Source of the DNA: Escherichia coli | GTDB taxonomy: Bacteria > Pseudomonadota > Gammaproteobacteria > Enterobacterales > Enterobacteriaceae | Strand: one strand, 5' to 3' | DNA length: 64,000 nucleotides | NCBI RefSeq assembly: GCF_003018255.1 | Contig: NZ_CP027440.1 | Shown: positions 1 through 64,000 of the stretch, one piece after another | Position numbering within the stretch: position 1 is the stretch's first letter | Layout: each line of letters begins with the position of its first letter | Translations under genes and position numbers: made by a program | The notes under the pieces: model-generated | Database searches by the model: none | Seen by the model: the letters and a program-made list of their open reading frames with translations, nothing else | What the model was told of the DNA's origin: nothing

Positions 1-663
1 CGTAAAGCAGCGCAATCTGACCCGAACTGTTTCTTTATTGATGACGAGAATTCCCGCACGTTGTTCCTTGGGTATTCCGTCGCTGGCCAGCGTCTTAAAG
101 CGCAATTTGCCGAGCAAGGTCGTATTGTCGATGCTGATAACCCTCTGTTTGTCTATCTGCCGTGTGGTGTTGGCGGTGGTCCTGGTGGCGTCGCATTCGG
201 GCTTAAACTGGCATTTGGCGATCATGTTCACTGCTTTTTTGCCGAACCAACGCACTCCCCTTGTATGCTGTTAGGCGTCCATACAGGATTACACGATCAG
301 ATTTCTGTTCAGGATATTGGTATCGATAACCTTACCGCAGCGGATGGCCTTGCAGTTGGTCGCGCATCAGGCTTTGTCGGGCGGGCAATGGAGCGTTTAC
401 TGGATGGCTTCTATACCCTTAGCGATCAAACCATGTATGACATGCTTGGCTGGCTGACGCAGGAAGAAGGTATTCGTCTTGAACCTTCGGCACTGGCGGG
501 TATGGCCGGACCTCAGCGCGTGTGTGCATCAGTAAGTTACCAACAGATGCACGGTTTCAGCGCAGAACAACTGCATAATGCCACTCATCTGGTGTGGGCG
601 ACGGGAGGTGGAATGGTGCCGGAAGAAGAGATGGAGCAATATCTGGCAAAAGGCCGTTCATAA
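1..663 (+). CDS. dsdA: D-serine dehydratase, C-terminal part (5' end outside window)
   Basis: Frame open from position 1 to stop at 661-663; translation ends ...[13 protein letters not shown], consistent with PLP-dependent D-serine ammonia-lyase; followed by emrY as in E. coli. Confidence 0.88.
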
Positions 664-767
664 CGTTTCAACGCAGCATCGCCATCCTTTCCCTGGGTGA
701 GCGATGCTGCCGATGGCGCAGACTTAAGATCCCCGGTCTTACCTGCTATAATTCTCTCTTTATACCA

Positions 768-2306
768 TCACCCAACGCCTTTCGCTGTAAACGGCGGTTT
801 CGCAAACCAAACCAATACCGTAAGTAAGATAAAAGCAATAGCCGCCATACGGAAAATCTCATTTGCAGAAATTGAAAGTGACTGCTGAGTTATTTCATTA
901 TTAATTTCATTAAGAACTCCTGAAAGCGAACCATAGTATTTATCCATAATTTGTGACGATGAATTAAATACGGGGTTAAATTGATCGATGGTTGCTGTCA
1001 ACTGACTATGGTGTAACGATTCGCGTCGTCCCCACAGCGTCATTGTCAACGACGTACCAACTGATCCTGACAAGGTACGAAAAAAATTACTCATACTCGA
1101 GGCATTGGCAAATTTATTATCTGGCAACCCTGAAAACGAAATCGTTGTTAAGGGTAAAAAGAAACAGGCAACGGCGAATCCCTGGAAAAACTGTGGCAAA
1201 ATGATGCCTGTAAAATCAATCGTTGGCATAAATGTCACAGAACGCCAGTAATAGCAAACCGCATACATCAAAAAACTAAATGTCACCAACAACCGCATAT
1301 CAATTTTGTTGCCATAACGTCCTATCAAAGGTGATATTAATAGCGGCATGATGCCGATGGGCGCATAGGCAAGTCCGGCCCATATCGCATTATACCCCAT
1401 CGTTTCCTGGAGTAACTGCGGCATAAGGACTATCGCCCCAGAGTAAAATAAATACGCGCATGTGATACTCACAATACCAATGGTGAAATTACGGGACTTA
1501 AACAAACTGAGATCAAGAATCGGATTCTCTGAGGTCGACTCCCAAATGACTAAAGAAATCAGAGAAATAACTGACACTACTGTTAGTATTATTATTGTAC
1601 TCGAGTTGAACCAATCCAGATCGCGCCCTTTATCAAGCATTATCTGCAAGCCACCAACACCGAGCACTAACAGGGTCAGTCCTGGTAGATTCATTTTGAC
1701 CGGTGAAGTCTCAGTTTCTCTTCCTTTAAGTAAGGTTAAGCATAATGTCAGAACGATAATCCCCATAGGGACATTGATTAAAAATATCCAACCCCAGCTA
1801 AAGTTATCGCAAATATAGCCGCCCAATATCGGCCCACATATCGGAGCGATAATTACGGTCATTGACCATAATGCCAAAGCAAATGTTCTTTTTTCTGGCG
1901 GATAATTCCTTAATAATAAACTCTGTGACAGTGGAATTAACGGCCCCGCCATTAAGCCCTGAACGACTCTAAAAAATATCAGCACATCAAGATTGGTCGA
2001 TAGGCTACACATTAATGAAGATAGTGAAAAAAAGGTTACTGAAAGTAAAAATAATCTTAATTCGCCTATTCTTTGTGCCAGCCTGCCGGTAACAGGGATC
2101 GCAATGGCATTTGCTACGCCAAACGAAGTGATAACCCAGGTGCCTTCGTCTGTTGATGCTCCCAGAAAGCCAGATATTGTCGGTATTGCGACGTTAGAAA
2201 TAGTGGAATCCAACATTTGCATAAACGTCGCTAAGGACAATGCAATAGTAACGCACCATAACGTCCCACCGGTTAATGGTGCCGGAGTTGATTTAGTGAT
2301 TGCCAT
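768..2306 (-). CDS. emrY: MFS multidrug efflux permease (EmrB-like, 14-TM class)
   Basis: 512-aa ORF, hydrophobic throughout; start overlaps emrK stop at 2306; matches EmrY. Confidence 0.93.
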   Translation of the reverse strand: MAITKSTPAPLTGGTLWCVTIALSLATFMQMLDSTISNVAIPTISGFLGASTDEGTWVITSFGVANAIAIPVTGRLAQRIGELRLFLLSVTFFSLSSLMCSLSTNLDVLIFFRVVQGLMAGPLIPLSQSLLLRNYPPEKRTFALALWSMTVIIAPICGPILGGYICDNFSWGWIFLINVPMGIIVLTLCLTLLKGRETETSPVKMNLPGLTLLVLGVGGLQIMLDKGRDLDWFNSSTIIILTVVSVISLISLVIWESTSENPILDLSLFKSRNFTIGIVSITCAYLFYSGAIVLMPQLLQETMGYNAIWAGLAYAPIGIMPLLISPLIGRYGNKIDMRLLVTFSFLMYAVCYYWRSVTFMPTIDFTGIILPQFFQGFAVACFFLPLTTISFSGLPDNKFANASSMSNFFRTLSGSVGTSLTMTLWGRRESLHHSQLTATIDQFNPVFNSSSQIMDKYYGSLSGVLNEINNEITQQSLSISANEIFRMAAIAFILLTVLVWFAKPPFTAKGVG

Positions 2307-3469
2307 TAAAGTTGTCCATTATGCGAAATAATGTTGCTAATTTCTTTTTCTATCGGAGTAGTATCGATAACTAAAGCCTTACTGGTATAAGCAGGCATGG
2401 AGGTCACGGTTGAAGCCAGCTCAGGCATCTCAGCAATGTCTTCGTCCTTCGTATCAATAGTTGCAGTCATCGATAAACCAATACGTAAGGGATGTTCCAT
2501 GAGTTCTTTTGGATCAAGAGAAACTTCAACCGGTACACGCTGAACGATTTTGATCCAGTTCCCTGTCGCATTTTGTGCAGGTAATAAGGAGAACGCATTG
2601 CCGGTTCCCATATTGATTCCTGTCACCCGACCATGAAACACAACATTTTCACCATAAAGATCGCTGATAATATTGACCGATTGACCAATCCGTACATCCG
2701 TGAGTTGTGTTTCTTTAAAGTTGGCATTAACCCACATTTGACGTGCCGGTACGACAGCCATTAACGATTGTCCGGGACTCACTGTTTCGCCGACCTGAAC
2801 ACTTCGCTGGGCAATATAGCCGGTAACAGGACTCTTAATATCCGTACGTTTAAGCGCTAACCAGGCTTCTTTGGTTGCATCTGCCGCTTCAACGACTTGT
2901 GGCTGACGGTTTAATGGTGTGTTCATTACTAAAGCTTTATTCGCTTTATAAGCCTGGATAGCGGCATTCAATGCCGCTTTGCTACTTATTAACGTATCTT
3001 TGGTATGCTCCAGCGTTTCTTTTGAAATAACCCCCTGCTTCGCTAAAGGCACACGACGGTTATAATCTTCTAAAGATTGTTGATACTGAATACGTGCTGA
3101 AGCGACTTCGGCACTGTATTGTTTATCCTGTAAGTACAGTTTATTCGTTTGCCGAACAATATTTGCCAGATTATTTTTAGCTTTATTGAGTGCGATAGTG
3201 GCATCAGTCTTATCCAGTGAGACTAAAATGTCACCCTGTCGAACGTAGTTCGTATCTTTATGATTAACGACAGTGACGCTGCCTGAAACTTGTGCAGAAA
3301 TTGGATCTGCATTCCCCGTGACATAGGCGTCATCTGTACTAATCATGTCTTCTAATTCCATTGACCAATAGGCATAGGCACCTGAAAACGCAATAAATAA
3401 AACTACCGCCAATAAAGAAAAGTATTTTCTTCTGTTAGAATGTTTTTTATTTGAATTAATCTGTTCCAC
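2306..3469 (-). CDS. emrK: Membrane fusion protein of EmrKY efflux pump (HlyD family)
   Basis: 387-aa ORF with N-terminal TM anchor and coiled-coil-like middle; immediately upstream of emrY on same strand. Confidence 0.93.
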   Translation of the reverse strand: MEQINSNKKHSNRRKYFSLLAVVLFIAFSGAYAYWSMELEDMISTDDAYVTGNADPISAQVSGSVTVVNHKDTNYVRQGDILVSLDKTDATIALNKAKNNLANIVRQTNKLYLQDKQYSAEVASARIQYQQSLEDYNRRVPLAKQGVISKETLEHTKDTLISSKAALNAAIQAYKANKALVMNTPLNRQPQVVEAADATKEAWLALKRTDIKSPVTGYIAQRSVQVGETVSPGQSLMAVVPARQMWVNANFKETQLTDVRIGQSVNIISDLYGENVVFHGRVTGINMGTGNAFSLLPAQNATGNWIKIVQRVPVEVSLDPKELMEHPLRIGLSMTATIDTKDEDIAEMPELASTVTSMPAYTSKALVIDTTPIEKEISNIISHNGQL

Positions 3470-3642
3470 TTTTATCTCTCATTTCGCATAGATGAAATTT
3501 ATGAATTGAATGAAAAGAGTATTCATTCTTCATATCAAACACAGTGCATGTGTTGCACATTATCCCAGGAACGTTGGAGGCCTAATTTAAATGAGGTGCA
3601 AAAAAAACAACAGAGGACTAAACCGTGGCTTTTGCAATACAA

Positions 3643-3660
3643 TTCTTACGCATGTAGGAT
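3643..3660. promoter_or_regulatory. EvgA-box-like imperfect inverted repeat in emrK-evgA divergent promoter region
   Basis: TTCTTACG-CA-TGTAGGAT resembles the reported EvgA 18-bp motif TTCPyTACA-N2-TGTAPuGAA; about 175 bp upstream of emrK start. Confidence 0.5.
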
Positions 3661-3884
3661 TAGTGAGAAGACTTATAGTGCTAATGTGAAACTATAAATC
3701 ATCGGTACAATCCCTGATTTTATTGTTGACATTTCATTTATGCCGACTATTTATATGGTATACTTGTTGAATTATCTTAAAGGAAGCTCAAATTTTCTTA
3801 TTTTGATTGAGAAAATGAGATGATGCCTTATGTCTGTATTACTACAGGGAGAAGGGAAATGCTTCATTGCAAAGGGAATAATCT

Positions 3885-4499
3885 ATGAACGCAATAATTA
3901 TTGATGACCATCCTCTTGCTATCGCAGCAATTCGTAATTTATTGATCAAAAACGATATTGAAATCTTAGCGGAGTTGACTGAAGGGGGAAGTGCCGTTCA
4001 GCGGGTGGAAACACTTAAACCTGATATCGTCATCATTGATGTCGATATCCCCGGAGTTAACGGTATCCAGGTGTTAGAAACGCTGAGGAAGCGCCAATAT
4101 AGCGGAATTATTATTATCGTCTCCGCTAAAAATGACCATTTTTACGGGAAACATTGTGCTGATGCTGGCGCTAATGGTTTCGTGAGTAAAAAAGAAGGCA
4201 TGAACAATATCATTGCAGCTATTGAAGCTGCAAAAAATGGCTACTGCTATTTCCCCTTCTCTCTCAACCGGTTTGTTGGAAGTTTAACGTCCGACCAGCA
4301 AAAACTCGACTCCTTATCGAAACAAGAAATTAGTGTCATGCGGTATATTCTTGATGGCAAGGATAATAATGACATTGCTGAAAAAATGTTCATCAGCAAC
4401 AAAACTGTCAGCACTTATAAAAGTCGCTTGATGGAAAAATTAGAATGCAAATCACTGATGGATCTTTACACATTCGCACAACGTAACAAAATCGGCTAA
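3885..4499 (+). CDS. evgA: Response regulator EvgA (receiver domain plus LuxR-type HTH)
   Basis: 204-aa ORF; receiver motifs (IIIDDHP, DIVIIDVDIPG) and C-terminal HTH (ISNKTVSTYKSRLMEKL); AAGGGA Shine-Dalgarno upstream. Confidence 0.95.
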   Translation: MNAIIIDDHPLAIAAIRNLLIKNDIEILAELTEGGSAVQRVETLKPDIVIIDVDIPGVNGIQVLETLRKRQYSGIIIIVSAKNDHFYGKHCADAGANGFVSKKEGMNNIIAAIEAAKNGYCYFPFSLNRFVGSLTSDQQKLDSLSKQEISVMRYILDGKDNNDIAEKMFISNKTVSTYKSRLMEKLECKSLMDLYTFAQRNKIG

Positions 4500-4503
4500 C
4501 CAC

Positions 4504-7500
4504 ATGAAGTTTTTACCCTATATTTTTCTTCTCTGTTGTGGTCTTTGGTCGACCATAAGTTTCGCAGACGGAGATTACATCGAATATCGTGGCATCAGTA
4601 GTAACAACCGTGTCACACTTGATCCACTACGTCTGAGCAACAAGGAATTACGTTGGCTCGCGAGCAAAAAAAATCTTGTGATTGCAGTACACAAGTCCCA
4701 AACAGCTACGTTGTTGCATACCGATTCGCAGCAACGGATTCGTGGTATTAATGCTGATTATTTAAATCTTTTAAAAAGAGCGTTAAATATCAAATTAACA
4801 CTCCGGGAATACGCAGATCATCAAAAAGCAATGGACGCGCTGGAAGACGGTGAAGTTGATATAGTGTTATCACATTTAGTTGCTTCGCCGCCTCTTAATG
4901 ATGACATTGCTGCAACCAATCCTCTGATAATTACCTTTCCGGCGCTGGTCACTACCCTTCACGATTCAATGCGACCGCTTACCTCATCAAAACCAGTAAA
5001 TATTGCTCGAGTAGCAAATTATCCCCCAGACGAGGTAATTCATCAATCATTTCCAAAAGCAACAATTATCTCTTTTACAAATTTATATCAGGCATTAGCA
5101 TCCGTCTCAGCCGGACAGAATGATTACTTTATTGGTAGTAACATCATTACCAGCAGTATGATTTCCCGTTATTTTACTCACTCCTTAAATGTAGTGAAGT
5201 ATTATAACTCACCGCGTCAATATAACTTTTTATTAACCAGAAAAGATTCTATCGTTCTTAATGAAGTACTCAATCGATTTGTTGATGCTTTAACAAATGA
5301 AGTTCGCTATGAAGTATCACAAAATTGGCTTGATACAGGAAATCTGGCCTTTCTGAACAAACCATTAGAACTCACTGAACATGAAAAACAGTGGATTAAG
5401 CAGCATCCCGATTTAAAGGTGCTAGAAAATCCTTACTCGCCACCCTATTCTATGACAGATGAAACTGGCTCAGTTCGGGGCGTGATGGGTGATATTCTTA
5501 ATATTATTACCTTGCAAACAGGTTTAAATTTTTCTCCGATCACCGTTTCACACAATATTCATGCTGGGACACAGCTTAACCCCGGTGGATGGGATATATT
5601 GCCCGCCGCTATTTATAGTGAAGATCGAGAAAATAATGTTTCATTTGCTGAAGCCTTCATAACAACGCCTTACGTTTTTGTCATGCAAAAAGCGCCTGAC
5701 AGTGAACAAACATTAAAAAAAGGAATGAAAGTTGCCATTCCCTATTATTATGAGCTTCATTCGCAATTAAAAGAGATGTATCCGGAGGTAGAGTGGATAA
5801 AAGTCGATAACGCCAGCGCTGCATTTCACAAGGTTAAAGAAGGTGAACTTGATGCTCTGGTCGCGACACAGTTAAATTCGCGTTACATGATCGACCATTA
5901 CTATCCTAATGAACTTTATCATTTTCTTATTCCCGGCGTTCAGAATGCATCACTTTCGTTCGCTTTTCCTCGCGGAGAACCGGAACTTAAGGATATTATT
6001 AATAAAGCACTGAATGCAATTCCCCCAAGCGAAGTTCTGCGCCTGACCGAAAAATGGATTAAAATGCCCAATGTGACCATTGACACATGGGACCTCTATA
6101 GCGAGCAATTTTATATTGTTACGACATTATCCGTTTTATTAGTTGGCAGTAGCCTTTTATGGGGATTCTACCTGTTACGCTCAGTTCGTCGTCGTAAAGT
6201 TATTCAGGGTGATTTAGAAAACCAAATATCATTCCGGAAAGCGCTCTCGGATTCCTTACCGAATCCAACTTATGTTGTAAACTGGCAAGGTAATGTCATT
6301 AGTCACAATAGTGCATTTGAACATTATTTCACTGCTGATTACTATAAAAATGCAATGTTACCATTAGAAAACAGTGAATCCCCCTTTAAAGATGTTTTTT
6401 CTAATACGCATGAAGTCACAGCAGAAACGAAAGAAAACCGAACAATATACACACAGGTATTTGAAATTGATAATGGCATCGAGAAAAGATGCATTAATCA
6501 CTGGCATACCTTATGTAATCTGCCAGCAAGCGAACATGCTGTTTATATTTGTGGTTGGCAAGATATTACCGAGACGCGTGATTTAATTCATGCACTCGAA
6601 GTAGAGAGAAATAAAGCGATCAATGCAACTGTCGCAAAAAGCCAGTTTCTGGCAACAATGAGTCACGAAATAAGAACACCAATAAGCTCCATTATGGGCT
6701 TCCTGGAACTTCTGTCGGGTTCTGGTCTTAGCAAGGAACAACGGGTGGAGGCGATTTCACTTGCCTACGCCACCGGACAATCACTCCTCGGCTTAATTGG
6801 TGAAATCCTTGATGTCGACAAAATTGAATCGGGTAACTATCAACTTCAACCACAATGGGTCGATATCCCTACTTTAGTCCAGAACACTTGTCACTCTTTC
6901 GGTGCGATTGCTGCAAGCAAATCGATCGCATTAAGTTGCAGCAGTACGCTTCCTGAACGCTACCTGGTTAAGATCGACCCTCAGGCGTTTAAGCAGGTCT
7001 TATCTAATTTACTGAGTAATGCTCTCAAATTTACTACCGAGGGGGCAGTAAAAATTACGACCTCCCTGGGTCACATTGATGACAACCACGCTGTTATCAA
7101 AATGACGATTATGGATTCTGGAAGTGGATTATCGCAGGAAGAACAACAACAACTGTTTAAACGCTATAGCCAAACAAGTGCAGGTCGTCAGCAAACAGGT
7201 TCTGGTTTAGGCTTAATGATCTGCAAAGAATTAATTAAAAACATGCAGGGCGATTTGTCATTAGAAAGTCATCCAGGCATAGGAACGATATTTACGATCA
7301 CAATCCCGGTAGAAATTACCCAACAAGTGGCGGCTGTCGAGGCAAAAGCAGAACAACCTATAACACTACCTGAAAAGTTGAGCATATTAATCGCGGATGA
7401 TCATCCGACCAACAGGCTATTACTCAAACGCCAGCTAAATCTATTAGGATATGATGTTGATGAAGCCACTGATGGTGTGCAAGCGCTACACAAAGTCAGT

Positions 7501-8097
7501 ATGCAACATTATGATCTGCTTATTACTGACGTTAATATGCCGAATATGGATGGTTTTGAGTTGACTCGCAAACTCCGAGAGCAAAATTCTTCCTTACCCA
7601 TCTGGGGGCTTACAGCCAACGCACAGGCTAACGAACGTGAAAAAGGGTTAAATTGCGGCATGAACTTATGTTTGTTCAAACCGTTGACTCTGGATGTACT
7701 GAAAACACATTTAAGTCAGTTACACCAGGTTGCGCATATTGCACCTCAGTATCGCCACCTTGATATCGAGGCCCTGAAGAATAATACGGCGAATGATCTA
7801 CAACTGATGCAGGAGATTCTCATGACTTTCCAGCATGAAACGCATAAAGATCTACCCGCTGCGTTTCATGCACTAGAAGCTGGCGATAACAGAACTTTCC
7901 ATCAGTGTATTCATCGCATCCACGGTGCGGCTAACATCCTGAATTTGCAAAAGTTGATTAATATTAGCCACCAGTTAGAAATAACACCTGTTTCAGATGA
8001 CAGTAAGCCTGAAATTCTTCAGTTGCTGAACTCTGTAAAAGAACACATTGCAGAGCTGGACCAGGAGATTACTGTTTTCTGTCAGCAAAATGACTAA
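4504..8097 (+). CDS. evgS: Hybrid sensor histidine kinase EvgS
   Basis: 1197-aa ORF; signal peptide, large periplasmic region, TM, H-box (MSHEIRTPISS), receiver domain (LIADDHPTN...DVNMPNMDGF) and C-terminal HPt (HRIHGAANIL). Confidence 0.95.
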   Translation: MKFLPYIFLLCCGLWSTISFADGDYIEYRGISSNNRVTLDPLRLSNKELRWLASKKNLVIAVHKSQTATLLHTDSQQRIRGINADYLNLLKRALNIKLTLREYADHQKAMDALEDGEVDIVLSHLVASPPLNDDIAATNPLIITFPALVTTLHDSMRPLTSSKPVNIARVANYPPDEVIHQSFPKATIISFTNLYQALASVSAGQNDYFIGSNIITSSMISRYFTHSLNVVKYYNSPRQYNFLLTRKDSIVLNEVLNRFVDALTNEVRYEVSQNWLDTGNLAFLNKPLELTEHEKQWIKQHPDLKVLENPYSPPYSMTDETGSVRGVMGDILNIITLQTGLNFSPITVSHNIHAGTQLNPGGWDILPAAIYSEDRENNVSFAEAFITTPYVFVMQKAPDSEQTLKKGMKVAIPYYYELHSQLKEMYPEVEWIKVDNASAAFHKVKEGELDALVATQLNSRYMIDHYYPNELYHFLIPGVQNASLSFAFPRGEPELKDIINKALNAIPPSEVLRLTEKWIKMPNVTIDTWDLYSEQFYIVTTLSVLLVGSSLLWGFYLLRSVRRRKVIQGDLENQISFRKALSDSLPNPTYVVNWQGNVISHNSAFEHYFTADYYKNAMLPLENSESPFKDVFSNTHEVTAETKENRTIYTQVFEIDNGIEKRCINHWHTLCNLPASEHAVYICGWQDITETRDLIHALEVERNKAINATVAKSQFLATMSHEIRTPISSIMGFLELLSGSGLSKEQRVEAISLAYATGQSLLGLIGEILDVDKIESGNYQLQPQWVDIPTLVQNTCHSFGAIAASKSIALSCSSTLPERYLVKIDPQAFKQVLSNLLSNALKFTTEGAVKITTSLGHIDDNHAVIKMTIMDSGSGLSQEEQQQLFKRYSQTSAGRQQTGSGLGLMICKELIKNMQGDLSLESHPGIGTIFTITIPVEITQQVAAVEAKAEQPITLPEKLSILIADDHPTNRLLLKRQLNLLGYDVDEATDGVQALHKVSMQHYDLLITDVNMPNMDGFELTRKLREQNSSLPIWGLTANAQANEREKGLNCGMNLCLFKPLTLDVLKTHLSQLHQVAHIAPQYRHLDIEALKNNTANDLQLMQEILMTFQHETHKDLPAAFHALEAGDNRTFHQCIHRIHGAANILNLQKLINISHQLEITPVSDDSKPEILQLLNSVKEHIAELDQEITVFCQQND

Positions 8098-8103
8098 ATA
8101 GCG

Positions 8104-8136
8104 GCTCCCACAATGTTCAAATGTGGGAGCTATTTA
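8104..8136. terminator. Putative bidirectional intrinsic terminator between evgS and yfdE
   Basis: Perfect 9-bp stem GCTCCCACA / TGTGGGAGC with 9-nt loop, T-rich tail on plus strand. Confidence 0.6.
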
Positions 8137-8152
8137 CCAGCACATCTTACAT

Positions 8153-9298
8153 TTATGATGAGAACTCCTGGCGAATTTGTTCCCCATGCTGGTCGAGCGT
8201 TGCCGCTCCCGGCATAACATGCGGGTCCGCGCAGCCGCTGATTTTTATCGGATTCCCCGGCATCATTATTCCCCCGGCTTCAATCAACATATTTCTCGCC
8301 TGAGTTTGTGGCAAATTAATGGCCTCAGCCACACTTAATAACGGCGCGACGGGTACACCAACTTCATGTATTCTGGCTAACCAAACTTCAGCTGCCTGCG
8401 TTTTTAACGTCCGCTCAATATATTGTTTAAGAATAGCCTGGTTTTGTACGCGTAAAATATTGCTGCTAAATCTGGGATCATTAACCAGTTCCGTAAGCTC
8501 CAGTGCCTGGCATAACGCAGAAAAAAGCTTGTCATTACCACAACAAATCGTAATCGGCTTATCCTGAGTATCGAAAACATCAAAAGGTGCCATGTAGGGA
8601 TGGCGATTTCCCAGGCGTTGTGGTGACTTCCCTGTCGCAATATATGCCATCAGACCATGCTCCAGAAAACTCAGCGTGGCATCAAACATCGCTATATCGA
8701 CATGCGCCCCTCTTTGGCTCTTTTCGCGGCCATAAAGTGCACTCACTATTCCGCTGAATAAATAGACACCGCCGCATAGATCCGCAAGAGAGGTACCCAC
8801 GCGCACTGGCGGAGCATCAGGGTATCCTGTTTCCATCATTATCCCGCTCATTGCCTGAATGATGGTATCGTAGGCAGGAGCATCTTTTAGCGGACCGGTA
8901 TGTCCGAAACCTGACGATGAAGCATATATAAGGCGCGGGTTGATTTCTTGTAACCTTTCCCATGAAAACCCGAGTTTTTCCATTGTACCTGGGCGAAAAT
9001 TCTCAGCTAATACATCCGCTTGTTTAAGCATATTTATAAATATACTTTTATCGTGATCATTCTTTAAATCAAGAACCACACTCTCTTTGCCATGATTAAT
9101 AAAACTGTAATAGAGTGACTGTCCATCCACATAGGGACCAAATGTGCGGGTATCATCACCATGACCCGGCGGCTCAACTTTAATTACCCTTGCGCCCATA
9201 TTACAAAGAAGTTGAGTTCCGAAAGGCCCATTAAGGACATGCGTCATATCGATAACTAATAAGCCTTCAAACGGCCCTTTGCATTCATTATTTGTCAT
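8153..9298 (-). CDS. yfdE: Family III CoA-transferase (acetyl-CoA:oxalate CoA-transferase)
   Basis: ORF paralogous to frc in this window (both carry CoA-transferase family III motifs); start chosen at MTNNECKGPFEG (381 aa) rather than the first in-frame ATG at 9337. Confidence 0.88.
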   Translation of the reverse strand: MTNNECKGPFEGLLVIDMTHVLNGPFGTQLLCNMGARVIKVEPPGHGDDTRTFGPYVDGQSLYYSFINHGKESVVLDLKNDHDKSIFINMLKQADVLAENFRPGTMEKLGFSWERLQEINPRLIYASSSGFGHTGPLKDAPAYDTIIQAMSGIMMETGYPDAPPVRVGTSLADLCGGVYLFSGIVSALYGREKSQRGAHVDIAMFDATLSFLEHGLMAYIATGKSPQRLGNRHPYMAPFDVFDTQDKPITICCGNDKLFSALCQALELTELVNDPRFSSNILRVQNQAILKQYIERTLKTQAAEVWLARIHEVGVPVAPLLSVAEAINLPQTQARNMLIEAGGIMMPGNPIKISGCADPHVMPGAATLDQHGEQIRQEFSS

Positions 9299-9371
9299 TT
9301 GCTTATGCCTTGAAAAAAGCCGAAGGTGAAAAGACACTTCGGCATTTATGTAAAATCAATAACATGATTAA

Positions 9372-10316
9372 TTATGAAACCAGTCGACTGACATAAATCC
9401 ACAAAGGAGCCGTGACGACAAAACCCAGTACGCTCACAGCCAATGACGCTGTACCAGTGCGGGTGTAGACATTAAACCGGCTGGCAATAATGATTCCGGA
9501 GAATGCCGGCGGTAAGGCGCCTGCCAGTACCATCATCTGCAAATGTTCGCTGTTCAAATGACATGCCATACCAACGAGAAGCAGCGCCAGTGGCATCAGA
9601 ATCAGCTTCAGGAAGGTGTTATAAGCAATTTCGGCACTGAACTCGAATTTATGTGCAGCCAGAGTCAACCCCGCAGCGAATACCGCTACCCCTGAGTTAG
9701 CCTTCGCAATCAGATTAAAGGTTGGGTCCCATGCTGCCGGAATTTTTACCCCAACCAACACCAGGATCGTTGCCAGAACAGGTGCCCATACTACTGGCTC
9801 CTTTGCCGCAGAAATTAATGCGCTCAGATTACTATTCTTCTTACCATCCGCTCCTGAGGAAGGATTCAGCAAATACAGACCAATAGGAATAGTAATTGCA
9901 TTAACAATAATAGAAATAATTGCTACCACTAAACCTGTTGATACGGAATCACCATAAATAGGATCGAGAACTGCAAATCCCAGGAATCCAATGGTAGGTG
10001 AACCTGCAATTAATGCACATACTGCTGCTTCTGCATGAGTACGTTTAAAAAATTTGTAGCAACCGAACCAGGAGAAAAAGAAACATCCGACAATAACCAC
10101 AAGTGATACAAGGGTCAGACGAGTGTCCGCAAAAATCATTTCCCTGTTTGCCCGGGTAATAGATACAAATAGAGCTGCAGGAAGAGCGTAGTTTAATACC
10201 AGTTTATTAAATGCCCGGGCTTGATCTTCTGAAAAAGTTTCTCGTCTGCCGCTAAAATAACCCAACAGCATGATTACGATAATAGGCAATAAATCGCCAA
10301 TAAAAAATGTTAGCAT
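9372..10316 (-). CDS. yfdV: AEC-family membrane transporter
   Basis: 314-aa polytopic membrane ORF between yfdE and oxc. Confidence 0.88.
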
Positions 10317-10385
10317 AATAGTATTTCCGATAAGGGTCCCCTCACCATCGCATAATGAGTTGGCAAGAGGAGACGATGTCAGTAT

Positions 10386-12080
10386 TTAATTACCAGCGAC
10401 TTGTTTTGGGTTAAGTTTGGTAATATGGCCACTTTCAGTTCCTGCTGCAGGGTCGATGACCACATTAATAATGGTCGGTTTGCGCGACTGAATACCGGTG
10501 GTTAAAGCATGACGAAGTTCATCTGTCGTAGTGACGTTATAGCCAACGCCACGAAACGCATCCATTAATTTGTCATACCTTGCATGGTGCAGCAGATCCG
10601 TTGGTGATGGTGCACCAGCGCCGCTGAGATCAACACCGTCTCCTCTGTAGATGCCGCCATTATTAAAAATAACGATCGTCACCGGCAGGTTATATCGACA
10701 AATCGTTTCAATTTCCATCCCACTGAAACCAAAAGCACTATCACCTTCAATGGCAACAACCGGAGAACCAGAGGTCACGCTAGCACCGATGGCATAGCCC
10801 ATACCGATGCCCATGACACCCCAGGTGCCACAATCCAGACGACGACGTGGTTTATACATATCAATAATATTTCGTGCATTATCCAGGGTATTTGCCCCTT
10901 CATTAACTAAATAAATATCCTGGTTCTCGCGCAATACGTCGCGCACAGCACTTAATGCATTAAAGTAATTTAATGGTTGAGTATCTGTGCTTAACTTTTC
11001 ATGCATTTTTTGTGCATTTTGCTGCTTGTGGATATTTAAAATATCGCGCCATACCAGTGGAGTCGTAAATGTGTTTTGTTTCAGTTCTGCCAGCATACCT
11101 TGCATACTGGATGCAATATCGCCAACGACTGGCACAGCAATGGGGCGGTTGCTGTCAATTTCCTGCGGTTCAATATCCAGTTGAATAAACTGTGTATCTG
11201 CCGCCCATCCTTTTTTACCGTGTGCCAGTAACCAATTCAGTCGTGCACCAACAAGCATGACAACGTCAGCATTTGCCAGGGCAAACGAACGCGCAGCCGC
11301 CGCAGAAAGTGGATGCGTATCTTCGAGGATCCCTTTCGCCATAGACATTGGCAGGAATGGAATCTGGGCACTTTCAATAAATTCACGAAGCTGTTCATCC
11401 GCTTGTGAATACGCCGCGCCTTTGCCAAGGATAACTAATGGTCGTTCAGCTTTTGCTAATAGCGAAATTGCGCTAGCGACTGACTTCGGGCATGGCAATA
11501 ATGCTGGCGACGGATTTTCAACTTTTACAATCGTGGTTAACGCTTCGTCTTTTTCCATCGTCGCGGCCAGGACATTTGCTGGCAAATCAAGATAAACTCC
11601 GCCAGGGCGACCCGATACTGAGACCCGGATAGCGCGTGCCAATGCAATGCCAAGATCCTGCGGCTGATTAACGCGGAATGCTGCTTTGGCATACGGTTTT
11701 GCCGCATTCATTTGGTCCAGCTCTTCATAATCACCTTGCTGTAGGTCGACGATCGCGCGGTCGCTGGAGCCGCTAATCATGATCATCGGAAAACCATTTA
11801 CCGTTGCGTTGGCCAATGCGGTCAAACCATTGAGGAATCCTGGCGCAGAAACTGTCAGGCAGATCCCCGGTTTTTGGGTAAGAAAACCGCTTGCCGCAGC
11901 GGCATAGCCTGCCGACTGCTCATGACGAAAACCAATATAACGAATGCCTTCCGCCTGGGCATGGCGCGCCATATCCGTCACAGGAATACCTACAACACCA
12001 TAAATAGTGTCAATACCATTCTGTTTTAATGCTTCAACGATGATATGCATACCATCTGTCATTTGAAGTTGATCTGACAT
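10386..12080 (-). CDS. oxc: Oxalyl-CoA decarboxylase (thiamine-diphosphate dependent)
   Basis: 564-aa ORF with ThDP-binding motif (GDSAFGFSGMEIETICRYNLP...NN). Confidence 0.94.
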   Translation of the reverse strand: MSDQLQMTDGMHIIVEALKQNGIDTIYGVVGIPVTDMARHAQAEGIRYIGFRHEQSAGYAAAASGFLTQKPGICLTVSAPGFLNGLTALANATVNGFPMIMISGSSDRAIVDLQQGDYEELDQMNAAKPYAKAAFRVNQPQDLGIALARAIRVSVSGRPGGVYLDLPANVLAATMEKDEALTTIVKVENPSPALLPCPKSVASAISLLAKAERPLVILGKGAAYSQADEQLREFIESAQIPFLPMSMAKGILEDTHPLSAAAARSFALANADVVMLVGARLNWLLAHGKKGWAADTQFIQLDIEPQEIDSNRPIAVPVVGDIASSMQGMLAELKQNTFTTPLVWRDILNIHKQQNAQKMHEKLSTDTQPLNYFNALSAVRDVLRENQDIYLVNEGANTLDNARNIIDMYKPRRRLDCGTWGVMGIGMGYAIGASVTSGSPVVAIEGDSAFGFSGMEIETICRYNLPVTIVIFNNGGIYRGDGVDLSGAGAPSPTDLLHHARYDKLMDAFRGVGYNVTTTDELRHALTTGIQSRKPTIINVVIDPAAGTESGHITKLNPKQVAGN

Positions 12081-12133
12081 GATTAATAACCTCGAAATTT
12101 TTATAAATTGGGAGCCAGAAGCCCCCGTTAATA

Positions 12134-13384
12134 TCAGATGGCGTGGTTTTGCTTCATTGCAGCAATTTCATCGTCGCTATAACCCAGCTCCTGCAATACA
12201 GCAGCGGTATGCTCACCTAATAGCGGCGCAGCTTTAATATCCGGCGTAAAGGCAGAGAATTTCATTGGACAACCAACGGTCAGATATTTTCCACGCAACG
12301 GTTGTTCCACTTCGACAACACTACCACTTTGGCGCAAAGAGGGATCAAGTGAAATTTCTTTCATACTTAAAACCGGTGCACAAGGAATATCAAACTGAGT
12401 CAAATAGGCCACCGCTTCATGTTTATCAATAGTGACAGTGTATTTTTCGATTTCAGCAAAAATATCGAAAATATGTGGCTGTCGGGCATGGGCTGTACTG
12501 TATGCCGGATCGGTAATCCATTCTGGTTTGCCGATGGCTTTACAGGTGTTTTCCCAGTTTTGCTCCTGAATAGTGAAATAAATATAGGCGTTAGGATCGG
12601 TTTCCCAGCCTTTACATTTCAGGATCCAGCCAGGCTGACCGCCACCACCCGCATTACCACCGCGGGGAACTGCATCACCAAATGTGCCATTCGGATACTG
12701 CGGGTATTCTTCCAGATACCCCAACTTATCGAGACGCTGCTGGTCGCGTAATTTCACGCGGCAAAGGTTCAACACGGCATCCTGCATTGACATGGTGACT
12801 CGTTGCCCACGCCCCGTTTTTTCGCGATGCAGCAAAGCAGCAAGTAAACCGATCAGCAAATGCATTCCGGTGTTGCTGTCACCCAACGCTGCAGCGCTTA
12901 CCAGCGGCGGACCGTCCCAAAAACCTGTAGTAGATGCCGCGCCACCCGCTGCCTGAGCAACGTTTTCATAGGCTTTTACATTCACATAAGGCGAACACTC
13001 ATCAAACCCTTTGATCGAACCAAAAATCAGACGTGGATTGATTTCTTGAATATGCTCCCAGGTGAAGCCCATATGATCAATGGCCCCTGGATGAAAGTTC
13101 TCGACTAAGATATCAGCTTCGCGGATCAGCTTTTCCATTACCTCTTTGCCTTCCGCTGTTTTGGTATTTAATTCAATAGAACGTTTGTTACTGTTAAGCA
13201 TGGTGAAGTAAAGCGCATCGATATCAGGAATATCTCGCAGCTGGTGGCGCGTTACGTCACCAACGCCGGGACGTTCAATTTTAATGACGTCAGCGCCAAA
13301 CCAGGCCAGCATCTGAGTACAAGATGGGCCAGATTGCACACCAGTGAAATCGAGAACTTTAATTCCTTGAAGTGGAGTTGACAT
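12134..13384 (-). CDS. frc: Formyl-CoA:oxalate CoA-transferase
   Basis: 416-aa ORF, family III CoA-transferase; N-terminal [33 protein letters not shown]. Confidence 0.94.
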
Positions 13385-13635
13385 AGCAATACCTATTAGT
13401 TAATTAAATATATGTTAATTTAGCGTTTATTTAAGGCATAATGCTCTCTATAAATAATCCGCAAAATATCGTCGTAGCTGCACTCGATATTTTTAAATTC
13501 CTGTATCAAGTGCTGATAATCATTTCATCGCCACTTCCAATTCCTTTCTGCATGGTAAGTAGTGAGGACGAAAAGAAGAATATGATAAATATTGGTTCGC
13601 GGTAATCAGAGAGGGCCGCGACATTTGTGATGTTA

Positions 13636-13653
13636 TTCTTACAACTGTAAGAA
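13636..13653. promoter_or_regulatory. Perfect EvgA-consensus palindrome upstream of frc
   Basis: TTCTTACA-AC-TGTAAGAA read directly from sequence; exact match to TTCPyTACA-N2-TGTAPuGAA; about 250 bp upstream of frc start. Confidence 0.65.
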
Positions 13654-13896
13654 GCGCCGGTGATGTACAAGTAAGGGTATGATTACGCTTTTTAAAGCGT
13701 ACCATAAAACATAACATAATAAATGATTTATGATGACACGGGATTATTGCGGTTTACTTTGAAGAATATAAAATGCGAGTTTATAGCACCGCGAGCGCCA
13801 AATAATTTTATGGCCACAACCTGTCGTATTGTGGCCATAAAAAATTGTCGGCTGGAGGGAGTAAAATCCTTTACCTCAATATATTGCCTGTCAGCT

Positions 13897-14529
13897 TTAG
13901 TTCACAAACAGTGCTTCGCTATCGACGATGATTCCATCTTCCGCACCTTTAAGCGCCAGGTTTGCCTCGTAGTATTGCTTTTTATCAAGCAGTTTCTGCG
14001 CATCAGCAAGTGCATTACGAGTCTGTTTGAGCGGCATCAGATATTGGTTTTCCATTACACCAACACCGGCCAGGCGAAGCTCTTCCATTGCGCCCTTTTT
14101 ATCCCCTTTCGCCATTTTTTCGTTGGCAATTTTTATCGCGGCTTCTTTTTCGGGTGTCGCTACATAACTCTCAGAAATTCCGACAGATGCATTAATGACA
14201 ATATATTGGTCATCATTGAGATTGGTCTTTTTACCTGGCTTAGCGAACTTTGCCCATTCGGTACTGTCATCTGACAACAAAGCTGAAGCTTCATTGGTCA
14301 GTTCTTTTGCCTTTTCCGGATCGCCATGAAACAGAGCCAGGCGCGCTACCTGCACGTCACGCATCGCATATAAACCTTGTTCAGAGATACGCTCTGCTGC
14401 TGCCGTTTTCTGGGTTTGCTGAACTTGCTGAGTTTGCTGTTGTGCCGCTACCGGTGCATTATCAGCAGCCCATACAGTTGAAGATGCCAGAATTGCTGTG
14501 ACCATCGTAGCCATAATTAAACGTTTCAT
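13897..14529 (-). CDS. yfdX: Periplasmic YfdX-family protein
   Basis: 210-aa ORF with signal peptide ([21 protein letters not shown]), Q-rich linker; first gene of the yfdX-frc-oxc-yfdVE cluster. Confidence 0.9.
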
Positions 14530-14626
14530 ACTTACCTCATTCTTTAACAGTTTTAGAAAACGCCGCCATCATATTGGGTGAGCATGAAATGAGAAATCAG
14601 AGAGCAACGGTCATTTTGAAAGGGTT

Positions 14627-14682
14627 ATCTTACAGTTGTAGTTATTATCGCAAGAAGTATTTTAGTCTTACAATTGTAGGAA
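14627..14682. promoter_or_regulatory. Two tandem EvgA-box-like inverted repeats upstream of yfdX
   Basis: ATCTTACA-GT-TGTAGTTA (14627-14644) and GTCTTACA-AT-TGTAGGAA (14665-14682), 100-150 bp upstream of yfdX start. Confidence 0.55.
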
Positions 14683-14824
14683 TATGCTTCCTGTCACAGA
14701 GAACTATTCTTATATACCACAAAGAGATGTCATTTATTATATCGATGTAAATACTGATTAATTAAATGTAAATACAGCCATAACATCGTAGGTTCTCAGT
14801 GAACCATTTTCAGGATAACTTTCT

Positions 14825-15100
14825 ATGAAAGTAAACTTAATGATTTTTAGCTTATTTTTATTGGTCTCTATTATGGCATGCAATGTTTTTGCATTTTCCA
14901 TTTCTGGTGGTAGAAGTGAGACGAGCTATAAAGAGACAGAAAAAACGTCAGTGATGACGACAACTCATTCTACAAAACTTCAGCCATCACAGGCGATTTT
15001 GTTTAAGTTGAGAGAAGATGCGCCACCATTAAATCTCACAGAAGACATTACGCCCCCTTTTTCGACAAAGGCGAATTATCTTATTCATCCTGTGCGATAG
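14825..15100 (+). CDS. ypdI: Small secreted/lipoprotein-like protein
   Basis: 91-aa ORF with hydrophobic N-terminus (MKVNLMIFSLFLLVSIMAC); position matches ypdI. Confidence 0.75.
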   Translation: MKVNLMIFSLFLLVSIMACNVFAFSISGGRSETSYKETEKTSVMTTTHSTKLQPSQAILFKLREDAPPLNLTEDITPPFSTKANYLIHPVR

Positions 15101-15176
15101 CGTCTGTCACCTGGCAGGTGAACAATCATGCCTGATGCTGATGTGAACACCTGCCCAAATGAACCATCCTGACCCA

Positions 15177-15419
15177 CTAGCGCCTGCCATACCCCACCAT
15201 AAAGCGAATCATCAAGCCACAAGCCGGGGCAAGAAACATAAATATCCCCGTCACTAGTTCATTACCGCCAGTTAACCACATGGTGAAGTAGTAAATGAGT
15301 GCAGCGAGGATCACCATGCCGAAGAAAGAAGAGACCGCCGAGACCACGTTCAGTACCTGACCGATGTATCCGCTTACGCAGACAATACACAGGGCGAGAA
15401 ACATCCATAAATAAATCAT
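15177..15419 (-). CDS. yfdY: Small inner-membrane protein (two predicted TM helices)
   Basis: 80-aa hydrophobic ORF convergent with ypdI. Confidence 0.75.
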   Translation of the reverse strand: MIYLWMFLALCIVCVSGYIGQVLNVVSAVSSFFGMVILAALIYYFTMWLTGGNELVTGIFMFLAPACGLMIRFMVGYGRR

Positions 15420-15771
15420 AGCTCAACCTCCTGCCGCGCTAAAAAACCTGTAACTTCAGTCACTTTAATAGTAAGACAATCCTTAACCTCTGGCAATTTT
15501 TGCTAAGCATCAATGAAAACAGCACGTTAAATGCAACGCTATTGCGTGCGGAAAATTTTTTACTTTGCACGATTAATAATCAGTAGCTGAAAGCAGTCAG
15601 CCAGTGATAAAGTAGAGCCACCGCATTCATGCTCCTCGTGGTTATGTCCTGACTAGTCTTTACACTCTTTACAGGAACCATTGTCGTACATGATGGCCCA
15701 ACCAATTGAGTGTACCGCTGTCGACATGGAATCTTCTGCGATACAACAATTCGTATCTACAGAAGGTAACT

Positions 15772-16692
15772 ATGTTTCCACAATGCAAATTTTCCCGCGA
15801 GTTTCTACATCCTCGCTACTGGCTCACATGGTTTGGGCTTGGTGTACTCTGGCTTTGGGTACAGCTTCCTTATCCTGTTCTCTGCTTTCTCGGCACGCGT
15901 ATTGGCGCAATGGCGCGACCATTCCTGAAACGGCGTGAATCTATCGCCCGTAAAAACCTGGAACTTTGTTTCCCACAGCATTCTGCGGAAGAACGCGAGA
16001 AGATGATTGCCGAAAACTTTCGTTCACTCGGCATGGCGCTGGTAGAAACCGGCATGGCGTGGTTCTGGCCCGACAGTCGCGTACGTAAATGGTTTGATGT
16101 TGAAGGGTTGGATAACCTTAAACGCGCACAAATGCAAAATCGCGGCGTAATGGTTGTCGGCGTCCATTTTATGTCGCTGGAACTGGGCGGCCGCGTGATG
16201 GGACTGTGCCAACCAATGATGGCTACCTATCGTCCACATAATAATCAGCTGATGGAATGGGTGCAGACCCGTGGGCGCATGCGCTCTAACAAAGCGATGA
16301 TCGGCAGAAATAATCTGCGCGGCATTGTCGGTGCACTGAAGAAAGGTGAAGCGGTATGGTTTGCTCCCGATCAGGATTATGGTCGTAAAGGCAGCTCCTT
16401 CGCGCCGTTCTTTGCGGTGGAAAATGTCGCCACAACCAATGGTACGTATGTCCTTTCACGTCTCTCTGGCGCAGCCATGTTAACCGTAACGATGGTAAGA
16501 AAAGCAGATTACAGCGGATATCGTTTGTACATCACCCCAGAGATGGAAGGCTACCCGGCAGATGAAAATCAAGCCGCTGCCTATATGAACAAGATTATCG
16601 AAAAAGAGATCATGCGCGCACCGGAGCAGTACCTCTGGATCCACCGTCGCTTTAAAACGCGCCCGGTGGGAGAATCGTCGCTATACATTTAA
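15772..16692 (+). CDS. lpxP: Lipid A biosynthesis palmitoleoyl-ACP acyltransferase
   Basis: LpxL/HtrB-family ORF; start chosen at MFPQCKFSREFLHPRYW (306 aa) rather than upstream ATG at 15706. Confidence 0.9.
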   Translation: MFPQCKFSREFLHPRYWLTWFGLGVLWLWVQLPYPVLCFLGTRIGAMARPFLKRRESIARKNLELCFPQHSAEEREKMIAENFRSLGMALVETGMAWFWPDSRVRKWFDVEGLDNLKRAQMQNRGVMVVGVHFMSLELGGRVMGLCQPMMATYRPHNNQLMEWVQTRGRMRSNKAMIGRNNLRGIVGALKKGEAVWFAPDQDYGRKGSSFAPFFAVENVATTNGTYVLSRLSGAAMLTVTMVRKADYSGYRLYITPEMEGYPADENQAAAYMNKIIEKEIMRAPEQYLWIHRRFKTRPVGESSLYI

Positions 16693-16724
16693 CAAACTGC
16701 TCTTACTCTTTCCCTCCTCAAATC

Positions 16725-16760
16725 AGCCATAATAACCTCATGGTTTTTATGGCTTTTTTC
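16725..16760 (+). terminator. Putative intrinsic terminator after lpxP
   Basis: Stem AGCCATAA / TTATGGCT followed by TTTTTT. Confidence 0.6.
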
Positions 16761-17048
16761 TTAAGGTTTTTTCCTTCGCTGAATCTCTAATTATTACCGT
16801 CAGAAATTAAACTGTCGCCGATATGAGACACCTGTAAGTTACTAAAAGTAAATAAGAAAATGCCTCTTGTCTCGTTTCAGTTTTAGGCGTACATTAGCGC
16901 CGTCTGGAGCAGTTTAGCTCAGAATTCTGGGGTGATGCCCACGGTAAAATACAGGACTTTTAAGGTCGTTTTGCCCGGTGTCAACTCACTGTATCAGGTG
17001 TAATGAAGTCATTCAGGCGTAACAGTAATTACGCGGAGAGATGTAAAG

Positions 17049-17120
17049 TGAAATATTTCTTTATGGGCATTTCTTTTATGGTCATCGTTTGGGCCGGTAC
17101 TTTTGCCCTGATGATCTAAA
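17049..17120 (+). CDS. ypdK: Small hydrophobic membrane protein, 23 aa
   Basis: GTG-initiated ORF (V/M)KYFFMGISFMVIVWAGTFALMI, matching my recollection of the ypdK product; not in the supplied ORF track because of its length. Confidence 0.6.
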
Positions 17121-17183
17121 AGCAAACTGTGCAATGAAAAACAGGAGCCATCTGGCTCCTGTTTGCATTTCTGGCGATGGTGT

Positions 17184-18422
17184 TTATTCCGCGTTTTCGT
17201 GAATATGTTTGCTGCTGGCGGGTAGTAAACCGTCGGCACGGAACATCGCTTTAATTCCACGAATCGCCTGACGAATACGGTCGCGGTTTTCAATCAGTGC
17301 AAAGCGAACATGCGTGTCGCCGTAGTCGCCAAAGCCAATCCCCGGCGAGACACAGACCTTCGCTTCGTTCAGCAGCTTCTTGGCAAATTCCAGCGAGCCC
17401 ATGGCAGCATACGGTTCCGGGATTTTCGCCCAGACATACATCGAAGCCTTCGGCATTTCGACCATCCAGCCCGCTTCATGCAGCCCTTTTACCAGTACAT
17501 CACGGCGGCGTTTGTACTGTTCAGCAATGTCGCGCACGCACTGTTGATCGCCCTCCAGCGCCGCAATCGCTGCCACCTGCAACGGCGTAAAGGTGCCGTA
17601 ATCGTGATAGCTTTTAATACGTGCCAGCGCGCTGACCAGCGTTTTGTTGCCAACCATAAAGCCGATACGCCAGCCCGCCATGTTGTAGCTTTTCGACAGC
17701 GTAAAGAACTCGACCGCCACATCGCGTGCACCTGGCACCTGCATGATTGACGGCGCTTTCCAGCCATCGTAGACGATATCGGCATAGGCCAGGTCATGGA
17801 CCACCAGCACATCGTAGCGTTTCGCCAGCGCCACAACCTTTTCGAAGAACTCCAGCTCCACGCATTGCGCGGTTGGATTCGACGGGAAGCCGAGGATCAT
17901 CATCTTCGGTTTCGGATAACTTTCGCGAATGGCGCGTTCCAGTTCGTTGAAGAAATCGACACCTTCCACCAGCGGCACTGAGCGTACCTGCGCCCCGGCA
18001 ATCACCGCGCCGTAAATATGAATCGGGTAGCTTGGATTAGGCACCAGTACAGTGTCACCATGATCCAGCGTCGCCAGCATCAGATGCGCCAGTCCCTCTT
18101 TCGAACCAATAGTGACGATGGCTTCTGATTCCGGGTCGATCTCAATGCCGTAGCGATCCTGATACCAGCGGGAAATGGCGCGACGTAACCGCGGAATGCC
18201 GCGTGACGTGGAGTAACCATGCGTGTCCGGGCGCTGGGCCACCGTACATAATTTTTCGACGATATGCGGCGGAGTCGCACCGTCCGGGTTACCCATACTG
18301 AAATCAATAATATCTTCGCCGCGCCGACGCGCAGCCATTTTCAGTTCAGCGGTAATGTTAAAAACATAGGGCGGGAGACGATCAATGCGCGTAAAGCGAC
18401 GTTCAGGGCGAGTGTCAGCCAT
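17184..18422 (-). CDS. alaC: Glutamate-pyruvate aminotransferase (class I PLP aminotransferase)
   Basis: 412-aa ORF with PLP-lysine context ([15 protein letters not shown]). Confidence 0.93.
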
Positions 18423-18798
18423 AATTTCCTCAGATTAACGTTAGCGCCCGGACCGTCCGAGCGACGCTGCCACGATGGTGGCTGTTTTGAAAATAGCCTG
18501 ATTAATTTCTGTCTGTCCAGCGTTTTAGAACATTTTTATTAATGACGTTAAATGAGGAACTCTGCTTTAAAAACAGGAAATTTATCTGCGCTAACAAGAA
18601 AATTACCACCCATTTTATTAACATAATAATTTCAATAAATTTACTAACCAGAAGTGCATTATCAAGAGATGCATTGCTAATACACCATTTATCTATCAAT
18701 CCCCTTTTAAAATTGTGGTTTTTCCTCAAAAACGGCCTGCTGGTCATCAGCCTTCAGGTTACCTATCATAGAGGTTTAATCCTTATTCAGAGTCACCC

Positions 18799-20496
18799 GT
18801 GCACGAAATATTCAACATGCTGCTGGCGGTCTTCGATCGGGCAGCGTTAATGCTTATCTGCCTGTTCTTTCTCATCCGTATCCGTCTGTTTCGCGAACTG
18901 TTGCACAAGTCGGCGCACTCCCCAAAAGAGTTGCTCGCCGTTACCGCCATTTTCTCGCTGTTCGCCCTGTTCAGCACCTGGTCCGGCGTTCCTGTAGAAG
19001 GTTCGCTGGTGAACGTACGTATTATCGCGGTGATGTCAGGCGGGATTCTGTTTGGCCCGTGGGTGGGCATCATTACCGGCGTGATTGCGGGTATTCACCG
19101 TTATTTAATTGATATCGGTGGCGTGACGGCGATCCCCTGCTTTATCACCAGCATTCTGGCGGGTTGTATATCGGGCTGGATCAACCTGAAAATCCCCAAA
19201 GCACAGCGCTGGCGCGTCGGTATTCTCGGCGGCATGTTGTGTGAAACGTTGACCATGATTCTGGTGATTGTCTGGGCACCAACTACCGCATTGGGGATCG
19301 ATATCGTCTCTAAAATCGGGATTCCAATGATCCTCGGCAGCGTCTGTATCGGCTTTATTGTGTTGCTGGTACAAAGTGTTGAGGGCGAAAAAGAGGCCAG
19401 CGCCGCGCGGCAGGCCAAGCTGGCGCTGGATATCGCCAACAAAACGCTGCCGCTGTTTCGCCATGTCAATAGCGAGTCATTACGCAAGGTCTGCGAAATT
19501 ATCCGCGATGACATTCACGCTGACGCGGTGGCAATCACCAATACCGATCATGTGCTGGCCTACGTTGGCGTGGGTGAACATAACTATCAGAATGGCGATG
19601 ACTTCATTAGCCCGACTACCCGCCAGGCGATGAATTATGGAAAAATCATCATTAAAAACAATGATGAAGCCCACCGCACACCAGAGATTCATTCCATGCT
19701 GGTGATCCCATTGTGGGAGAAAGGCGTTGTGACCGGAACGCTGAAAATTTACTACTGCCACGCGCATCAGATAACCTCGTCATTACAGGAAATGGCGGTC
19801 GGTCTGTCACAAATCATCTCCACGCAACTGGAAGTTTCGCGCGCTGAGCAGCTGCGTGAAATGGCAAATAAGGCAGAGCTTCGCGCCCTGCAAAGCAAAA
19901 TTAATCCCCATTTCCTGTTTAACGCTTTGAACGCTATTTCATCGTCAATCCGTCTGAATCCGGATACCGCTCGCCAGCTGATCTTTAATCTGTCGCGTTA
20001 TCTGCGCTATAACATTGAATTAAAAGACGATGAGCAAATCGATATCAAAAAAGAGCTGTATCAAATTAAAGACTATATTGCCATTGAGCAGGCCCGCTTT
20101 GGCGACAAGCTGACGGTTATCTATGATATTGATGAAGAGGTGAATTGCTGCATTCCCAGCCTGCTGATCCAGCCGTTGGTGGAAAACGCCATTGTCCACG
20201 GTATCCAGCCTTGCAAAGGTAAAGGCGTTGTCACCATCAGCGTTGCAGAGTGCGGTAATCGGGTACGCATTGCGGTGCGGGATACCGGGCACGGCATCGA
20301 TCCAAAGGTGATTGAGCGGGTCGAAGCGAACGAAATGCCGGGCAATAAAATTGGCCTGCTGAATGTCCATCATCGCGTGAAGTTATTGTATGGCGAGGGG
20401 CTGCATATCCGCCGCCTGGAACCAGGAACGGAAATTGCGTTTTACATTCCTAACCAACGCACCCCTGTCGCCTCACAGGCTACGTTATTGCTTTGA
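18799..20496 (+). CDS. ypdA: LytS-type sensor histidine kinase
   Basis: 565-aa ORF; N-terminal multi-TM domain, GAF-like middle, His-kinase motif [10 protein letters not shown] and ATPase domain; a GTG at 18796 could be the true start. Confidence 0.9.
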
Positions 20497-20510
20497 GCCG
20501 GAGTGATATT

Positions 20511-21245
20511 GTGAAAGTCATCATTGTTGAAGACGAATTCCTGGCACAACAGGAACTGAGCTGGCTAATTAAAGAGCACAGCCAGATGGAGATTGTCGGC
20601 ACCTTTGACGACGGTCTGGACGTGTTGAAGTTTTTGCAGCATAACCGCGTCGACGCCATTTTTCTGGATATCAATATTCCGTCGCTGGATGGTGTGTTAC
20701 TGGCACAAAACATCAGCCAGTTCGCCCATAAACCGTTTATTGTGTTTATCACCGCGTGGAAAGAACATGCGGTAGAAGCGTTTGAACTGGAGGCGTTTGA
20801 CTACATTCTCAAACCGTATCAGGAGTCACGCATTACCGGGATGCTGCAAAAACTGGAAGCAGCCTGGCAGCAACAGCAGACCAGCAGTACGCCTGCCGCG
20901 ACGGTAACGCGTGAGAATGACACCATTAATCTGGTGAAAGATGAGCGAATCATCGTCACGCCAATTAACGATATCTATTACGCCGAAGCGCACGAGAAAA
21001 TGACCTTTGTCTATACGCGGCGTGAATCCTACGTAATGCCGATGAACATTACCGAATTTTGCAGCAAACTGCCGCCATCGCATTTTTTCCGCTGCCATCG
21101 CTCATTTTGTGTCAATCTGAACAAAATCCGCGAGATCGAACCGTGGTTTAATAACACCTATATTCTGCGGCTGAAAGATCTGGATTTTGAAGTGCCGGTC
21201 AGCCGCAGCAAAGTTAAAGAATTCCGCCAGTTAATGCATCTTTAA
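20511..21245 (+). CDS. ypdB: LytTR-family response regulator
   Basis: Receiver domain (KVIIVEDEF...DAIFLDINIP) plus LytTR DNA-binding domain; GTG start with GGAG 8 nt upstream; ORF-track start at 20493 uses an unlikely TTG that overlaps the ypdA stop. Confidence 0.88.
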   Translation: MKVIIVEDEFLAQQELSWLIKEHSQMEIVGTFDDGLDVLKFLQHNRVDAIFLDINIPSLDGVLLAQNISQFAHKPFIVFITAWKEHAVEAFELEAFDYILKPYQESRITGMLQKLEAAWQQQQTSSTPAATVTRENDTINLVKDERIIVTPINDIYYAEAHEKMTFVYTRRESYVMPMNITEFCSKLPPSHFFRCHRSFCVNLNKIREIEPWFNNTYILRLKDLDFEVPVSRSKVKEFRQLMHL

Positions 21246-21257
21246 TCGGGAACTTTC

Positions 21258-22115
21258 ATGAAAGCACCAGGCTTGCCCGCCGATCAACAATTTTTCGCCG
21301 ATCTGTTCAGCGGCCTGGTGCTTAACCCGCAACTACTGGGGCGCGTCTGGTTTGCCAGCCAGCCTGCCTCGTTACCGGTGGGCAGTTTATGTATTGATTT
21401 TCCCCGTCTGGATATCGTGCTGCGCGGCGAATACGGCAATCTGCTGGAAGCAAAGCAGCAACGTATGGTTGAAGGAGAAATGCTGTTTATTCCGGCGCGC
21501 GCGGCTAATTTACCGATCAACAACAAACCGGTGATGCTGTTAAGCCTGGTGTTCGCACCGACCTGGCTTGGGTTATCGTTTTACGATAGCCGCACCACGT
21601 CGTTGTTGCATCCGGTTCGCCAGATCCAACTTCCCAGCCTGCAACGCGGCGAAGGTGAAGCAATGCTTACTGCCCTCACCCATCTTAGCCGTTCGCCGCT
21701 GGAGCAGAATATCATTCAGCCGCTGGTGTTAAGTTTGCTGCATCTTTGCCGTAACGTGGTGAATATGCCGCCGGGCAATTCGCAGCCGCGCGGCGATTTT
21801 CTCTATCACAGCATTTGTAACTGGGTTCAGGATAATTATGCCCAGCCGCTCACCCGTGAGAGCGTGGCGCAGTTTTTTAATATCACGCCAAATCATCTGT
21901 CAAAACTGTTTGCTCAGCATGGAACAATGCGTTTTATCGAGTATGTTCGCTGGGTACGAATGGCAAAAGCGAGGATGATTTTGCAAAAATATCATCTGTC
22001 GATTCATGAAGTGGCGCAGCGTTGCGGGTTTCCGGATAGCGACTATTTTTGTCGCGTTTTCCGGCGTCAGTTTGGTCTGACGCCGGGAGAGTACAGCGCC
22101 CGTTTTCAGGGCTAA
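21258..22115 (+). CDS. ypdC: AraC-family transcriptional regulator
   Basis: 285-aa ORF with C-terminal AraC-type HTH (HEVAQRCGFPDSDYFCRVFRRQFGLTPGEY). Confidence 0.9.
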   Translation: MKAPGLPADQQFFADLFSGLVLNPQLLGRVWFASQPASLPVGSLCIDFPRLDIVLRGEYGNLLEAKQQRMVEGEMLFIPARAANLPINNKPVMLLSLVFAPTWLGLSFYDSRTTSLLHPVRQIQLPSLQRGEGEAMLTALTHLSRSPLEQNIIQPLVLSLLHLCRNVVNMPPGNSQPRGDFLYHSICNWVQDNYAQPLTRESVAQFFNITPNHLSKLFAQHGTMRFIEYVRWVRMAKARMILQKYHLSIHEVAQRCGFPDSDYFCRVFRRQFGLTPGEYSARFQG

Positions 22116-22117
22116 CG

Positions 22118-24613
22118 TCAGAAGGTTAATTCTGTTTCCAGCAGCGTCAGGATGCTTTGTGCATCTTGCGCGGCAAACAACGACTGGCGGAAGTTTTTAT
22201 TCACCAGTTTACGCGCCAGCTGCGAGAAGACTTTCACATGATTCATCCCTTCGTTAGCGCCCAGTGTCAGCATGATCACCAGTTCGACTTCGCCCATTTC
22301 TGACTGCCAGTCAACCGGTTTCACCAGTCGGGCAATGCTGATACTGGAATGACGGATCCACTGAGATTTGGTGTGCGGGATCGCTACGCCAAAACCAACG
22401 CCGGTGGTAACAATCTCTTCCCGCTGCCAGACATCCTCTTCCAGCTCGAACGGATGTTCAGTGCGCCCGTTAACGCCGAGGTTACCGCACAGGAACTGGA
22501 TCGCCTGCTCTTTATTGCTAAAAGCCTGATCAACAAAGATATTCTCCAGCGCCAGCAGAGGGCGAACGTCTTCTTCCGGCGTAAACGCGGTGAGTAACGC
22601 TTCAATCTCCTGCGCGCTGCGGCATTCACATGCCTGACGCGCCAGTTCCCGACACGCCTCGCTATCCAGTTGACGAAGCTGGCTTTTCACCGCCGGAATG
22701 CGCGGGCTACTCATACTCAGCTCGTCCAGGCCCAGCCCAAGCAGTAGCGGCAGATAACGGCTTTCACCGCCCAGTTCACCGCAAATACCTACCCATTTAC
22801 CCCGCTGATGCGCAGTGGTAACAATCTGCTGCAACATGCGCAGGAACGATGGCGTAATCGGGTTATACAGCGGCGATACGCGCGGGTTATTACGATCGAC
22901 CGCATACAGATACTGGGTCATATCGTTGGAGCCGATACTGAAGAAATCGACCTCATCGCAGAAGTGATCGATGATGTAGCACACCGACGGCACTTCCACC
23001 ATGATACCCAGCGTAATCGTCTCTGCATGACGCAGGCCATCGCGCTTAAGCTCAACGATCGCTTTTTGGATCTCGCCCTTCACCCATAAGATCTGATCGA
23101 GGCTGTGAACCATTGGGATCATCAACTGGGCGTTGCCGAAACTGGCGGCGCGCAAAATGGCCCGCAGTTGAGTGCGGAACAGGCCAGCAAATTCCGGGTA
23201 AATTCGTACCGCACGATAGCCGAGGAACGGGTTCTCTTCCTGGGGAATGTTGAGGTAAGGAATGCTTTTATCGCCGCCGATGTCCATTGTGCGGAAGATA
23301 ATCGGCTTGTCGCCCGCGGCCAGTAGCACCTGCTGGTAGGCTTCAAATTGCTCCTGCTCGTCCGGCGCACTGTCGCGATCCATATAGAGCATTTCGGTAC
23401 GAAACAGCCCGACGCCTTCCGCGCCGTTGGCAAACGCGCCAGGCGCTTCCAGCGCGGTGCCAATATTCGCCGCGATATCAATGCGCTTGTTATCACGGGA
23501 ATAGGCCAGCTGCGCGGCGGCCTGCGCCTGCTGCTGCTGACGTTTATCCGCCAGCATCTGCGCAACCTGATAATAACCGCTCACCGCGTCATTCGGGTTA
23601 ATCGCCAACACGCCGCACTGGGCGTCAAGCACCGCCGGTTGCCCGGCATAGCGCGCAATGGCATCCAGCGGCAGGCCGCTCAGTACCGGGATCGCCGAGG
23701 CGCGGGCCAGAATCAGGGTATGCGAGGTGCGCCCGGTTTTCTCCAGAATCATGCCCGCAAGATTTTTTAAATTGAGGCTCAAAAACTGGCTAGGGGTTAA
23801 ATCCTCTGCCACCAGAATGGTCGGTTTTTCCAGCACCAGATTGTTGCGCGGTTTTAGTTCCGGCCAGGTGATATGCAGTAACTGTTCGCTGATATCGCGA
23901 ATGTCGCTAACCCGCTCGCGCAGATAATCACTGGCAGAAGCAGAAAGTTTGGCGCAAACCTGCTCCATATTGCTGATGATCGCCGCCCCCAGCCCCTGAT
24001 GCTGTTCTGCCATCAGGTGACGGATATTGCCTGCAAATTCATCATCCTGAATCAGCGACAAATGGGCGCTGAGGATAGTTTTGCTTTCGCCGTCACGCTC
24101 ACGCAATTGCTGGTTCAGTTGCTCGGCAAGCGTTGCCAGGCTGTGCTCCAGCCGGGTGGAATCTTGCGCACTGGCGGGGATCGCCCGGTAACTGTCGAGG
24201 CTGTCGCTCTGTAACAGGGTCAGCGTACCCACGCCGACGCCGCTTGCCAGCACATTGCCGTACAGTAAATCAGGATTCAGACGGCTTAATGAACGCGGCA
24301 GCGGATGCGCCGTCAGTTCTGCCTGCGTTGGCTGGACGCTGTCGCTGTCGATAAAGCGCACCTGGATGTACTCTTCCAGCACGCGCCGCGCCTGCTCTTC
24401 ATCGCTGCCGCTAATGTTCAGGCTGCAACCGTCATTAAATAGGGTGCCGGTGCCAATCAGCGCCAGCGAGCTTTTGGCATCTGCCTTTGCGTTCTGGCGA
24501 TGGTTAATAAAAGTGATTTCGCTTTGCCACTGGCTGCACTGTTCTTTAAGTTCCCACGCCGGACGAGCATGCAGACCGTTTGGCAAAGGACAGAGAAATT
24601 GAATCGTTAACAT
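22118..24613 (-). CDS. fryA: PTS multiphosphoryl transfer protein (HPr-like, Enzyme I-like and IIA domains fused)
   Basis: 831-aa ORF; HPr-like N-terminus (GLHARPA), central EI-like PEP-utilising domain paralogous to ptsI in this window, C-terminal IIA-like domain. Confidence 0.92.
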   Translation of the reverse strand: MLTIQFLCPLPNGLHARPAWELKEQCSQWQSEITFINHRQNAKADAKSSLALIGTGTLFNDGCSLNISGSDEEQARRVLEEYIQVRFIDSDSVQPTQAELTAHPLPRSLSRLNPDLLYGNVLASGVGVGTLTLLQSDSLDSYRAIPASAQDSTRLEHSLATLAEQLNQQLRERDGESKTILSAHLSLIQDDEFAGNIRHLMAEQHQGLGAAIISNMEQVCAKLSASASDYLRERVSDIRDISEQLLHITWPELKPRNNLVLEKPTILVAEDLTPSQFLSLNLKNLAGMILEKTGRTSHTLILARASAIPVLSGLPLDAIARYAGQPAVLDAQCGVLAINPNDAVSGYYQVAQMLADKRQQQQAQAAAQLAYSRDNKRIDIAANIGTALEAPGAFANGAEGVGLFRTEMLYMDRDSAPDEQEQFEAYQQVLLAAGDKPIIFRTMDIGGDKSIPYLNIPQEENPFLGYRAVRIYPEFAGLFRTQLRAILRAASFGNAQLMIPMVHSLDQILWVKGEIQKAIVELKRDGLRHAETITLGIMVEVPSVCYIIDHFCDEVDFFSIGSNDMTQYLYAVDRNNPRVSPLYNPITPSFLRMLQQIVTTAHQRGKWVGICGELGGESRYLPLLLGLGLDELSMSSPRIPAVKSQLRQLDSEACRELARQACECRSAQEIEALLTAFTPEEDVRPLLALENIFVDQAFSNKEQAIQFLCGNLGVNGRTEHPFELEEDVWQREEIVTTGVGFGVAIPHTKSQWIRHSSISIARLVKPVDWQSEMGEVELVIMLTLGANEGMNHVKVFSQLARKLVNKNFRQSLFAAQDAQSILTLLETELTF

Positions 24614-24637
24614 AACCGCTCCGGGTTAATCAGGAGA

Positions 24638-25675
24638 TCATCTGAAATCCGTCAGTTGAACAACCGTCTCACGCGTAAGACGTTGAATAAGGGCAGATAA
24701 AAGCTGCTGCATCTGCAAAATGTCACGGCAATCGGCAATCGATGCGGCGCAATGTCCGTGGCGGGTGGCAGGCCCCATCACCACTGTGGGTACGCCAGTG
24801 CCGGTTAAGTGCACCGCCCCACCGTCCGTGCCACCGTTGCTGAACATATCCGCCTGCAACGGCACGCCAATTTCTGCCGCCACGGTTTCAATCCACGCGG
24901 TAAGTTTTGGCGGCGCAATCAGCGATTTATCGCTTAACACCAGCATCGGCCCGTTACCAATCTGACGATGGTTAGCCGCGCCATAATCAAAGTTTTTCGC
25001 CCAGCAGGCGGTATCAAGCACAATGGCGACGTCCGGCGACACCGCGCGGGTGGCAGTTTGCCCGCCGCGTAATCCCACCTCTTCGCTGGAACTTGCCACC
25101 AGCCACACCTCCGCAGGCAGTTCGGCGTCGTGCAGCTCACGTAGTAACGTCACCAGCAGATAGCAACCGAGGCGATCATCAAAGGCTTTCCCCATCACCC
25201 GCTGGTGAGGGAGAACCTGAAAAGTTGTATCAAAGGTGACGCGATCGCCTGGACGAATTCCCGCCTGCATCACTTCGTCATACGAGCGCGCACCAATGTC
25301 CACGCGTATGGTGCTGACGTCATTCCCCTGCCGGTCGCCGTCAAGCAGGCCTGGAATTTTGCACTCTTCACGGGTAGTGATACGCACCGACTGAAGCTGG
25401 CGGGCAGCCATGCGTACATTGCCAACCGGCAACACATCGATCGCCCCTTCGCGGGAGATGCTGCGCACCATAAATCCCACTTCGTCCATATGCGCACAGA
25501 TCATCACCTTCGGACCTGTCGACTCATTGAGTCGGATCAGCACCGATCCCAGCCCATCAAATCGCACTTCTTTTTGCAGGCGATCCGCTTCTTCCAGCAG
25601 GATCTGCCGTACTTCCTGTTCCGAGGAGGCGATCGCATCTGCCTCGCTCAACGCTTTTAATAACGATAAATCCAT
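24638..25675 (-). CDS. ypdE: M42-family aminopeptidase
   Basis: 345-aa ORF embedded between fryA and ypdF. Confidence 0.88.
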
Positions 25676-26760
25676 TATGCCTCTCCCGTGAGCAACACTG
25701 TTTTCGGCATGGCGTAGAGCACTTCTACGCCTTGCGGGGTGACCAGCACAACATCTTCGATGCGCACGCCCCCTTGCCCTGGCAAATAAATCCCCGGCTC
25801 CACGGTCAGTAACATGCCTGGCTGTAGCGTCGTGGTGTCCCGCGGTGAAAAACGCGGATCCTCATGGACTTCAATACCGATAGCATGACCGGTGTTATGA
25901 CCGAAATAGTCGCCATAACCGGCTTCTGTAATCACCCGGCGCGCGGCGTCGTCAACCTGCTGGCAGCGTACGCCGGGGCGAATCGCGGAGATTGCTGCGA
26001 GCTGTGCCTGCAGGACAATCTGATAGACGTTAAACAGCGGGTGGGATTCGGCACTTACCCCTTCGCCATTCACCAGCAAGGTGCGCGTCATATCAGAGCA
26101 GTAGCCCTGATACAGCGCACCGAAATCGAGAGTGACAAACTCGCCCGCTGCAACAATCTTGTCGCTGGCTTTGCCGTGCGGCAGCGCCCCACGCCAGCCG
26201 CTGGCGACAATGGTATCGAAAGAGGCTTTTTCTGCGCCCTGCTGGCGCATAAACCACTCCAGTTCAGCGGCTATCTCGCGCTCGCTCATCCCCGCCTGAA
26301 TAAAGCGGCGAATATGCTCTGCACCGCGATCGGCAATCCCACAGGCGAGACGGATTTTCTCCACCTCCTCTGGCGTTTTGAGTTGCCGCAGCACATCCGG
26401 CGTGGCGCTAACCAGTTTCGCATTGAGTTCAGACTGCCAGCGGTGCGCGGTTTCCCAACTCACCTGCTGGCCTTCAAAACCGAGCGTTTGCAACTGCTCA
26501 TCGGCAAAGATTTGCCTGACGATGGTGGCAAGCGTGTGCATCGCGTCGAGCAAATGCAGCTGGTAACCTTGCGTGCGGGCTTCTACATCCGCGTAATAGC
26601 GCGAGTCCACCAGAATGTGCGCACTTTCACGGCAAATCACCACATAGCCTGATCCGGTGGAGATCCCCAGATGCGGCTGTTTGTTCTGCCGTGAGGAGAG
26701 AAGCACCGCATCCAGTTGTTGCGCCTTAAGCCAGTCGCGCAGCGAAGCGAGTAATGTCAT
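25675..26760 (-). CDS. ypdF: M24-family Xaa-Pro aminopeptidase
   Basis: 361-aa ORF with M24 metal-ligand context ([13 protein letters not shown]); stop overlaps ypdE start. Confidence 0.88.
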
Positions 26761-26774
26761 CAGGATTGTCCTTC

Positions 26775-28022
26775 TTACAGGCTATCGATTAACAATTTGC
26801 CTTTACGGAACATCATCAGACGCAGGAACACCACCATCAGCGCAGTTATGACTGCCCCCAGCGCGATCCCCGCCATGTAGACGCCGAGGTTAGTGACCAG
26901 CGGCCATGCCCAGATAGCGGACTCCGGGAACCATTGCACTGCGCCCAGCCAGACAGCGGCGGTTGAGCCGACAATCGCGCCGACCATATAGGACGGAATG
27001 GCGGTGATGGGGCTTTCCAGCGCAAACGGAATCGCACCCTCACTGATCCCCATAAACGCCAGGAACATGGCGGTTTTACCCTGCGGATAAAGCTGAGCAC
27101 TGAACAGACGTTTGCCGGTTAAACGGCGGTCGATAATGGTCGCCAGACCCAGACCAATCGGCGGAATAACAATAGCGATGGAACGCGCGGTAACCGGTAA
27201 TACGTGGTCAGTGGTAAAGCTGAAGGCAACGAAACCAGCTGCTTTGTTGATCGGGCCACCAAGGTCGATTGCTGTCGCCGCGGCGATCCCCATCGCGTAC
27301 ATTAGCGCACCCTTCTCACCTGCGGCAGTCAGCACGGTACGGATACCGCCGTTGATCCAGCCACCAAAGGGGGTGATGACGTAGTACATCGCCAGCATGA
27401 CAAAAATGGCGGAAAGAATCGGTAGCAAAAATGTGGTTTTGAACGCTAACAGGAAATCCGGTAACTGGATTTTCTGGTTCATCCACTTCACAAGGTAACC
27501 AGCAACGATAGAAATAATCAGGGCACCAATGAAGGTGGACGGCACCGGCGAAGAGGTCGCCCATTGCATCGTGCTGGGATCGAAGTTCAGCAGTTGCGTC
27601 GGCTGGGTAGACATCAACCCACCGATAAAACCAGCCGGGAACGCCAGTTTGCCACCGATAGAGTTCGCCACAAATGCAGCAAACATCGGAATGGCAAAAC
27701 CAAACAACACGCCGCCGAAGGACTGCGACAACCAGGCAAATTTCAGTAAGGAGAGGTCGAAACCGGAGAATTTCCCGCTATTAAGAGCATCCATGATGCC
27801 GATATCAGCAGGAATTTTAAGCCAGCTATAAGCAATCAGCTGGCTGAAAGCGAGGATCACACCGCCCATAATTAAGGTCGGCACCATGCGTGAAATCCCT
27901 GACATCACATGCTGCGGGAGTTCACCCCAGAAGCTGGTTTTAGAGGCCTGCGGATTCTTAACTGCCGCTGCCGCACCGGATGCGCCAGGCACAACGGTTG
28001 CACTGCGTTTTTTAATGGCCAT
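26775..28022 (-). CDS. fryC: PTS fructose-like EIIC permease
   Basis: 415-aa polytopic membrane ORF. Confidence 0.9.
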
Positions 28023-28043
28023 AACAATTATCCCTGTCGAATA

Positions 28044-28370
28044 TTACTGTTGTTCAGAGGCAATCATCTCTTCGATTTCTTTGATGATGCCCGCAGCGTT
28101 TTTAATTGCGTCCTGCAAAGTGATTTCATAAACGTCGCGTGATTCGAAACGTTCGTTATCTTCCGGGGTAACCGCCACGGAGTGGATGATGATGGTCGCT
28201 TCGGCGATATCCTGCGCGGTCAGGCGATTCTGGATGCCGTCCGCGCCCTGAGTTTCAATTTTCACTTCATAGCCTGCTTCCACCGCCGCTTCTTCCAGCG
28301 CCTGGGCTGCCATAAAGGTGTGAGTCAGACCCATCGGGCAGGCACATAAAGCAATCAGTTTCTTACTCAT
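28044..28370 (-). CDS. fryB: PTS fructose-like EIIB component
   Basis: Start chosen at MSKKLIALCACPMGL (108 aa), with active-site Cys context, rather than upstream ATG at 28421. Confidence 0.88.
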   Translation of the reverse strand: MSKKLIALCACPMGLTHTFMAAQALEEAAVEAGYEVKIETQGADGIQNRLTAQDIAEATIIIHSVAVTPEDNERFESRDVYEITLQDAIKNAAGIIKEIEEMIASEQQ

Positions 28371-28536
28371 CGTTAATTCCTCGTTCAGTGATAGTTGACG
28401 AGTGAAATTATGAACGTGCAAAACAAATCGCCGTTACCAGACAAATAATGCATTTACTGGAGAATTAATCCCGCTGTACGGAAGTGTGACGCAGGTCGGC
28501 CTTGTGAGGGGACACAAAGGAAAATTGAATTAACTG

Positions 28537-28574
28537 TATGATTTAAAAGATTATCGGGAGAGTTACCTCCCGAT
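28537..28574 (-). terminator. Putative intrinsic terminator after glk
   Basis: 9-bp stem TATCGGGAG / CTCCCGATA; U-tract on the minus-strand transcript. Confidence 0.65.
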
Positions 28575-28588
28575 ATAACAGGAAGGAT

Positions 28589-29554
28589 TTAGAGAATGTG
28601 ACCTAAGGTCTGGCGTAAATGTGCACCGGAACCAAGAAGGCCCGGATTGTCATGGACGATGAGATACACCGGAATATCATGGACATATTCTTTAAAGCGC
28701 CCTTTATCTTCAAATGCGGCACGGAAACCAGAGGCTTTGAAGAACTCAAGGAAGCGCGGCACGATACCACCCGCAATAAACACGCCGCCAAATGTCCCGA
28801 GATTGAGCGCCAGATTGCCGCCAAAACGGCCCATAATGACGCAAAACAGCGACAACGCGCGGCGGCAATCGGTGCAGCTGTCAGCCAGCGCGCGTTCGGT
28901 AATATCTTTTGGCTTGAGATTTTCTGGCAGGCGGTTGTCGGCTTTAACAATTGCGCGATACAAATTCACCAGCCCAGGGCCAGAAAGCACGCGCTCTGCC
29001 GAAACATGACCAATTTCTGCACGCAGTATTTCGAGGATAATGCCCTCTTCTTCACTATTCGGCGCAAAATCAACGTGACCGCCTTCGCCTGGCAAGCTTA
29101 CCCAACGCTTATCGACATGGACCAGATGCGCAACCCCTAGCCCCGTTCCGGCACCGTAAACCGCAATAGGCTTACCTTCTACCGGTTCTGCGCCACCAAA
29201 CTGAATCAGATGCTCTTTTTTCAGCATCGGGATCGCCATCGATACAGCGGTAAAATCGTTGATAATTTCCAGATGGCTAAAACCGAGATTCTTTTTCATT
29301 TCGGCAATTGAGAACGCCCAGGTATGGTTGGTCATTGCCACCCAGTCACCGGTAATTGGGCAAGCGATGGCAATACAGCCGTCTTGCACCTCGATCTTAT
29401 GTTCTTCAAGATAAACGCGAATGACCGCTTCGAGGCTGGGGTAATCAAGCCCTGAATAGGTCTTAGCCTGCGAGATTTCACCACTGGCAATATCACACAG
29501 AGCAAGACGTGCGTTGGTGCCGCCCACATCACCGACTAATGCATACTTTGTCAT
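28589..29554 (-). CDS. glk: Glucokinase
   Basis: 321-aa ORF; N-terminal ATP-binding motif ([14 protein letters not shown]). Confidence 0.95.
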
Positions 29555-29757
29555 TCTTCAACTGCTCCGCTAAAGTCAAAATAATTCTTTCTCACACTGT
29601 AAATACCTGGGGGCATAACAACAACGCCGGAAAGGCAGGCTCCCTGTAAATATCGATCTGGGTCACACAATTACTTTATCGTTTCAGCACCAATTGCAGC
29701 GATGCCTTTTTGCAAGCTGGGCAAACTAAGTATCTGACCCCGCATAAGGAATAGAAC

Positions 29758-31014
29758 ATGCTCCATCCGCGAGCCAGAACCATGTTGTTATTATCGCTCC
29801 CCGCCGTGGCAATTGGGATTGCGTCCAGTCTTATTCTGATTGTGGTGATGAAAATCGCCTCGGTATTACAGAATTTGCTCTGGCAACGACTGCCGGGAAC
29901 TCTGGGGATAGCCCAGGATTCACCTCTCTGGATCATCGGTGTATTAACGCTAACGGGTATTGCAGTGGGGTTGGTTATCCGTTTCAGCCAGGGTCATGCC
30001 GGACCAGACCCCGCCTGTGAACCGCTGATCGGCGCACCAGTTCCGCCCTCTGCGCTACCAGGACTTATCGTAGCATTAATTCTTGGTCTTGCTGGTGGCG
30101 TCAGCCTGGGGCCAGAACATCCGATCATGACCGTCAATATCGCCCTTGCGGTTGCCATTGGCGCTCGTCTGTTACCGCGCGTCAACCGAATGGAGTGGAC
30201 TATTTTAGCCTCTGCCGGAACCATCGGCGCGCTGTTTGGCACACCTGTTGCGGCGGCGTTGATATTTTCGCAAACCTTAAATGGCAGTAGTGAAGTTCCG
30301 CTATGGGATCGTCTTTTTGCGCCGTTAATGGCGGCAGCAGCTGGTGCACTAACTACCGGATTATTTTTCCATCCTCATTTTTCACTGCCCATTGCGCATT
30401 ACGGACAGATGCAAATGACCGATATTCTCAGTGGTGCAATTGTCGCGGCGATTGCCATCGCAGCAGGGATGGTCGCCGTATGGTGCTTACCACGATTGCA
30501 CGCGATGATGCATCAAATGAAAAATCCGGTGCTCGTGCTGGGTATTGGCGGATTTATTCTCGGTATTCTGGGGGTTATGGGTGGACCAGTTTCGCTGTTT
30601 AAAGGGCTGGATGAGATGCAGCAGATGGTGGCAAATCAGGCTTTCAGCACCAGCGATTACTTTTTGCTGGCGGTGATTAAACTTGCCGCCCTGGTCGTTG
30701 CTGCCGCCAGTGGCTTTCGCGGTGGGCGAATCTTCCCGGCAGTGTTTGTCGGCGTGGCATTAGGGTTGATGCTGCATGAGCACGTCCCCGCCGTTCCAGC
30801 GGCAATAACCGTTTCCTGCGCTATTCTCGGCATCGTGCTGGTGGTAACACGCGATGGCTGGTTAAGTCTTTTTATGGCGGCAGTCGTTGTACCCAATACC
30901 ACATTGCTACCGCTGCTCTGTATCGTCATGCTTCCGGCATGGCTGTTATTAGCAGGTAAGCCGATGATGATGGTCAATCGTCCGAAGCAACAGCCCCCCC
31001 ACGATAACGTTTAG
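29758..31014 (+). CDS. yfeO: ClC-like (voltage-gated chloride channel family) membrane protein
   Basis: 418-aa polytopic ORF with GxxxG-rich helices. Confidence 0.88.
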
Positions 31015-31128
31015 CAAAAAATGCTCTCCTTTATGATTTAAGAGTTATGGCGATGATACGGGGCTTTACCTCCCCGTAATATTGCGTTAACAGGCCGCTG
31101 ACGGCTTCGATCGTGAAGGAGAATAACA

Positions 31129-31455
31129 ATGTTCAGGTCACTGTTTCTGGCGGCCGCCCTGATGGCATTTACCCCGCTTGCGGCAAACGCAGGTGAAATC
31201 ACCCTACTGCCATCAATCAAATTACAAATTGGCGATCGCGATCATTACGGTAATTACTGGGACGGTGGTCACTGGCGCGACCGTGACTACTGGCATCGCA
31301 ATTATGAATGGCGTAAAAACCGCTGGTGGCGTCATGATAATGGCTACCACCGTGGCTGGGATAAGCGTAAAGCGTATGAGCGTGGCTATCGTGAAGGCTG
31401 GCGCGATCGTGACGATCATCGCGGAAAAGGCCGCGGACATGGACACCGCCATTAA
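31129..31455 (+). CDS. ypeC: Secreted low-complexity Trp/Arg/His/Asp-rich protein
   Basis: 108-aa ORF; signal peptide ([21 protein letters not shown]) then repetitive WRDRDYW / WRDRDDH / GHGHRH segments; GGAG 7 nt upstream. Confidence 0.85.
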
Positions 31456-31479
31456 ACACATTCGCCAATGGAGCACAAT

Positions 31480-31590
<111 letters not shown>

Positions 31591-31595
31591 TTCAA

Positions 31596-32843
<1,248 letters not shown>

Positions 32844-32846
32844 CTA

Positions 32847-32868
32847 AAACATAGCCTTTGCTATGTTT
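32847..32868. promoter_or_regulatory. MntR-type operator palindrome in mntH promoter
   Basis: AAACATAGC-CTTT-GCTATGTTT, perfect 9-bp arms, 13 bp upstream of mntH start codon. Confidence 0.7.
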
Positions 32869-32883
32869 CATGCTATGTCAAAC

Positions 32884-32902
32884 GAGAATGATTATCAAAT
32901 TC
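32884..32902. promoter_or_regulatory. Fur-box-like sequence in mntH promoter
   Basis: GAGAATGATTATCAAATTC matches about 14 of 19 positions of GATAATGATAATCATTATC. Confidence 0.5.
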
Positions 32903-33169
32903 ATTTAAGTGGATTGTGATGATTTCTTTGATAGACCAGAATTATGACGACGAAAAGATTGATGACTTGAATGTTGTGATTATGTTTAATGTTAGCACAT
33001 TTACATAACTTTCAGCTTCCATACACAACATAGCAGAAATGTATGACAGCTCACTATTTTTGAAGCTTGTCACAGGACGTCATTATAGTGTGTGTCAGAT
33101 CTCGTTTTCCTTAACCATGTTACATAGAATGTGCACGGAAATTTAACCTGCCTCATATTTGGAGCAAAT

Positions 33170-34372
33170 ATGGACCGCGTCCTTCATTTTGTACTGGCAC
33201 TTGCCGTTGTTGCGATTCTCGCACTGCTGGTAAGCAGCGACCGCAAAAAAATTCGTATCCGTTATGTTATTCAACTGCTTGTTATCGAAGTGTTACTGGC
33301 GTGGTTCTTCCTGAACTCCGACGTTGGTTTGGGCTTCGTGAAAGGCTTCTCCGAAATGTTTGAGAAACTGCTCGGATTTGCCAACGAAGGGACTAACTTC
33401 GTCTTTGGTAGCATGAATGATCAAGGCCTGGCATTCTTCTTCCTGAAAGTGCTGTGCCCAATCGTCTTTATCTCTGCGCTGATCGGTATTCTCCAGCACA
33501 TTCGCGTGTTGCCGGTGATTATCCGCGCAATTGGTTTCCTGCTCTCCAAAGTCAACGGTATGGGCAAACTGGAATCCTTTAACGCCGTCAGCTCCCTGAT
33601 TCTGGGTCAGTCTGAAAACTTTATTGCCTATAAAGATATCCTTGGCAAAATCTCCCGTAACCGTATGTACACCATGGCAGCAACGGCGATGTCCACCGTG
33701 TCGATGTCCATCGTTGGTGCATACATGACCATGCTGGAACCGAAATACGTCGTTGCAGCGCTGGTACTGAACATGTTCAGCACCTTTATCGTGCTGTCGC
33801 TGATCAACCCTTACCGTGTTGATGCCAGTGAAGAAAACATTCAGATGTCCAACCTGCACGAAGGTCAGAGCTTCTTCGAAATGCTGGGTGAATACATTCT
33901 GGCAGGTTTCAAAGTTGCCATTATCGTTGCCGCAATGCTGATCGGCTTTATCGCCCTGATCGCCGCGCTGAACGCACTGTTTGCTACCGTGACTGGCTGG
34001 TTTGGCTACAGCATCTCCTTCCAGGGCATCCTGGGCTACATCTTCTATCCGATTGCATGGGTGATGGGTGTTCCTTCCAGTGAAGCACTGCAAGTGGGCA
34101 GTATCATGGCGACCAAACTGGTTTCCAACGAGTTCGTTGCGATGATGGATCTGCAGAAAATTGCTTCCACGCTCTCTCCGCGTGCTGATGGCATCATCTC
34201 TGTGTTCCTGGTTTCCTTCGCTAACTTCTCATCAATCGGGATTATCGCAGGTGCAGTTAAAGGCCTGAATGAAGAGCAAGGTAACGTGGTTTCTCGCTTC
34301 GGTCTGAAACTGGTTTACGGCTCTACCCTGGTGAGTGTGCTGTCTGCGTCAATCGCAGCACTGGTGCTGTAA
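33170..34372 (+). CDS. nupC: Concentrative nucleoside:H+ symporter
   Basis: Start chosen at [20 protein letters not shown] (400 aa), with GGAG 8 nt upstream, rather than ATG at 33131. Confidence 0.93.
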
Positions 34373-34382
34373 GACCATACAT

Positions 34383-34413
34383 AAAAAAGCCGGGGATAAT
34401 TCCCCGGTTTTTT
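34383..34413. terminator. Bidirectional intrinsic terminator between nupC and pdeA
   Basis: AAAAAA-GCCGGGGATAATTCCCCGGC-TTTTTT; A-tract and T-tract flank the hairpin. Confidence 0.8.
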
Positions 34414-34420
34414 ACGCCTG

Positions 34421-36610
34421 TTAATCAGCTAATGGCTGCGGGCGACCAATCAAATACCCTTGCAGATATTGCACCCCGAGCTTATGCAATAGCGCCTGCT
34501 GCTGTTGCGTCTCGACAAACTCCGCGACCACACTCAATGACTTCGCTTTCGCCAGATCGGTAATTGATCTCACAATCATCGCATCCAGCGTGTTCGTGAC
34601 GATATCTTTCACAAAGACGCCATCAATTTTGATGATATCAGCCTGCAAACGCTTTAACCGTTCGTAGTTGGCATATCCGGTGCCAAAGTCATCAATCGCA
34701 ATCCGGAAACCAAACTTATGCAGCTGCTCGATGTTGTACATGCTGCTTTCTGCGTTAGAAAACGCCTGCTCCTCGGTGATCTCAAGAATGACTGCCTGCG
34801 GGGAGATGTGATAACGCTTAAACAGACGAATAATCCGCCCGGCAATATTCTTTTGCAGCAGCGTGAGCGGCATTAAATTGACTGAAAAGCGCGGGCCTTT
34901 TTTGTCGCAAGGATGTGTTGCCAGCCACTTCAACAGGGATTCCAGCACTTGCAAATCAAAACGCGCGCTAAGGTTAAACTGAGCAATAAGGGGCAGAAAC
35001 TTATCCGGGGTCATAATGCCGCCGTCATATTTCAGTCGCGCGAGGATCTCATCATAACCTTCACCCTCTTTGTTGCGAATTGGCTGGGCGTAGAGCAGCA
35101 AATCACCCTGATCTAACGCCGTACGAATGGTATTCAGCAATAGCACCTGTTTAGTGGTCTGCCCGGAAACCATCTCCTCTCTGCTATCCAGCGCCAGCAC
35201 ATGGTGATGTGCGCAGGATTGCTCCGCCAGCCAGCTTAACTGCCCCAACAAGGGTTGCAGGGTTTCCTGATTTCCATCAAAACGCCCCCAGGCAGCACCA
35301 TAGCCCATATCCAGCCCGGTATTGTTCCAGTGAATTTGCCGACTATTCAGGATGTTAACCATATGCTGGAGTCGCCCTTCCGTTTCCGGTCCACTCAGCA
35401 CTAACAGCAGTTCACTACCCGGCAATTGATACAACTTTTCGTTTTCCTGCATCAACGGCAGCAGCGTACGGTAAATTGATCGGATACAGTGAACGCGCAT
35501 CATTAAGCCGTAATGACGACTCATAAACTCAAGATTATCAATGCGCAGGCAGCAAAAACTCTTGCCCGCCTCTTGCTCCGGCGCTTGTTCTAACGCACGA
35601 AAGTTGGGTAGGAGCGTTAACGGATCGGTCAGCGCCTGCAAATGCCAGCGGCGATTAAGCCATTCACTGCGATGATAAATGCGCACCATATAGAGCAGGC
35701 AAACGCTAAAGGAAATCAGCACCGCGAGAATAAATGCCAGCGAATATTCGGTTAGTACCCCTTGCAAAAAGTTCTGGTTGTAATTCAGCAGGCAAAGCGT
35801 TGAAACAGCCCAGGTGAGATTTAAAAACGGATAGCGAAGCTTACCGACACCGAGGGTAAAGATGATAAAGAAAACAGGTACCAGATAACCAGCAATAAAG
35901 TCATTTTCATACGGTGTGCACATCAGAAGTAGCAGCACGCTAAGAGCTGCCAGCCAGCTTAAGGTAAATGCGCGTTTCTCTTTGCTCAACGACGGAGCGA
36001 TATCCCTACGCCACAATATCTGTGCAAAGTGGGGACTTACAATCATGCGGGCGAGATAGTAAAAAAGCATGTTGTAAATCAGCACTGCGGTGAAAAGGCT
36101 TAGCAAATCAACGACCGTGAAAATGGCATCCGCATCGCCGAAAAAGGTAGATATCTTTAGCGGAAAATCAAAGAAATTTCCCACAAGATACATGCTGCAT
36201 TTGATGCCAATCGGCGCCACCAAACCAAGCCAGAAAAGACGTTGCCAGACATATCGGCTGGTCAATCCATAACGCCAACGCGTCCCCAGCTGCCAGCGTA
36301 ATATTGCGCAGGCACACAACACCACAAACGTCTGGCTGCCGAGCATGACCGCGGTCTGTAAAAAAGAGAGATGAAAGTTCCACAGATTGGTGCAAAACAT
36401 CCCGCATAAAACGGGGACGACACCGCGCCAGCCAAAGATAAACAAGATTGACAGCATTACGCACAGTGGCATCCACGCCAGAAAGATATAACTGGAGTGG
36501 ATAATGGCAAGTGGCGAAATAAAACGGGATAGCTGAATAAGTACCACGGTGAGCGTAAACGCTAGTGTGAATATCTTGATATTTTTTATCAGGTTATGCT
36601 CCACAAACAT
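34421..36610 (-). CDS. pdeA: c-di-GMP phosphodiesterase (membrane sensor domain, degenerate GGDEF, EAL)
   Basis: Large N-terminal multi-TM region, C-terminal EAL-domain motifs (DDFGTGYANYERL); start chosen at MFVEHNLIKN (729 aa) rather than upstream ATG at 36670. Confidence 0.88.
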   Translation of the reverse strand: MFVEHNLIKNIKIFTLAFTLTVVLIQLSRFISPLAIIHSSYIFLAWMPLCVMLSILFIFGWRGVVPVLCGMFCTNLWNFHLSFLQTAVMLGSQTFVVLCACAILRWQLGTRWRYGLTSRYVWQRLFWLGLVAPIGIKCSMYLVGNFFDFPLKISTFFGDADAIFTVVDLLSLFTAVLIYNMLFYYLARMIVSPHFAQILWRRDIAPSLSKEKRAFTLSWLAALSVLLLLMCTPYENDFIAGYLVPVFFIIFTLGVGKLRYPFLNLTWAVSTLCLLNYNQNFLQGVLTEYSLAFILAVLISFSVCLLYMVRIYHRSEWLNRRWHLQALTDPLTLLPNFRALEQAPEQEAGKSFCCLRIDNLEFMSRHYGLMMRVHCIRSIYRTLLPLMQENEKLYQLPGSELLLVLSGPETEGRLQHMVNILNSRQIHWNNTGLDMGYGAAWGRFDGNQETLQPLLGQLSWLAEQSCAHHHVLALDSREEMVSGQTTKQVLLLNTIRTALDQGDLLLYAQPIRNKEGEGYDEILARLKYDGGIMTPDKFLPLIAQFNLSARFDLQVLESLLKWLATHPCDKKGPRFSVNLMPLTLLQKNIAGRIIRLFKRYHISPQAVILEITEEQAFSNAESSMYNIEQLHKFGFRIAIDDFGTGYANYERLKRLQADIIKIDGVFVKDIVTNTLDAMIVRSITDLAKAKSLSVVAEFVETQQQQALLHKLGVQYLQGYLIGRPQPLAD

Positions 36611-36780
36611 GAGTACACTACTCTCACTGATCGGGGTTTTCAGGCACACAAATAATAAGTTTATTCGCATCGCGAAGCAAACAGGGGCCAGCCTGTTGCC
36701 GATTTTTCATCCAATGATGCTTTCACCAGGCGGCGCTAACCCGGACGTAGACTGTATTACAAAAGCGGCAAAAAGCAGAG

Positions 36781-36810
36781 ACAAAAAACCCCCGCTTTAC
36801 AGCGAGGGTT
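36781..36810 (-). terminator. Intrinsic terminator of the alaW-alaX tRNA operon
   Basis: On the minus strand CCCTCGCT-GTAA-AGCGGGGG followed by TTTTTT. Confidence 0.75.
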
Positions 36811-36817
36811 TGAAATT

Positions 36818-36893
<76 letters not shown>

Positions 36894-36932
36894 ACGATGC
36901 GTTTACGTACCAAATTTGCTGGGTGCAAAATT

Positions 36933-37008
<76 letters not shown>

Positions 37009-37030
37009 ATCACGTAAAGCTTGTCGAGTT

Positions 37031-37059
37031 GACGGGCGGCATCATATGAATTCCGCCCG
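37031..37059 (-). promoter_or_regulatory. Candidate sigma70 promoter of alaW-alaX
   Basis: Minus strand reads TTGACA-17 bp-TATGAT followed by GC-rich discriminator GCCGCCC, about 25 nt upstream of the mature tRNA 5' end. Confidence 0.6.
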
Positions 37060-37243
37060 AATGTGTCAACGGCAAATTGCCACGTGTAGTTTCAATCGCT
37101 GAAAAATCAGGCAAATGAACAATTTTGGAAAACCGCTCGCATTCAGTAGTTATTCATGTCACGGTTTCCTGTAAAGTGGTGTTATAAAATGAACTACTAA
37201 TAGACCCACATACATTCAGGGAATTGTTATGTTCAAGGAGAGG

Positions 37244-37588
37244 ATGACGCCAGATGAACTTGCCAGACTGACCGGCTATAGCCGCCAGACCATTAATAAA
37301 TGGGTACGCAAGGAAGGCTGGACAACGTCACCAAAACCAGGCGTCCAGGGTGGCAAAGCTCGACTGGTTCACGTCAATGAACAGGTTCGTGAATATATTC
37401 GCAATGCTGAACGTCCAGAAGGTCAGGGAGAAGCGCCAGCCCTTTCTGGTGATGCGCCGCTTGAAGTGTTGCTGGTGACACTGGCGAAAGAGATGACGCC
37501 AGTTGAACAAAAACAGTTTACATCCTTGCTTCTGCGGGAAGGGATTATCGGATTGTTACAACGCTTAGGGATTCGCGATAGCAAATAA
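37244..37588 (+). CDS. yfeC: Small putative HTH DNA-binding protein (YfeC/YfeD family)
   Basis: Start chosen at MTPDELARLTGYSRQTINKWVRKEGW; an in-frame ATG at 37229 is an alternative; paralogous to the adjacent yfeD. Confidence 0.8.
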   Translation: MTPDELARLTGYSRQTINKWVRKEGWTTSPKPGVQGGKARLVHVNEQVREYIRNAERPEGQGEAPALSGDAPLEVLLVTLAKEMTPVEQKQFTSLLLREGIIGLLQRLGIRDSK

Positions 37589-37589
37589 T

Positions 37590-37982
37590 ATGAAAAGATT
37601 ACGCAATAAAATGACCACCGAAGAACTGGCTGAATGCCTCGGTGTGGCTAAACAAACTGTTAACCGTTGGATCAGAGAAAAAGGCTGGAAAACGGAAAAA
37701 TTTCCCGGCGTGAAAGGCGGTCGTGCCAGACTTATTCTGGTCGATACGCAAGTTTGCGAGTTTATTCAGAACACGCCAGCCTTCCATAACACACCGATGC
37801 TTCTGGAAGCCGAAGAACCCCTTGCCGAATACGCACCGGGTATTCGCACTCCTGCTTATCGGCAAATCATCAGCGCAATAGACAACATGACTCACAGTGA
37901 GCAGGAAAAAGTTGCGCAATTTTTGTCACGCGAAGGAATTCGTAATTTCCTTGCTCGTCTCGACATAGATGAATCAGAATAA
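37590..37982 (+). CDS. yfeD: Small putative HTH DNA-binding protein (YfeC/YfeD family)
   Basis: 130-aa ORF starting 2 bp after yfeC stop; N-terminus MTTEELAECLGVAKQTVNRWIREKGW parallels yfeC. Confidence 0.85.
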   Translation: MKRLRNKMTTEELAECLGVAKQTVNRWIREKGWKTEKFPGVKGGRARLILVDTQVCEFIQNTPAFHNTPMLLEAEEPLAEYAPGIRTPAYRQIISAIDNMTHSEQEKVAQFLSREGIRNFLARLDIDESE

Positions 37983-37983
37983 A

Positions 37984-38024
37984 TAAAAAACGGCAGGGGT
38001 ATCTCTCCTGCCGTTTATCTTTTA
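37984..38024. terminator. Bidirectional intrinsic terminator between yfeD and gltX
   Basis: AAAAAA-CGGCAGG-GGTATCTCT-CCTGCCG-TTTATCTTTT. Confidence 0.75.
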
Positions 38025-38032
38025 TGCGCTAA

Positions 38033-39448
38033 TTATTGCTGATTTTCGCGTTCAGCAATAAAAGCCAGCGCTTTGTTGATACGCTCGATACTGCGGGTCT
38101 TACCGATTGCGTGAACGGTAACATCCAGCGCCGGAGACTGCCCCGCACCGGTTACGGCGACACGCAGCGGCATACCAACTTTACCCATACCCACTTCCAG
38201 CTCATCCGCCGTCGCCTGAATAGCGTGATGAACGTTTTCAGCGGTCCAGTCAGTAATCGCAGTCAGTTTGTCACGAACCACTTCCAGCGGCTGACGCGCT
38301 ACCGGACGCAGATGTTTTTTCGCGGCGTCGGCATCGAACTCAGCAAAATCTTCGTAGAAATAACGGCAGCTCTGTGCCATCTCTTTCAGCGTCTTGCAGC
38401 GTTCGCCCAGCAGTTTCACCAGATCAGCCAGCTGCGGGCCGTTACGGGTATCGATATTTTCCTGCTCAATGTGCCATTGTAAGTGAGTAGCAACATACTC
38501 CGGCGGCAGCGCGTTAATGTAGTGATGGTTCAGCCACAGCAGCTTGTCGGTGTTGAACGCACTGGCAGATTTGCTGACGGCATTCAGAGTGAAGTATTTG
38601 ATCATCTCTTCACGAGTGAAGATTTCCTGATCGCCGTGGGACCAGCCCAGACGCACCAGATAGTTCAGCAGTGCTTCTGGCAAATAACCGTCATCACGAT
38701 ACTGCATTACGCTGACCGCCCCGTGACGTTTGGACAGTTTTTTACCGTCATCGCCGTTGATCATAGAAACGTGCGCGTAAACCGGTACCGGCGCTTTCAG
38801 GGCTTTAAGAATGTTGATCTGGCGCGGCGTGTTGTTGATATGGTCTTCGCCACGGATAACATGGGTGATTTCCATATCCCAGTCATCAACAACCACACAG
38901 AAGTTATAGGTTGGGGAACCATCGGTACGGCGAATGATCAGATCATCCAGCTCCTGGTTGCTGAACTCAATCGGGCCACGGATCTGATCGTCAAAAACAA
39001 CAGAACCTTCCTGCGGGTTAGCAAAACGTACAACGCACGGTTCATCATCAGCATGATGCTCATGGCTGTGGCGGCAGCGACCGTCATAACGCGGCTTCTC
39101 ACCTTTCGCCATTTGCTCTTCGCGCAGCGCTTCCAGGCGCTCTTTAGAACAATAGCATTTATAAGCTGTGCCCTCTTCCAGCATCTGATCGATCACCGCG
39201 TTGTAGCGATCAAAACGTTTGGTCTGGTAGTACGGACCTTCATCCCACTCCAGGCTCAGCCAGTTCATGCCATCCATAATGGCTTCGATAGCTTCCGGCG
39301 TGGAACGCTCAAGATCGGTGTCTTCAATACGCAGCACGAACTCACCGCCGTGGTTACGTGCAAAAAGCCAGGAGTAAAGAGCAGTACGCGCGCCGCCAAC
39401 GTGCAGATAGCCTGTTGGGCTTGGCGCGAAGCGAGTTTTGATTTTCAT
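38033..39448 (-). CDS. gltX: Glutamyl-tRNA synthetase
   Basis: 471-aa ORF with class I HIGH motif ([12 protein letters not shown]) and KMSKS-type motif (KLSKR). Confidence 0.96.
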
Positions 39449-39661
39449 GAAATGGCCTTACGTTTAGAAAGATGCCGACAACCGGCAAATCCTGGAAAAA
39501 TTGAGTGGGCGATATTCTATCACTCCCGCCTGATTCCTCAATGTAGTTCGGGTTGCAACCTTACGCATTATTGTTTTCGTTGACAAATTGCGCAACACGG
39601 TCTGTTTTGCGATCATCTTGCTTAAATTTACGACGAACGAACAATTTCTTTAGAAAATGCG

Positions 39662-39689
39662 TTGACTCATTTTGAACTCTCCCTATAAT
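39662..39689 (+). promoter_or_regulatory. Near-consensus sigma70 promoter of the valU-valX-valY-lysV tRNA operon
   Basis: TTGACT (39662-39667), 16-bp spacer, TATAAT (39684-39689); A/T-rich UP-like region upstream; tRNA begins at 39707. Confidence 0.75.
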
Positions 39690-39706
39690 GCGACTCCACA
39701 CAGCGG

Positions 39707-39782
39707 GGGTGATTAGCTCAGCTGGGAGAGCACCTCCCTTACAAGGAGGGGGTCGGCGGTTCGATCCCGTCATCACCCACCA
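39707..39782 (+). tRNA. valU: tRNA-Val (anticodon UAC)
   Basis: 76-nt match to GGGTGATTAGCTCAGCTGGGAGAGCACCTCCCTTACAAGGAGGGGGTCGGCGGTTCGATCCCGTCATCACCCACCA. Confidence 0.95.
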
Positions 39783-39826
39783 ACTACTTTATGTAGTCTC
39801 CGCCGTGTAGCAAGAAATTGAGAAGT

Positions 39827-39902
39827 GGGTGATTAGCTCAGCTGGGAGAGCACCTCCCTTACAAGGAGGGGGTCGGCGGTTCGATCCCGTCATCACCCAC
39901 CA
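39827..39902 (+). tRNA. valX: tRNA-Val (anticodon UAC)
   Basis: Identical second copy. Confidence 0.95.
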
Positions 39903-39948
39903 CTTTCTCGCCAGCTAGATTTCTTGTAACAATGTGAAGTACCGAAGT

Positions 39949-40024
39949 GGGTGATTAGCTCAGCTGGGAGAGCACCTCCCTTACAAGGAGGGGGTCGGCG
40001 GTTCGATCCCGTCATCACCCACCA
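39949..40024 (+). tRNA. valY: tRNA-Val (anticodon UAC)
   Basis: Identical third copy. Confidence 0.95.
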
Positions 40025-40028
40025 CTTC

Positions 40029-40104
40029 GGGTCGTTAGCTCAGTTGGTAGAGCAGTTGACTTTTAATCAATTGGTCGCAGGTTCGAATCCTGCACGACCC
40101 ACCA
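40029..40104 (+). tRNA. lysV: tRNA-Lys (anticodon UUU)
   Basis: 76-nt match to GGGTCGTTAGCTCAGTTGGTAGAGCAGTTGACTTTTAATCAATTGGTCGCAGGTTCGAATCCTGCACGACCCACCA, 4 nt after valY. Confidence 0.95.
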
Positions 40105-40108
40105 ATGT

Positions 40109-40135
40109 AAAAAAGCGCCCTAAAGGCGCTTTTTT
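40109..40135 (+). terminator. Intrinsic terminator of the val-lys tRNA operon
   Basis: AAAAGCGCC-CTAA-AGGCGC-TTTTTT immediately after lysV. Confidence 0.8.
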
Positions 40136-40214
40136 GCTATCTGCAATTTGCGAAATTGCCTGATGCGCTTCGCTTATCAGACCAACTATGTCCGGCAGTT
40201 CCCGTGCCTCTCAT

Positions 40215-41099
40215 CTACTGCGCCAACGCCGCCAGCAGTTTAACCAGCGCGGGCGTCACCTGCTGCGTTTCATAAACAATATATAAGTCTGCCGGGATGC
40301 GTTCTTTGAGCGGACGGAATATGACACCGGGCCAGTTCATCTGCGCGTAGCTGTCCGCTATCAATGTGATACCAATACCCATACTGACCATGGCGAGTAC
40401 CGTTTGCGGTTCATTAACTTCGCGAATAACAACCGGTGAAAATCCCACCTGCTGGCAAACTCGCTGCAAAAAATCCCAGTCAGTGTACACGGGCGGCATT
40501 GTAACGAAATACTCGTCACGTAGCGCTTCCAGCGGGACGGTGGAAAATGATGAGAGATGATGCTCTTCAGGCATCGCCACCAGAAACGCCGATTCATGCA
40601 ACCGTAAGCTGGTAAAACCAGTCGGTGGTTCTGTCGCCATTCGCCAGATCCCGGCATCAAGTTCGCGGCGTTCCAGCAAGGCCATTTGCATCGCAGGCAT
40701 CTTTTCGCGAAACAGAACTTCAACGTTAGGATTTTCTCTAAGGAATCGCCGCATAACCGGGCGCATCCGTCCCCACATTGCCGTTCCCACAACCCCGAGT
40801 TCAATCCGCCCTGCTTCTCCCCGACCTATTTGTTCAACCCGAGCCAATACATTATTTGCATTCACCAACAATCGACGCGATTCTTCCATCAAGATTTTGC
40901 CCGCGTGTGTCAGTACGACGCTGCGCGAATGGCGAATAAAAAGCTGCGTGCCGAGTTGATTTTCCAGCTCTTTAATATGAATGCTGAGCGGAGGCTGAGA
41001 CATATTTAAACGCGCTGCTGCGCGACCAAAATGCAACTCTTCCGCTACGGCAAGAAAATAACGGAGCAACTTAAGATCTGTTCTGTATACGCGTTCCAT
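40215..41099 (-). CDS. xapR: LysR-family transcriptional activator of xapAB
   Basis: N-terminal LysR HTH (LKLLRYFLAVAEELHFGRAAARLNMSQPPLS); start at MERVYRTDL (294 aa), with an in-frame ATG at 41114 as an alternative. Confidence 0.88.
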   Translation of the reverse strand: MERVYRTDLKLLRYFLAVAEELHFGRAAARLNMSQPPLSIHIKELENQLGTQLFIRHSRSVVLTHAGKILMEESRRLLVNANNVLARVEQIGRGEAGRIELGVVGTAMWGRMRPVMRRFLRENPNVEVLFREKMPAMQMALLERRELDAGIWRMATEPPTGFTSLRLHESAFLVAMPEEHHLSSFSTVPLEALRDEYFVTMPPVYTDWDFLQRVCQQVGFSPVVIREVNEPQTVLAMVSMGIGITLIADSYAQMNWPGVIFRPLKERIPADLYIVYETQQVTPALVKLLAALAQ

Positions 41100-41350
41100 A
41101 ATTAAGTGCTCCATATAATAAATACATCGTATTAAATTATCATGGCATAAAGTATTTCACCACCAGATATCCGACATACATAAACACAATGGATAATATA
41201 CCCGGCAATACATTTGGAACAGGAATAGGTAATCGCACGATTGTAAACAAAGCACCAATGCCAAAACCAACGCCAGAAGAAAATAAAATATCTTTCACTA
41301 ATTAACCTTTATCATAAAAGCAGCCCCAAGGAACAGAGCTGCGAATCCTT

Positions 41351-42607
41351 TTAATGTGTAACTGAACGATGCGTTATCTTTTCAGGGTCATGGTTATATT
41401 TAAACCCAAAGAAAAATATCACTGCGAGGAAAAGAGCATACCCTGCAAACATCAGCCAAATGGTATGCCAATCTTTTACGCCATCCACCGAGAAGTAATC
41501 CACTGCCATACCGCTCAGAATCGAGCCAACCCATGCGCCGACGCCATTTACCATCGTCATAAAAAGGCCCTGGGCGCTGGCACGAATGCTGGAATCAACT
41601 TCCTGTTCGACAAAGACCGAACCAGAAATATTGAAGAAATCGAATGCACAACCGTAAACAATCATCGACAGCAACAGCAAAATAAACCCGGTTGGTGATG
41701 GATCGCCATAGGCAAAGAAGCCAAAGCGCAGCGTCCACGCCACCATACTCATCAGCATGACGGTTTTAATACCGAAACGCTTCAAAAAGAACGGTATCGT
41801 CAGAATGAAACCGACTTCAGCCATCTGTGAAACTGACAGTAAAATGGACGGGTATTTCACCACGAAGCTATCAGCAAACTCAGGATTACGGGCGAAATCA
41901 TGCAGGAACGGGTTGCCAAAAACGTTGGTAATTTGCAGCACCGCACCCAGCATCATGGCGAAGAGGAAAAAGATAGCCATGCGTGGATTTTTAAACAGCA
42001 CGAAGGCATCCAGACCCAGCTTGCTGGCAAGCGATGTAGTCGCTTTTTTCTCCGCAACCGGAATCTTCGGCAAAGTCAGCGCATAAGCCGACAGCAGCAA
42101 TGACGCACCGGACGCGATATACAGCTGCAGACTACTCAATTCCAGATGCAGCAGGCTTACTGCCCACATGGCGACAATGAACCCCACCGTACCAAAAACG
42201 CGAATGGGCGGGAAAGCGGTCACCGGGTCAAGCCCTGCCTGGGCAAGACAGGAATAAGAGACGCTGTTCGATAACGCAATAGTCGGCATAAACGCCATCG
42301 CATTGACTAACATCACCCAAAACATCATATCCGGATCAGTTACGGATGCCGCATAAAAAAGTACGCCCGCACACACCAGGTGACACAGCATGTATGCACG
42401 TTCTGCACGCAGCCATTTGTCTGCGATGATCCCCATTATACCAGGCATAATAATCGCGGCGATCCCTTTGGAACTGTAAACCATGCCAACATTAGCGCCG
42501 GTGAAATGAAGGGTATTAATCATGTAAGAACCGAGGGTAACCAGCCAGCTCCCCCAGATAAAATATTGCAAAAAGGACATTACCTTTAAGCGCAAAGCGA
42601 TGCTCAT
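41351..42607 (-). CDS. xapB: Xanthosine/nucleoside:H+ symporter (MFS)
   Basis: 418-aa polytopic ORF upstream of xapA on the same strand. Confidence 0.92.
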   Translation of the reverse strand: MSIALRLKVMSFLQYFIWGSWLVTLGSYMINTLHFTGANVGMVYSSKGIAAIIMPGIMGIIADKWLRAERAYMLCHLVCAGVLFYAASVTDPDMMFWVMLVNAMAFMPTIALSNSVSYSCLAQAGLDPVTAFPPIRVFGTVGFIVAMWAVSLLHLELSSLQLYIASGASLLLSAYALTLPKIPVAEKKATTSLASKLGLDAFVLFKNPRMAIFFLFAMMLGAVLQITNVFGNPFLHDFARNPEFADSFVVKYPSILLSVSQMAEVGFILTIPFFLKRFGIKTVMLMSMVAWTLRFGFFAYGDPSPTGFILLLLSMIVYGCAFDFFNISGSVFVEQEVDSSIRASAQGLFMTMVNGVGAWVGSILSGMAVDYFSVDGVKDWHTIWLMFAGYALFLAVIFFFGFKYNHDPEKITHRSVTH

Positions 42608-42667
42608 AATCGTTTCCTTGTCGCATCATATGGCCTCACTCAGTAAGGCCGTTTATTGTTGTTTTAC

Positions 42668-43501
42668 TCAGGCAATTTTGCGCAGAAAGCCGCAAATAAG
42701 ATTAATAAAGTTTTGCTTTGAGAGTTCCGCTGCTGCCAGCGTTTGGGCATGAGAAAGCTTCACGTCACTCAGACCTTCCGCCATGTTGGTAATCGCAGAG
42801 ACCGCAACGACTTTAAGTTCGCAATGGCGAGCTGAAATAACCTCAGGCACCACAGACATACCAACAACATCCCCACCAATAATTTGCATCATACGAATTT
42901 CCGCCGCAGTCTCGAAATTCGGCCCCGGATACGAGACGAACACGCCCTCCGTCAGAGGGAACCCCTCTTCTTTCGCCACTTTTTGTAACAGTGCGCGGTA
43001 TTCCGCATCGTAGGCATTCGCCAGCGAGAAGAAGCGCTCACCAAAACGTTCATCATTAAGACCCACCATCGGCGTTCCCGGCATGGTGTTGATGTGATCT
43101 TTCAATGCGACCAGACTGCCGGCCCCCACTTCAGGACGCAGTGAGCCAGCCGCATTGGTGCAGAACAGCAACTCGCAGCCCAGCAACTTAAAGGTACGGA
43201 TTGCATCCGTCATGATGGTCATCCCACGACCTTCGTAGAAATGTCCGCGACCTTTCATGCACGCCACTGGCACCCCCTGGAGATACCCCAGCACCAGCTC
43301 ACCCGCATGACCGTGTACGGTACTTACCGGGAACCCAGGCAGCTTTTCGTAGGAAATTGCGACCGCGTTCTCAATCTGATCGGCCAGCGCGCCCAGCCCG
43401 GAACCTAACATAAAGGCCACTCGTGGCGTGAAATCAGGTTTATAAGTCTTGATAATATCTACGCAATACAGTGGGTTATGAGAAAACTGAGCCTGAGACA
43501 T
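42668..43501 (-). CDS. xapA: Purine nucleoside phosphorylase II (xanthosine phosphorylase)
   Basis: 277-aa ORF of the PNP/MTAP family. Confidence 0.93.
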   Translation of the reverse strand: MSQAQFSHNPLYCVDIIKTYKPDFTPRVAFMLGSGLGALADQIENAVAISYEKLPGFPVSTVHGHAGELVLGYLQGVPVACMKGRGHFYEGRGMTIMTDAIRTFKLLGCELLFCTNAAGSLRPEVGAGSLVALKDHINTMPGTPMVGLNDERFGERFFSLANAYDAEYRALLQKVAKEEGFPLTEGVFVSYPGPNFETAAEIRMMQIIGGDVVGMSVVPEVISARHCELKVVAVSAITNMAEGLSDVKLSHAQTLAAAELSKQNFINLICGFLRKIA

Positions 43502-43749
43502 ATATATCCTTTTTTTGTAGGGTGGAATCTAACGCCTTTTTATAACGAGATTGCCCTACCTCATACCAATACACTTTTTTCATGTATCCGATAGTTATTC
43601 GATATCGATATATTTATATTTTTTCACTATTAATAGGCTGAAAAAACTGTATTGGTACTCTCCTTTCCCTTGCATTAACAATATGCCGCTTTTAATCAAC
43701 CTTTTTATTAAGCAATCAACTAATAACGATCGGCATAGGGAATTATGCT

Positions 43750-44514
43750 ATGAAAAAACATCTTTTTACTCTGACACTCTCTTCTGTATTGGCGATACCA
43801 GCAGTATCCCATGCAGAATTTAAAGGCGGTTTTGCTGATATAGGTATTCATTATCTTGACTGGACTAGCAGAACCACTGAGAAATCGTCGACCAAATCAC
43901 ACAAAGATGATTTTGGATATCTGGAACTGGAAGGCGGCGCTAACTTTAGTTGGGGAGAAATGTACGGGTTCTTCGACTGGGAAAACTTTTATAATGATCG
44001 TCATGATAAACCGGGTAGCGAGCAGCGTTATACCTTTAAAAATACCAACCGTATTTACCTGGGTGACACCGGATTTAATCTCTACTTGCATGCGTATGGC
44101 ACCTACGGTTCTGCGAATCGCGTGAATTTCCATGACGATATGTTCCTTTACGGTATCGGCTACAATTTCACCGGCAGCGGTTGGTGGTTCAAACCGTTCT
44201 TTGCAAAACGCTATACAGACCAAACCTATTATACCGGCGATAACGGTTATGTCGCCGGTTGGGTTGCAGGTTACAGCTTTATGCTGGGCAGTGAGAAATT
44301 CACCCTCACCAACTGGAACGAGTACGAGTTTGATCGTGATGCCACCTACGCGGCAGGTAATGGCGGCAAAGAAGGTCTGAACGGTGCCGTCGCACTTTGG
44401 TGGAATGCAACTTCACACATCACCACAGGAATTCAGTATCGTTATGCGGATGACAAACTGGGCGAAGATTTTTACCAGGATGCAATAATCTACTCCATCA
44501 AATTTAATTTCTGA
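43750..44514 (+). CDS. yfeN: Putative outer-membrane beta-barrel protein
   Basis: 254-aa ORF; signal peptide (MKKHLFTLTLSSVLAIPAVSHA), aromatic-rich alternating pattern, C-terminal Phe (IKFNF). Confidence 0.82.
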   Translation: MKKHLFTLTLSSVLAIPAVSHAEFKGGFADIGIHYLDWTSRTTEKSSTKSHKDDFGYLELEGGANFSWGEMYGFFDWENFYNDRHDKPGSEQRYTFKNTNRIYLGDTGFNLYLHAYGTYGSANRVNFHDDMFLYGIGYNFTGSGWWFKPFFAKRYTDQTYYTGDNGYVAGWVAGYSFMLGSEKFTLTNWNEYEFDRDATYAAGNGGKEGLNGAVALWWNATSHITTGIQYRYADDKLGEDFYQDAIIYSIKFNF

Positions 44515-44551
44515 TTGATTACTGCCGGGGCTCCCGGCAGTATGAATAGCT

Positions 44552-45478
44552 CTATATCTGATACAGCGGATCCCCTTCCCGCCCAGCCATTAGCGCACGG
44601 CCCTGGCCTCGTACCACTTCCCATAACGCTTGTGCGGCGGTGGAAAGTGAACGGTTCTTCCTGCGCACCAGCATCAACTGGCGTTCCACCACCGGCGTAA
44701 TGCGCTTTACCACCAGCGGGCTACCTTCAGGTAACGGCAGCGCCAGTGCGGGAAGAATACTAATGCCGATGCCTGCGGCTACCATCGGGAACAGCGTCGC
44801 CGGATGACCAATCTCCTGCACAATATTCGCCTGAATACCGTTGCGCGCCAGAGCTGCGTCAATCAGCGGTCGGCTGCCTGACGCGTAATCCTGCAACACC
44901 AATTTCGCTCCCTGTAATGCCTGCCAGGGTACATAATCTTCCGCGGCTAAAGCGCTATCGCGATGGCAAAGCAAGAAGAAAGGCTCGGAAAGAATCGCTT
45001 CACATTGCAGATCGCTCACTGGGCCTGGATCGATGACGATGCCAAAATCGACATCTCCCTGGCGAATACTTTCCATCACCCACTGCTGCGGACGATCGTG
45101 CAGGACAAACTGAATATCGGGATAGCGGCGATGGCTTTCAGCAATGCATTGCGGAATAAGATGCGCGGAAATGGTCTGGCTGGCAGCGACCCGAACTTTT
45201 CCGCTCAGTTGTTGCCCCATACGCCCGGTATCGCGCAACGTGCTGTTAAGTTCATCCAGCAGTCGCTCAAGACGCAAAGCCAACTGCTGCCCTGCATCTG
45301 TAAGCACCACTTCACGCGTGGTTCTGTCCAGCAGGCGAACACCAGTATGATTTTCCAGCTCCTTCACACTGTGACTTACTGCCGACTGACTCAGGCCGAT
45401 ACGCTCTCCTGCACGACTAAAACTTTTCTCCTGCGCTACTGTGACGAAAACCTTTAATTGTTTTAAAGAATAATTCAT
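44552..45478 (-). CDS. yfeR: LysR-family transcriptional regulator
   Basis: 308-aa ORF with N-terminal LysR HTH ([34 protein letters not shown]). Confidence 0.88.
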
Positions 45479-45567
45479 CTGTTTTTTTCATGAATGGATG
45501 CAATAAATCAATTTTATTTCTCAAACTGGAAGAAGCACAATAGAACCATCGATCATCTGGAGTCTTT

Positions 45568-46566
45568 ATGAAACTTTTTCGTATCCTCGATCCTTTCACC
45601 TTAACCCTGATCACGGTGGTGTTGCTGGCCTCTTTCTTTCCGGCCAGAGGCGATTTCGTCCCCTTCTTTGAAAATCTGACCACTGCAGCGATTGCTCTGC
45701 TGTTCTTTATGCACGGCGCGAAGTTGTCGCGTGAGGCGATTATTGCTGGCGGTGGGCACTGGCGACTGCATTTGTGGGTAATGTGCAGCACCTTCGTATT
45801 GTTTCCGATTCTGGGCGTGCTGTTTGCCTGGTGGAAACCGGTAAATGTCGACCCGATGCTCTACTCCGGTTTTCTCTACTTGTGCATTCTCCCCGCTACC
45901 GTGCAGTCTGCAATCGCCTTTACTTCAATGGCGGGCGGTAACGTCGCGGCAGCGGTTTGTTCTGCGTCAGCATCCAGCCTGTTGGGGATTTTCCTTTCAC
46001 CATTGCTGGTTGGTCTGGTGATGAATGTTCACGGTGCGGGAGGCAGCCTTGAGCAGGTCGGTAAAATTATGCTGCAATTGCTACTGCCGTTTGTGTTGGG
46101 GCATCTTTCCCGGCCGTGGATTGGTGACTGGGTGTCGCGCAATAAAAAATGGATTGCGAAAACTGACCAGACGTCCATTCTGTTGGTGGTTTATACGGCA
46201 TTCAGCGAAGCCGTCGTTAACGGTATCTGGCACAAAGTTGGCTGGGGATCATTGCTGTTTATCGTGGTGGTCAGTTGCGTTCTTCTGGCTATCGTGATTG
46301 TAGTTAACGTCTTTATGGCACGCCGACTGGGCTTCAATAAGGCAGATGAAATTACTATCGTCTTTTGTGGTTCGAAAAAGAGTCTGGCAAATGGCATCCC
46401 GATGGCAAACATTCTGTTCCCCACATCGGTGATCGGTATGATGGTGCTGCCCCTGATGATTTTCCATCAGATCCAATTGATGGTCTGTGCGGTGCTGGCG
46501 CGTCGATACAAACGCCAGACCGAACAGTTACAGGCGCAGCAGGAAAGCAGCGCCGATAAAGCTTAA
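45568..46566 (+). CDS. yfeH: Putative BASS-family (bile acid:sodium symporter-like) transporter
   Basis: 332-aa polytopic ORF divergent from yfeR. Confidence 0.85.
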   Translation: MKLFRILDPFTLTLITVVLLASFFPARGDFVPFFENLTTAAIALLFFMHGAKLSREAIIAGGGHWRLHLWVMCSTFVLFPILGVLFAWWKPVNVDPMLYSGFLYLCILPATVQSAIAFTSMAGGNVAAAVCSASASSLLGIFLSPLLVGLVMNVHGAGGSLEQVGKIMLQLLLPFVLGHLSRPWIGDWVSRNKKWIAKTDQTSILLVVYTAFSEAVVNGIWHKVGWGSLLFIVVVSCVLLAIVIVVNVFMARRLGFNKADEITIVFCGSKKSLANGIPMANILFPTSVIGMMVLPLMIFHQIQLMVCAVLARRYKRQTEQLQAQQESSADKA

Positions 46567-46781
46567 AGCGGACGCTTCAGGGGCTGGACCAGTTGCGTCA
46601 GCCCCTCGGTTTTAATCAGCAGCGTGATTTGCATTAGCTCACCGAGCTTCCCTGCCGGGAACTCATCTTTGCGGGCAAACCACAGCAGATACTCCTCCGG
46701 CAGGTCGATTAAGCGACGCCCTTTGTACTTGCCAAACGGCATTATCGTATTGGCTATTTCAATCAGCTGCTCTTTTTCCAT
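46563..46781 (-). CDS. ypeB: Small conserved protein downstream of ligA
   Basis: Start chosen at MEKEQLIEIANTIMPFGKYKG (72 aa), just downstream of the ligA stop; the longer track ORF from 46874 would overlap ligA. Confidence 0.75.
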   Translation of the reverse strand: MEKEQLIEIANTIMPFGKYKGRRLIDLPEEYLLWFARKDEFPAGKLGELMQITLLIKTEGLTQLVQPLKRPL

Positions 46782-46782
46782 C

Positions 46783-48807
<2,025 letters not shown>

Positions 48808-48812
48808 TCAAT

Positions 48813-48838
48813 GCTAAAAACCCCCGACAAGCGGGGGT
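48813..48838 (-). terminator. Intrinsic terminator after zipA
   Basis: Minus strand: CCCCCGC-TTGT-CGGGGG followed by TTTTT. Confidence 0.7.
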
Positions 48839-48868
48839 TCGAAGAGGAGTTAATTTGCCTTAAGTGTA

Positions 48869-49867
48869 TCAGGCGTTGGCGTCTTTGACTTCGCGGATGA
48901 TGTCCTGGTACTCGCGCAATTTCTGCGGAGTCATCATACGGCGCTGATCGTCAAGAACAACACCGCCCACTTCATCGGCAATATGCTGCGCAGATTGCAG
49001 CATCAGCTTGAAGTTCTGCAGCTCGTCACCGTAAGACGGTACCTGCATAAAGATAGTGACACCCGGAGTAGTGAAATCCTTCATTTCAGGATCAAAGGTT
49101 CCCGGTTTCACCATATTCGCCAGGCTAAATAACGCCGGGCCGCTGCCATCCGGGCTAAGATGACGATGGTAAATATTCATATCGCCAAAAATGAAGCCCG
49201 CTTGTTGAATGCTGTTAAGAAGCAGTTCACCGTTTAGCTCGCTACCGTGATGCGCCGCGACGTTCATGATAATCACCGCTTCTTTGCGCTTCGGTTTATC
49301 CATAACTGGAGCCGGTTCCGCTACAGGCTCAGGCTGTGGTGCCGCTACGGGTTCTGCAGGCTGGAAAGCCTGTTGTGCCGGTTGCGGTGCTGAATGCACT
49401 GGCTGCGGCGCTGGCGCGACCTGTGGCGAAACTGGCTGCTGCAACGGCTGTTCAGGCTGCGGCTGATAGGCAGGCTGCTGCACGGGTTGCTGCACCGGCT
49501 GCGCTGGACGCGGAGCATGTTGCGGCGGTACCTGCGCTTCAGGCGGCTGCTGGACCGGTTGACGCGGCTGCGCAGACGCATAAGGCGGTTGGTACTGGTG
49601 TTGCGGCGACGGACGAGCAGCCTCATGCTCCTGGGCGTTAGCCGGGGCATGATTCACGCGGTGAACTCGAACCTCACCAACGCCCTCATCATCTTCGACA
49701 TCCTCGTCATAAGAATCGTCGTCACGTTTTGACTTCATTCGTTTTAATGGCCGATCGCGGAACATAGAAGATCGTTCTTTACGGCTGGTCCAGAAACCAT
49801 GTACCAGTAAAGCGATTATGGCGATCGCGCCAACAATGATTAATATCAGACGCAAATCCTGCATCAT
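48869..49867 (-). CDS. zipA: Cell-division protein ZipA (FtsZ membrane anchor)
   Basis: N-terminal TM ([22 protein letters not shown]), charged region, long P/Q-rich linker, C-terminal FtsZ-binding domain; start taken at MMQDL rather than upstream ATG at 49918. Confidence 0.9.
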
Positions 49868-50096
49868 TATATTCTCTGTTGTTCTAACACCTTGCCACCA
49901 CGGCAAACATTTACTCACTAAGAGTATTTGCCGATTACCTCAAGTGCAAGTGCACTATTAACTTTCACAGCACAAAGATAGATGAAATCGTGCTTTTTGC
50001 TGTTTTTTCGAACATATCCTAACTGTCCATTGCGCAATTACCCGGTAAAATACGCAGAATTTTCCTGGGATTGGTCAAAAGGAGCTCATCCTGATT

Positions 50097-50858
50097 ATGG
50101 TTTCATCATTCACATCTGCCCCACGCAGCGGTTTTTACTATTTTGCGCAAGGCTGGAAGCTCGTCTCGCAACCTGGGATTCGGCGTTTCGTTATTTTACC
50201 GCTGCTGGTCAATATTTTGTTGATGGGGGGCGCATTCTGGTGGCTCTTTACGCAACTCGATGTCTGGATCCCGACTCTCATGAGTTATGTTCCGGACTGG
50301 TTACAATGGCTGAGCTATCTGTTGTGGCCTCTGGCTGTCATCTCTGTGCTGTTAGTGTTTGGCTATTTCTTCTCAACGATTGCTAACTGGATTGCCGCTC
50401 CGTTCAATGGTTTATTGGCTGAACAACTGGAAGCACGATTGACTGGCGCTACACCGCCAGATACCGGGATTTTCGGTATCATGAAAGATGTGCCGCGAAT
50501 CATGAAACGCGAATGGCAAAAATTTGCCTGGTATCTGCCGCGCGCAATTGTATTGCTAATTCTTTACTTCATCCCTGGTATTGGGCAAACCGTCGCGCCG
50601 GTACTGTGGTTCCTGTTTAGCGCCTGGATGTTAGCCATCCAGTATTGCGATTACCCCTTCGATAACCACAAAGTGCCGTTTAAAGAGATGCGCACCGCCC
50701 TGCGCACACGCAAAATCACCAATATGCAGTTTGGTGCTTTAACCAGCCTGTTTACGATGATCCCTCTGCTTAATCTGTTCATCATGCCCGTTGCCGTTTG
50801 TGGTGCGACGGCGATGTGGGTCGATTGCTATCGCGATAAACACGCGATGTGGCGGTAA
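50097..50858 (+). CDS. cysZ: Sulfate transporter CysZ
   Basis: 253-aa membrane ORF divergent from zipA, upstream of cysK. Confidence 0.92.
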
Positions 50859-51042
50859 CAATCTACCGGTTATTTTGTAAACCGCTTGTGTGAAACAGGG
50901 GTGGCTTATGCCGCCCCTTATTCCATCTTGCATGTCATTATTTCCCTTCTGCATATAGATATGCTAAATCCTTACTTCCGCATATTCTCTGAGCGGGTAT
51001 GCTACCTGTTGTATCCCAATTTCATACAGTTAAGGACAGGCC

Positions 51043-52014
51043 ATGAGTAAGATTTTTGAAGATAACTCGCTGACTATCGGTCACACGCCGCTGGTTCGCC
51101 TGAATCGCATCGGTAACGGACGCATTCTGGCGAAGGTGGAATCTCGTAACCCCAGCTTCAGCGTTAAGTGCCGTATCGGTGCCAACATGATTTGGGATGC
51201 CGAAAAGCGCGGCGTGCTGAAACCAGGCGTTGAACTGGTTGAACCAACCAGCGGTAATACCGGGATTGCACTGGCCTATGTCGCTGCCGCTCGCGGTTAC
51301 AAACTCACCCTGACTATGCCAGAAACCATGAGTATTGAACGCCGCAAGCTGCTGAAAGCGTTAGGTGCAAACCTGGTGCTGACCGAAGGTGCTAAAGGCA
51401 TGAAAGGCGCAATCCAAAAAGCAGAAGAAATTGTCGCCAGCAATCCAGAGAAATACCTGCTGCTGCAACAATTCAGCAATCCGGCAAACCCTGAAATTCA
51501 CGAAAAAACCACCGGTCCGGAGATCTGGGAAGATACCGACGGTCAGGTTGATGTATTTATTGCTGGCGTTGGGACTGGCGGTACGCTGACTGGCGTCAGC
51601 CGCTACATTAAAGGCACCAAAGGCAAGACTGATCTTATATCTGTCGCCGTTGAGCCAACCGATTCTCCAGTTATCGCCCAGGCGCTGGCAGGTGAAGAGA
51701 TTAAACCTGGTCCGCATAAAATTCAGGGTATTGGCGCTGGTTTTATCCCGGCTAACCTTGATCTCAAGCTGGTCGACAAAGTCATTGGCATCACCAATGA
51801 AGAAGCCATTTCTACCGCACGTCGTCTGATGGAAGAAGAAGGTATTCTTGCTGGTATCTCTTCTGGAGCAGCTGTTGCTGCGGCGTTGAAACTACAAGAA
51901 GATGAAAGCTTTACCAATAAGAATATTGTGGTTATTCTGCCGTCATCGGGTGAGCGTTATTTAAGCACTGCATTGTTTGCCGATCTTTTCACTGAGAAAG
52001 AACTGCAACAGTAA
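51043..52014 (+). CDS. cysK: O-acetylserine sulfhydrylase A (cysteine synthase A)
   Basis: 323-aa ORF; PLP-lysine motif ([11 protein letters not shown]); paralogous to cysM in this window. Confidence 0.96.
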
Positions 52015-52036
52015 TGCCAGCTTGTAAAAAATGCGT

Positions 52037-52064
52037 AAAAAAGCACCTTTTCAGGTGCTTTTTT
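52037..52064 (+). terminator. Intrinsic terminator after cysK
   Basis: AAAAGCACC-TTTTCAG-GGTGC-TTTTTT. Confidence 0.8.
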
Positions 52065-52397
52065 GTGGCCTGCTTCAAACTTTCGCCCCTCCTGGCATTG
52101 ATTCAGCCTGCCGGAACTGGTATTTAACCAGACTAATTATTTTGATGCGCGAAATTAATCGTTACAGGAAAAGCCAAAGCTGAATCGATTTTATGATTTG
52201 GTTCAATTCTTCCTTTAGCGGCATAATGTTTAATGACGTACGAAACGTCAGCGGTCAACACCCGCCAGCAATGGACTGTATTACGCTCTTCGTGCGTCGC
52301 GTCTGTTAAAAACTGGCGCTAACAATACAGGCTAAAGTCGAACCGCCAGGCTAGACTTTAGTTCCACAACACTAAACCTATAAGTTGGGGAAATACA

Positions 52398-52655
52398 ATG
52401 TTCCAGCAAGAAGTTACCATTACCGCTCCGAACGGTCTGCACACCCGCCCTGCTGCCCAGTTTGTAAAAGAAGCTAAGGGCTTCACTTCTGAAATTACTG
52501 TGACTTCCAACGGCAAAAGCGCCAGCGCGAAAAGCCTGTTTAAACTGCAGACTCTGGGCCTGACTCAAGGTACCGTTGTGACTATCTCCGCAGAAGGCGA
52601 AGACGAGCAGAAAGCGGTTGAACATCTGGTTAAACTGATGGCGGAACTCGAGTAA
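52398..52655 (+). CDS. ptsH: Phosphocarrier protein HPr
   Basis: 85-aa ORF; active-site His15 context ([11 protein letters not shown]) and Ser46 region. Confidence 0.97.
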
Positions 52656-52699
52656 TTTCCCGGGTTCTTTTAAAAATCAGTCACAAGTAAGGTAGGGTT

Positions 52700-54427
52700 A
52701 TGATTTCAGGCATTTTAGCATCCCCGGGTATCGCTTTCGGTAAAGCTCTGCTTCTGAAAGAAGACGAAATTGTCATTGACCGGAAAAAAATTTCTGCCGA
52801 CCAGGTTGATCAGGAAGTTGAACGTTTTCTGAGCGGTCGTGCCAAGGCATCAGCCCAGCTGGAAACGATCAAAACGAAAGCTGGTGAAACGTTCGGTGAA
52901 GAAAAAGAAGCCATCTTTGAAGGGCATATTATGCTGCTCGAAGATGAGGAGCTGGAGCAGGAAATCATAGCCCTGATTAAAGATAAGCACATGACAGCTG
53001 ACGCAGCTGCTCATGAAGTTATCGAAGGTCAGGCTTCTGCCCTGGAAGAGCTGGATGATGAATACCTGAAAGAACGTGCGGCTGACGTACGTGATATCGG
53101 TAAGCGCCTTCTGCGCAACATCCTGGGCCTGAAGATTATCGACCTGAGCGCCATTCAGGATGAAGTCATTCTGGTTGCCGCTGATCTGACGCCGTCCGAA
53201 ACCGCACAGCTGAACCTGAAGAAGGTGCTGGGTTTCATCACCGACGCGGGTGGCCGTACTTCCCACACCTCTATCATGGCGCGTTCTCTGGAACTGCCTG
53301 CTATCGTGGGTACCGGTAGCGTCACCTCTCAGGTGAAAAATGACGACTATCTGATTCTGGATGCCGTAAATAATCAGGTTTACGTCAATCCAACCAACGA
53401 AGTTATTGATAAAATGCGCGCTGTTCAGGAGCAAGTGGCTTCTGAAAAAGCAGAGCTTGCTAAACTGAAAGATCTGCCAGCTATTACGCTGGACGGTCAC
53501 CAGGTAGAAGTGTGCGCTAACATTGGTACGGTTCGTGACGTTGAAGGTGCAGAGCGTAACGGCGCTGAAGGCGTTGGTCTGTATCGTACTGAGTTCCTGT
53601 TCATGGACCGCGACGCGCTGCCCACTGAAGAAGAACAGTTTGCTGCTTACAAAGCAGTGGCTGAAGCGTGTGGCTCGCAGGCGGTTATCGTTCGTACCAT
53701 GGACATCGGCGGCGACAAAGAGCTGCCATACATGAACTTCCCGAAAGAAGAGAACCCGTTCCTCGGCTGGCGCGCTATCCGTATCGCGATGGACCGTAAA
53801 GAGATCCTGCGCGATCAGCTCCGCGCTATCCTGCGTGCCTCGGCTTTCGGTAAATTGCGCATTATGTTCCCGATGATCATCTCTGTTGAAGAAGTACGTG
53901 CACTGCGCAAAGAGATCGAAATCTACAAACAGGAACTGCGCGACGAAGGTAAAGCGTTTGACGAGTCAATTGAAATCGGCGTAATGGTGGAAACACCGGC
54001 TGCCGCAACAATTGCACGTCATTTAGCCAAAGAAGTTGATTTCTTTAGTATCGGCACCAATGATTTAACGCAGTACACTCTGGCAGTTGACCGTGGTAAT
54101 GATATGATTTCACACCTTTACCAGCCAATGTCACCGTCCGTGCTGAACTTGATCAAGCAAGTTATTGATGCTTCTCATGCTGAAGGCAAATGGACTGGCA
54201 TGTGTGGTGAGCTTGCAGGCGATGAACGTGCTACACTTCTGTTGCTGGGGATGGGTCTGGACGAATTCTCTATGAGCGCCATTTCTATCCCGCGCATTAA
54301 GAAGATTATCCGTAACACGAACTTCGAAGATGCGAAGGTGTTAGCAGAGCAGGCTCTTGCTCAACCGACAACGGACGAGTTAATGACGCTGGTTAACAAG
54401 TTCATTGAAGAAAAAACAATCTGCTAA
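52700..54427 (+). CDS. ptsI: PTS Enzyme I (PEP-protein phosphotransferase)
   Basis: 575-aa ORF; phospho-His region ([15 protein letters not shown]) and PEP-binding domain. Confidence 0.97.
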
Positions 54428-54467
54428 TCCACGAGATGCGGCCCAATTTACTGCTTAGGAGAAGATC

Positions 54468-54977
54468 ATGGGTTTGTTCGATAAACTGAAATCTCTGGTT
54501 TCCGACGACAAGAAGGATACCGGAACTATTGAGATCATTGCTCCGCTCTCTGGCGAGATCGTCAATATCGAAGACGTGCCGGATGTCGTTTTTGCGGAAA
54601 AAATCGTTGGTGATGGCATTGCTATCAAACCAACTGGAAACAAAATGGTCGCGCCTGTAGACGGCACCATTGGTAAAATCTTTGAAACCAACCACGCGTT
54701 CTCTATCGAATCTGATAGCGGCGTTGAACTGTTCGTCCACTTCGGTATCGACACCGTTGAACTGAAAGGCGAAGGCTTCAAGCGTATTGCTGAAGAAGGT
54801 CAGCGCGTGAAAGTTGGCGATACTGTCATTGAATTTGATCTGCCGCTGCTGGAAGAGAAAGCCAAGTCTACCCTGACTCCGGTTGTTATCTCCAACATGG
54901 ACGAAATCAAAGAACTGATCAAACTGTCCGGTAGCGTGACTGTGGGTGAAACCCCGGTTATCCGCATCAAGAAGTAA
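54468..54977 (+). CDS. crr: Glucose-specific PTS EIIA (EIIA-Glc)
   Basis: 169-aa ORF, last gene of ptsHI-crr. Confidence 0.97.
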
Positions 54978-54991
54978 TTCTTGCCGCAGTG

Positions 54992-55020
54992 AAAAATGGC
55001 GCCCATCGGCGCCATTTTTT
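54992..55020. terminator. Bidirectional intrinsic terminator shared by crr and pdxK
   Basis: AAAAATGGCGCC-CATC-GGCGCCATTTTTT; the T-tract overlaps the pdxK stop codon (55019-55021 on minus). Confidence 0.8.
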
Positions 55021-55870
55021 ATGCTTCCGCCAGCGGCGGCAAAATCAATTCATCGCTCTCATGCTGCTGGGTGTAGCGCATCACTTCCAGTACGCGCAAC
55101 CCCGCACGGTGCACCGCATCGTTTAACGCCTTCCCTTTCAGCAAACCACTGATAAGCTGAGCACAAAACAGGTCGCCAGTCCCTTTCAGGTCGGTTTTTA
55201 CCCGTGAATGGGAAATGACATTCACGCTGTCGGCACTGACCACCACCACCTGCATCTCCTGATTTTCTTCATTACCGGAGGCGCTGGTAATCACCACCCA
55301 TTTTAATGTGTCTGAAAGCAGACTTTTTGCGGCAGCAATGGCACTGTCGAGATCGCGGCAATTTTTACCGGTCAGGATTTCCAGCTCAAAAATATTGGGG
55401 GTAATTCCCTGCGCCAGCGGCAGTAAATATTGTCGATACGCCTCGGGAAGGTCAGGTTTGACATAAATTCCGCTATCAATATCGCCAATCACTGGATCGA
55501 CCATGATCAATAGGTCAGGATGGTCTTTGCGTAGCGCAGTCAGCCACTCGGCAAGGATTTTGATTTGCGATGACGTTCCCATATAGCCCGTGGTTACAGC
55601 ACGAAGTTGGCGCAACGCATCACGCTCCTGAAGCGCACGCAAATAGCCGCTAAACCATTCGTCCGGAATCGCACCACCGTAGAAAGTGTCATAATGCGGT
55701 GTATTGCTCAGCAATACCGTCGGCACGGCAAAGACATTCAGGCCGTTCTGTTTTATAGCAGGCACCGCAATGCTGTTGCCTACGCTGCCGTACACTACCT
55801 GCGACTGCACGGCGACGATATCCGCCTGCAATGCCCTGCTCTTATCGTTAAACAACAACAAACTACTCAT
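55019..55870 (-). CDS. pdxK: Pyridoxal/pyridoxine/pyridoxamine kinase
   Basis: 283-aa ORF of the ribokinase-like PdxK family. Confidence 0.93.
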
Positions 55871-55883
55871 TTAATTTTTTCTC

Positions 55884-55949
<66 letters not shown>

Positions 55950-55974
55950 CACAAAACAAGGATAAGGTAATTCA

Positions 55975-56343
55975 ATGAAGAAAATCATTTGTCTGGTCAT
56001 TACGCTGCTAATGACACTCCCCGTTTACGCGAAGTTAACTGCCCATGAAGAAGCCCGTATCAACGCCATGCTGGAGGGATTAGCACAGAAAAAGGATTTG
56101 ATATTTGTGCGTAACGGCGATGAACATACCTGCGATGAAGCGGTTTCCCACCTGCGTCTGAAGCTCGGCAATACCCGTAACCGCATTGACACTGCCGAGC
56201 AGTTTATTGATAAGGTAGCCTCGTCGTCATCGATTACCGGGAAGCCGTATATCGTGAAGATGCCCGGTAAAAGCGATGAGAACGCACAACCTTTTTTACA
56301 TGCGCTGATTGCGCAGACGGATAAAACGGTGCCTGCGCAATAA
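55975..56343 (+). CDS. yfeK: Small secreted protein of unknown function
   Basis: 122-aa ORF with signal peptide ([19 protein letters not shown]); divergent from pdxK. Confidence 0.82.
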
Positions 56344-56345
56344 TC

Positions 56346-57257
56346 TTAAATCCCCGCCCCCTGGCTAAAATGCTCTTCCCCAAACACCCCGGTAGAAAGG
56401 TAGCGATCGCCGCGATCGCAGATGATCGCCACAACCACCGCGCCGGGGTTAGCTTTTGCCACGCGCAGTGCTCCGGCAACCGCGCCGCCGGAGCTGACGC
56501 CACAGAATATTCCTTCCCGCACTGCCAGCTCGCGCATGGTGTTTTCCGCATCGCGCTGATGAATATCCAGCACTTCATCCACCAGCGAAGCGTTGAAAAT
56601 CCCTGGCAGATATTCCGCAGGCCAGCGGCGAATGCCGGGAATGCTACTGCCCTCTTCCGGCTGCAGGCCAACAATGGTCACCGGTTTGGATTGTTCGCGC
56701 ATAAAGCGTGACACACCGGTAATGGTGCCGGTCGTCCCCATACTGGAGACAAAATGCGTAATGCGCCCGCCAGTTTGCTGCCAGATTTCCGGCCCGGTGG
56801 TGGTGTAATGGGCGAAGGGATTATCAGGATTATTGAACTGATCGAGCAGCTTTCCTTCACCACGATTGGCCATCTCCAGCGCCAGATCGCGCGCGCCTTC
56901 CATGCCCTGCTCTTTGGTGACAAGAATCAGTTCCGCACCGTATGTCAGCATCGCTGCACGGCGCTCCTGGCTCATGTTGTCGGGCATCAGCAATTTCATG
57001 CGATAGCCTTTAAGCGCGGCAATCATTGCCAGCGCAATGCCGGTGTTACCACTGGTGGCTTCGATCAGCACGTCACCCGGTTTAATTTCCCCGCGCTTTT
57101 CCGCCTCAACGATCATCGAAAGTGCCGCACGATCTTTTACCGAACCTGCCGGGTTATTGCCTTCCAGTTTCAACCAGACTTCACTGCCGTTATTCGGCCC
57201 CATTCGCTGCAACTTCACCAGAGGCGTATTGCCAATTGTTTGTTCTAATGTACTCAC
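56346..57257 (-). CDS. cysM: O-acetylserine/thiosulfate sulfhydrylase B (cysteine synthase B)
   Basis: 303-aa ORF; PLP-lysine motif (NPAGSVKDRAA); ends ...HFSQGAGI. Confidence 0.95.
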   Translation of the reverse strand: MSTLEQTIGNTPLVKLQRMGPNNGSEVWLKLEGNNPAGSVKDRAALSMIVEAEKRGEIKPGDVLIEATSGNTGIALAMIAALKGYRMKLLMPDNMSQERRAAMLTYGAELILVTKEQGMEGARDLALEMANRGEGKLLDQFNNPDNPFAHYTTTGPEIWQQTGGRITHFVSSMGTTGTITGVSRFMREQSKPVTIVGLQPEEGSSIPGIRRWPAEYLPGIFNASLVDEVLDIHQRDAENTMRELAVREGIFCGVSSGGAVAGALRVAKANPGAVVVAIICDRGDRYLSTGVFGEEHFSQGAGI

Positions 57258-57280
57258 GATCTATGTCCATACGTGGTGTT

Positions 57281-57317
57281 GCCTGATGCGACGCTTGCGC
57301 GTCTTATCAGGCCTACA
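57281..57317. repeat. REP element between cysM and cysA
   Basis: GCCTGATGCGACGCTTGCGCGTCTTATCAGGCCTACA, the same family as the units at 31480-31590. Confidence 0.85.
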
Positions 57318-57390
57318 GGTTACAAACCTTGCCATTAAAAAGCCCGGATCGCGGGAAGCGCCTCCGGGCGTTTAACATTCACTCAACCTA

Positions 57391-58488
57391 TCAGGCGCTT
57401 TGTGCGAGAGCAAGTTCCTCATCGCGGGTTTCAATACGCTCGTCGCCGTTATACAGCCGCGCATGTTGCAGACCAACGAATAAACGCTCGCCACGCTGCG
57501 GGGCATCGTCGCCATGCATCACAACCGTCAGCGGTTCGTTGTACCACCCCAGCGGCTGCACGACTAATTGGGTGTAGTGGCCTTTCGGGCTGGCTTCCAG
57601 TACCTGTACCGGCAGCGGCGAATCGAGGCTGGTACGGCGGCTGATATCCACTTCCCACGGGCGCAGGAAGAGATCCACCGGCCCCTGATAAGCAGGTGTG
57701 TAGCCCAGCGGCCAGCGATGTGCGCCAACATGGAACTGCCCGCCGCGAATGGTTCCCTGCAGGCGGTTCACTTCGCCCATAAATTCGAGCACAAAGCGGG
57801 TCGCTGGTTCGCGCCATACCTGATCCGGCGCATCAGCCTGCTCGATATTGCCCTGGCTCATCACCACTACACGATCGGCTACTTCGGTCGCTTCTTCCTG
57901 GTCATGGGTCACGAATACGCTGGTAAATTTCAGTTCTTCATGCAGTTGACGCAACCAGCGACGCAGCTCTTTACGCACCTGCGCATCCAGCGCGCCAAAC
58001 GGTTCATCAAGCAGCAGAATTTGCGGTTCCACAGCCAGCGCACGCGCCAGCGCCACGCGCTGTTTCTGCCCGCCGGAAAGCTGTGCCGGATAACGATCCG
58101 CCAGATGCGCAAGCTGGACCATCTCCAGCAATTTTGTCACTTTCGCTTTGATGGCTGCGGCATTCGGGCGCTCGCGACGCGGCAGCACCGTCAGGCCGAA
58201 AGCGATATTGTCGAATACCGTCATATGGCGGAACAGCGCGTAATGCTGAAACACGAAACCGACTTTACGATCGCGCGCATGCAGGCGGCTGACGTCGGTG
58301 CCGTGGAAGCGAATATGCCCGCTGGTTTGATGCTCCAGCCCGGCGATAATCCGCAGCAGCGTGGTTTTCCCGGAACCGGACGGCCCCAGCAACGCGACCA
58401 TCTGACCAGAAGGAATATCCAGCGAGATATCGTTCAGCACCTGGGTGCGACCAAAAGACTTCTTAATATTGGCAATCTCAATGCTCAT
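57391..58488 (-). CDS. cysA: Sulfate/thiosulfate ABC transporter ATP-binding subunit
   Basis: 365-aa ORF; Walker A (GPSGSGKTT), ABC signature ([15 protein letters not shown]), Walker B (LLLDEPF). Confidence 0.96.
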
Positions 58489-59353
58489 GATGTTCCTCCT
58501 GCTGCGCGCGTTTTTCCTGATTCTCCAGGCGCCACTGCAACATACTCTTTAAAAACAGGGTGATAATCGCCATCAGCGTCAACAACGCAGCGGCGGTAAA
58601 GGAGCCGACGGTGTTGTAGTCCTGCTCCAGCAATTCAATCTGTAGCGGCAGCGAAAGTGTTTCGCCGCGAATCGAGCCGGAAACCACCGACACCGCGCCA
58701 AACTCGCCAATTGCGCGGGCGTTGGTCAGCACCACGCCGTAAAGCAGCGCCCAGCGGATGTTCGGCAGCGTGACGCGACGGAACATCTGCCAGCCGGACG
58801 CGCCAAGTAAAATCGCCGCTTCGTCTTCCTGGCTGCCCTGACTTAACATTACCGGTACCAGTTCGCGCACCACAAACGGACACGTCACGAAGATGGTGAC
58901 CAGCACCATACCCGGCCAGGAGAACATAATTTGCAGATTATGTTCATCCAGCCAGCCGCCCAGCGGGCCGTTAGAGCCGTAGAACAGCAGATACACCAGA
59001 CCAGCAACCACCGGCGACACGGCAAACGGAATGTCCAGCAGCGTCAGCAATAGCTGGCGTCCGGGGAAGTTAAAGCGCGTCACCAGCCAGGCCAGCAGAA
59101 TGCCGAACACCAGGTTTACCGGTACGGCAATCAGCGCGATCATCACCGTCAGCCAGATGGCGTGCAGCATGTCCGGATCGGCCAGATTTTGTAACACCGG
59201 CATCAGTCCTTTGCTGAACGCCTGTACGAAGATATAAATCATCGGCACCAGCAGGATGAACGCCGATACCAGCATCCCGATGCCAATCAGAAACCATTTG
59301 CCCCAGTTAATCGGGCGCGCGTCATAACGCTTCAATTGTGTCACTTCCGCCAT
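58478..59353 (-). CDS. cysW: Sulfate/thiosulfate ABC transporter permease
   Basis: 291-aa membrane ORF; 3' end overlaps cysA start by 11 nt. Confidence 0.95.
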
Positions 59354-60186
59354 TAATGACCTACCACACGCCGACCAAAGCGACTTTGCAGAGTGTTAAT
59401 TGAGAACAGCAACAGCAGCGATGCCGCGAGGATCACCGAGGCAATCGCGCTCGCCGCCGGGTAATCAAACTCCTGTAAGCGAACAAAGATCATCAGCGAC
59501 GTCACTTCTGTTTTCCAGGCGATATTCCCGGCGATAAAAATCACCGCGCCAAACTCACCGAGGCTGCGGGTAAACGACAGCGCCACACCCGCCACCAGCG
59601 CCGGAGATAGTTCCGGCAGCACCACTTTGCGAAAACTCTGCCAGCGTGTTGCGCCGAGCGTTTCTGCCGCCTCTTCATATTCCGGGCCTAACTCTTCCAG
59701 CACCGGCTGCACGGTGCGCACCACAAACGGAATGCTGGTAAAGGCCATCGCCACCGCAATCCCCAGCCAGGTATAGGTGACTTTGATATCAAACTTCGCC
59801 AGCCATTCACCGTAAAAACCGTTCACGGAAAAGAGCGAGGCCAGCGTTAAACCGGCGACTGCCGTTGGCAGCGCAAAGGGTAAATCCATCAGCGCATCAA
59901 GCAGCGTGCGACCCGGAAAGCGATAGCGGGTTAAGATCCACGCCATCAGCAGACCGAAAACGCCGTTAAAAATCGATGCCACAAACGCCGACAGCAGCGT
60001 CACTTTATAGGCTGCGACCACCTGCGGGTTGGTGATCACCTCCCAGTACTGCGCCCAGCTCATCTGGGCCAGTTGCATCACCAGCGCGGAGAGCGGCAGC
60101 AGCAAAATCAGGCACACAAACAGCAGACTGGTGCCGAGGCTTAAGGTAAAGCCCGGCAGCACGCGTCTTGAAGAAACTGCAAACAT
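59353..60186 (-). CDS. cysU: Sulfate/thiosulfate ABC transporter permease
   Basis: 277-aa membrane ORF; stop overlaps cysW start. Confidence 0.95.
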   Translation of the reverse strand: MFAVSSRRVLPGFTLSLGTSLLFVCLILLLPLSALVMQLAQMSWAQYWEVITNPQVVAAYKVTLLSAFVASIFNGVFGLLMAWILTRYRFPGRTLLDALMDLPFALPTAVAGLTLASLFSVNGFYGEWLAKFDIKVTYTWLGIAVAMAFTSIPFVVRTVQPVLEELGPEYEEAAETLGATRWQSFRKVVLPELSPALVAGVALSFTRSLGEFGAVIFIAGNIAWKTEVTSLMIFVRLQEFDYPAASAIASVILAASLLLLFSINTLQSRFGRRVVGH

Positions 60187-61202
60187 TACTTACGCCCCGC
60201 CGCTAACAGCTTGTCTAACTCGCCGCCGCTGGTGAAGTGGGTTTTCATCACTTCCGGCCAGGAGCCAAATTTATCTTCCACGCGGAACAGCTCGGTCTGC
60301 GGGAATTTATCTTTCAGTTTGCCCATGACTTCCGGGTTATTTACGCGGTAGTAATAGTCGGTGATGATGGTTTGCGCCTGCGGGCTGTAGAGCCAGTTCA
60401 GGTAGGCTTTTGCCGCTTTTTCCGTGCCGTTGGCCTGTACGTTTTTATCCACCCACGCCACCGGGAATTCCGCCAGAATGTTGGTTTTCGGAATCACCAC
60501 TTCAAAGCCCTGCGCTTCATACTGTTTACGGATGTTGTTCACTTCCGACTCGAAGCTGATCAGCACATCGCCCAGGCCGCGCTCGGCAAAAGTGGTGGTC
60601 GCGCCACGACCGCCAGTATCGAACACTTCAACGTTTTTCAGGAACTGGGTCATAAACTGTTCGGTTTTGGCTTTATCACCACCGTCGGCTTTGTCCGCTG
60701 CGCCCCATGCCGCAAGGTAGGTATAACGCGCGTTACCCGACGTTTTCGGGTTCGGGAAAATCAGCTTCACGTCAGAGCGTACCAGGTCGTTCCAGTCGTG
60801 GATATTCTTTGGGTTGCCCTTACGCACCAGGAAGCCCATGGTGGAGTAGAACGGCGAGCTATTATTCGGCAGGCGCGACTGCCAGTCCGCTGGGATCAGC
60901 TTGCCTTTATCGTGCAGGATTTGTACGTCGGTCACCTGGTTATAAGTGACAACGTCGGCTTTTAAACCCTGCAAAATTGCCAGCGCCTGTTTTGATGATC
61001 CGGCATGAGATTGTTTAATCGTCAGTTTGTCGCCACCGTTATCTTTTGCCCATTGTTGCTCAAACGGCGGGTTCAGGGCGGCAAACAGCTCGCGGGAGAC
61101 GTCATAAGAACTGTTCAGCAGTTCCGTTGCCTGTACATGGCCCGCCAGTAGCAGAGAAGCAACCAGCACGAGTGAGTTCTTTTTCAGTAAGTTAACGGCC
61201 AT
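60186..61202 (-). CDS. cysP: Periplasmic thiosulfate-binding protein
   Basis: 338-aa ORF with signal peptide; stop overlaps cysU start. Confidence 0.95.
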
Positions 61203-61310
61203 TGCGCACCCTTATAAATTTAATGACTTTCTAATAGCCATCATATTTATAACGGACGTGAAAGGAGTAACGGTTTTATATACCGTTTGGTGATTTGGAA
61301 GTTGAAAAGG

Positions 61311-61347
61311 GAATAAGACGAAATCCTCCCCACAAATGCAGGGAGGA
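61311..61347 (-). terminator. Putative intrinsic terminator after ucpA
   Basis: Minus strand: TCCTCCC-TGCATTTGTG-GGGAGGA followed by a T-rich tract. Confidence 0.6.
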
Positions 61348-61359
61348 AACAGAGGTGAA

Positions 61360-62151
61360 TCAGATGCCGACGCTAACCGTCTCCGGCAGTGTGCTGCCGC
61401 CATCAATCACATTCTGTGTACCGGTTAAATAGCTGGATTCATCCGATGCGAGGAAGGCCGCCAGTTCGCCGACTTCCAGCGGATCGGCGAGGCGACGCAT
61501 CGGGATTGCTTTCGCCATTTCAGTCAGCACCGATTCTGGATCTTCCGGGTTCGACTGGCGGGCAATGCTTTCCGCCATTGGCGTGCGAACGTATCCAGGG
61601 CAGATGGCGTTAACGCGAATACCAGACTGCGCGTACTCCACCGCCAGCGATTTAGTCAGGCCAACAATCGCCGCTTTCGTTAAGGCGTACGCCGTTTCGC
61701 CCGGGTCTGCCACCATATCGCCAGTGACTGAAGACATCATCACAATCCGGCCATCTTTGCGGGCAATCATCTCCGGCAGCACCGCCTTCGTGACGTTCCA
61801 TACGCCTTTTATATTGATATCAATATGGAAATCGCGATCTTCATCGCTCATATCAAGGAAACTGCCCAGACGACAAACGCCTGCGTTATTCACCAGAATA
61901 TCAATGCGCCCTTCTTTTTCCTTAGCGCGCTTAATAGCTGCGGCGACCGACGCCGGGTCACGCACATCGGCGACAACCGCCGTACAGCGATGACCACGGC
62001 CACACAGTTCGTCCGCCAGCTTTTCGATCTCAGGGGAGATATCCAGCAAGATTAGGTTTGCGCCATGACGCGCAAAAGTTCTGGCAATTCCTTCGCCAAT
62101 TCCCTGCAATGCGCCCGTAATCAGTGCTGTCTTGCCCGTGAGTTTACCCAT
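61360..62151 (-). CDS. ucpA: Short-chain dehydrogenase/reductase (SDR) oxidoreductase
   Basis: Start chosen at MGKLTGKTALITGALQGIGEG (263 aa), containing the NAD(P)-binding Gly motif, rather than upstream ATG at 62217. Confidence 0.9.
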   Translation of the reverse strand: MGKLTGKTALITGALQGIGEGIARTFARHGANLILLDISPEIEKLADELCGRGHRCTAVVADVRDPASVAAAIKRAKEKEGRIDILVNNAGVCRLGSFLDMSDEDRDFHIDINIKGVWNVTKAVLPEMIARKDGRIVMMSSVTGDMVADPGETAYALTKAAIVGLTKSLAVEYAQSGIRVNAICPGYVRTPMAESIARQSNPEDPESVLTEMAKAIPMRRLADPLEVGELAAFLASDESSYLTGTQNVIDGGSTLPETVSVGI

Positions 62152-62279
62152 TTTAATGCTCTCCTTGTTAATACAGAGCGTTACACTCCATTCCCTCTGA
62201 AAATACAGGATAAACAAAATATTGCTGCGGATCAGCTCACTAATTCAGGAAAATCTCAATCCAGTCGCTGCTTTATGCA

Positions 62280-63137
62280 TCATTTCAGGCGTTGCGTTAG
62301 CTCACTGCTGCGCTCAATCATTTTCAATGACTCCACATCATTGAGTTGCACAAGGCCAACAAACAGTAAATCGGTAACAGAATTTTGCGCCGTGCGGGTG
62401 GACATCGACGAGCTGCGCCATTCGGTTTCGCCAGAAACGGTATCGAGGGTGTAATGCGCCAGCCGCCGCAGCGGGGAATCGGTTAATGAGGTAATGGCAA
62501 TCACCGTTGCCCCCTGCTTTCGCGCTGCCTCGGCGCACAAGACAATCTCTTTTTTACTGCCACTGTAAGAGATAGCGATTTGTACATCGCCTTTTTTTAG
62601 CGCCTGAGAAACGGTGGCTTGTACGTGGGTGTCGGCCTCACAGGCCACGCGATAACCAATTTTCATCAGTTTGAACGACAGATCGCGCCCCACCAGCGCC
62701 GACCCGCCCAGGCCCGTTATCTGGATAAACGGTGCTTTACTGATGACCTCAATGATTTTTTGCAGCCGCGCGTAGTCAAACAACGCGCAGGTTTGCTCCA
62801 GCGCCTGCTCTTTTTCGCGATTCAGTTTACGGGCAATCACTTCCAGCGAATCATCACTGGTAATCGAACTGTGCAGGTGCAGCGCCGTGGCATTCGTTTT
62901 CTCCCGGCTGGCACTGTATTCGCCAATTAACGCCATACGCAATTCAGTAAATCCTTGCGCGCCGAGCTTCTGGGCAAACTTCACAATACTCGACTGGCTG
63001 ATGCCGAGCTGTTTCGCCATCTTGCGCGAAGAGACGGATTTCAGCTCACTCACGTTGGCCCGCAGAAAGTCAGCAATTTTTTGCTCGTTCCCGGTAAATT
63101 CACTTTCCGCATTGCGTATTTTCGTCAGGTACAACAT
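62280..63137 (-). CDS. murR: RpiR-family repressor of MurNAc catabolism (HTH plus SIS domain)
   Basis: Start chosen at [14 protein letters not shown] (285 aa); divergent from murQ. Confidence 0.9.
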
Positions 63138-63282
63138 CTTCCACTCTCCTGGGCTGGCAGCAAAAATTCCGCTTAAGTTCTTATGACGCTCTTCACACTC
63201 TGCGAGTGTAGACTCAATGATTCCTTTAAGTCTGTCAATTCGGGATATATGATTCCATACATCTGCAATTATTTGATCGTAA

Positions 63283-64000
<718 letters not shown>

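Follow-up and report, generated by a model that had tools for sequence, protein, structure and literature searches.

The zipA gene of Escherichia coli raises the question of whether its proline- and glutamine-rich (P/Q-rich) linker, which lies between a membrane anchor and an FtsZ-binding domain, keeps the same length from strain to strain and, if not, how new lengths arise. The original prediction, made from a stretch of 64,000 nucleotides (hereafter the window), held that this segment is prone to slippage and that the 332 codons counted from the start MMQDL may differ in other strains. We found that the linker length is indeed not invariant, as the ZipA proteins range from 295 to 349 aa among 5,426 complete E. 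coli genomes. The reading that we favour, with a probability of about 0.88, is that short repeats in the tether slip or recombine, and that this essential gene, whose tether tolerates changes in length, keeps the in-frame products.

The identity, frame and length of the gene (332 codons plus the stop) are agreed upon by the ORF list and by RefSeq; in strain 2014C-3338, which is 100% identical, the CDS is named zipA and has the same 999-nt extent (Table 1). The containing ORF spans 48869..49918 on the minus strand with the MMQDL start at 49867. The frame is open for 17 codons further upstream to a GTG (49868-49918, minus strand), giving a mechanical ORF of 349 aa, and the RefSeq start is MMQDL. 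The neighbouring genes in the window are ligA (46783..48798, minus strand) and cysZ (50097..50858, plus strand), and the cysZ-zipA-ligA synteny as well as the zipA annotation are the same in the matched RefSeq genomes, which identifies the gene as an ortholog. The window protein is the sequence that UniRef names ZIPA_SHIDS and the 328-aa protein of K-12 is ZIPA_ECOLI; relative to K-12, the window allele has four extra residues (PVQQ) and R120 in place of H, and is otherwise identical. In the 70-nt spacer between zipA and ligA (48799-48868), which has a fold of -19.2 kcal/mol (z -1.44), the segment 48816-48841 on the minus strand contains a G+C-rich hairpin, AACCCCCGCUUGUCGGGGGUU, with a run of U after it. 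It looks like an intrinsic terminator or attenuator; a consensus terminator scan did not list this hairpin.

The domain layout is that of a known ZipA. The C-terminal domain matches ZipA_C (Pfam PF04354) with E = 3.2e-46 and 156.8 bits against a cut-off of 23, and the PDB chains of the domain (1F46, 1F47 and 1F7W) align to aa 189-332, so that the solved domains begin at aa 189. These older entries contain the C-terminal domain only; the entry 9iue holds the full-length 328-aa ZipA in 18 chains. At the N-terminus, a hydrophobic stretch of 22 residues is present and the AF2 model places a helix at residues 2-29, as would be the case for a single transmembrane anchor with a predicted N-out bitopic topology. 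Composition windows of 20 aa reveal a charged region followed by the P/Q-rich linker between the anchor and the FtsZ-binding domain. The AF2 model has no secondary structure at residues 30-197 and its pLDDT in the linker is mostly below 50, although this model comes from a shallow alignment, with a mean pLDDT of 51 and poor overall quality, and supports disorder only weakly. The published domain map gives a transmembrane helix at 7-28, a charged region at 29-85, a 'PQ' region at 86-185 and the FtsZ-binding domain at 186-328 (PMC6904479). The same paper describes the PQ domain as a flexible tether that lacks structure (PMC6904479, citing Ohashi et al. 2002). The interval originally proposed for the low-complexity segment, 49266-49650, covers this linker but its limits are the ends of two of the ORFs that overlap it in other frames, and the P/Q domain proper occupies 49304-49612. 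The zipA gene is essential, and a 2020 paper in J. Bacteriol. reportedly dealt with the deletion of the ZipA and FtsA linkers.

Table 1. Features of zipA and of the repeats in its linker, in window coordinates.
Feature	Position	Strand	Basis or remark
zipA CDS	48869..49867	-	ORF list; RefSeq CDS in 2014C-3338
N-terminal transmembrane helix, aa 7-28	49784..49849	-	PMC6904479 limits; AF2 helix 2-29; length fixed in 31 variants
Charged region (basic, then acidic), aa 29-85	49613..49783	-	PMC6904479 limits; rare indels of 1-3 codons at protein level
P/Q-rich linker, aa 86-188, indel-prone	49304..49612	-	composition; AF2; 15/15 DNA-level indel types inside
ZipA_C FtsZ-binding domain, PF04354, aa 198-321	48905..49276	-	Pfam, structures; length invariant
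12-nt unit 1 CAGCCGGTGCAG (QPVQ)	49490..49501	-	retained in K-12 328-aa allele
12-nt unit 2 CAACCCGTGCAG (QPVQ)	49478..49489	-	lost in K-12-type, kept in GMM076 (unit 1 lost), doubled in 700481
12 nt missing from K-12-type zipA, leftmost placement	49484..49495	-	W3110 alignment; breakpoint analysis
GTGCAGCA, 8-nt repeats bounding the K-12-type 12-nt gap	49488-49495 and 49476-49483	-	
GCGCAGCCG, 9-nt repeat pair bounding the 69-nt deletion	copy 1 49565..49573, copy 2 49496..49504	-	
CAGCAGCC, three copies	49545..49552, 49473-49480, 49434-49441	-	
TGCAGCAGCC, pair bounding the 39-nt deletion (315 aa)	49434..49443 and 49473-49482	-	

The linker is of low complexity, as had been claimed, and the 43-residue peptide quoted in support of that claim corresponds to residues 103-145. 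Out of the 103 residues at aa 86-188, 32 are proline and 26 are glutamine (56%), and P, Q, A and V together account for 82%. The amino-acid entropy is 2.70 bits compared to 4.09 in the C-terminal domain, and the G+C content is 66.7% compared to 50.1% in the remaining gene. The description of the segment as 'imperfect CAG/CCG-rich repeats' holds to the extent that CAG (19) and CCG (16) are the commonest linker codons and that short direct repeats are present. No CAG/CCG tandem repeat exists, however, as TRF found no tandem array with a score of at least 30 in the region and hence no head-to-tail array of the VNTR kind; the tandem reading was therefore dropped in favour of dispersed direct repeats in a biased region. 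The sole tandem consists of two adjacent 12-nt PVQQ units (49478-49501) that are identical at 10/12 positions.

Scattered direct repeats of 6-11 nt are numerous in the linker. Counting in-frame repeat pairs of at least 6 nt, we found 67 in the linker, seven in an equal length of the C-terminal domain and 47.5 +/- 7.2 after codon shuffling. The corresponding counts for at least 7 nt are 35, one and 20.3 +/- 4.8 (z about 3), and for at least 8 nt they are 12, zero and 8.5 +/- 3.2, where the surplus is not significant. The repeat richness is mostly due to composition, with a modest extra at 6-7 nt. The spurious ORFs that had been pointed out in other frames are present as well, five of them (48-112 aa) overlapping the linker. 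They occur because off-frame stop codons are scarce there (1-6 per 128 codons); a Pfam search with the four largest (66-112 aa) gave no match, and these ORFs are to be disregarded.

The full zipA gene matched 5,425 of the 5,426 complete E. coli genomes with at least 95% identity. A single genome was without any zipA match, which is odd for an essential gene, and two zipA matches were on plasmid-typed records, their genomes having a copy on the chromosome as well. In an evenly spaced sample of 60 rows, the gene measured 999 nt in 25 cases, 987 nt in 34 and 888 nt in one. The gene of K-12 W3110 is 12 nt shorter than that of the window, with one PVQQ gone and the gap bounded by the 8-nt GTGCAGCA. 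A 200-nt linker probe centred on the site of this gap was then compared with the 5,426 complete genomes and matched 5,427 records: 2,384 with at least 95% identity, 3,042 with 90-95% (those with the 12-nt gap) and one with 80-90%, while 64 records had a coverage below 80% in any identity band. The 328-aa K-12 allele thus makes up about 56% of the genomes and the 332-aa window allele about 43%, the latter count (about 2,320) being 2,384 minus 64 on the assumption that the low-coverage hits fall in the high-identity band. Other lengths (295, 300, 303, 305, 308, 309, 310, 315, 318, 336 and 349 aa) occur in about 75 genomes (1.4%). We had considered that the low-coverage genomes might carry a divergent cryptic-clade zipA like the gene of protein P0046. 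This was rejected because the P0046 gene is only 90.6% identical and the full-gene matches throughout the genome collection are all at least 95% identical.

The rare alleles were found by junction-specific probes, by a search of a protein collection, by multi-junction queries and by fetching the loci. One representative of each junction group was fetched and its breakpoint located; the other members are assigned from identical BLAST rows. In a first multi-junction query (16.5 kb, 352 predicted deletion junctions), gapped matches to an A>C haplotype, an artefact, took up 205 of the 269 records, and a second query that was cleaned against this haplotype and the known variants was usable. The haplotype itself, an A>C change at gene position 320 seen in SCU-482 and CFSAN061770, is carried by about 205 complete genomes, among them a strain labelled ST69; it turns QQPPE in the linker into QPPPE and creates new short repeats.

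Together with the K-12-type 12-nt deletion, 14 other kinds of event give fifteen event types at the DNA level. The largest deletion, of 111 nt at CAGCAGCC (8 nt), yields 295 aa and was found in one complete genome (EM10-18-28), with the protein on 23 contigs under several accessions. The same 8-nt sequence bounds a 72/60-nt deletion giving 308 aa (three complete genomes; 371 contigs); copies 1 and 2 of CAGCAGCC flank the 72-nt deletion, and copies 1 and 3 the 111-nt one. A 69-nt deletion at GCGCAGCCG (9 nt) produces the 309-aa form, found in 22 complete genomes including O25:H4 and on 827 contigs of the protein collection; the same deletion on the short allele yields 305 aa in two complete genomes. 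An 84-nt deletion on the short allele at CGCAGCC (7 nt) yields 300 aa in 30 STEC-type genomes, one of which is labelled O103. The remaining larger deletions are of 87/75 nt at CAGC (4 nt; 303 aa, one complete genome), 54 nt at GCCGCAGCCTG (11 nt; 310 aa, one), 51 nt at CAGCCG (6 nt; 315 aa, two), 42 nt at CCGCCT (6 nt; 318 aa, four) and 39 nt at TGCAGCAGCC (10 nt; 315 aa, seven).

Gains of sequence were also found. A perfect tandem duplication of 51 nt at CAGCCG (6 nt) yields 349 aa in one complete genome and on about 24 contigs, with the complete genome (MS14386) resting on a 34-nt partial junction match. A start at the upstream GTG (332+17) had been considered for the 349-aa proteins and was rejected, since the alignment and the DNA both show a real 51-nt duplication. 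A third PVQQ unit (+12 nt) gives 336 aa in strain 700481, and a perfect 12-nt re-duplication on a K-12-like allele restores 332 aa in strain EcN_Sk, each in one complete genome. Finally, one genome (GMM076) has a second kind of 12-nt deletion at GCA (3 nt), in which unit 1 is gone and CAACCC is kept, giving 328 aa. The five records of the 2014C-3011 group were considered as indels and rejected, being normal 328-aa alleles with R102H.

Further E. coli ZipA lengths, namely 301, 304, 314, 351, 354, 355 and 375 aa, come from the wider protein collection and all differ within the linker; at the protein level, the 354-aa variants appear to have extra copies of the 13-aa unit that is deleted in the 39-nt event. 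Junctions deduced from protein variants alone are ambiguous, and three that were tried as probes on the complete genomes gave no match. In an alignment of 31 protein sequences, no indels were found in the transmembrane helix or in ZipA_C, and a few small ones (+E, +EDV and -DED) were found in the acidic region that precedes the linker. The alignment proposed as a check, which looked for indels confined to the linker, thus gave the expected result for all DNA-level events, but not for these few protein-level changes of 1-3 codons in the acidic region. A ZipA variant from a single ENA contig, P0028 (348 aa), has a 16-residue hydrophobic insertion SRRISLFFFVVLFSPP directly after the transmembrane helix; unlike every linker indel, it may be a frameshift or an assembly artefact.

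Each of the 15 DNA-level events has a length divisible by 3 nt and lies inside the linker, at gene positions of about 280-500. Their breakpoints fall in short identical sequences, as in a microhomology indel hot spot. The identity at the breakpoints is 3-11 nt in the 14 event types other than the 336-aa expansion and at least 6 nt in 10/14; in two deletions it is only 3-4 nt, and for these the case for a repeat-mediated route is weak. The 51-nt deletion and the 51-nt duplication are reciprocal events at the same CAGCCG repeats. The PVQQ unit occurs in one copy (K-12 type and GMM076), two copies (the window) or three copies (700481), and in this respect the locus shows the copy-number variation of a VNTR; such unit changes account for only 4/15 event types. 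No phase-variable switching was seen, as the events are all in frame and the fetched alleles are annotated as intact zipA. The zipA linker behaves like an indel hot spot between short direct repeats, and it is neither a VNTR array nor a phase-variable locus.

From what is known of short-repeat deletions and from the tether model, we infer a slippage step, purifying selection and near-neutral length. The codon bias towards CAG, CCG, CAA, CCT, CCA and GCG fills the P/Q tether with short in-frame direct repeats, and misalignment of these repeats during replication or repair would delete or duplicate the DNA between them, either by replication slippage or by RecA-independent recombination at microhomology. 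Because zipA is essential, selection would leave only the in-frame products, and many length variants would persist because the flexible tether appears to tolerate changes of tens of residues; some of the alleles may rise with successful clones. The term 'prone' refers here to standing variation, and E. coli has been sampled heavily but unevenly.

A different reading is that the 328/332 difference is one ancient polymorphism, in which the gap arose once in a K-12-like (A/B1-type) ancestor and was passed on by inheritance and homologous recombination, without the linker being especially mutable. Most of the fetched 328-aa alleles do fall in one flank clade, and the short allele varies little over the 200-nt probe (identity classes of 92.5-93.5% only), as one origin would predict. 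A K-12-type gap was found outside the main 328-aa clade in wlxctx60, the 69-nt deletion occurs in two flank clades (on the 309-aa and 305-aa backgrounds) and the 308-aa allele is at two positions in the flank tree, although this is a neighbour-joining tree of 4.5 kb, not a core-genome tree, and is not corrected for recombination, so that such positions may mimic recurrence. All three cases of scatter could also come from recombination between lineages, and the wlxctx60 gap could be a recombinant tract in keeping with a single origin. GMM076 is different. Its 4.5-kb flanks are identical to those of two 332-aa strains, yet the breakpoint of its 12-nt deletion differs from that of K-12, and it is the cleanest demonstration of recurrence. 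EcN_Sk with its re-duplication on a K-12-like allele, 700481 with its three units and at least ten more independent larger indels within the same 220 nt also speak against a single event. Most of the 56% of genomes with 328 aa may well go back to a single origin, but as an account of the whole locus this reading is refuted by GMM076, EcN_Sk and 700481; overall we regard this reading as possible but unlikely.

As for the direction of the main polymorphism, the two-unit form is not a fresh duplication because its units differ at two synonymous sites. The long-allele haplotypes are more diverse than the short ones in the 200-nt probe, and an outgroup zipA with 90.6% DNA identity has QPIQQPQPVQQP, in which the CAG-CAA-CC context is common with the long allele and absent in K-12. 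The comparison suggests that the two-unit 332-aa form is probably ancestral and the one-unit form of K-12 derived.

We consider it improbable that errors of sequencing or assembly in a G+C-rich repetitive tract produced the rare length variants. Assembly errors are known to arise at repeats, and six variant types are singletons among the complete genomes; individual singletons may be artefacts. The 309-aa, 308-aa and 300-aa alleles, in contrast, recur independently in the numbers of genomes and contigs given above, and even the 295-aa protein, a singleton among the complete genomes, was seen on 23 contigs from several accessions. The events are without exception multiples of 3 nt and the measured junctions are clean, a pattern that selection predicts and assembly error does not.

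Very doubtful is lineage-specific positive selection on linker length, in which the tether would tune the distance or dynamics between membrane and Z ring: the 309-aa (O25:H4) and 300-aa (30 STEC-type genomes) alleles are fixed in sizeable groups and related species differ (E. albertii 331 and 321 aa, E. marmotae 330), but this is the pattern expected from hitch-hiking in over-sampled pathogen clones, very different lengths coexist within clades and no class besides 328/332 is dominant. Still harder to credit is the specific form in which tethers shortened by 23-32 residues would have become fixed by selection in successful O25:H4 and STEC-type clones through an effect on Z-ring-to-membrane spacing or divisome dynamics, with the repeats as a built-in source of variants.

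The zipA linker can be compared with several known systems. The P/Q domain of K-12 ZipA (residues 86-185) agrees with that of the window in gene, location, composition and adjoining domains and shows no difference in kind; the window carries the two-unit allele like O157:H7 and S. dysenteriae. The domain is already known, and the 328 versus 332 difference can already be read from curated protein databases; among the papers that we could search, none described natural zipA indels or a length series. In E. coli, slipped mispairing at short direct repeats deletes or duplicates the DNA between them, as in the classical lacI deletion spectra. The zipA events share with these the breakpoint identity of 3-11 nt, the reciprocal events and sizes of 12-111 nt, but they are natural alleles filtered for frame in an essential gene rather than laboratory mutants. 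In VNTR or contingency loci, copy number varies among strains just as that of the 12-nt unit does (1, 2 or 3), whereas zipA is without a long array or frameshift on/off switching, its units are imperfect and its repeats are mostly dispersed. The disordered C-terminal linker of FtsZ and the proline-rich spacer of TonB are biased unstructured spacers that drift in length and sequence between conserved end domains. The zipA linker would be alike in behaviour; these are different proteins and no homology is claimed.

The ZipA length differences are genuine alleles and not annotation errors, and they should be neither split nor flagged in gene calling, pan-genome clustering or MLST-like schemes. 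The 309-aa and 300-aa alleles each mark a clonal group and could be of use for simple typing. The understanding of ZipA itself is unchanged, as this is the ordinary behaviour of a low-complexity linker and the allele catalogue is a useful by-product. The series of intact alleles, from -37 to +17 residues in the complete genomes and up to +43 in the protein collection, nevertheless amounts to a free deletion and insertion scan of the tether, and it argues that the exact length of the tether is not critical for division.

Follow-up and report, generated by a model that had tools for sequence, protein, structure and literature searches.

A conserved hairpin terminates the ptsHI-crr operon of Escherichia coli and probably also the convergent pdxK gene

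The Escherichia coli genes crr and pdxK converge on a single hairpin (54992–55019, both strands; positions are those of the window, the 64,000-nt stretch of DNA that was analysed). This hairpin is the canonical Rho-independent terminator of ptsHI-crr, as shown by 3'-end data from K-12, and we judge it fairly likely that the same element also serves as an intrinsic terminator of pdxK. In the proposed mechanism, the GC-rich stem would fold while RNA polymerase is on the U-tract, and the weak rU:dA hybrid would free the crr transcript at 55020. With an A-tract on one side and a T-tract on the other, the hairpin is almost perfectly palindromic, so the opposite strand encodes the same stem followed by U5. 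The same hairpin would thereby end the weakly expressed pdxK, with its mRNA predicted to be released approximately 28–32 nt past the stop codon.

The window belongs to the E. coli chromosome, with the gene order cysK-ptsH-ptsI-crr on the plus strand, followed by pdxK on the minus strand in convergent orientation. The 1.5 kb around the hairpin has a match in 5425 of 5426 complete E. coli genomes, in which the RefSeq features are ptsI, crr, and pdxK; most E. coli genomes share only 95–99% identity over this region. The crr gene, encoding the PTS glucose-specific EIIA, spans 54468–54977 (+) and ends with the stop codon TAA at 54975–54977, according to its open reading frame and the RefSeq annotation of near-identical genomes. 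Its product is full length (NCBIfam NF006962, 310.7 bits, cut-off 212). The pdxK gene, encoding pyridoxine/pyridoxal/pyridoxamine kinase, occupies 55019–55870 (−) by the same two lines of evidence and is likewise full length (NCBIfam NF006034, 528.6 bits, cut-off 342, profile positions 1–282 of 283). Its stop codon TAA lies at 55021–55019 (−), the same place at which the RefSeq pdxK ends. The two genes are separated by a gap of 41 nt, which opens, directly after the crr stop codon, with a 14-nt spacer leading up to the hairpin base (TTCTTGCCGCAGTG, 54978–54991, +) that is conserved in many Enterobacteriaceae. The pdxK gene evolves much faster than crr, with protein identities between E. coli and other Enterobacteriaceae of 65–72% for PdxK and 96–99% for the crr product. 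On the far side of pdxK, yfeK (55975–56343, +) and cysM (56346–57257, −) are convergent with a 2-nt gap and no hairpin between them. The yfeS gene, which lies between yfeK and cysM in K-12, is absent from this strain, making yfeK and cysM convergent, and VCSW5 is arranged alike.

The DNA 3' of the crr stop codon reads TTCTTGCCGCAGTG AAAAATGGCGCC CATC GGCGCCATTTTT TA, in which a repeat finder detected a perfect 12-bp inverted repeat (AAAAATGGCGCC and GGCGCCATTTTT, 100% complementary). The two arms, at 54992–55003 and 55008–55019, enclose the 4-nt loop CATC at 55004–55007. Within the stem, a GC-rich core of 7 bp (TGGCGCC, 54997–55003, and GGCGCCA, 55008–55014) contains six G:C pairs. The core is directly followed on the plus strand by T6 (55015–55020), the U-tract of the crr direction, with a tail score of 4.68 and an expected crr 3' end at 55020. 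On the minus strand, the complement of the A5 at 54992–54996 forms the U-tract of the pdxK direction, a U5 continued by CAC, with a tail score of 3.80 and a predicted pdxK 3' end at approximately 54992–54988. Folding of the 30–32-nt element gave −17.7 kcal/mol for the plus-strand RNA (z −4.98) and −19.6 kcal/mol for the minus-strand RNA (z −5.39), and none of 200 shuffled sequences was as good on either strand. The core alone accounts for −12.9 kcal/mol on the plus strand and −14.2 kcal/mol on the minus strand.

Inverted repeats of this quality are rare in the window. Perfect repeats of at least 12 bp with loops of 3–8 nt were scored twice, against 0.05 expected from 100 dinucleotide shuffles, and perfect repeats of at least 10 bp were scored 12 times at six distinct sites, against 0.38 expected. 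The two repeats of at least 12 bp are the crr/pdxK hairpin and the cysK terminator (52037–52064). The latter is a perfect 12-bp, A6/T6-flanked hairpin (AAAAAAGCACCT TTTC AGGTGCTTTTTT) that scores on both strands and lies between the co-directional cysK and ptsH. A terminator scan that scores the tail after the GC core detected the crr/pdxK hairpin on both strands. A standard promoter and terminator scan of the window did not report it, because the A:T pairs were counted into the stem, leaving no T-run. The search against Rfam returned nothing at or above the gathering threshold; the best match was STnc320 (21.8 bits against a threshold of 50), and all 22 sub-threshold matches on both strands align only to the terminator stem-loops of models for unrelated sRNAs. 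A candidate outer helix enclosing the terminator, formed by TTGCCGC (54981–54987) and GCGGCAA (55035–55041, in the 3' coding end of pdxK), was rejected as a conserved feature. Across 72 species its mean z was −0.09, with 6.4 cross pairs compared with 6.2 in shuffled flanks. Extra predicted stability from this helix was seen in Escherichia and in Enterobacter/Lelliottia (z −1.7 to −2.7).

Analysis of published K-12 data places the crr transcript ends in this element. In the SMRT-Cappable-seq study of Yan et al. 2018 (PMC6131387), two forward transcripts end at NC_000913.3 position 2536387. For the ptsH-ptsI-crr transcript starting at 2533499, 62 reads stop at this position, two pass it, and four end within 50 bp beyond it, and for the crr-alone transcript starting at 2535482, 53 reads stop and one passes (PMC6131387). 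The site is typed there as a terminator and matched to an already listed b2417 terminator centred at 2536371 (PMC6131387). In K-12, the loop occupies 2536370–2536373 and a T7 occupies 2536381–2536387, with the mapped end at the last T, 7 nt after the core stem. Since the mapped end is the last U and 2536371 falls inside the loop, the known b2417 terminator is this hairpin. The sole difference between K-12 and the window is T7 in place of T6, so position 2536387 is equivalent to window position 55020. The earlier note expected the transcript 3' ends at the hairpin and not outside it, and for crr this is where they were found. Its broader claim, that one hairpin terminates both genes, was borne out for crr, with one or two reads passing the T-tract against 53–62 stopping there, and for pdxK it is plausible from anatomy and comparison.

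In the crr direction, the element combines a stable GC-rich stem, an adjacent U-tract, K-12 3' ends within that U-tract, and evolutionary maintenance. It shares with canonical intrinsic terminators the 7-bp GC-rich core, the tetraloop, the U-tract of 6–7 nt, and a position 14 nt past the crr stop codon, and apart from T6 here and T7 there it shows no substantive difference from the K-12 ptsHI-crr terminator. The curated Term-seq lists of Adams et al. 2021, which hold approximately 1000 dominant ends per condition, 23% of them (approximately 270) gene-end sites, contain no 3' end at 25363xx on either strand, a weak negative. The same Term-seq data list an internal 3' end in crr at K-12 2535958 (+), approximately window position 54592, and two in ptsI. 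The TERMITe supplements have no entries for crr or pdxK, and a full-text literature search for pdxK, crr, and terminator together and for the hairpin sequence found nothing. One paper names both genes, reporting a sigma-factor SELEX site on the pdxK/yfeK promoter side, which is irrelevant to the terminator.

Comparison across Enterobacterales revealed that the terminator is ancient and conserved, as judged from sequence. A protein search with crr, taking one genome per species, yielded 80 loci, and in 72 of the approximately 80 species the same element lies just after crr, consisting of an A-rich tract, (T/C)GGC(G/A)CC, a short loop, GG(C/T)GCC(A/G), and a T-rich tract. Standard pairs fill 98.2% of the alignment cells in these 72 species, compared with 46–68% when the 3' partner is slid by 1–3 columns. 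Compensatory changes are clear at three pairs (three or four in all), with the counts UA 37, CG 29, and AU 3 at one, GC 51 and AU 18 at another, and CG 59 and UA 4 at the last. The alignment was anchored on the hairpin and therefore leans towards structure; even so, the raw sequences themselves clearly show the double substitutions. Identity to E. coli averages 90% at the stem positions, a figure somewhat inflated by the A/T runs, against 67% at crr third codon positions, and the stem value is the higher one in all 71 species compared. In nearly all taxa, crr is followed by a convergent gene. Enterobacteriaceae have pdxK at this place, Cedecea, Buttiauxella, and Mangrovibacter have cysM, and Yersinia, Serratia, and their relatives have a gene for a sensor kinase of approximately 445 amino acids. 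This orientation in almost every taxon indicates that the crr terminator has long been sited in a convergent junction. In Citrobacter, Klebsiella, Raoultella, and Kluyvera, an insertion of 230–370 nt separates the crr terminator from the stop codon of pdxK, and at the crr hairpin of these taxa an interrupted minus-strand U-tract (TTCTTC) is frequent. An insertion downstream of crr is present at loci L007, L010, L012, L015, L017, L019, L021, L027, L032, L033, and L035 of the comparison, and at L015 a REP-like GC-rich palindrome directly follows crr.

Among the sampled E. coli genomes the hairpin is invariant, and the differences consist of T6/T7 length variation and SNPs outside the stem. The T6 allele, taken as an exact 48-nt match, occurs in 2221 records, and T7 occurs in K-12, BL21, and many others (locus L002, 3382–3388). 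The T6/T7 difference affects the U-tract of crr and the 3' untranslated region of pdxK but leaves the pdxK reading frame intact. The 48-nt query was without a match in approximately 50 of the 5426 genomes. In E. coli YJR (locus L085, NZ_CM146016.1, 61–92), homology to the window starts within the 5' arm of the hairpin and no crr is annotated upstream, indicating that a deletion or replacement has its end point within the terminator.

The end of the pdxK reading frame meets the hairpin at its base. The extended stem has its last pair at 55019, the crr T-tract has its final T at 55020, and position 55021 belongs to neither, so that two of the three stop-codon bases are shared. The middle base of the stop codon corresponds to the mapped K-12 end at 2536387. 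The earlier note was right that a hairpin, here a perfect 12-bp repeat, lies between crr and pdxK and overlaps the pdxK stop codon. It overstated the overlap in describing the crr U-tract as the complement of the last codons of pdxK: the stop codon alone is involved, with two of its three bases, and the last sense codon, GCA (Ala283, 55024–55022), is outside both the hairpin and the T-tract. In 16 of the 25 species with adjacent pdxK, the pdxK stop codon falls within 4–12 nt of the core stem, in the U-rich region of crr, and the spacing is tightest in Escherichia (4–5 nt). In the Escherichia lineage the pdxK reading frame ends at the hairpin base, and as a result two bases of its stop codon also belong to the crr U-tract. 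This overlap is a by-product of the compact intergenic region and no separate device.

For the pdxK direction, anatomy and comparison suggest that the hairpin probably stops this gene as well. The minus-strand RNA forms the stable, GC-rich core stem-loop with a U-rich tract directly 3' (UUUUUCAC), and its tail score of 3.80, against 4.68 on the plus strand, falls inside the range seen at the window's other terminator-like sites. The plus-strand tail is the stronger one here and in 60 of the 72 species. A window-wide scan showed that the minus-strand hairpin is the sole terminator-like site from the pdxK stop codon to 52058, a distance of approximately 3 kb. The minus-strand tail is stronger where pdxK is close, with a mean score of 4.09 in species whose pdxK stop codon is within 60 nt of the hairpin (n = 25) and of 3.34 where insertions have placed it farther off (n = 15; one-sided Mann-Whitney p = 0.0013); the p value is uncorrected for phylogeny and the species are not independent, so this association is only suggestive. 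In the SMRT-Cappable-seq tables, pdxK has start sites but no called termination site, its reads being too few for such a call (PMC6131387). The distance from the pdxK stop codon to the hairpin is 0 nt, because in the pdxK mRNA the third base of that codon is already the first base of the 5' arm. Li et al. 2016 reported that termination at tR2 is approximately 90% when a stop codon lies 28 nt before the terminator and below 10% at 5 nt, and that a trailing coupled ribosome causes this repression by preventing the hairpin from folding (PMC4824070). With the 5' arm starting in the stop codon, a ribosome terminating on pdxK would cover the arm, and any repression of this kind would depend on how closely translation keeps up with transcription on pdxK. 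The crr/pdxK hairpin, which begins within the pdxK stop codon, is comparable in this geometry to such stop-proximal, ribosome-repressed terminators and to classical attenuators, but it differs from them in showing no sign of a regulatory read-out and in having no antiterminator structure or leader peptide.

These features bear on the main alternative, which we regard as possible but unlikely, namely that the hairpin terminates crr only. The pdxK transcript would then read through, especially with a ribosome close behind, and be ended by Rho acting on the untranslated RNA antisense to crr, and the hairpin would at most act as a barrier to 3'-to-5' exonucleases trimming the pdxK RNA back. The short and interrupted minus-strand U-tract is in keeping with this reading, as are the zero spacing together with the documented ribosome repression of stop-proximal terminators (PMC4824070) and the lack of a called pdxK termination site in both the SMRT-Cappable-seq and the Adams et al. 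tables. Equally symmetric hairpins also occur at co-directional junctions of the same window: two of them (52043–52058, after cysK, and 40115–40129) score as terminators both ways, so a symmetric, A/T-flanked shape is no proof of two-way use, a point for which the cysK hairpin serves as an internal control. Termination of pdxK at the hairpin is favoured by a minus-strand stem and U5 that score like the other terminators of the window and by the stronger tail next to pdxK. Moreover, the Adams et al. tables are without a Rho termination region near 25359xx–25365xx, and pdxK is a single-gene unit in SMRT-Cappable-seq, although that table would not flag antisense read-through.

A collision-assisted mode of action, in which polymerases coming from both directions would pause or be trapped at the hairpin and pdxK release would need crr traffic, appears improbable, and more so than termination of crr only. 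It draws on the convergent pair with one shared stem-loop in the 41-nt gap, on a published model with single-molecule data for such elements (bioRxiv 10.1101/2022.10.23.513370), and on the high expression of crr (451 and 78 start-site reads, PMC6131387). The class in question, that of Ju, Li and Liu 2019 and of Wang et al. (bioRxiv 10.1101/2022.10.23.513370), is described as unlike intrinsic terminators. The crr/pdxK element resembles it in lying between convergent genes, in having just one stem-loop within the overlap region, and in the very high expression of one partner, but differs in its canonical U-tracts on both strands. The efficiency in the model is also highest when both genes are highly expressed, whereas pdxK reads are too few for a termination-site call. 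That the palindrome is no RNA element at all, but a chance occurrence, a DNA-level protein-binding site, or a mobile repeat, we consider to have a negligible probability. It is a perfect DNA palindrome containing GGCGCC, but chance predicts only 0.05 such repeats per window, and the differences between species are paired and structure-preserving instead of leaving a fixed sequence. It is also present in a single copy per genome (median one place), matches no Rfam family above threshold, and is sited at gene ends and not at promoters, and K-12 transcript ends map to its T-tract. A chance palindrome or DNA-binding site is excluded by the covariation, the single-copy status, and the mapped 3' ends.

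We therefore retain the reading of one intrinsic terminator for ptsHI-crr and, probably, for pdxK. The idea of transcriptional cross-talk between pdxK and crr, in which transcription of one gene affects the end formation of the other, is a reasonable one that has published precedent in convergent pairs and would apply here by analogy. A further reading, which we consider very unlikely, is that termination in the pdxK direction depends on how near the first ribosome is to the polymerase, so that tight coupling would mask the stem and let pdxK transcription read through antisense into crr. If it were true, antisense pdxK polymerases would collide with polymerases on crr and ptsI or make RNA complementary to this highly expressed message, the translation of pdxK, and with it vitamin B6 salvage, would be linked to the expression of EIIA-Glc and the PTS, and termination both ways could be adjusted by the length of the shared tract, T6 or T7.

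Intrinsic terminators that work in two directions at convergent genes are textbook knowledge, and the tonB terminator, reportedly described by Postle and Good in 1985, is the classic bidirectional example. Flanking A-tracts have been called a feature of bidirectional terminators (PMC12207403). The crr/pdxK hairpin agrees with this group in its A5/stem/T6 palindrome, the 41-nt convergent gap, and the scores on both strands. It differs in that the pdxK stop codon overlaps the hairpin base, leaving no free RNA between ribosome and stem, and in that its action in the pdxK direction is predicted. The window contains several further hairpins. A perfect 11-bp, A6/T6-flanked hairpin at 40109–40135 (AAAAAAGCGCC CTAAA GGCGCTTTTTT) scores on both strands and sits between the minus-strand open reading frames 38033–39448 and 40215–41114. 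The A/T-flanked hairpin CCGGGGA TAAT TCCCCGG at 34390–34407 lies in a 48-nt gap between two convergent open reading frames, 17 nt from the stop codon of the one that ends at 34372 (+) and 13 nt from that of the one that ends at 34421 (−). Its tail scores are 4.29 (+) and 2.85 (−), and it is a further candidate two-way terminator of the window. The 37-nt gap between the convergent open reading frames 43750–44514 (+) and 44552–45478 (−) is filled by a GC-rich hairpin at 44520–44542 (TACTGCCGGG GCT CCCGGCAGTA), which has a perfect 10-bp stem and lacks a U-tract on both sides. This hairpin looks like the U-tract-less convergent-gene terminators reportedly described by Ju et al. Finally, a perfect 10-bp inverted repeat at 22061–22086 (CCGGCGTCAG TTTGGT CTGACGCCGG) lies within the 3' end of the open reading frame 21258–22115 (+), which converges with the open reading frame 22118–24613 (−) across a 2-nt gap.

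The two-way arrangement of crr and pdxK is common and already described, and the crr terminator is already known and mapped. The element has little importance beyond correct annotation and implies no new principle. It is a clean and deeply conserved example of a two-way terminator, for which we infer use in the pdxK direction. With the pdxK stop codon at its base, it may offer a natural test case for the effect of translation on stop-adjacent terminators. In the cell, the hairpin is the 3' limit of an operon that ranks among the most highly expressed in E. coli, and it protects the weakly expressed pdxK against antisense transcription.

Follow-up and report, generated by a model that had tools for sequence, protein, structure and literature searches.

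Two convergent genes, yfeK and cysM, end almost stop to stop in the Escherichia coli DNA analysed here (a stretch of 64 kb, hereafter the window), which raises the question of whether a gene was lost from between them and of how transcription from either side might end. A preliminary description of the window had placed the two stop codons 2 bp apart with neither a gene nor a terminator in between, had named a gene of roughly 0.7 kb, yfeS, as lying at this position in K-12, and had proposed that the strain either lacks yfeS or has cleanly excised it. The junction is made up of the following elements:

55975-56343, plus strand: yfeK, 122-aa form (signal peptide and DUF5329), ending ...KTVPAQ*, with TAA at 56341-56343
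56346-57257, minus strand: cysM, cysteine synthase B, 303 aa, stop at 56346-56348 (TTA on the plus strand)
56341-56345: TAATC, the yfeK stop and the 2-bp spacer, the presumed empty insertion site of the yfeS cassette

The distance between the stops, taken from ORF coordinates, is exactly as described, the spacer being TC at 56344-56345 (positions 56326-56354 read ...GTG CCT GCG CAA TAA tc TTA AAT CCC...). The ORF list and a terminator scan agree that neither a gene nor a terminator separates yfeK and cysM in the window, and both reading frames are intact. The yfeK product was recognized as Pfam DUF5329 and by the NCBIfam equivalog PRK10318.1-3 (positions 1-122 of 122, 279 bits); the YfeK model itself has 122 positions and is matched by the window's protein end to end. 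The cysM product was assigned to Pfam PALP. The gene order is ptsI-crr-pdxK(-)-yfeK(+)-cysM(-)-cysA-cysW-cysT-cysP, with cysM being the last gene of the cysP-cysT-cysW-cysA-cysM cluster. Strain 2014C-3338 is 99.9% identical over 55900-57300, and its RefSeq annotation gives the same two genes in the same neighbourhood. The feature is ordinary and visible in standard RefSeq annotation; it is neither an excision nor categorically new.

The gene order ascribed to K-12 was correct. In the K-12 derivative DH1Ec169 (L001) a 124-aa yfeK is followed by yfeS (735 bp, annotated as a WGR domain-containing protein), by a spacer of ~190 bp that holds two REP-type palindromes, and by the cysM stop. The window shares with the K-12 yfeK-yfeS-cysM locus (b2419-b2421) the flanks ptsI-crr-pdxK-yfeK and cysM-cysA-cysW-cysT-cysP and the sigma-E motif before yfeK. 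It differs from it in that the K-12 form is 959 bp longer (yfeS and REP/BIME), has two more yfeK codons (...KTVPAEGN*, 124 aa, versus ...KTVPAQ*, 122 aa), and joins yfeK and yfeS in an operon. A search of the 64-kb window did not reveal yfeS elsewhere in it. Short matches to the yfeS-cysM REP/BIME palindromes of K-12 were detected at 31479-31568 and 40150-40186 of the window and are ordinary REP elements.

The frequency of the two states was determined in 5426 complete E. coli genomes. A 70-bp query spanning the tight junction was matched near full length in 3998 of them (73.7%), and the yfeS coding sequence was detected by sensitive blastn in 1387 (25.6%), many of which are laboratory derivatives of K-12. 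Together these account for 5385 of the 5426 genomes, which fits two essentially exclusive states. Among the 1387 genomes yfeS occupied a median of one place per genome, with just one copy on a plasmid. Genomes listed without yfeS include O157:H7, O145:H28, O111:H8, O121 and ST131 strains. In six out of six sampled yfeS-less genomes, spread over the identity range, the junction was base-for-base that of the window, and four out of four sampled yfeS-containing genomes shared one pair of boundaries. The locus is therefore an empty-site presence/absence polymorphism with the same flanks and discrete, shared boundaries, and the recurrence of an identical junction (6/6 sampled, 3998/5426 overall) means that the tight arrangement is a conserved haplotype and not a product of chance. 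That yfeS is missing from the rest of this strain's genome, beyond the 64-kb window, rests on these population counts. In O157:H7 strain F7508 (L003:376-743) yfeK is annotated as a frameshifted pseudogene, the locus lacking 1 bp relative to the window; 1400-bp matches were likewise obtained from other O157:H7 genomes in the sample.

The direct junction, which had been presented as an oddity, is accordingly the majority state (~74% of complete E. coli genomes) and is shared by other genera. The preliminary description had held that finding the same junction in reference genomes would show its gene order to be wrong. Most genomes do have that junction, and the order given for K-12 is still accurate. 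K-12 should not be taken as the default gene order here, since it carries a minority accessory insertion, which calls for caution in scans that use it as the reference. A collapse of yfeS through an assembly or sequencing artefact is refuted by the occurrence of the same junction in 3998 independent complete genomes, and by the two intact frames; we regard its probability as negligible.

Comparison of filled and empty sites defined a 952-bp cassette consisting of its own ribosome-binding site, yfeS and the REP/BIME palindrome block. The GC content of yfeS is 39%, that of the window 49% and that of cysM 56%. Cassette boundaries were set by hand with the help of anchor motifs; a MAFFT pairwise alignment of the window with K-12 misplaced the gap. 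The common empty site reads GCG CAA TAA TC TTA AAT, and empty sites as a whole follow GCG(C/G)AATAATC(C)TTAAAT. The filled site reads GCG GAA [GGA AAT] TAA TCC [GCTTTGG...yfeS...REP...GCTAT TAATCC] TTA AAT. Two differences separate them: the 952-bp segment that directly follows TAATCC and repeats this motif at its far end (8 bp when counted as ATTAATCC), and six extra in-frame bases (GGAAAT) that change the YfeK terminus from PAQ* to PAEGN*. Rare empty-site variants, GCGCAATAATCCTTAAAT in FCI29 (with TAATCC) and GCGGAATAATCTTAAAT in Z1323 (with GCGGAA), bridge the empty and filled sequences. Simple insertion or deletion alone does not turn one haplotype exactly into the other, since the six extra bases (GGAAAT) require a second step.

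The presence of TAATCC at both cassette ends is what a target-site duplication of a transposon- or IS-type insertion looks like. Two-copy 8-nt repeats are frequent in the region (13 families in 1.1 kb), so the duplication is no more than a hint at a mechanism. Terminal inverted repeats were not found at the cassette ends, and the cassette encodes no transposase or integrase, its sole ORF being that of the WGR-domain protein YfeS.

The same repeats could have served the opposite event, in which the lineage once had yfeS and lost it by a clean deletion, recombination between the flanking ATTAATCC direct repeats being one possible way. The 8-bp repeat does lie exactly at both ends of the cassette, in E. 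coli and in a Pseudocitrobacter MAG, and yfeS is dispensable, as IS-disrupted copies of it exist. However, the product expected from such a deletion, GCGGAAGGAAATTAATCCTTAAAT, was found in none of the 5426 genomes when a synthetic junction was used as query, and the window junction is 7 nt shorter than this product and differs from it by substitutions. Further arguments against deletion are the identity of the junction across very different E. coli lineages and its near identity in P. faecalis, the lack of yfeS in more distant genera, the 39% GC of the cassette, and the abundance of two-copy 8-nt repeats mentioned above. These comparisons largely refute precise excision, which we consider improbable. 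Of the two proposals of the preliminary description, then, absence of yfeS holds for the junction and the 64-kb window, and clean excision is not supported.

The polarity of the change was assessed in an outgroup scan with YfeK as the query and one genome per species; Salmonella, Klebsiella and E. fergusonii were not among the loci returned. The yfeK-cysM junctions were as follows:

Pseudocitrobacter faecalis (L014): TAA-ac-TTA, 2-bp spacer, YfeK likewise ending PAQ*
Enterobacteriaceae UBA5654 (L015): 1-bp spacer
Citrobacter amalonaticus (L021): 31-bp spacer
Superficieibacter sp. (L018): 32-bp spacer
Entomohabitans (L023): 57-bp spacer
Escherichia sp. E1V33 (L012:1380-1460): tail-to-tail overlap of 12 nt, the cysM stop (TCA on the plus strand) lying inside the yfeK frame, YfeK ending TVPSNP*

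None of these six loci contains yfeS. Parsimony and base composition thus point to the tight junction as ancestral and to yfeS as inserted. Over the ~10 outgroup loci, the most parsimonious assignment makes the empty site the ancestral state and the K-12 arrangement a derived one, found in a minority (~26%) of E. coli.

We therefore put at about 85% the probability that the window carries the ancestral, unoccupied yfeK|cysM junction and that yfeS is a foreign cassette which was inserted once and has since spread, with transcripts at the empty junction presumably ended by Rho. A cassette of foreign composition would have entered once at TAATC(C), directly behind the yfeK stop, an event that duplicated 6-8 bp and gave yfeK two more codons; that boundaries are identical, including the 6-bp addition, argues for a single original insertion. 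The cassette would then have moved among lineages, and even genera, most likely by homologous recombination in the highly conserved 3' ends of yfeK and cysM, and strains like that of the window would never have received it. The locus would be a neat case, on a small scale, of foreign DNA altering the final codons of a core gene.

Spread between genera is indicated by the Pseudocitrobacter MAG (L013:3858-4816), in which yfeS is found at the same site with boundaries identical to those of K-12 (L001:3433-4405). Its YfeS is 94% identical to that of K-12. Between E. coli K-12 and this MAG dS is 0.12 for yfeS, 0.55 for cysM and 1.17 for yfeK, and identity between the genera is 95-98% within the cassette, which has sharp edges against flanks of ~88% identity. 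Because the cassette is so much closer than its flanks, by dS and by identity, yfeS must have crossed genera long after their divergence.

As to the route, identity in all taxa, with or without cargo, is 90-100% over the final ~150 nt of yfeK and over the ~76 nt of cysM next to the junction. For this reason the flanks look alike under homologous recombination and under site-directed insertion. No donor-like recombination tract was visible in the flanks of the Pseudocitrobacter yfeS-containing haplotype, and short tracts ending in the conserved yfeK and cysM stretches would leave no trace. An identical CysM protein (WP_001306253.1) occurs with and without yfeS, in strains THO-008 and WCHEC4533, which is consistent with recombinational shuffling within E. 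coli. Homologous recombination, being parsimonious, is the most likely route of spread. A site-directed insertion of an unrecognised kind, linked for instance to the REP/BIME block or to TAATCC, would make the junction a recurrent landing site in Enterobacteriaceae; at least three unrelated small cargoes, the lack of a recognisable recombinase, and the presence of yfeS with REP at exactly the same nucleotide across genera are what such a reading draws on, and we judge it unlikely.

Other cargo was found at the yfeK|cysM site. In E. albertii NBRC 107761 (L017:3831-5649) it comprises 1819 bp and contains, on the minus strand, two AT-rich ORFs (280 aa and 175 aa). These ORFs belong to no confident Pfam or PADLOC family, a sub-threshold DKNYY match being the only hit, and the cargo brings its own canonical terminator, a hairpin with a T-run, directly after yfeK. 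It was absent from complete E. coli genomes, where just a 40-bp repeat was matched. In Superficieibacter electus (L020:3973-4395) a 140-aa SnoaL/DUF4440-like ORF is present, the stop of which overlaps the cysM stop. In Citrobacter sedlakii (L019:3931-5817) an ORF of 628 aa in a lower-GC stretch, with no Pfam or PADLOC match, directly follows yfeK and may occupy the same site; cysM falls outside the 3.5 kb fetched.

The E. albertii, S. electus and yfeS cases are alike in having altered final yfeK codons and an intact cysM. A spacer of 1-2 bp leaves an insertion no position but one next to the cysM stop, and changes in the YfeK tail are tolerated. Permissiveness of the site is the simplest explanation for the repeated cargo. 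Integration hotspots for accessory genes between conserved core genes are a general concept of bacterial pangenomics. The yfeK-cysM interval resembles them in having received several unrelated cargoes (yfeS, the E. albertii ORFs, the SnoaL-like ORF of S. electus). It differs in that its cargoes are very small (0.5-1.8 kb) and come with no integrase, transposase, tRNA or PADLOC defence genes. An anti-phage defence hotspot was considered and rejected, as no PADLOC match was obtained for YfeS or for the cargo proteins of E. albertii, S. electus and C. sedlakii. The reuse of the inter-stop position by unrelated cargo and the cross-genus occurrence of yfeS at an identical position are mildly unusual; conserved flanks and selection account for both adequately, and the biological importance is small.

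Features relevant to transcription of the tight junction were located as follows:

55914-55941, plus strand: GAAACTT-N16-TCAAA, sigma-E-type promoter motif of yfeK, the single match in 64 kb, where 0.03 are expected by chance
56308-56341: inverted repeat with perfectly matched 9-bp arms, ATTGCGCAG-16 nt-CTGCGCAAT, which runs up to the yfeK stop and, read on the minus strand, begins 5 nt past that of cysM
56344-56421, plus strand: C-rich, G-poor tract, candidate Rho loading (rut) region, in the yfeK transcript past its stop and antisense to the cysM 3' end

The sigma-E motif is identical in K-12 and has one spacer base changed in E. coli L011, Escherichia sp. E1V33 and E. albertii. The yfeK gene belongs to an experimentally studied set of sigma-E promoters (PMC3326320) and is induced by envelope stress (PMC6850105), and in K-12 yfeK and yfeS have been described as one sigma-24 operon (PMC11502571). 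In the window yfeK is monocistronic and probably sigma-E-driven, with cysM closing the cys operon; the cassette would have turned a monocistronic sigma-E gene into a two-gene operon.

The inverted repeat at 56308-56341 formed a hairpin in both the MFE and the centroid folds of both strands, with z-scores of -0.9 to -1.7, which are not significant. The hairpin is retained in P. faecalis, whereas yfeS-containing haplotypes have a shorter, 5-bp version. An intrinsic terminator was defined as a GC-rich stem with a loop of 3-8 nt and a U-tract immediately 3' of it. The hairpin falls outside this definition because its loop is 16 nt and no U-tract follows it on either strand, and no intrinsic terminator was revealed at the junction by the terminator scan and RNA folds of both strands. 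Convergent gene pairs can rely on bidirectional intrinsic terminators or on Rho. The tail-to-tail yfeK/cysM pair resembles such pairs in sharing a hairpin at the junction, but the 16-nt loop and the lack of an A-tract or U-tract set it apart.

C makes up 37% and G 21% of the 78 nt at 56344-56421, and the resulting C/G of 1.81 ranks at the 96th percentile among 78-nt windows of this sequence. On the yfeK side this agrees with the composition expected for Rho, an untranslated C-rich, G-poor stretch of ~80 nt past the stop. On the cysM side the sequence past the stop is unbiased (C/G 1.0). Composition and folding make Rho-dependent termination at the junction likely, at least for yfeK. Once translation stops, Rho would end transcripts that enter the opposite gene, loading at the C-rich tract past the yfeK stop, and the 9-bp-stem hairpin may shield the 3' ends of both RNAs or cause pausing there. 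The K-12 cassette instead places REP palindromes between yfeS and cysM. Strains without yfeS are a ready-made system in which to ask how convergent genes end transcription with only 2 bp between their stops.

The lack of a terminator between yfeK and cysM, the tight or overlapping arrangement kept in several genera, and the conserved sigma-E promoter before yfeK are also what one would expect if the junction were a selected device, in which mutual antisense read-through couples envelope stress to sulfur assimilation and yfeS with REP acts as an insulator in K-12-like strains. But the spacer varies freely, from a 12-nt overlap to 57 bp, and roughly one E. coli genome in four tolerates a cargo insertion. 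Rho, moreover, ends untranslated and antisense transcripts and normally suppresses antisense read-through of this kind. Such a regulatory role seems to us doubtful, with low odds.

In the YfeS protein itself, an N-terminal WGR domain (residues 9-71) is the only recognisable part (Pfam, NCBIfam and solved structures), and no family or solved relative was found for the rest of the protein in NCBIfam or among solved structures. A K-12 yfeS deletion mutant was reported to be sensitive to boric acid (PMC11502571). Homologues over the full length exist in Fusobacterium, at 40% identity, and one, at 70% identity, is carried by an E. coli plasmid. The phage collection contained no phage-borne yfeS apart from partial Listeria matches. 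The dN/dS ratio of 0.15-0.32 indicates that yfeS is under purifying selection. It is nevertheless dispensable where carried, since IS-broken copies exist: an IS4-family element (ISVsa5-like) interrupts it in E. coli T2 (L033:3746-5818) and IS1 does so in LR-03 (H41/H100). The plasmid homologue is an unannotated ORF of pZ0117EC0005-3 (NZ_CP098226.1, 50 kb; L034:4001-4702), with 70% amino acid identity over 96% of the query; the chromosome of the same strain carries yfeS too, 97.4% identical to that of K-12.

Identity between the window and K-12 is 98.5-100% over ptsI-crr (52900-55000) and 91-96% over the cys operon (56100-60100, a stretch that takes in the 3' half of yfeK, cysM, cysA, cysW and cysT). 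Over 55900-57300, 1707 E. coli genomes are 90-95% identical to the window and just 9 are at least 99% identical. Allelic divergence at yfeK and the cys genes appears unusually deep for core genes, which suggests recombination with diverged donors.

Follow-up and report, generated by a model that had tools for sequence, protein, structure and literature searches.

Overlapping junctions within cysPUWA and a conserved hairpin ahead of cysM in the sulfate/thiosulfate importer operon of Escherichia coli

Differential expression mediated by REP elements or hairpins occurs inside the transporter operons malEFG and hisJQMP, and internal partial terminators are present in rplL-rpoB and rpsU-dnaG. Gene pairs that overlap form a second group of described systems. 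In E. coli, neighboring genes are most often spaced by overlaps of −4, −1 and −8 nt, and such overlaps are enriched in heteromeric complexes; among five native pairs tested, coupling was clear in three and partial (about 60%) in a fourth, whereas the overlapping pair bioBF was uncoupled, and coupling collapses at a spacing of ~20 nt (PMC6728339, PMC10666635).

Here we analyzed a 64,000-nt stretch of E. coli DNA (the window), in which the region of interest is the cysPUWAM operon, the known sulfate/thiosulfate importer operon, on the minus strand. Junctions and gene coordinates were read directly on that strand (Table 1). All five proteins passed curated NCBIfam cut-offs, four of them against equivalog models (CysU, 580.7 bits, cut-off 415; CysW, 619.1 bits, cut-off 442; CysA, 755.3 bits, cut-off 502; CysM, 555.5 bits, cut-off 394.2) and CysP against a subfamily model (723.7 bits, cut-off 308). 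Of 5,426 complete genomes of E. coli, 5,423 have the locus, and nucleotide identity is 95–99% with most genomes of the species. Long open reading frames antisense to cysA, cysP and cysM (e.g., 57568–58563) were taken as shadow ORFs of the coding strand. K-12 cysPUWAM (cysPTWAM; b2425–b2421) matches the window in its five genes and their order, and the intergenic distances of −1, −1, −11 and +133 nt are identical in the window, its closest genome and K-12 MG1655 (RefSeq annotation). The cysA–cysM gap is nearly identical to that of K-12 (168 of 171 aligned columns, hairpin and REP included). Unlike K-12, the window has no 146-bp dispersed repeat ahead of the cysP promoter; it also lacks yfeS together with a two-REP element downstream of cysM. 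The operon and its overlapping junctions are established and ordinary, as is translational coupling where genes overlap in this way, and confirmation of the annotation carries little significance beyond itself. The layout as a whole is probably best explained as cysPUWAM with coupled internal junctions and with cysM set apart after cysA.

Table 1. Features of the cysPUWAM region (window coordinates).
Feature	Position	Strand	Description	Evidence
cysP	60186..61202	-	thiosulfate/sulfate periplasmic binding protein, 338 aa	ORF, NCBIfam NF008106, RefSeq
cysU (cysT)	59353..60186	-	permease subunit, 277 aa	ORF, NF008208
cysW	58478..59353	-	permease subunit, 291 aa	ORF, NF008620
cysA	57391..58488	-	ATP-binding subunit, 365 aa	ORF, NF008105
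cysM	56346..57257	-	cysteine synthase B, 303 aa, GTG start	ORF, TIGR01138
cysP/cysU junction	60184..60188	-	TAATG, stop and start share one A (60186)	sequence
cysU/cysW junction	59351..59355	-	TAATG, 1-nt overlap (59353)	sequence
cysW/cysA overlap	58478..58488	-	ATGAGCATTGA, 11 nt	sequence
cysA Shine-Dalgarno AGGAGG	58495..58500	-	embedded in codons of the cysW C-terminal tail	sequence
cysA-cysM gap	57258..57390	-	133 nt	sequence
Intrinsic-terminator-like element	57337..57369	-	21 nt after cysA stop	RNA fold, custom score
REP element	57281..57316	-	GTAG-GCCTGATAAGACGCGCAAGCGTCGCATCAGGC, between hairpin and cysM ribosome-binding site	fold, Rfam, second copy
ucpA terminator-like hairpin	61324..61347	-	TCCTCCC...GGGAGGA and T-rich tail, right after ucpA stop	terminator scan, sequence
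cysP upstream region	61203..61323	-	expected CysB-dependent promoter and 5' UTR	K-12 identity

Transcription of cysPUWAM would begin at the cysP promoter, which lies downstream of the terminator of ucpA. The ucpA hairpin, which is the same in K-12, divides ucpA from the cys operon. The cysP upstream region is identical to the cysP-proximal portion of the K-12 intergenic region and presumably holds the CysB-dependent promoter, as for cysP in K-12 and Salmonella; a cysP Shine-Dalgarno, AAGGG, lies at about −11 to −7. The cys genes are absent from the SMRT-Cappable-seq supplements.

The overlaps described in an earlier note on this DNA were borne out within the operon. Direct reading and RefSeq agree that cysP/cysU (...CGT AAG TAATG TTT) and cysU/cysW (...GGT CAT TAATG GCG) each share one nucleotide between stop and start, and that cysW overlaps cysA by 11 nt, with the cysW TGA falling inside cysA codons 3–4. 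An SD-like GGTAGGT occurs within the last cysU codons, ahead of the cysU/cysW junction. The strong AGGAGG before cysA could allow independent initiation. Elsewhere in the window, the overlaps reported for emrK/emrY (TAATG at 2306) and ypdF/ypdE (TAATG at 25675) are also present, but the one claimed for ypdA/ypdB is absent: in both RefSeq annotations ypdB begins at GTG 20511, 14 nt past the ypdA TGA (20494–20496) and preceded by GGAG at 20500–20503. An upstream TTG (20493), which as the ypdB start would create a 4-nt overlap, is unsupported, and the annotated GTG with its GGAG is preferred.

For junction geometry, other Enterobacterales species supplied 77 usable loci. The cysP/cysU distance is −1 in 65 of them (0 in ten, −4 in one, +2 in one), cysU/cysW is −1 in 76 (+2 in one) and cysW/cysA is −11 in 76 (−4 in one), whereas the cysA–cysM spacer occurs in 36 different lengths, between 66 and 227 nt. 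The geometry is near-invariant even though the stop codon (TAA or TGA) and the codons closing cysP and cysU differ, and the AGGAG core before cysA is kept in almost all 77 species (CAGGAGC in one locus) while its flanking codons vary. Near-fixed geometries beside a freely ranging spacer indicate that the overlaps are under selection, which fits translational coupling, a known and common mechanism. The freely changing spacer next to frozen −1/−1/−11 distances thus serves as a clean internal control for overlap selection, of modest value.

Judging from the junction sequences, translational coupling is the most likely consequence of this layout. The mRNA junctions UAAUG, UAAUG and AUGAGCAUUGA put each downstream start codon within the footprint of the ribosome terminating the upstream gene. 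Ribosomes finishing cysP, cysU and cysW may then start again on the following cistron, or make its ribosome-binding site accessible, and membrane and ATPase subunits would thereby be produced together from a single mRNA. The two −1-nt junctions fall inside the −8 to +6 termination–reinitiation spacing class; cysW/cysA, at −11 nt, lies just outside the class for which reinitiation was measured. A literature search returned no experiment on translational coupling in cysPUWAM.

Relative amounts would be set by the strength of each cistron's own site: weak for cysU, moderate for cysW and strong for cysA. Predicted Shine-Dalgarno duplex energies against the 16S 3' end are −10.3 kcal/mol for cysA, about −6 for cysU and cysW and −3.0 for cysM in the window; the medians across species are −5.1 (cysP), −6.1 (cysU), −6.2 (cysW), −10.3 (cysA) and −3.1 kcal/mol (cysM). 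These strengths are unequal between cistrons and conserved across species, suggesting that the junctions link the cistrons without equalizing them. By analogy with type I importers in general, the core is expected to be CysU1:CysW1:CysA2, and Sbp, encoded elsewhere, is an alternative binding protein. The ranking of site strengths would fit, qualitatively, two CysA per transporter. No solved CysUWA structure was found; among relatives with solved structures, ModBC, PotABC and MalFGK2 are the nearest. The earlier note is right about gene identities, but its description of these genes as stoichiometric ABC-transporter subunits is too simple, as CysP is a soluble periplasmic binding protein outside the membrane complex and the Shine-Dalgarno strengths differ.

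Coupling would stop after cysA. Between this gene and cysM lies a GC-rich hairpin with a U-run, to which Escherichia adds a REP hairpin on the cysM side. The hairpin, GCCCGGAGGCGCTTCCCGCGATCCGGGC (57342–57369), is followed by TTTTT at 57337–57341; it has a ΔG of −17.7 kcal/mol and a d'Aubenton-Carafa-type score of +14.6, its sequence is the same in K-12, and folding of the entire gap gives z = −3.0 relative to shuffles. A terminator scan whose loop rule allows 3–8 nt missed the hairpin; folding and a custom score recovered it. An equivalent hairpin and T-run is found in 71 of 76 species, as against 1 of 380 shuffled spacers, and at least three unrelated stem sequences build it, the non-REP-like stems being of GCGGCC and GGCGGGA types. 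Bidirectional termination was rejected, since a T-run is missing from the hairpin on the plus strand.

The 133-nt gap does contain the REP that had been reported there. Its palindrome (57281–57312) has a near-identical second copy at 31480–31511, and the element is a ~35-nt imperfect palindrome, extragenic and repeated; a 5.5-kb query matches a median of five places per genome. Rfam yields a single, partial match, to naRNA4, a family derived from REP (E = 4e-4), with a score under the gathering threshold. Among the surveyed Enterobacterales, a REP at this position occurs in Escherichia loci only; the conserved feature of the gap is the GC hairpin with its T-run. The suggestion that cysM may be partly decoupled was reasonable, but it overlooked the more conserved of the two elements.

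The cysM start is GTG in 70 of 73 species, with a weak Shine-Dalgarno. With the preceding hairpin and U-run (and, in Escherichia, the REP), these features suggest that cysM is probably expressed at a lower level and partly independently, through read-through of a leaky terminator or past an mRNA-stability barrier. Converting Dataset EV9 of PMC8144880 roughly, with its values taken as mass fractions, puts CysM at about half the molar level of CysA. In an APEC lsrR deletion, cysM mRNA stayed level as that of cysUWA increased ~ninefold (PMC13393413). The conserved hairpin offers a concrete candidate explanation of why cysM can differ from cysUWA in expression data.

Compatible with this explanation, although less likely than not, is that the cysA hairpin is not a terminator: it may shield cysPUWA from 3' exonucleases, as REPs do, or serve as a "ribosome termination structure" and so keep ribosomes leaving cysA from influencing translation of cysM. 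Curated K-12 Term-seq tables (LB and M63-glucose; PMC7815308, Adams 2021), which keep strong peaks only and do not give the operon's expression level in those samples, list no RNA 3' end in the gap, and the U-tract is short (five U, then AA). The stem itself is REP-like in many genera (GCCGGGTAAGCG...CCCGGC), the Escherichia REP hairpin, which has no T-run, sits ~23 nt before the cysM GTG, the hairpin's place elsewhere, and stable structure just past stop codons is reported to lower reinitiation (PMC7518266; discussed in PMC12548453). However, the T-run is conserved together with the stem in those 71 of 76 species, including species with non-REP-like stems, which counts against a pure stability or insulation hairpin, for which a T-run would be unneeded.

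A more tentative extension of the terminator reading is that the hairpin and U-run are under selection as an attenuator within the operon, possibly a conditional one, by which the CysM : CysUWA ratio is set. Across Enterobacterales the hairpin is kept always just upstream of the weak, GTG-initiated cysM. On this reading, the Escherichia REP is an insertion between hairpin and cysM. A literature search, which did not extend to the original 1990 sequence papers, found no description of an attenuator-like element between cysA and cysM.

Coupling at the junctions has its own competitor, in which the overlaps are a by-product of genome compaction and of start and stop drift, with de novo initiation at each cistron. 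The uncoupled bioBF pair provides a precedent, and the strong conserved AGGAGG of cysA points the same way. The start sites of cysU, cysW and cysA likewise lie in unremarkable predicted structure (unfolding costs of 12.0–16.5 kcal/mol, within ~1 s.d. of shuffles), so the form of coupling that works through RNA unfolding gains no specific support here. Nevertheless, 65 to 76 of 77 species keep −1/−1/−11 despite free change in nearby codons, stop identity and the next spacer, four of the five tested native E. coli pairs were clearly or partially coupled, and the SD-like sequence of cysU is only weak; we regard the by-product account as improbable.

Internal promoters within cysP or cysA, driving cysUWA and/or cysM so that the genes are not one tight unit, are similarly improbable. 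They would accommodate the APEC lsrR deletion, in which cysUWA mRNA rose ~ninefold with cysP and cysM unchanged, so that a single promoter does not account for the response (PMC13393413). The proteome growth-response classes, which differ between CysA on the one hand and CysP, CysU and CysM on the other, also favor them. Against this, no sigma-70-like promoter was detected on either strand of 55900–61600, where 3.5 would be expected by chance (a scan uninformative for the CysB-dependent cysP promoter), the overlapping junctions leave no non-coding room, the T-run lies only 18–27 nt from the cysM start in most genera, so a cysM promoter would need to fire through the hairpin, and cysPUWAM is curated as one operon in K-12.

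Set beside the coupled overlapping pairs (Huber et al. 2019, 2023), cysPUWA resembles them in being co-directional genes for subunits of one complex, and the 1-nt stop/start overlap (TAATG) of its first two junctions is one of the commonest E. coli classes. It differs in that cysW/cysA, with 11 nt, exceeds in overlap the classes that are most frequent and have been tested (−4, −1, −8), that CysP lies outside the membrane complex, and that the cys coupling is predicted from sequence. With mal, his, rplL-rpoB and rpsU-dnaG the locus shares an intercistronic hairpin or REP between highly and weakly expressed cistrons. In mal and his that element follows the binding-protein gene, whereas in cys, where it is known from sequence, it follows the ATPase gene and precedes the gene for a metabolic enzyme.

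Five consecutive open reading frames on the minus strand encode a sulfate/thiosulfate ABC importer (CysP, CysU, also named CysT, CysW and CysA) and cysteine synthase B (CysM) at 56346–61202. All five proteins pass the curated NCBIfam cut-offs, and RefSeq annotates the same genes at the same relative coordinates in the closest genome and in E. coli K-12 MG1655 (K-12). Of 5,426 complete E. coli genomes, 5,423 match at least 80% of a 5.5-kb query spanning the locus. Among the 5,433 E. coli records that match 57000–62500, just 5 reach ≥99% identity; the best identity over the full query is 98.8% and the majority lie at 95–99%, indicating that the window belongs to a thinly sampled Escherichia lineage.

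Features of the cysPUWAM region and related elements in the window (Shine-Dalgarno strength, SD, is the predicted duplex energy with the 16S 3′ end)
Feature	Position	Strand	Length (aa)	NCBIfam score/cut-off (bits)	Model	SD (kcal/mol)	Remark
cysP	60186–61202	minus	338	723.7/308	subfamily	-5.1	
cysU/T	59353–60186	minus	277	580.7/415	equivalog	-6.1	
cysW	58478–59353	minus	291	619.1/442	equivalog	-6.2	SD GGTAGGT within cysU
cysA	57391–58488	minus	365	755.3/502	equivalog	-10.3	SD AGGAGG, 58495–58500, within variable cysW C-terminal tail
cysM	56346–57257	minus	303	555.5/394.2	equivalog	-3.0	GTG start; stop 56346–56348
cysW/cysA overlap	58478–58488						11 nt
Hairpin after cysA	57342–57369						T-run 57337–57341
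REP palindrome	57281–57312						second copy 31480–31511
Hairpin directly after ucpA	61324–61347						terminator-like; terminator scan
yfeK stop	56341–56343						
zipA-ligA spacer	48799–48868						terminator-like hairpin

The overlaps described in the earlier note (-1, -1 and -11 nt at cysP/cysU, cysU/cysW and cysW/cysA) and the 133-nt gap from the cysA TGA to the cysM GTG were exact in all four figures on the minus strand and are the same in K-12. Both 1-nt overlaps read TAATG: cysP ends in CGT AAG TAA and cysU begins on the final A, while cysU ends in GGT CAT TAA and cysW begins likewise. cysW closes with CAT CAT GAG CAT TGA and cysA opens with ATG AGC ATT GAG, ATGAGCATTGA being common to both genes. 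Each overlapping start is the earliest possible start codon of its reading frame, and the N-termini of 77 orthologues align there.

Junction geometry was compared across 80 loci of other Enterobacterales species (CysW identity 79–100%; genes placed by tblastn), 77 of which were usable. The cysP/cysU distance was -1 in 65 loci, 0 in 10 (the Citrobacter freundii group and two others), -4 in one and +2 in one; cysU/cysW was -1 in 76 and +2 in one, and cysW/cysA -11 in 76 and -4 in one. This geometry is kept despite species-to-species changes in the terminal codons of both cysP and cysU and in the identity of the stop (TAA or TGA); at cysU/cysW, 48 loci read TAATG and 29 TGATG. In the same species set, the adjacent cysA-cysM spacer, which serves as an internal control, took 36 distinct lengths between 66 and 227 nt. 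Fixed junctions beside so variable a spacer show that selection acts on the geometry of the junctions.

Spacings of -4, -1 and -8 are the commonest in E. coli, and 707 of 2,987 co-directional pairs lie between -8 and +6, a class in which subunits of heteromeric complexes are over-represented (PMC10666635). Among native E. coli overlapping pairs, three of five depend strongly on upstream translation and a fourth by ~60%, with bioBF as the uncoupled exception; coupling is nearly gone at a spacing of ~20 nt (PMC6728339, PMC10666635). Our literature search found no coupling measurement for cysPUWA; its overlaps belong to a type for which translational coupling is known, and from their anatomy and conservation we infer that these cistrons are probably coupled. 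Two mechanisms are debated: either the terminating ribosome itself reinitiates or scans, or the downstream site is unfolded (PMC12548453). Predicted structure at the cysU, cysW and cysA start sites was no stronger than in shuffled sequences, so the unfolding model gains no specific support here.

The junctions would tie the cistrons together, with the ratio set by the strength of each gene's own site. The strongest Shine-Dalgarno belongs to cysA, the subunit expected twice per transporter, and this inequality is conserved, the median duplex energies of the 77 species lying close to the window values. A CysU1:CysW1:CysA2 stoichiometry is likely by analogy with the family of type I importers; CysUWA itself has no solved structure, and its closest relatives with one are ModBC, PotABC and MalFGK2. 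The description of all four products as stoichiometric subunits therefore holds at best for CysU, CysW and CysA, CysP being a periplasmic binding protein outside the core.

Overlaps proposed elsewhere in the window fared unevenly. TAATG junctions were confirmed at emrK/emrY (2306) and ypdF/ypdE (25675), whereas ypdA (pyrS) and ypdB (pyrR) do not overlap: in the closest genome and K-12 the annotated ypdB GTG lies at 20511, 14 nt beyond the ypdA TGA, with GGAG at 20500–20503, 7 nt upstream. An upstream TTG (20493) giving a 4-nt overlap lacks annotation support. All four 1-nt overlaps (2306, 25675, 59353 and 60186) are TAATG and none TGATG. Two small overlapping frames are annotated in other genomes: a 14-aa ORF that overlaps the mntH start by 8 nt in the closest genome (window ~32827–32871), and the 9-aa evgL that overlaps evgA by 4 nt in K-12 (the region of window ~3859–3888).

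The REP reported in the cysA-cysM gap is present as the palindrome GCCTGATAAGACGCGCAAGCGTCGCATCAGGC, with a near-identical second copy elsewhere in the window; the REP-derived naRNA4 (Rfam) gave a partial, sub-threshold match. The gap also holds a separate and more conserved element that the earlier note leaves out: the hairpin GCCCGGAGGCGCTTCCCGCGATCCGGGC (ΔG -17.7 kcal/mol), 21 nt past the cysA stop and followed by TTTTT, a layout predicted to be that of an intrinsic terminator. The full gap, almost the same sequence in K-12, folds as these two hairpins (z = -3.0 versus shuffles). At a score above 10 on a d'Aubenton-Carafa-type scale, hairpin plus T-run was called in 71 of 76 species spacers versus 1 of 380 shuffled ones; in most of the other five, a hairpin was still recognisable on inspection, its T tail degraded or offset. 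At least three unrelated stem types occur (REP-like GCCCGG/GCCGGG, GCGGCC and GGCGGGA), so structure and position are conserved rather than sequence. Outside Escherichia, the T-run starts 18–27 nt before cysM in Enterobacteriaceae, 33–42 nt in most Erwiniaceae and 79 nt in one Pantoea locus; these short distances leave no space for a separate promoter downstream of the T-run. The REP of E. coli and E. albertii is inserted between the terminator-like hairpin and the cysM ribosome-binding site. The REP hairpin in Escherichia ends 23 nt before the cysM GTG, and elsewhere the terminator-like hairpin ends ~18–27 nt before it; a stable hairpin ~20 nt upstream of cysM, with or without a T-run, is common to all. 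Among other same-strand spacers tested in the window, zipA-ligA alone scored positive, with CCCCCGCTTGTCGGGGG plus TTTTT.

The most economical reading is that the hairpin after cysA acts as a leaky terminator or mRNA-stability barrier, which would lower cysM and partly uncouple it from cysPUWA. The cysM start is GTG in 70 of 73 species, with the weakest Shine-Dalgarno of the five genes. Support from expression data is indirect. CysM stands at about half the molar level of CysA by a rough conversion of proteome tables taken as mass fractions (PMC8144880), in which membrane subunits are scarcely detected. In an avian pathogenic E. coli lsrR deletion mutant, cysUWA mRNA rose about ninefold with cysM unchanged (PMC13393413); cysP was also unchanged, a pattern not explained by a single promoter. 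Against termination, curated K-12 Term-seq tables place none of their 3′ ends between cysA and cysM (PMC7815308), and the U-tract is short. A role in mRNA stability or as a 'ribosome termination structure', a published concept (PMC7518266), is a live alternative and compatible with a leaky terminator. Overall, the earlier note's observation holds except for ypdA/ypdB, and its interpretation is supported in part. The suggestion that cysM is partly decoupled is plausible, its cause better placed in the conserved terminator-like hairpin than in the REP alone.

The flanks differ from K-12 on both sides. Downstream of cysM, K-12 carries yfeS and a two-REP element (~960 bp); the window has neither, so that just 2 nt separate the convergent stop codons of yfeK and cysM. 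No terminator intervenes, and yfeK ends in VPAQ instead of VPAEGN. In K-12 a Rho-dependent termination region, weaker than the one in cysP described below, lies there, antisense to yfeS (PMC7815308, supplementary file 2). Upstream, ucpA and cysP are 157 nt apart, a stretch that matches the cysP-proximal part of the K-12 spacer without a difference. K-12 carries 146 bp more, absent from the window, at window 61318/61319, between the ucpA terminator and the cysP promoter. The full K-12 form occurs in 1,387 of 5,426 E. coli genomes (about a quarter), and the 146-bp element is a low-copy dispersed repeat (median 2, up to 5 places per genome, ~90–93% identity). In K-12 grown in LB, a strong Rho-dependent termination region lies 8 nt into cysP (PMC7815308, supplementary file 2), at K-12 2543521 on the minus strand (window ~61195; Rho score 17, p = 5.6e-46); DirectRNA-seq reads upstream/downstream were 273/15 without and 384/362 with bicyclomycin (PMC7815308). 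These data suggest that Rho keeps read-through or basal transcription out of the operon as long as it is uninduced. The five-gene locus itself is the classical cysPUWAM operon, a textbook system with all parts of known kinds.
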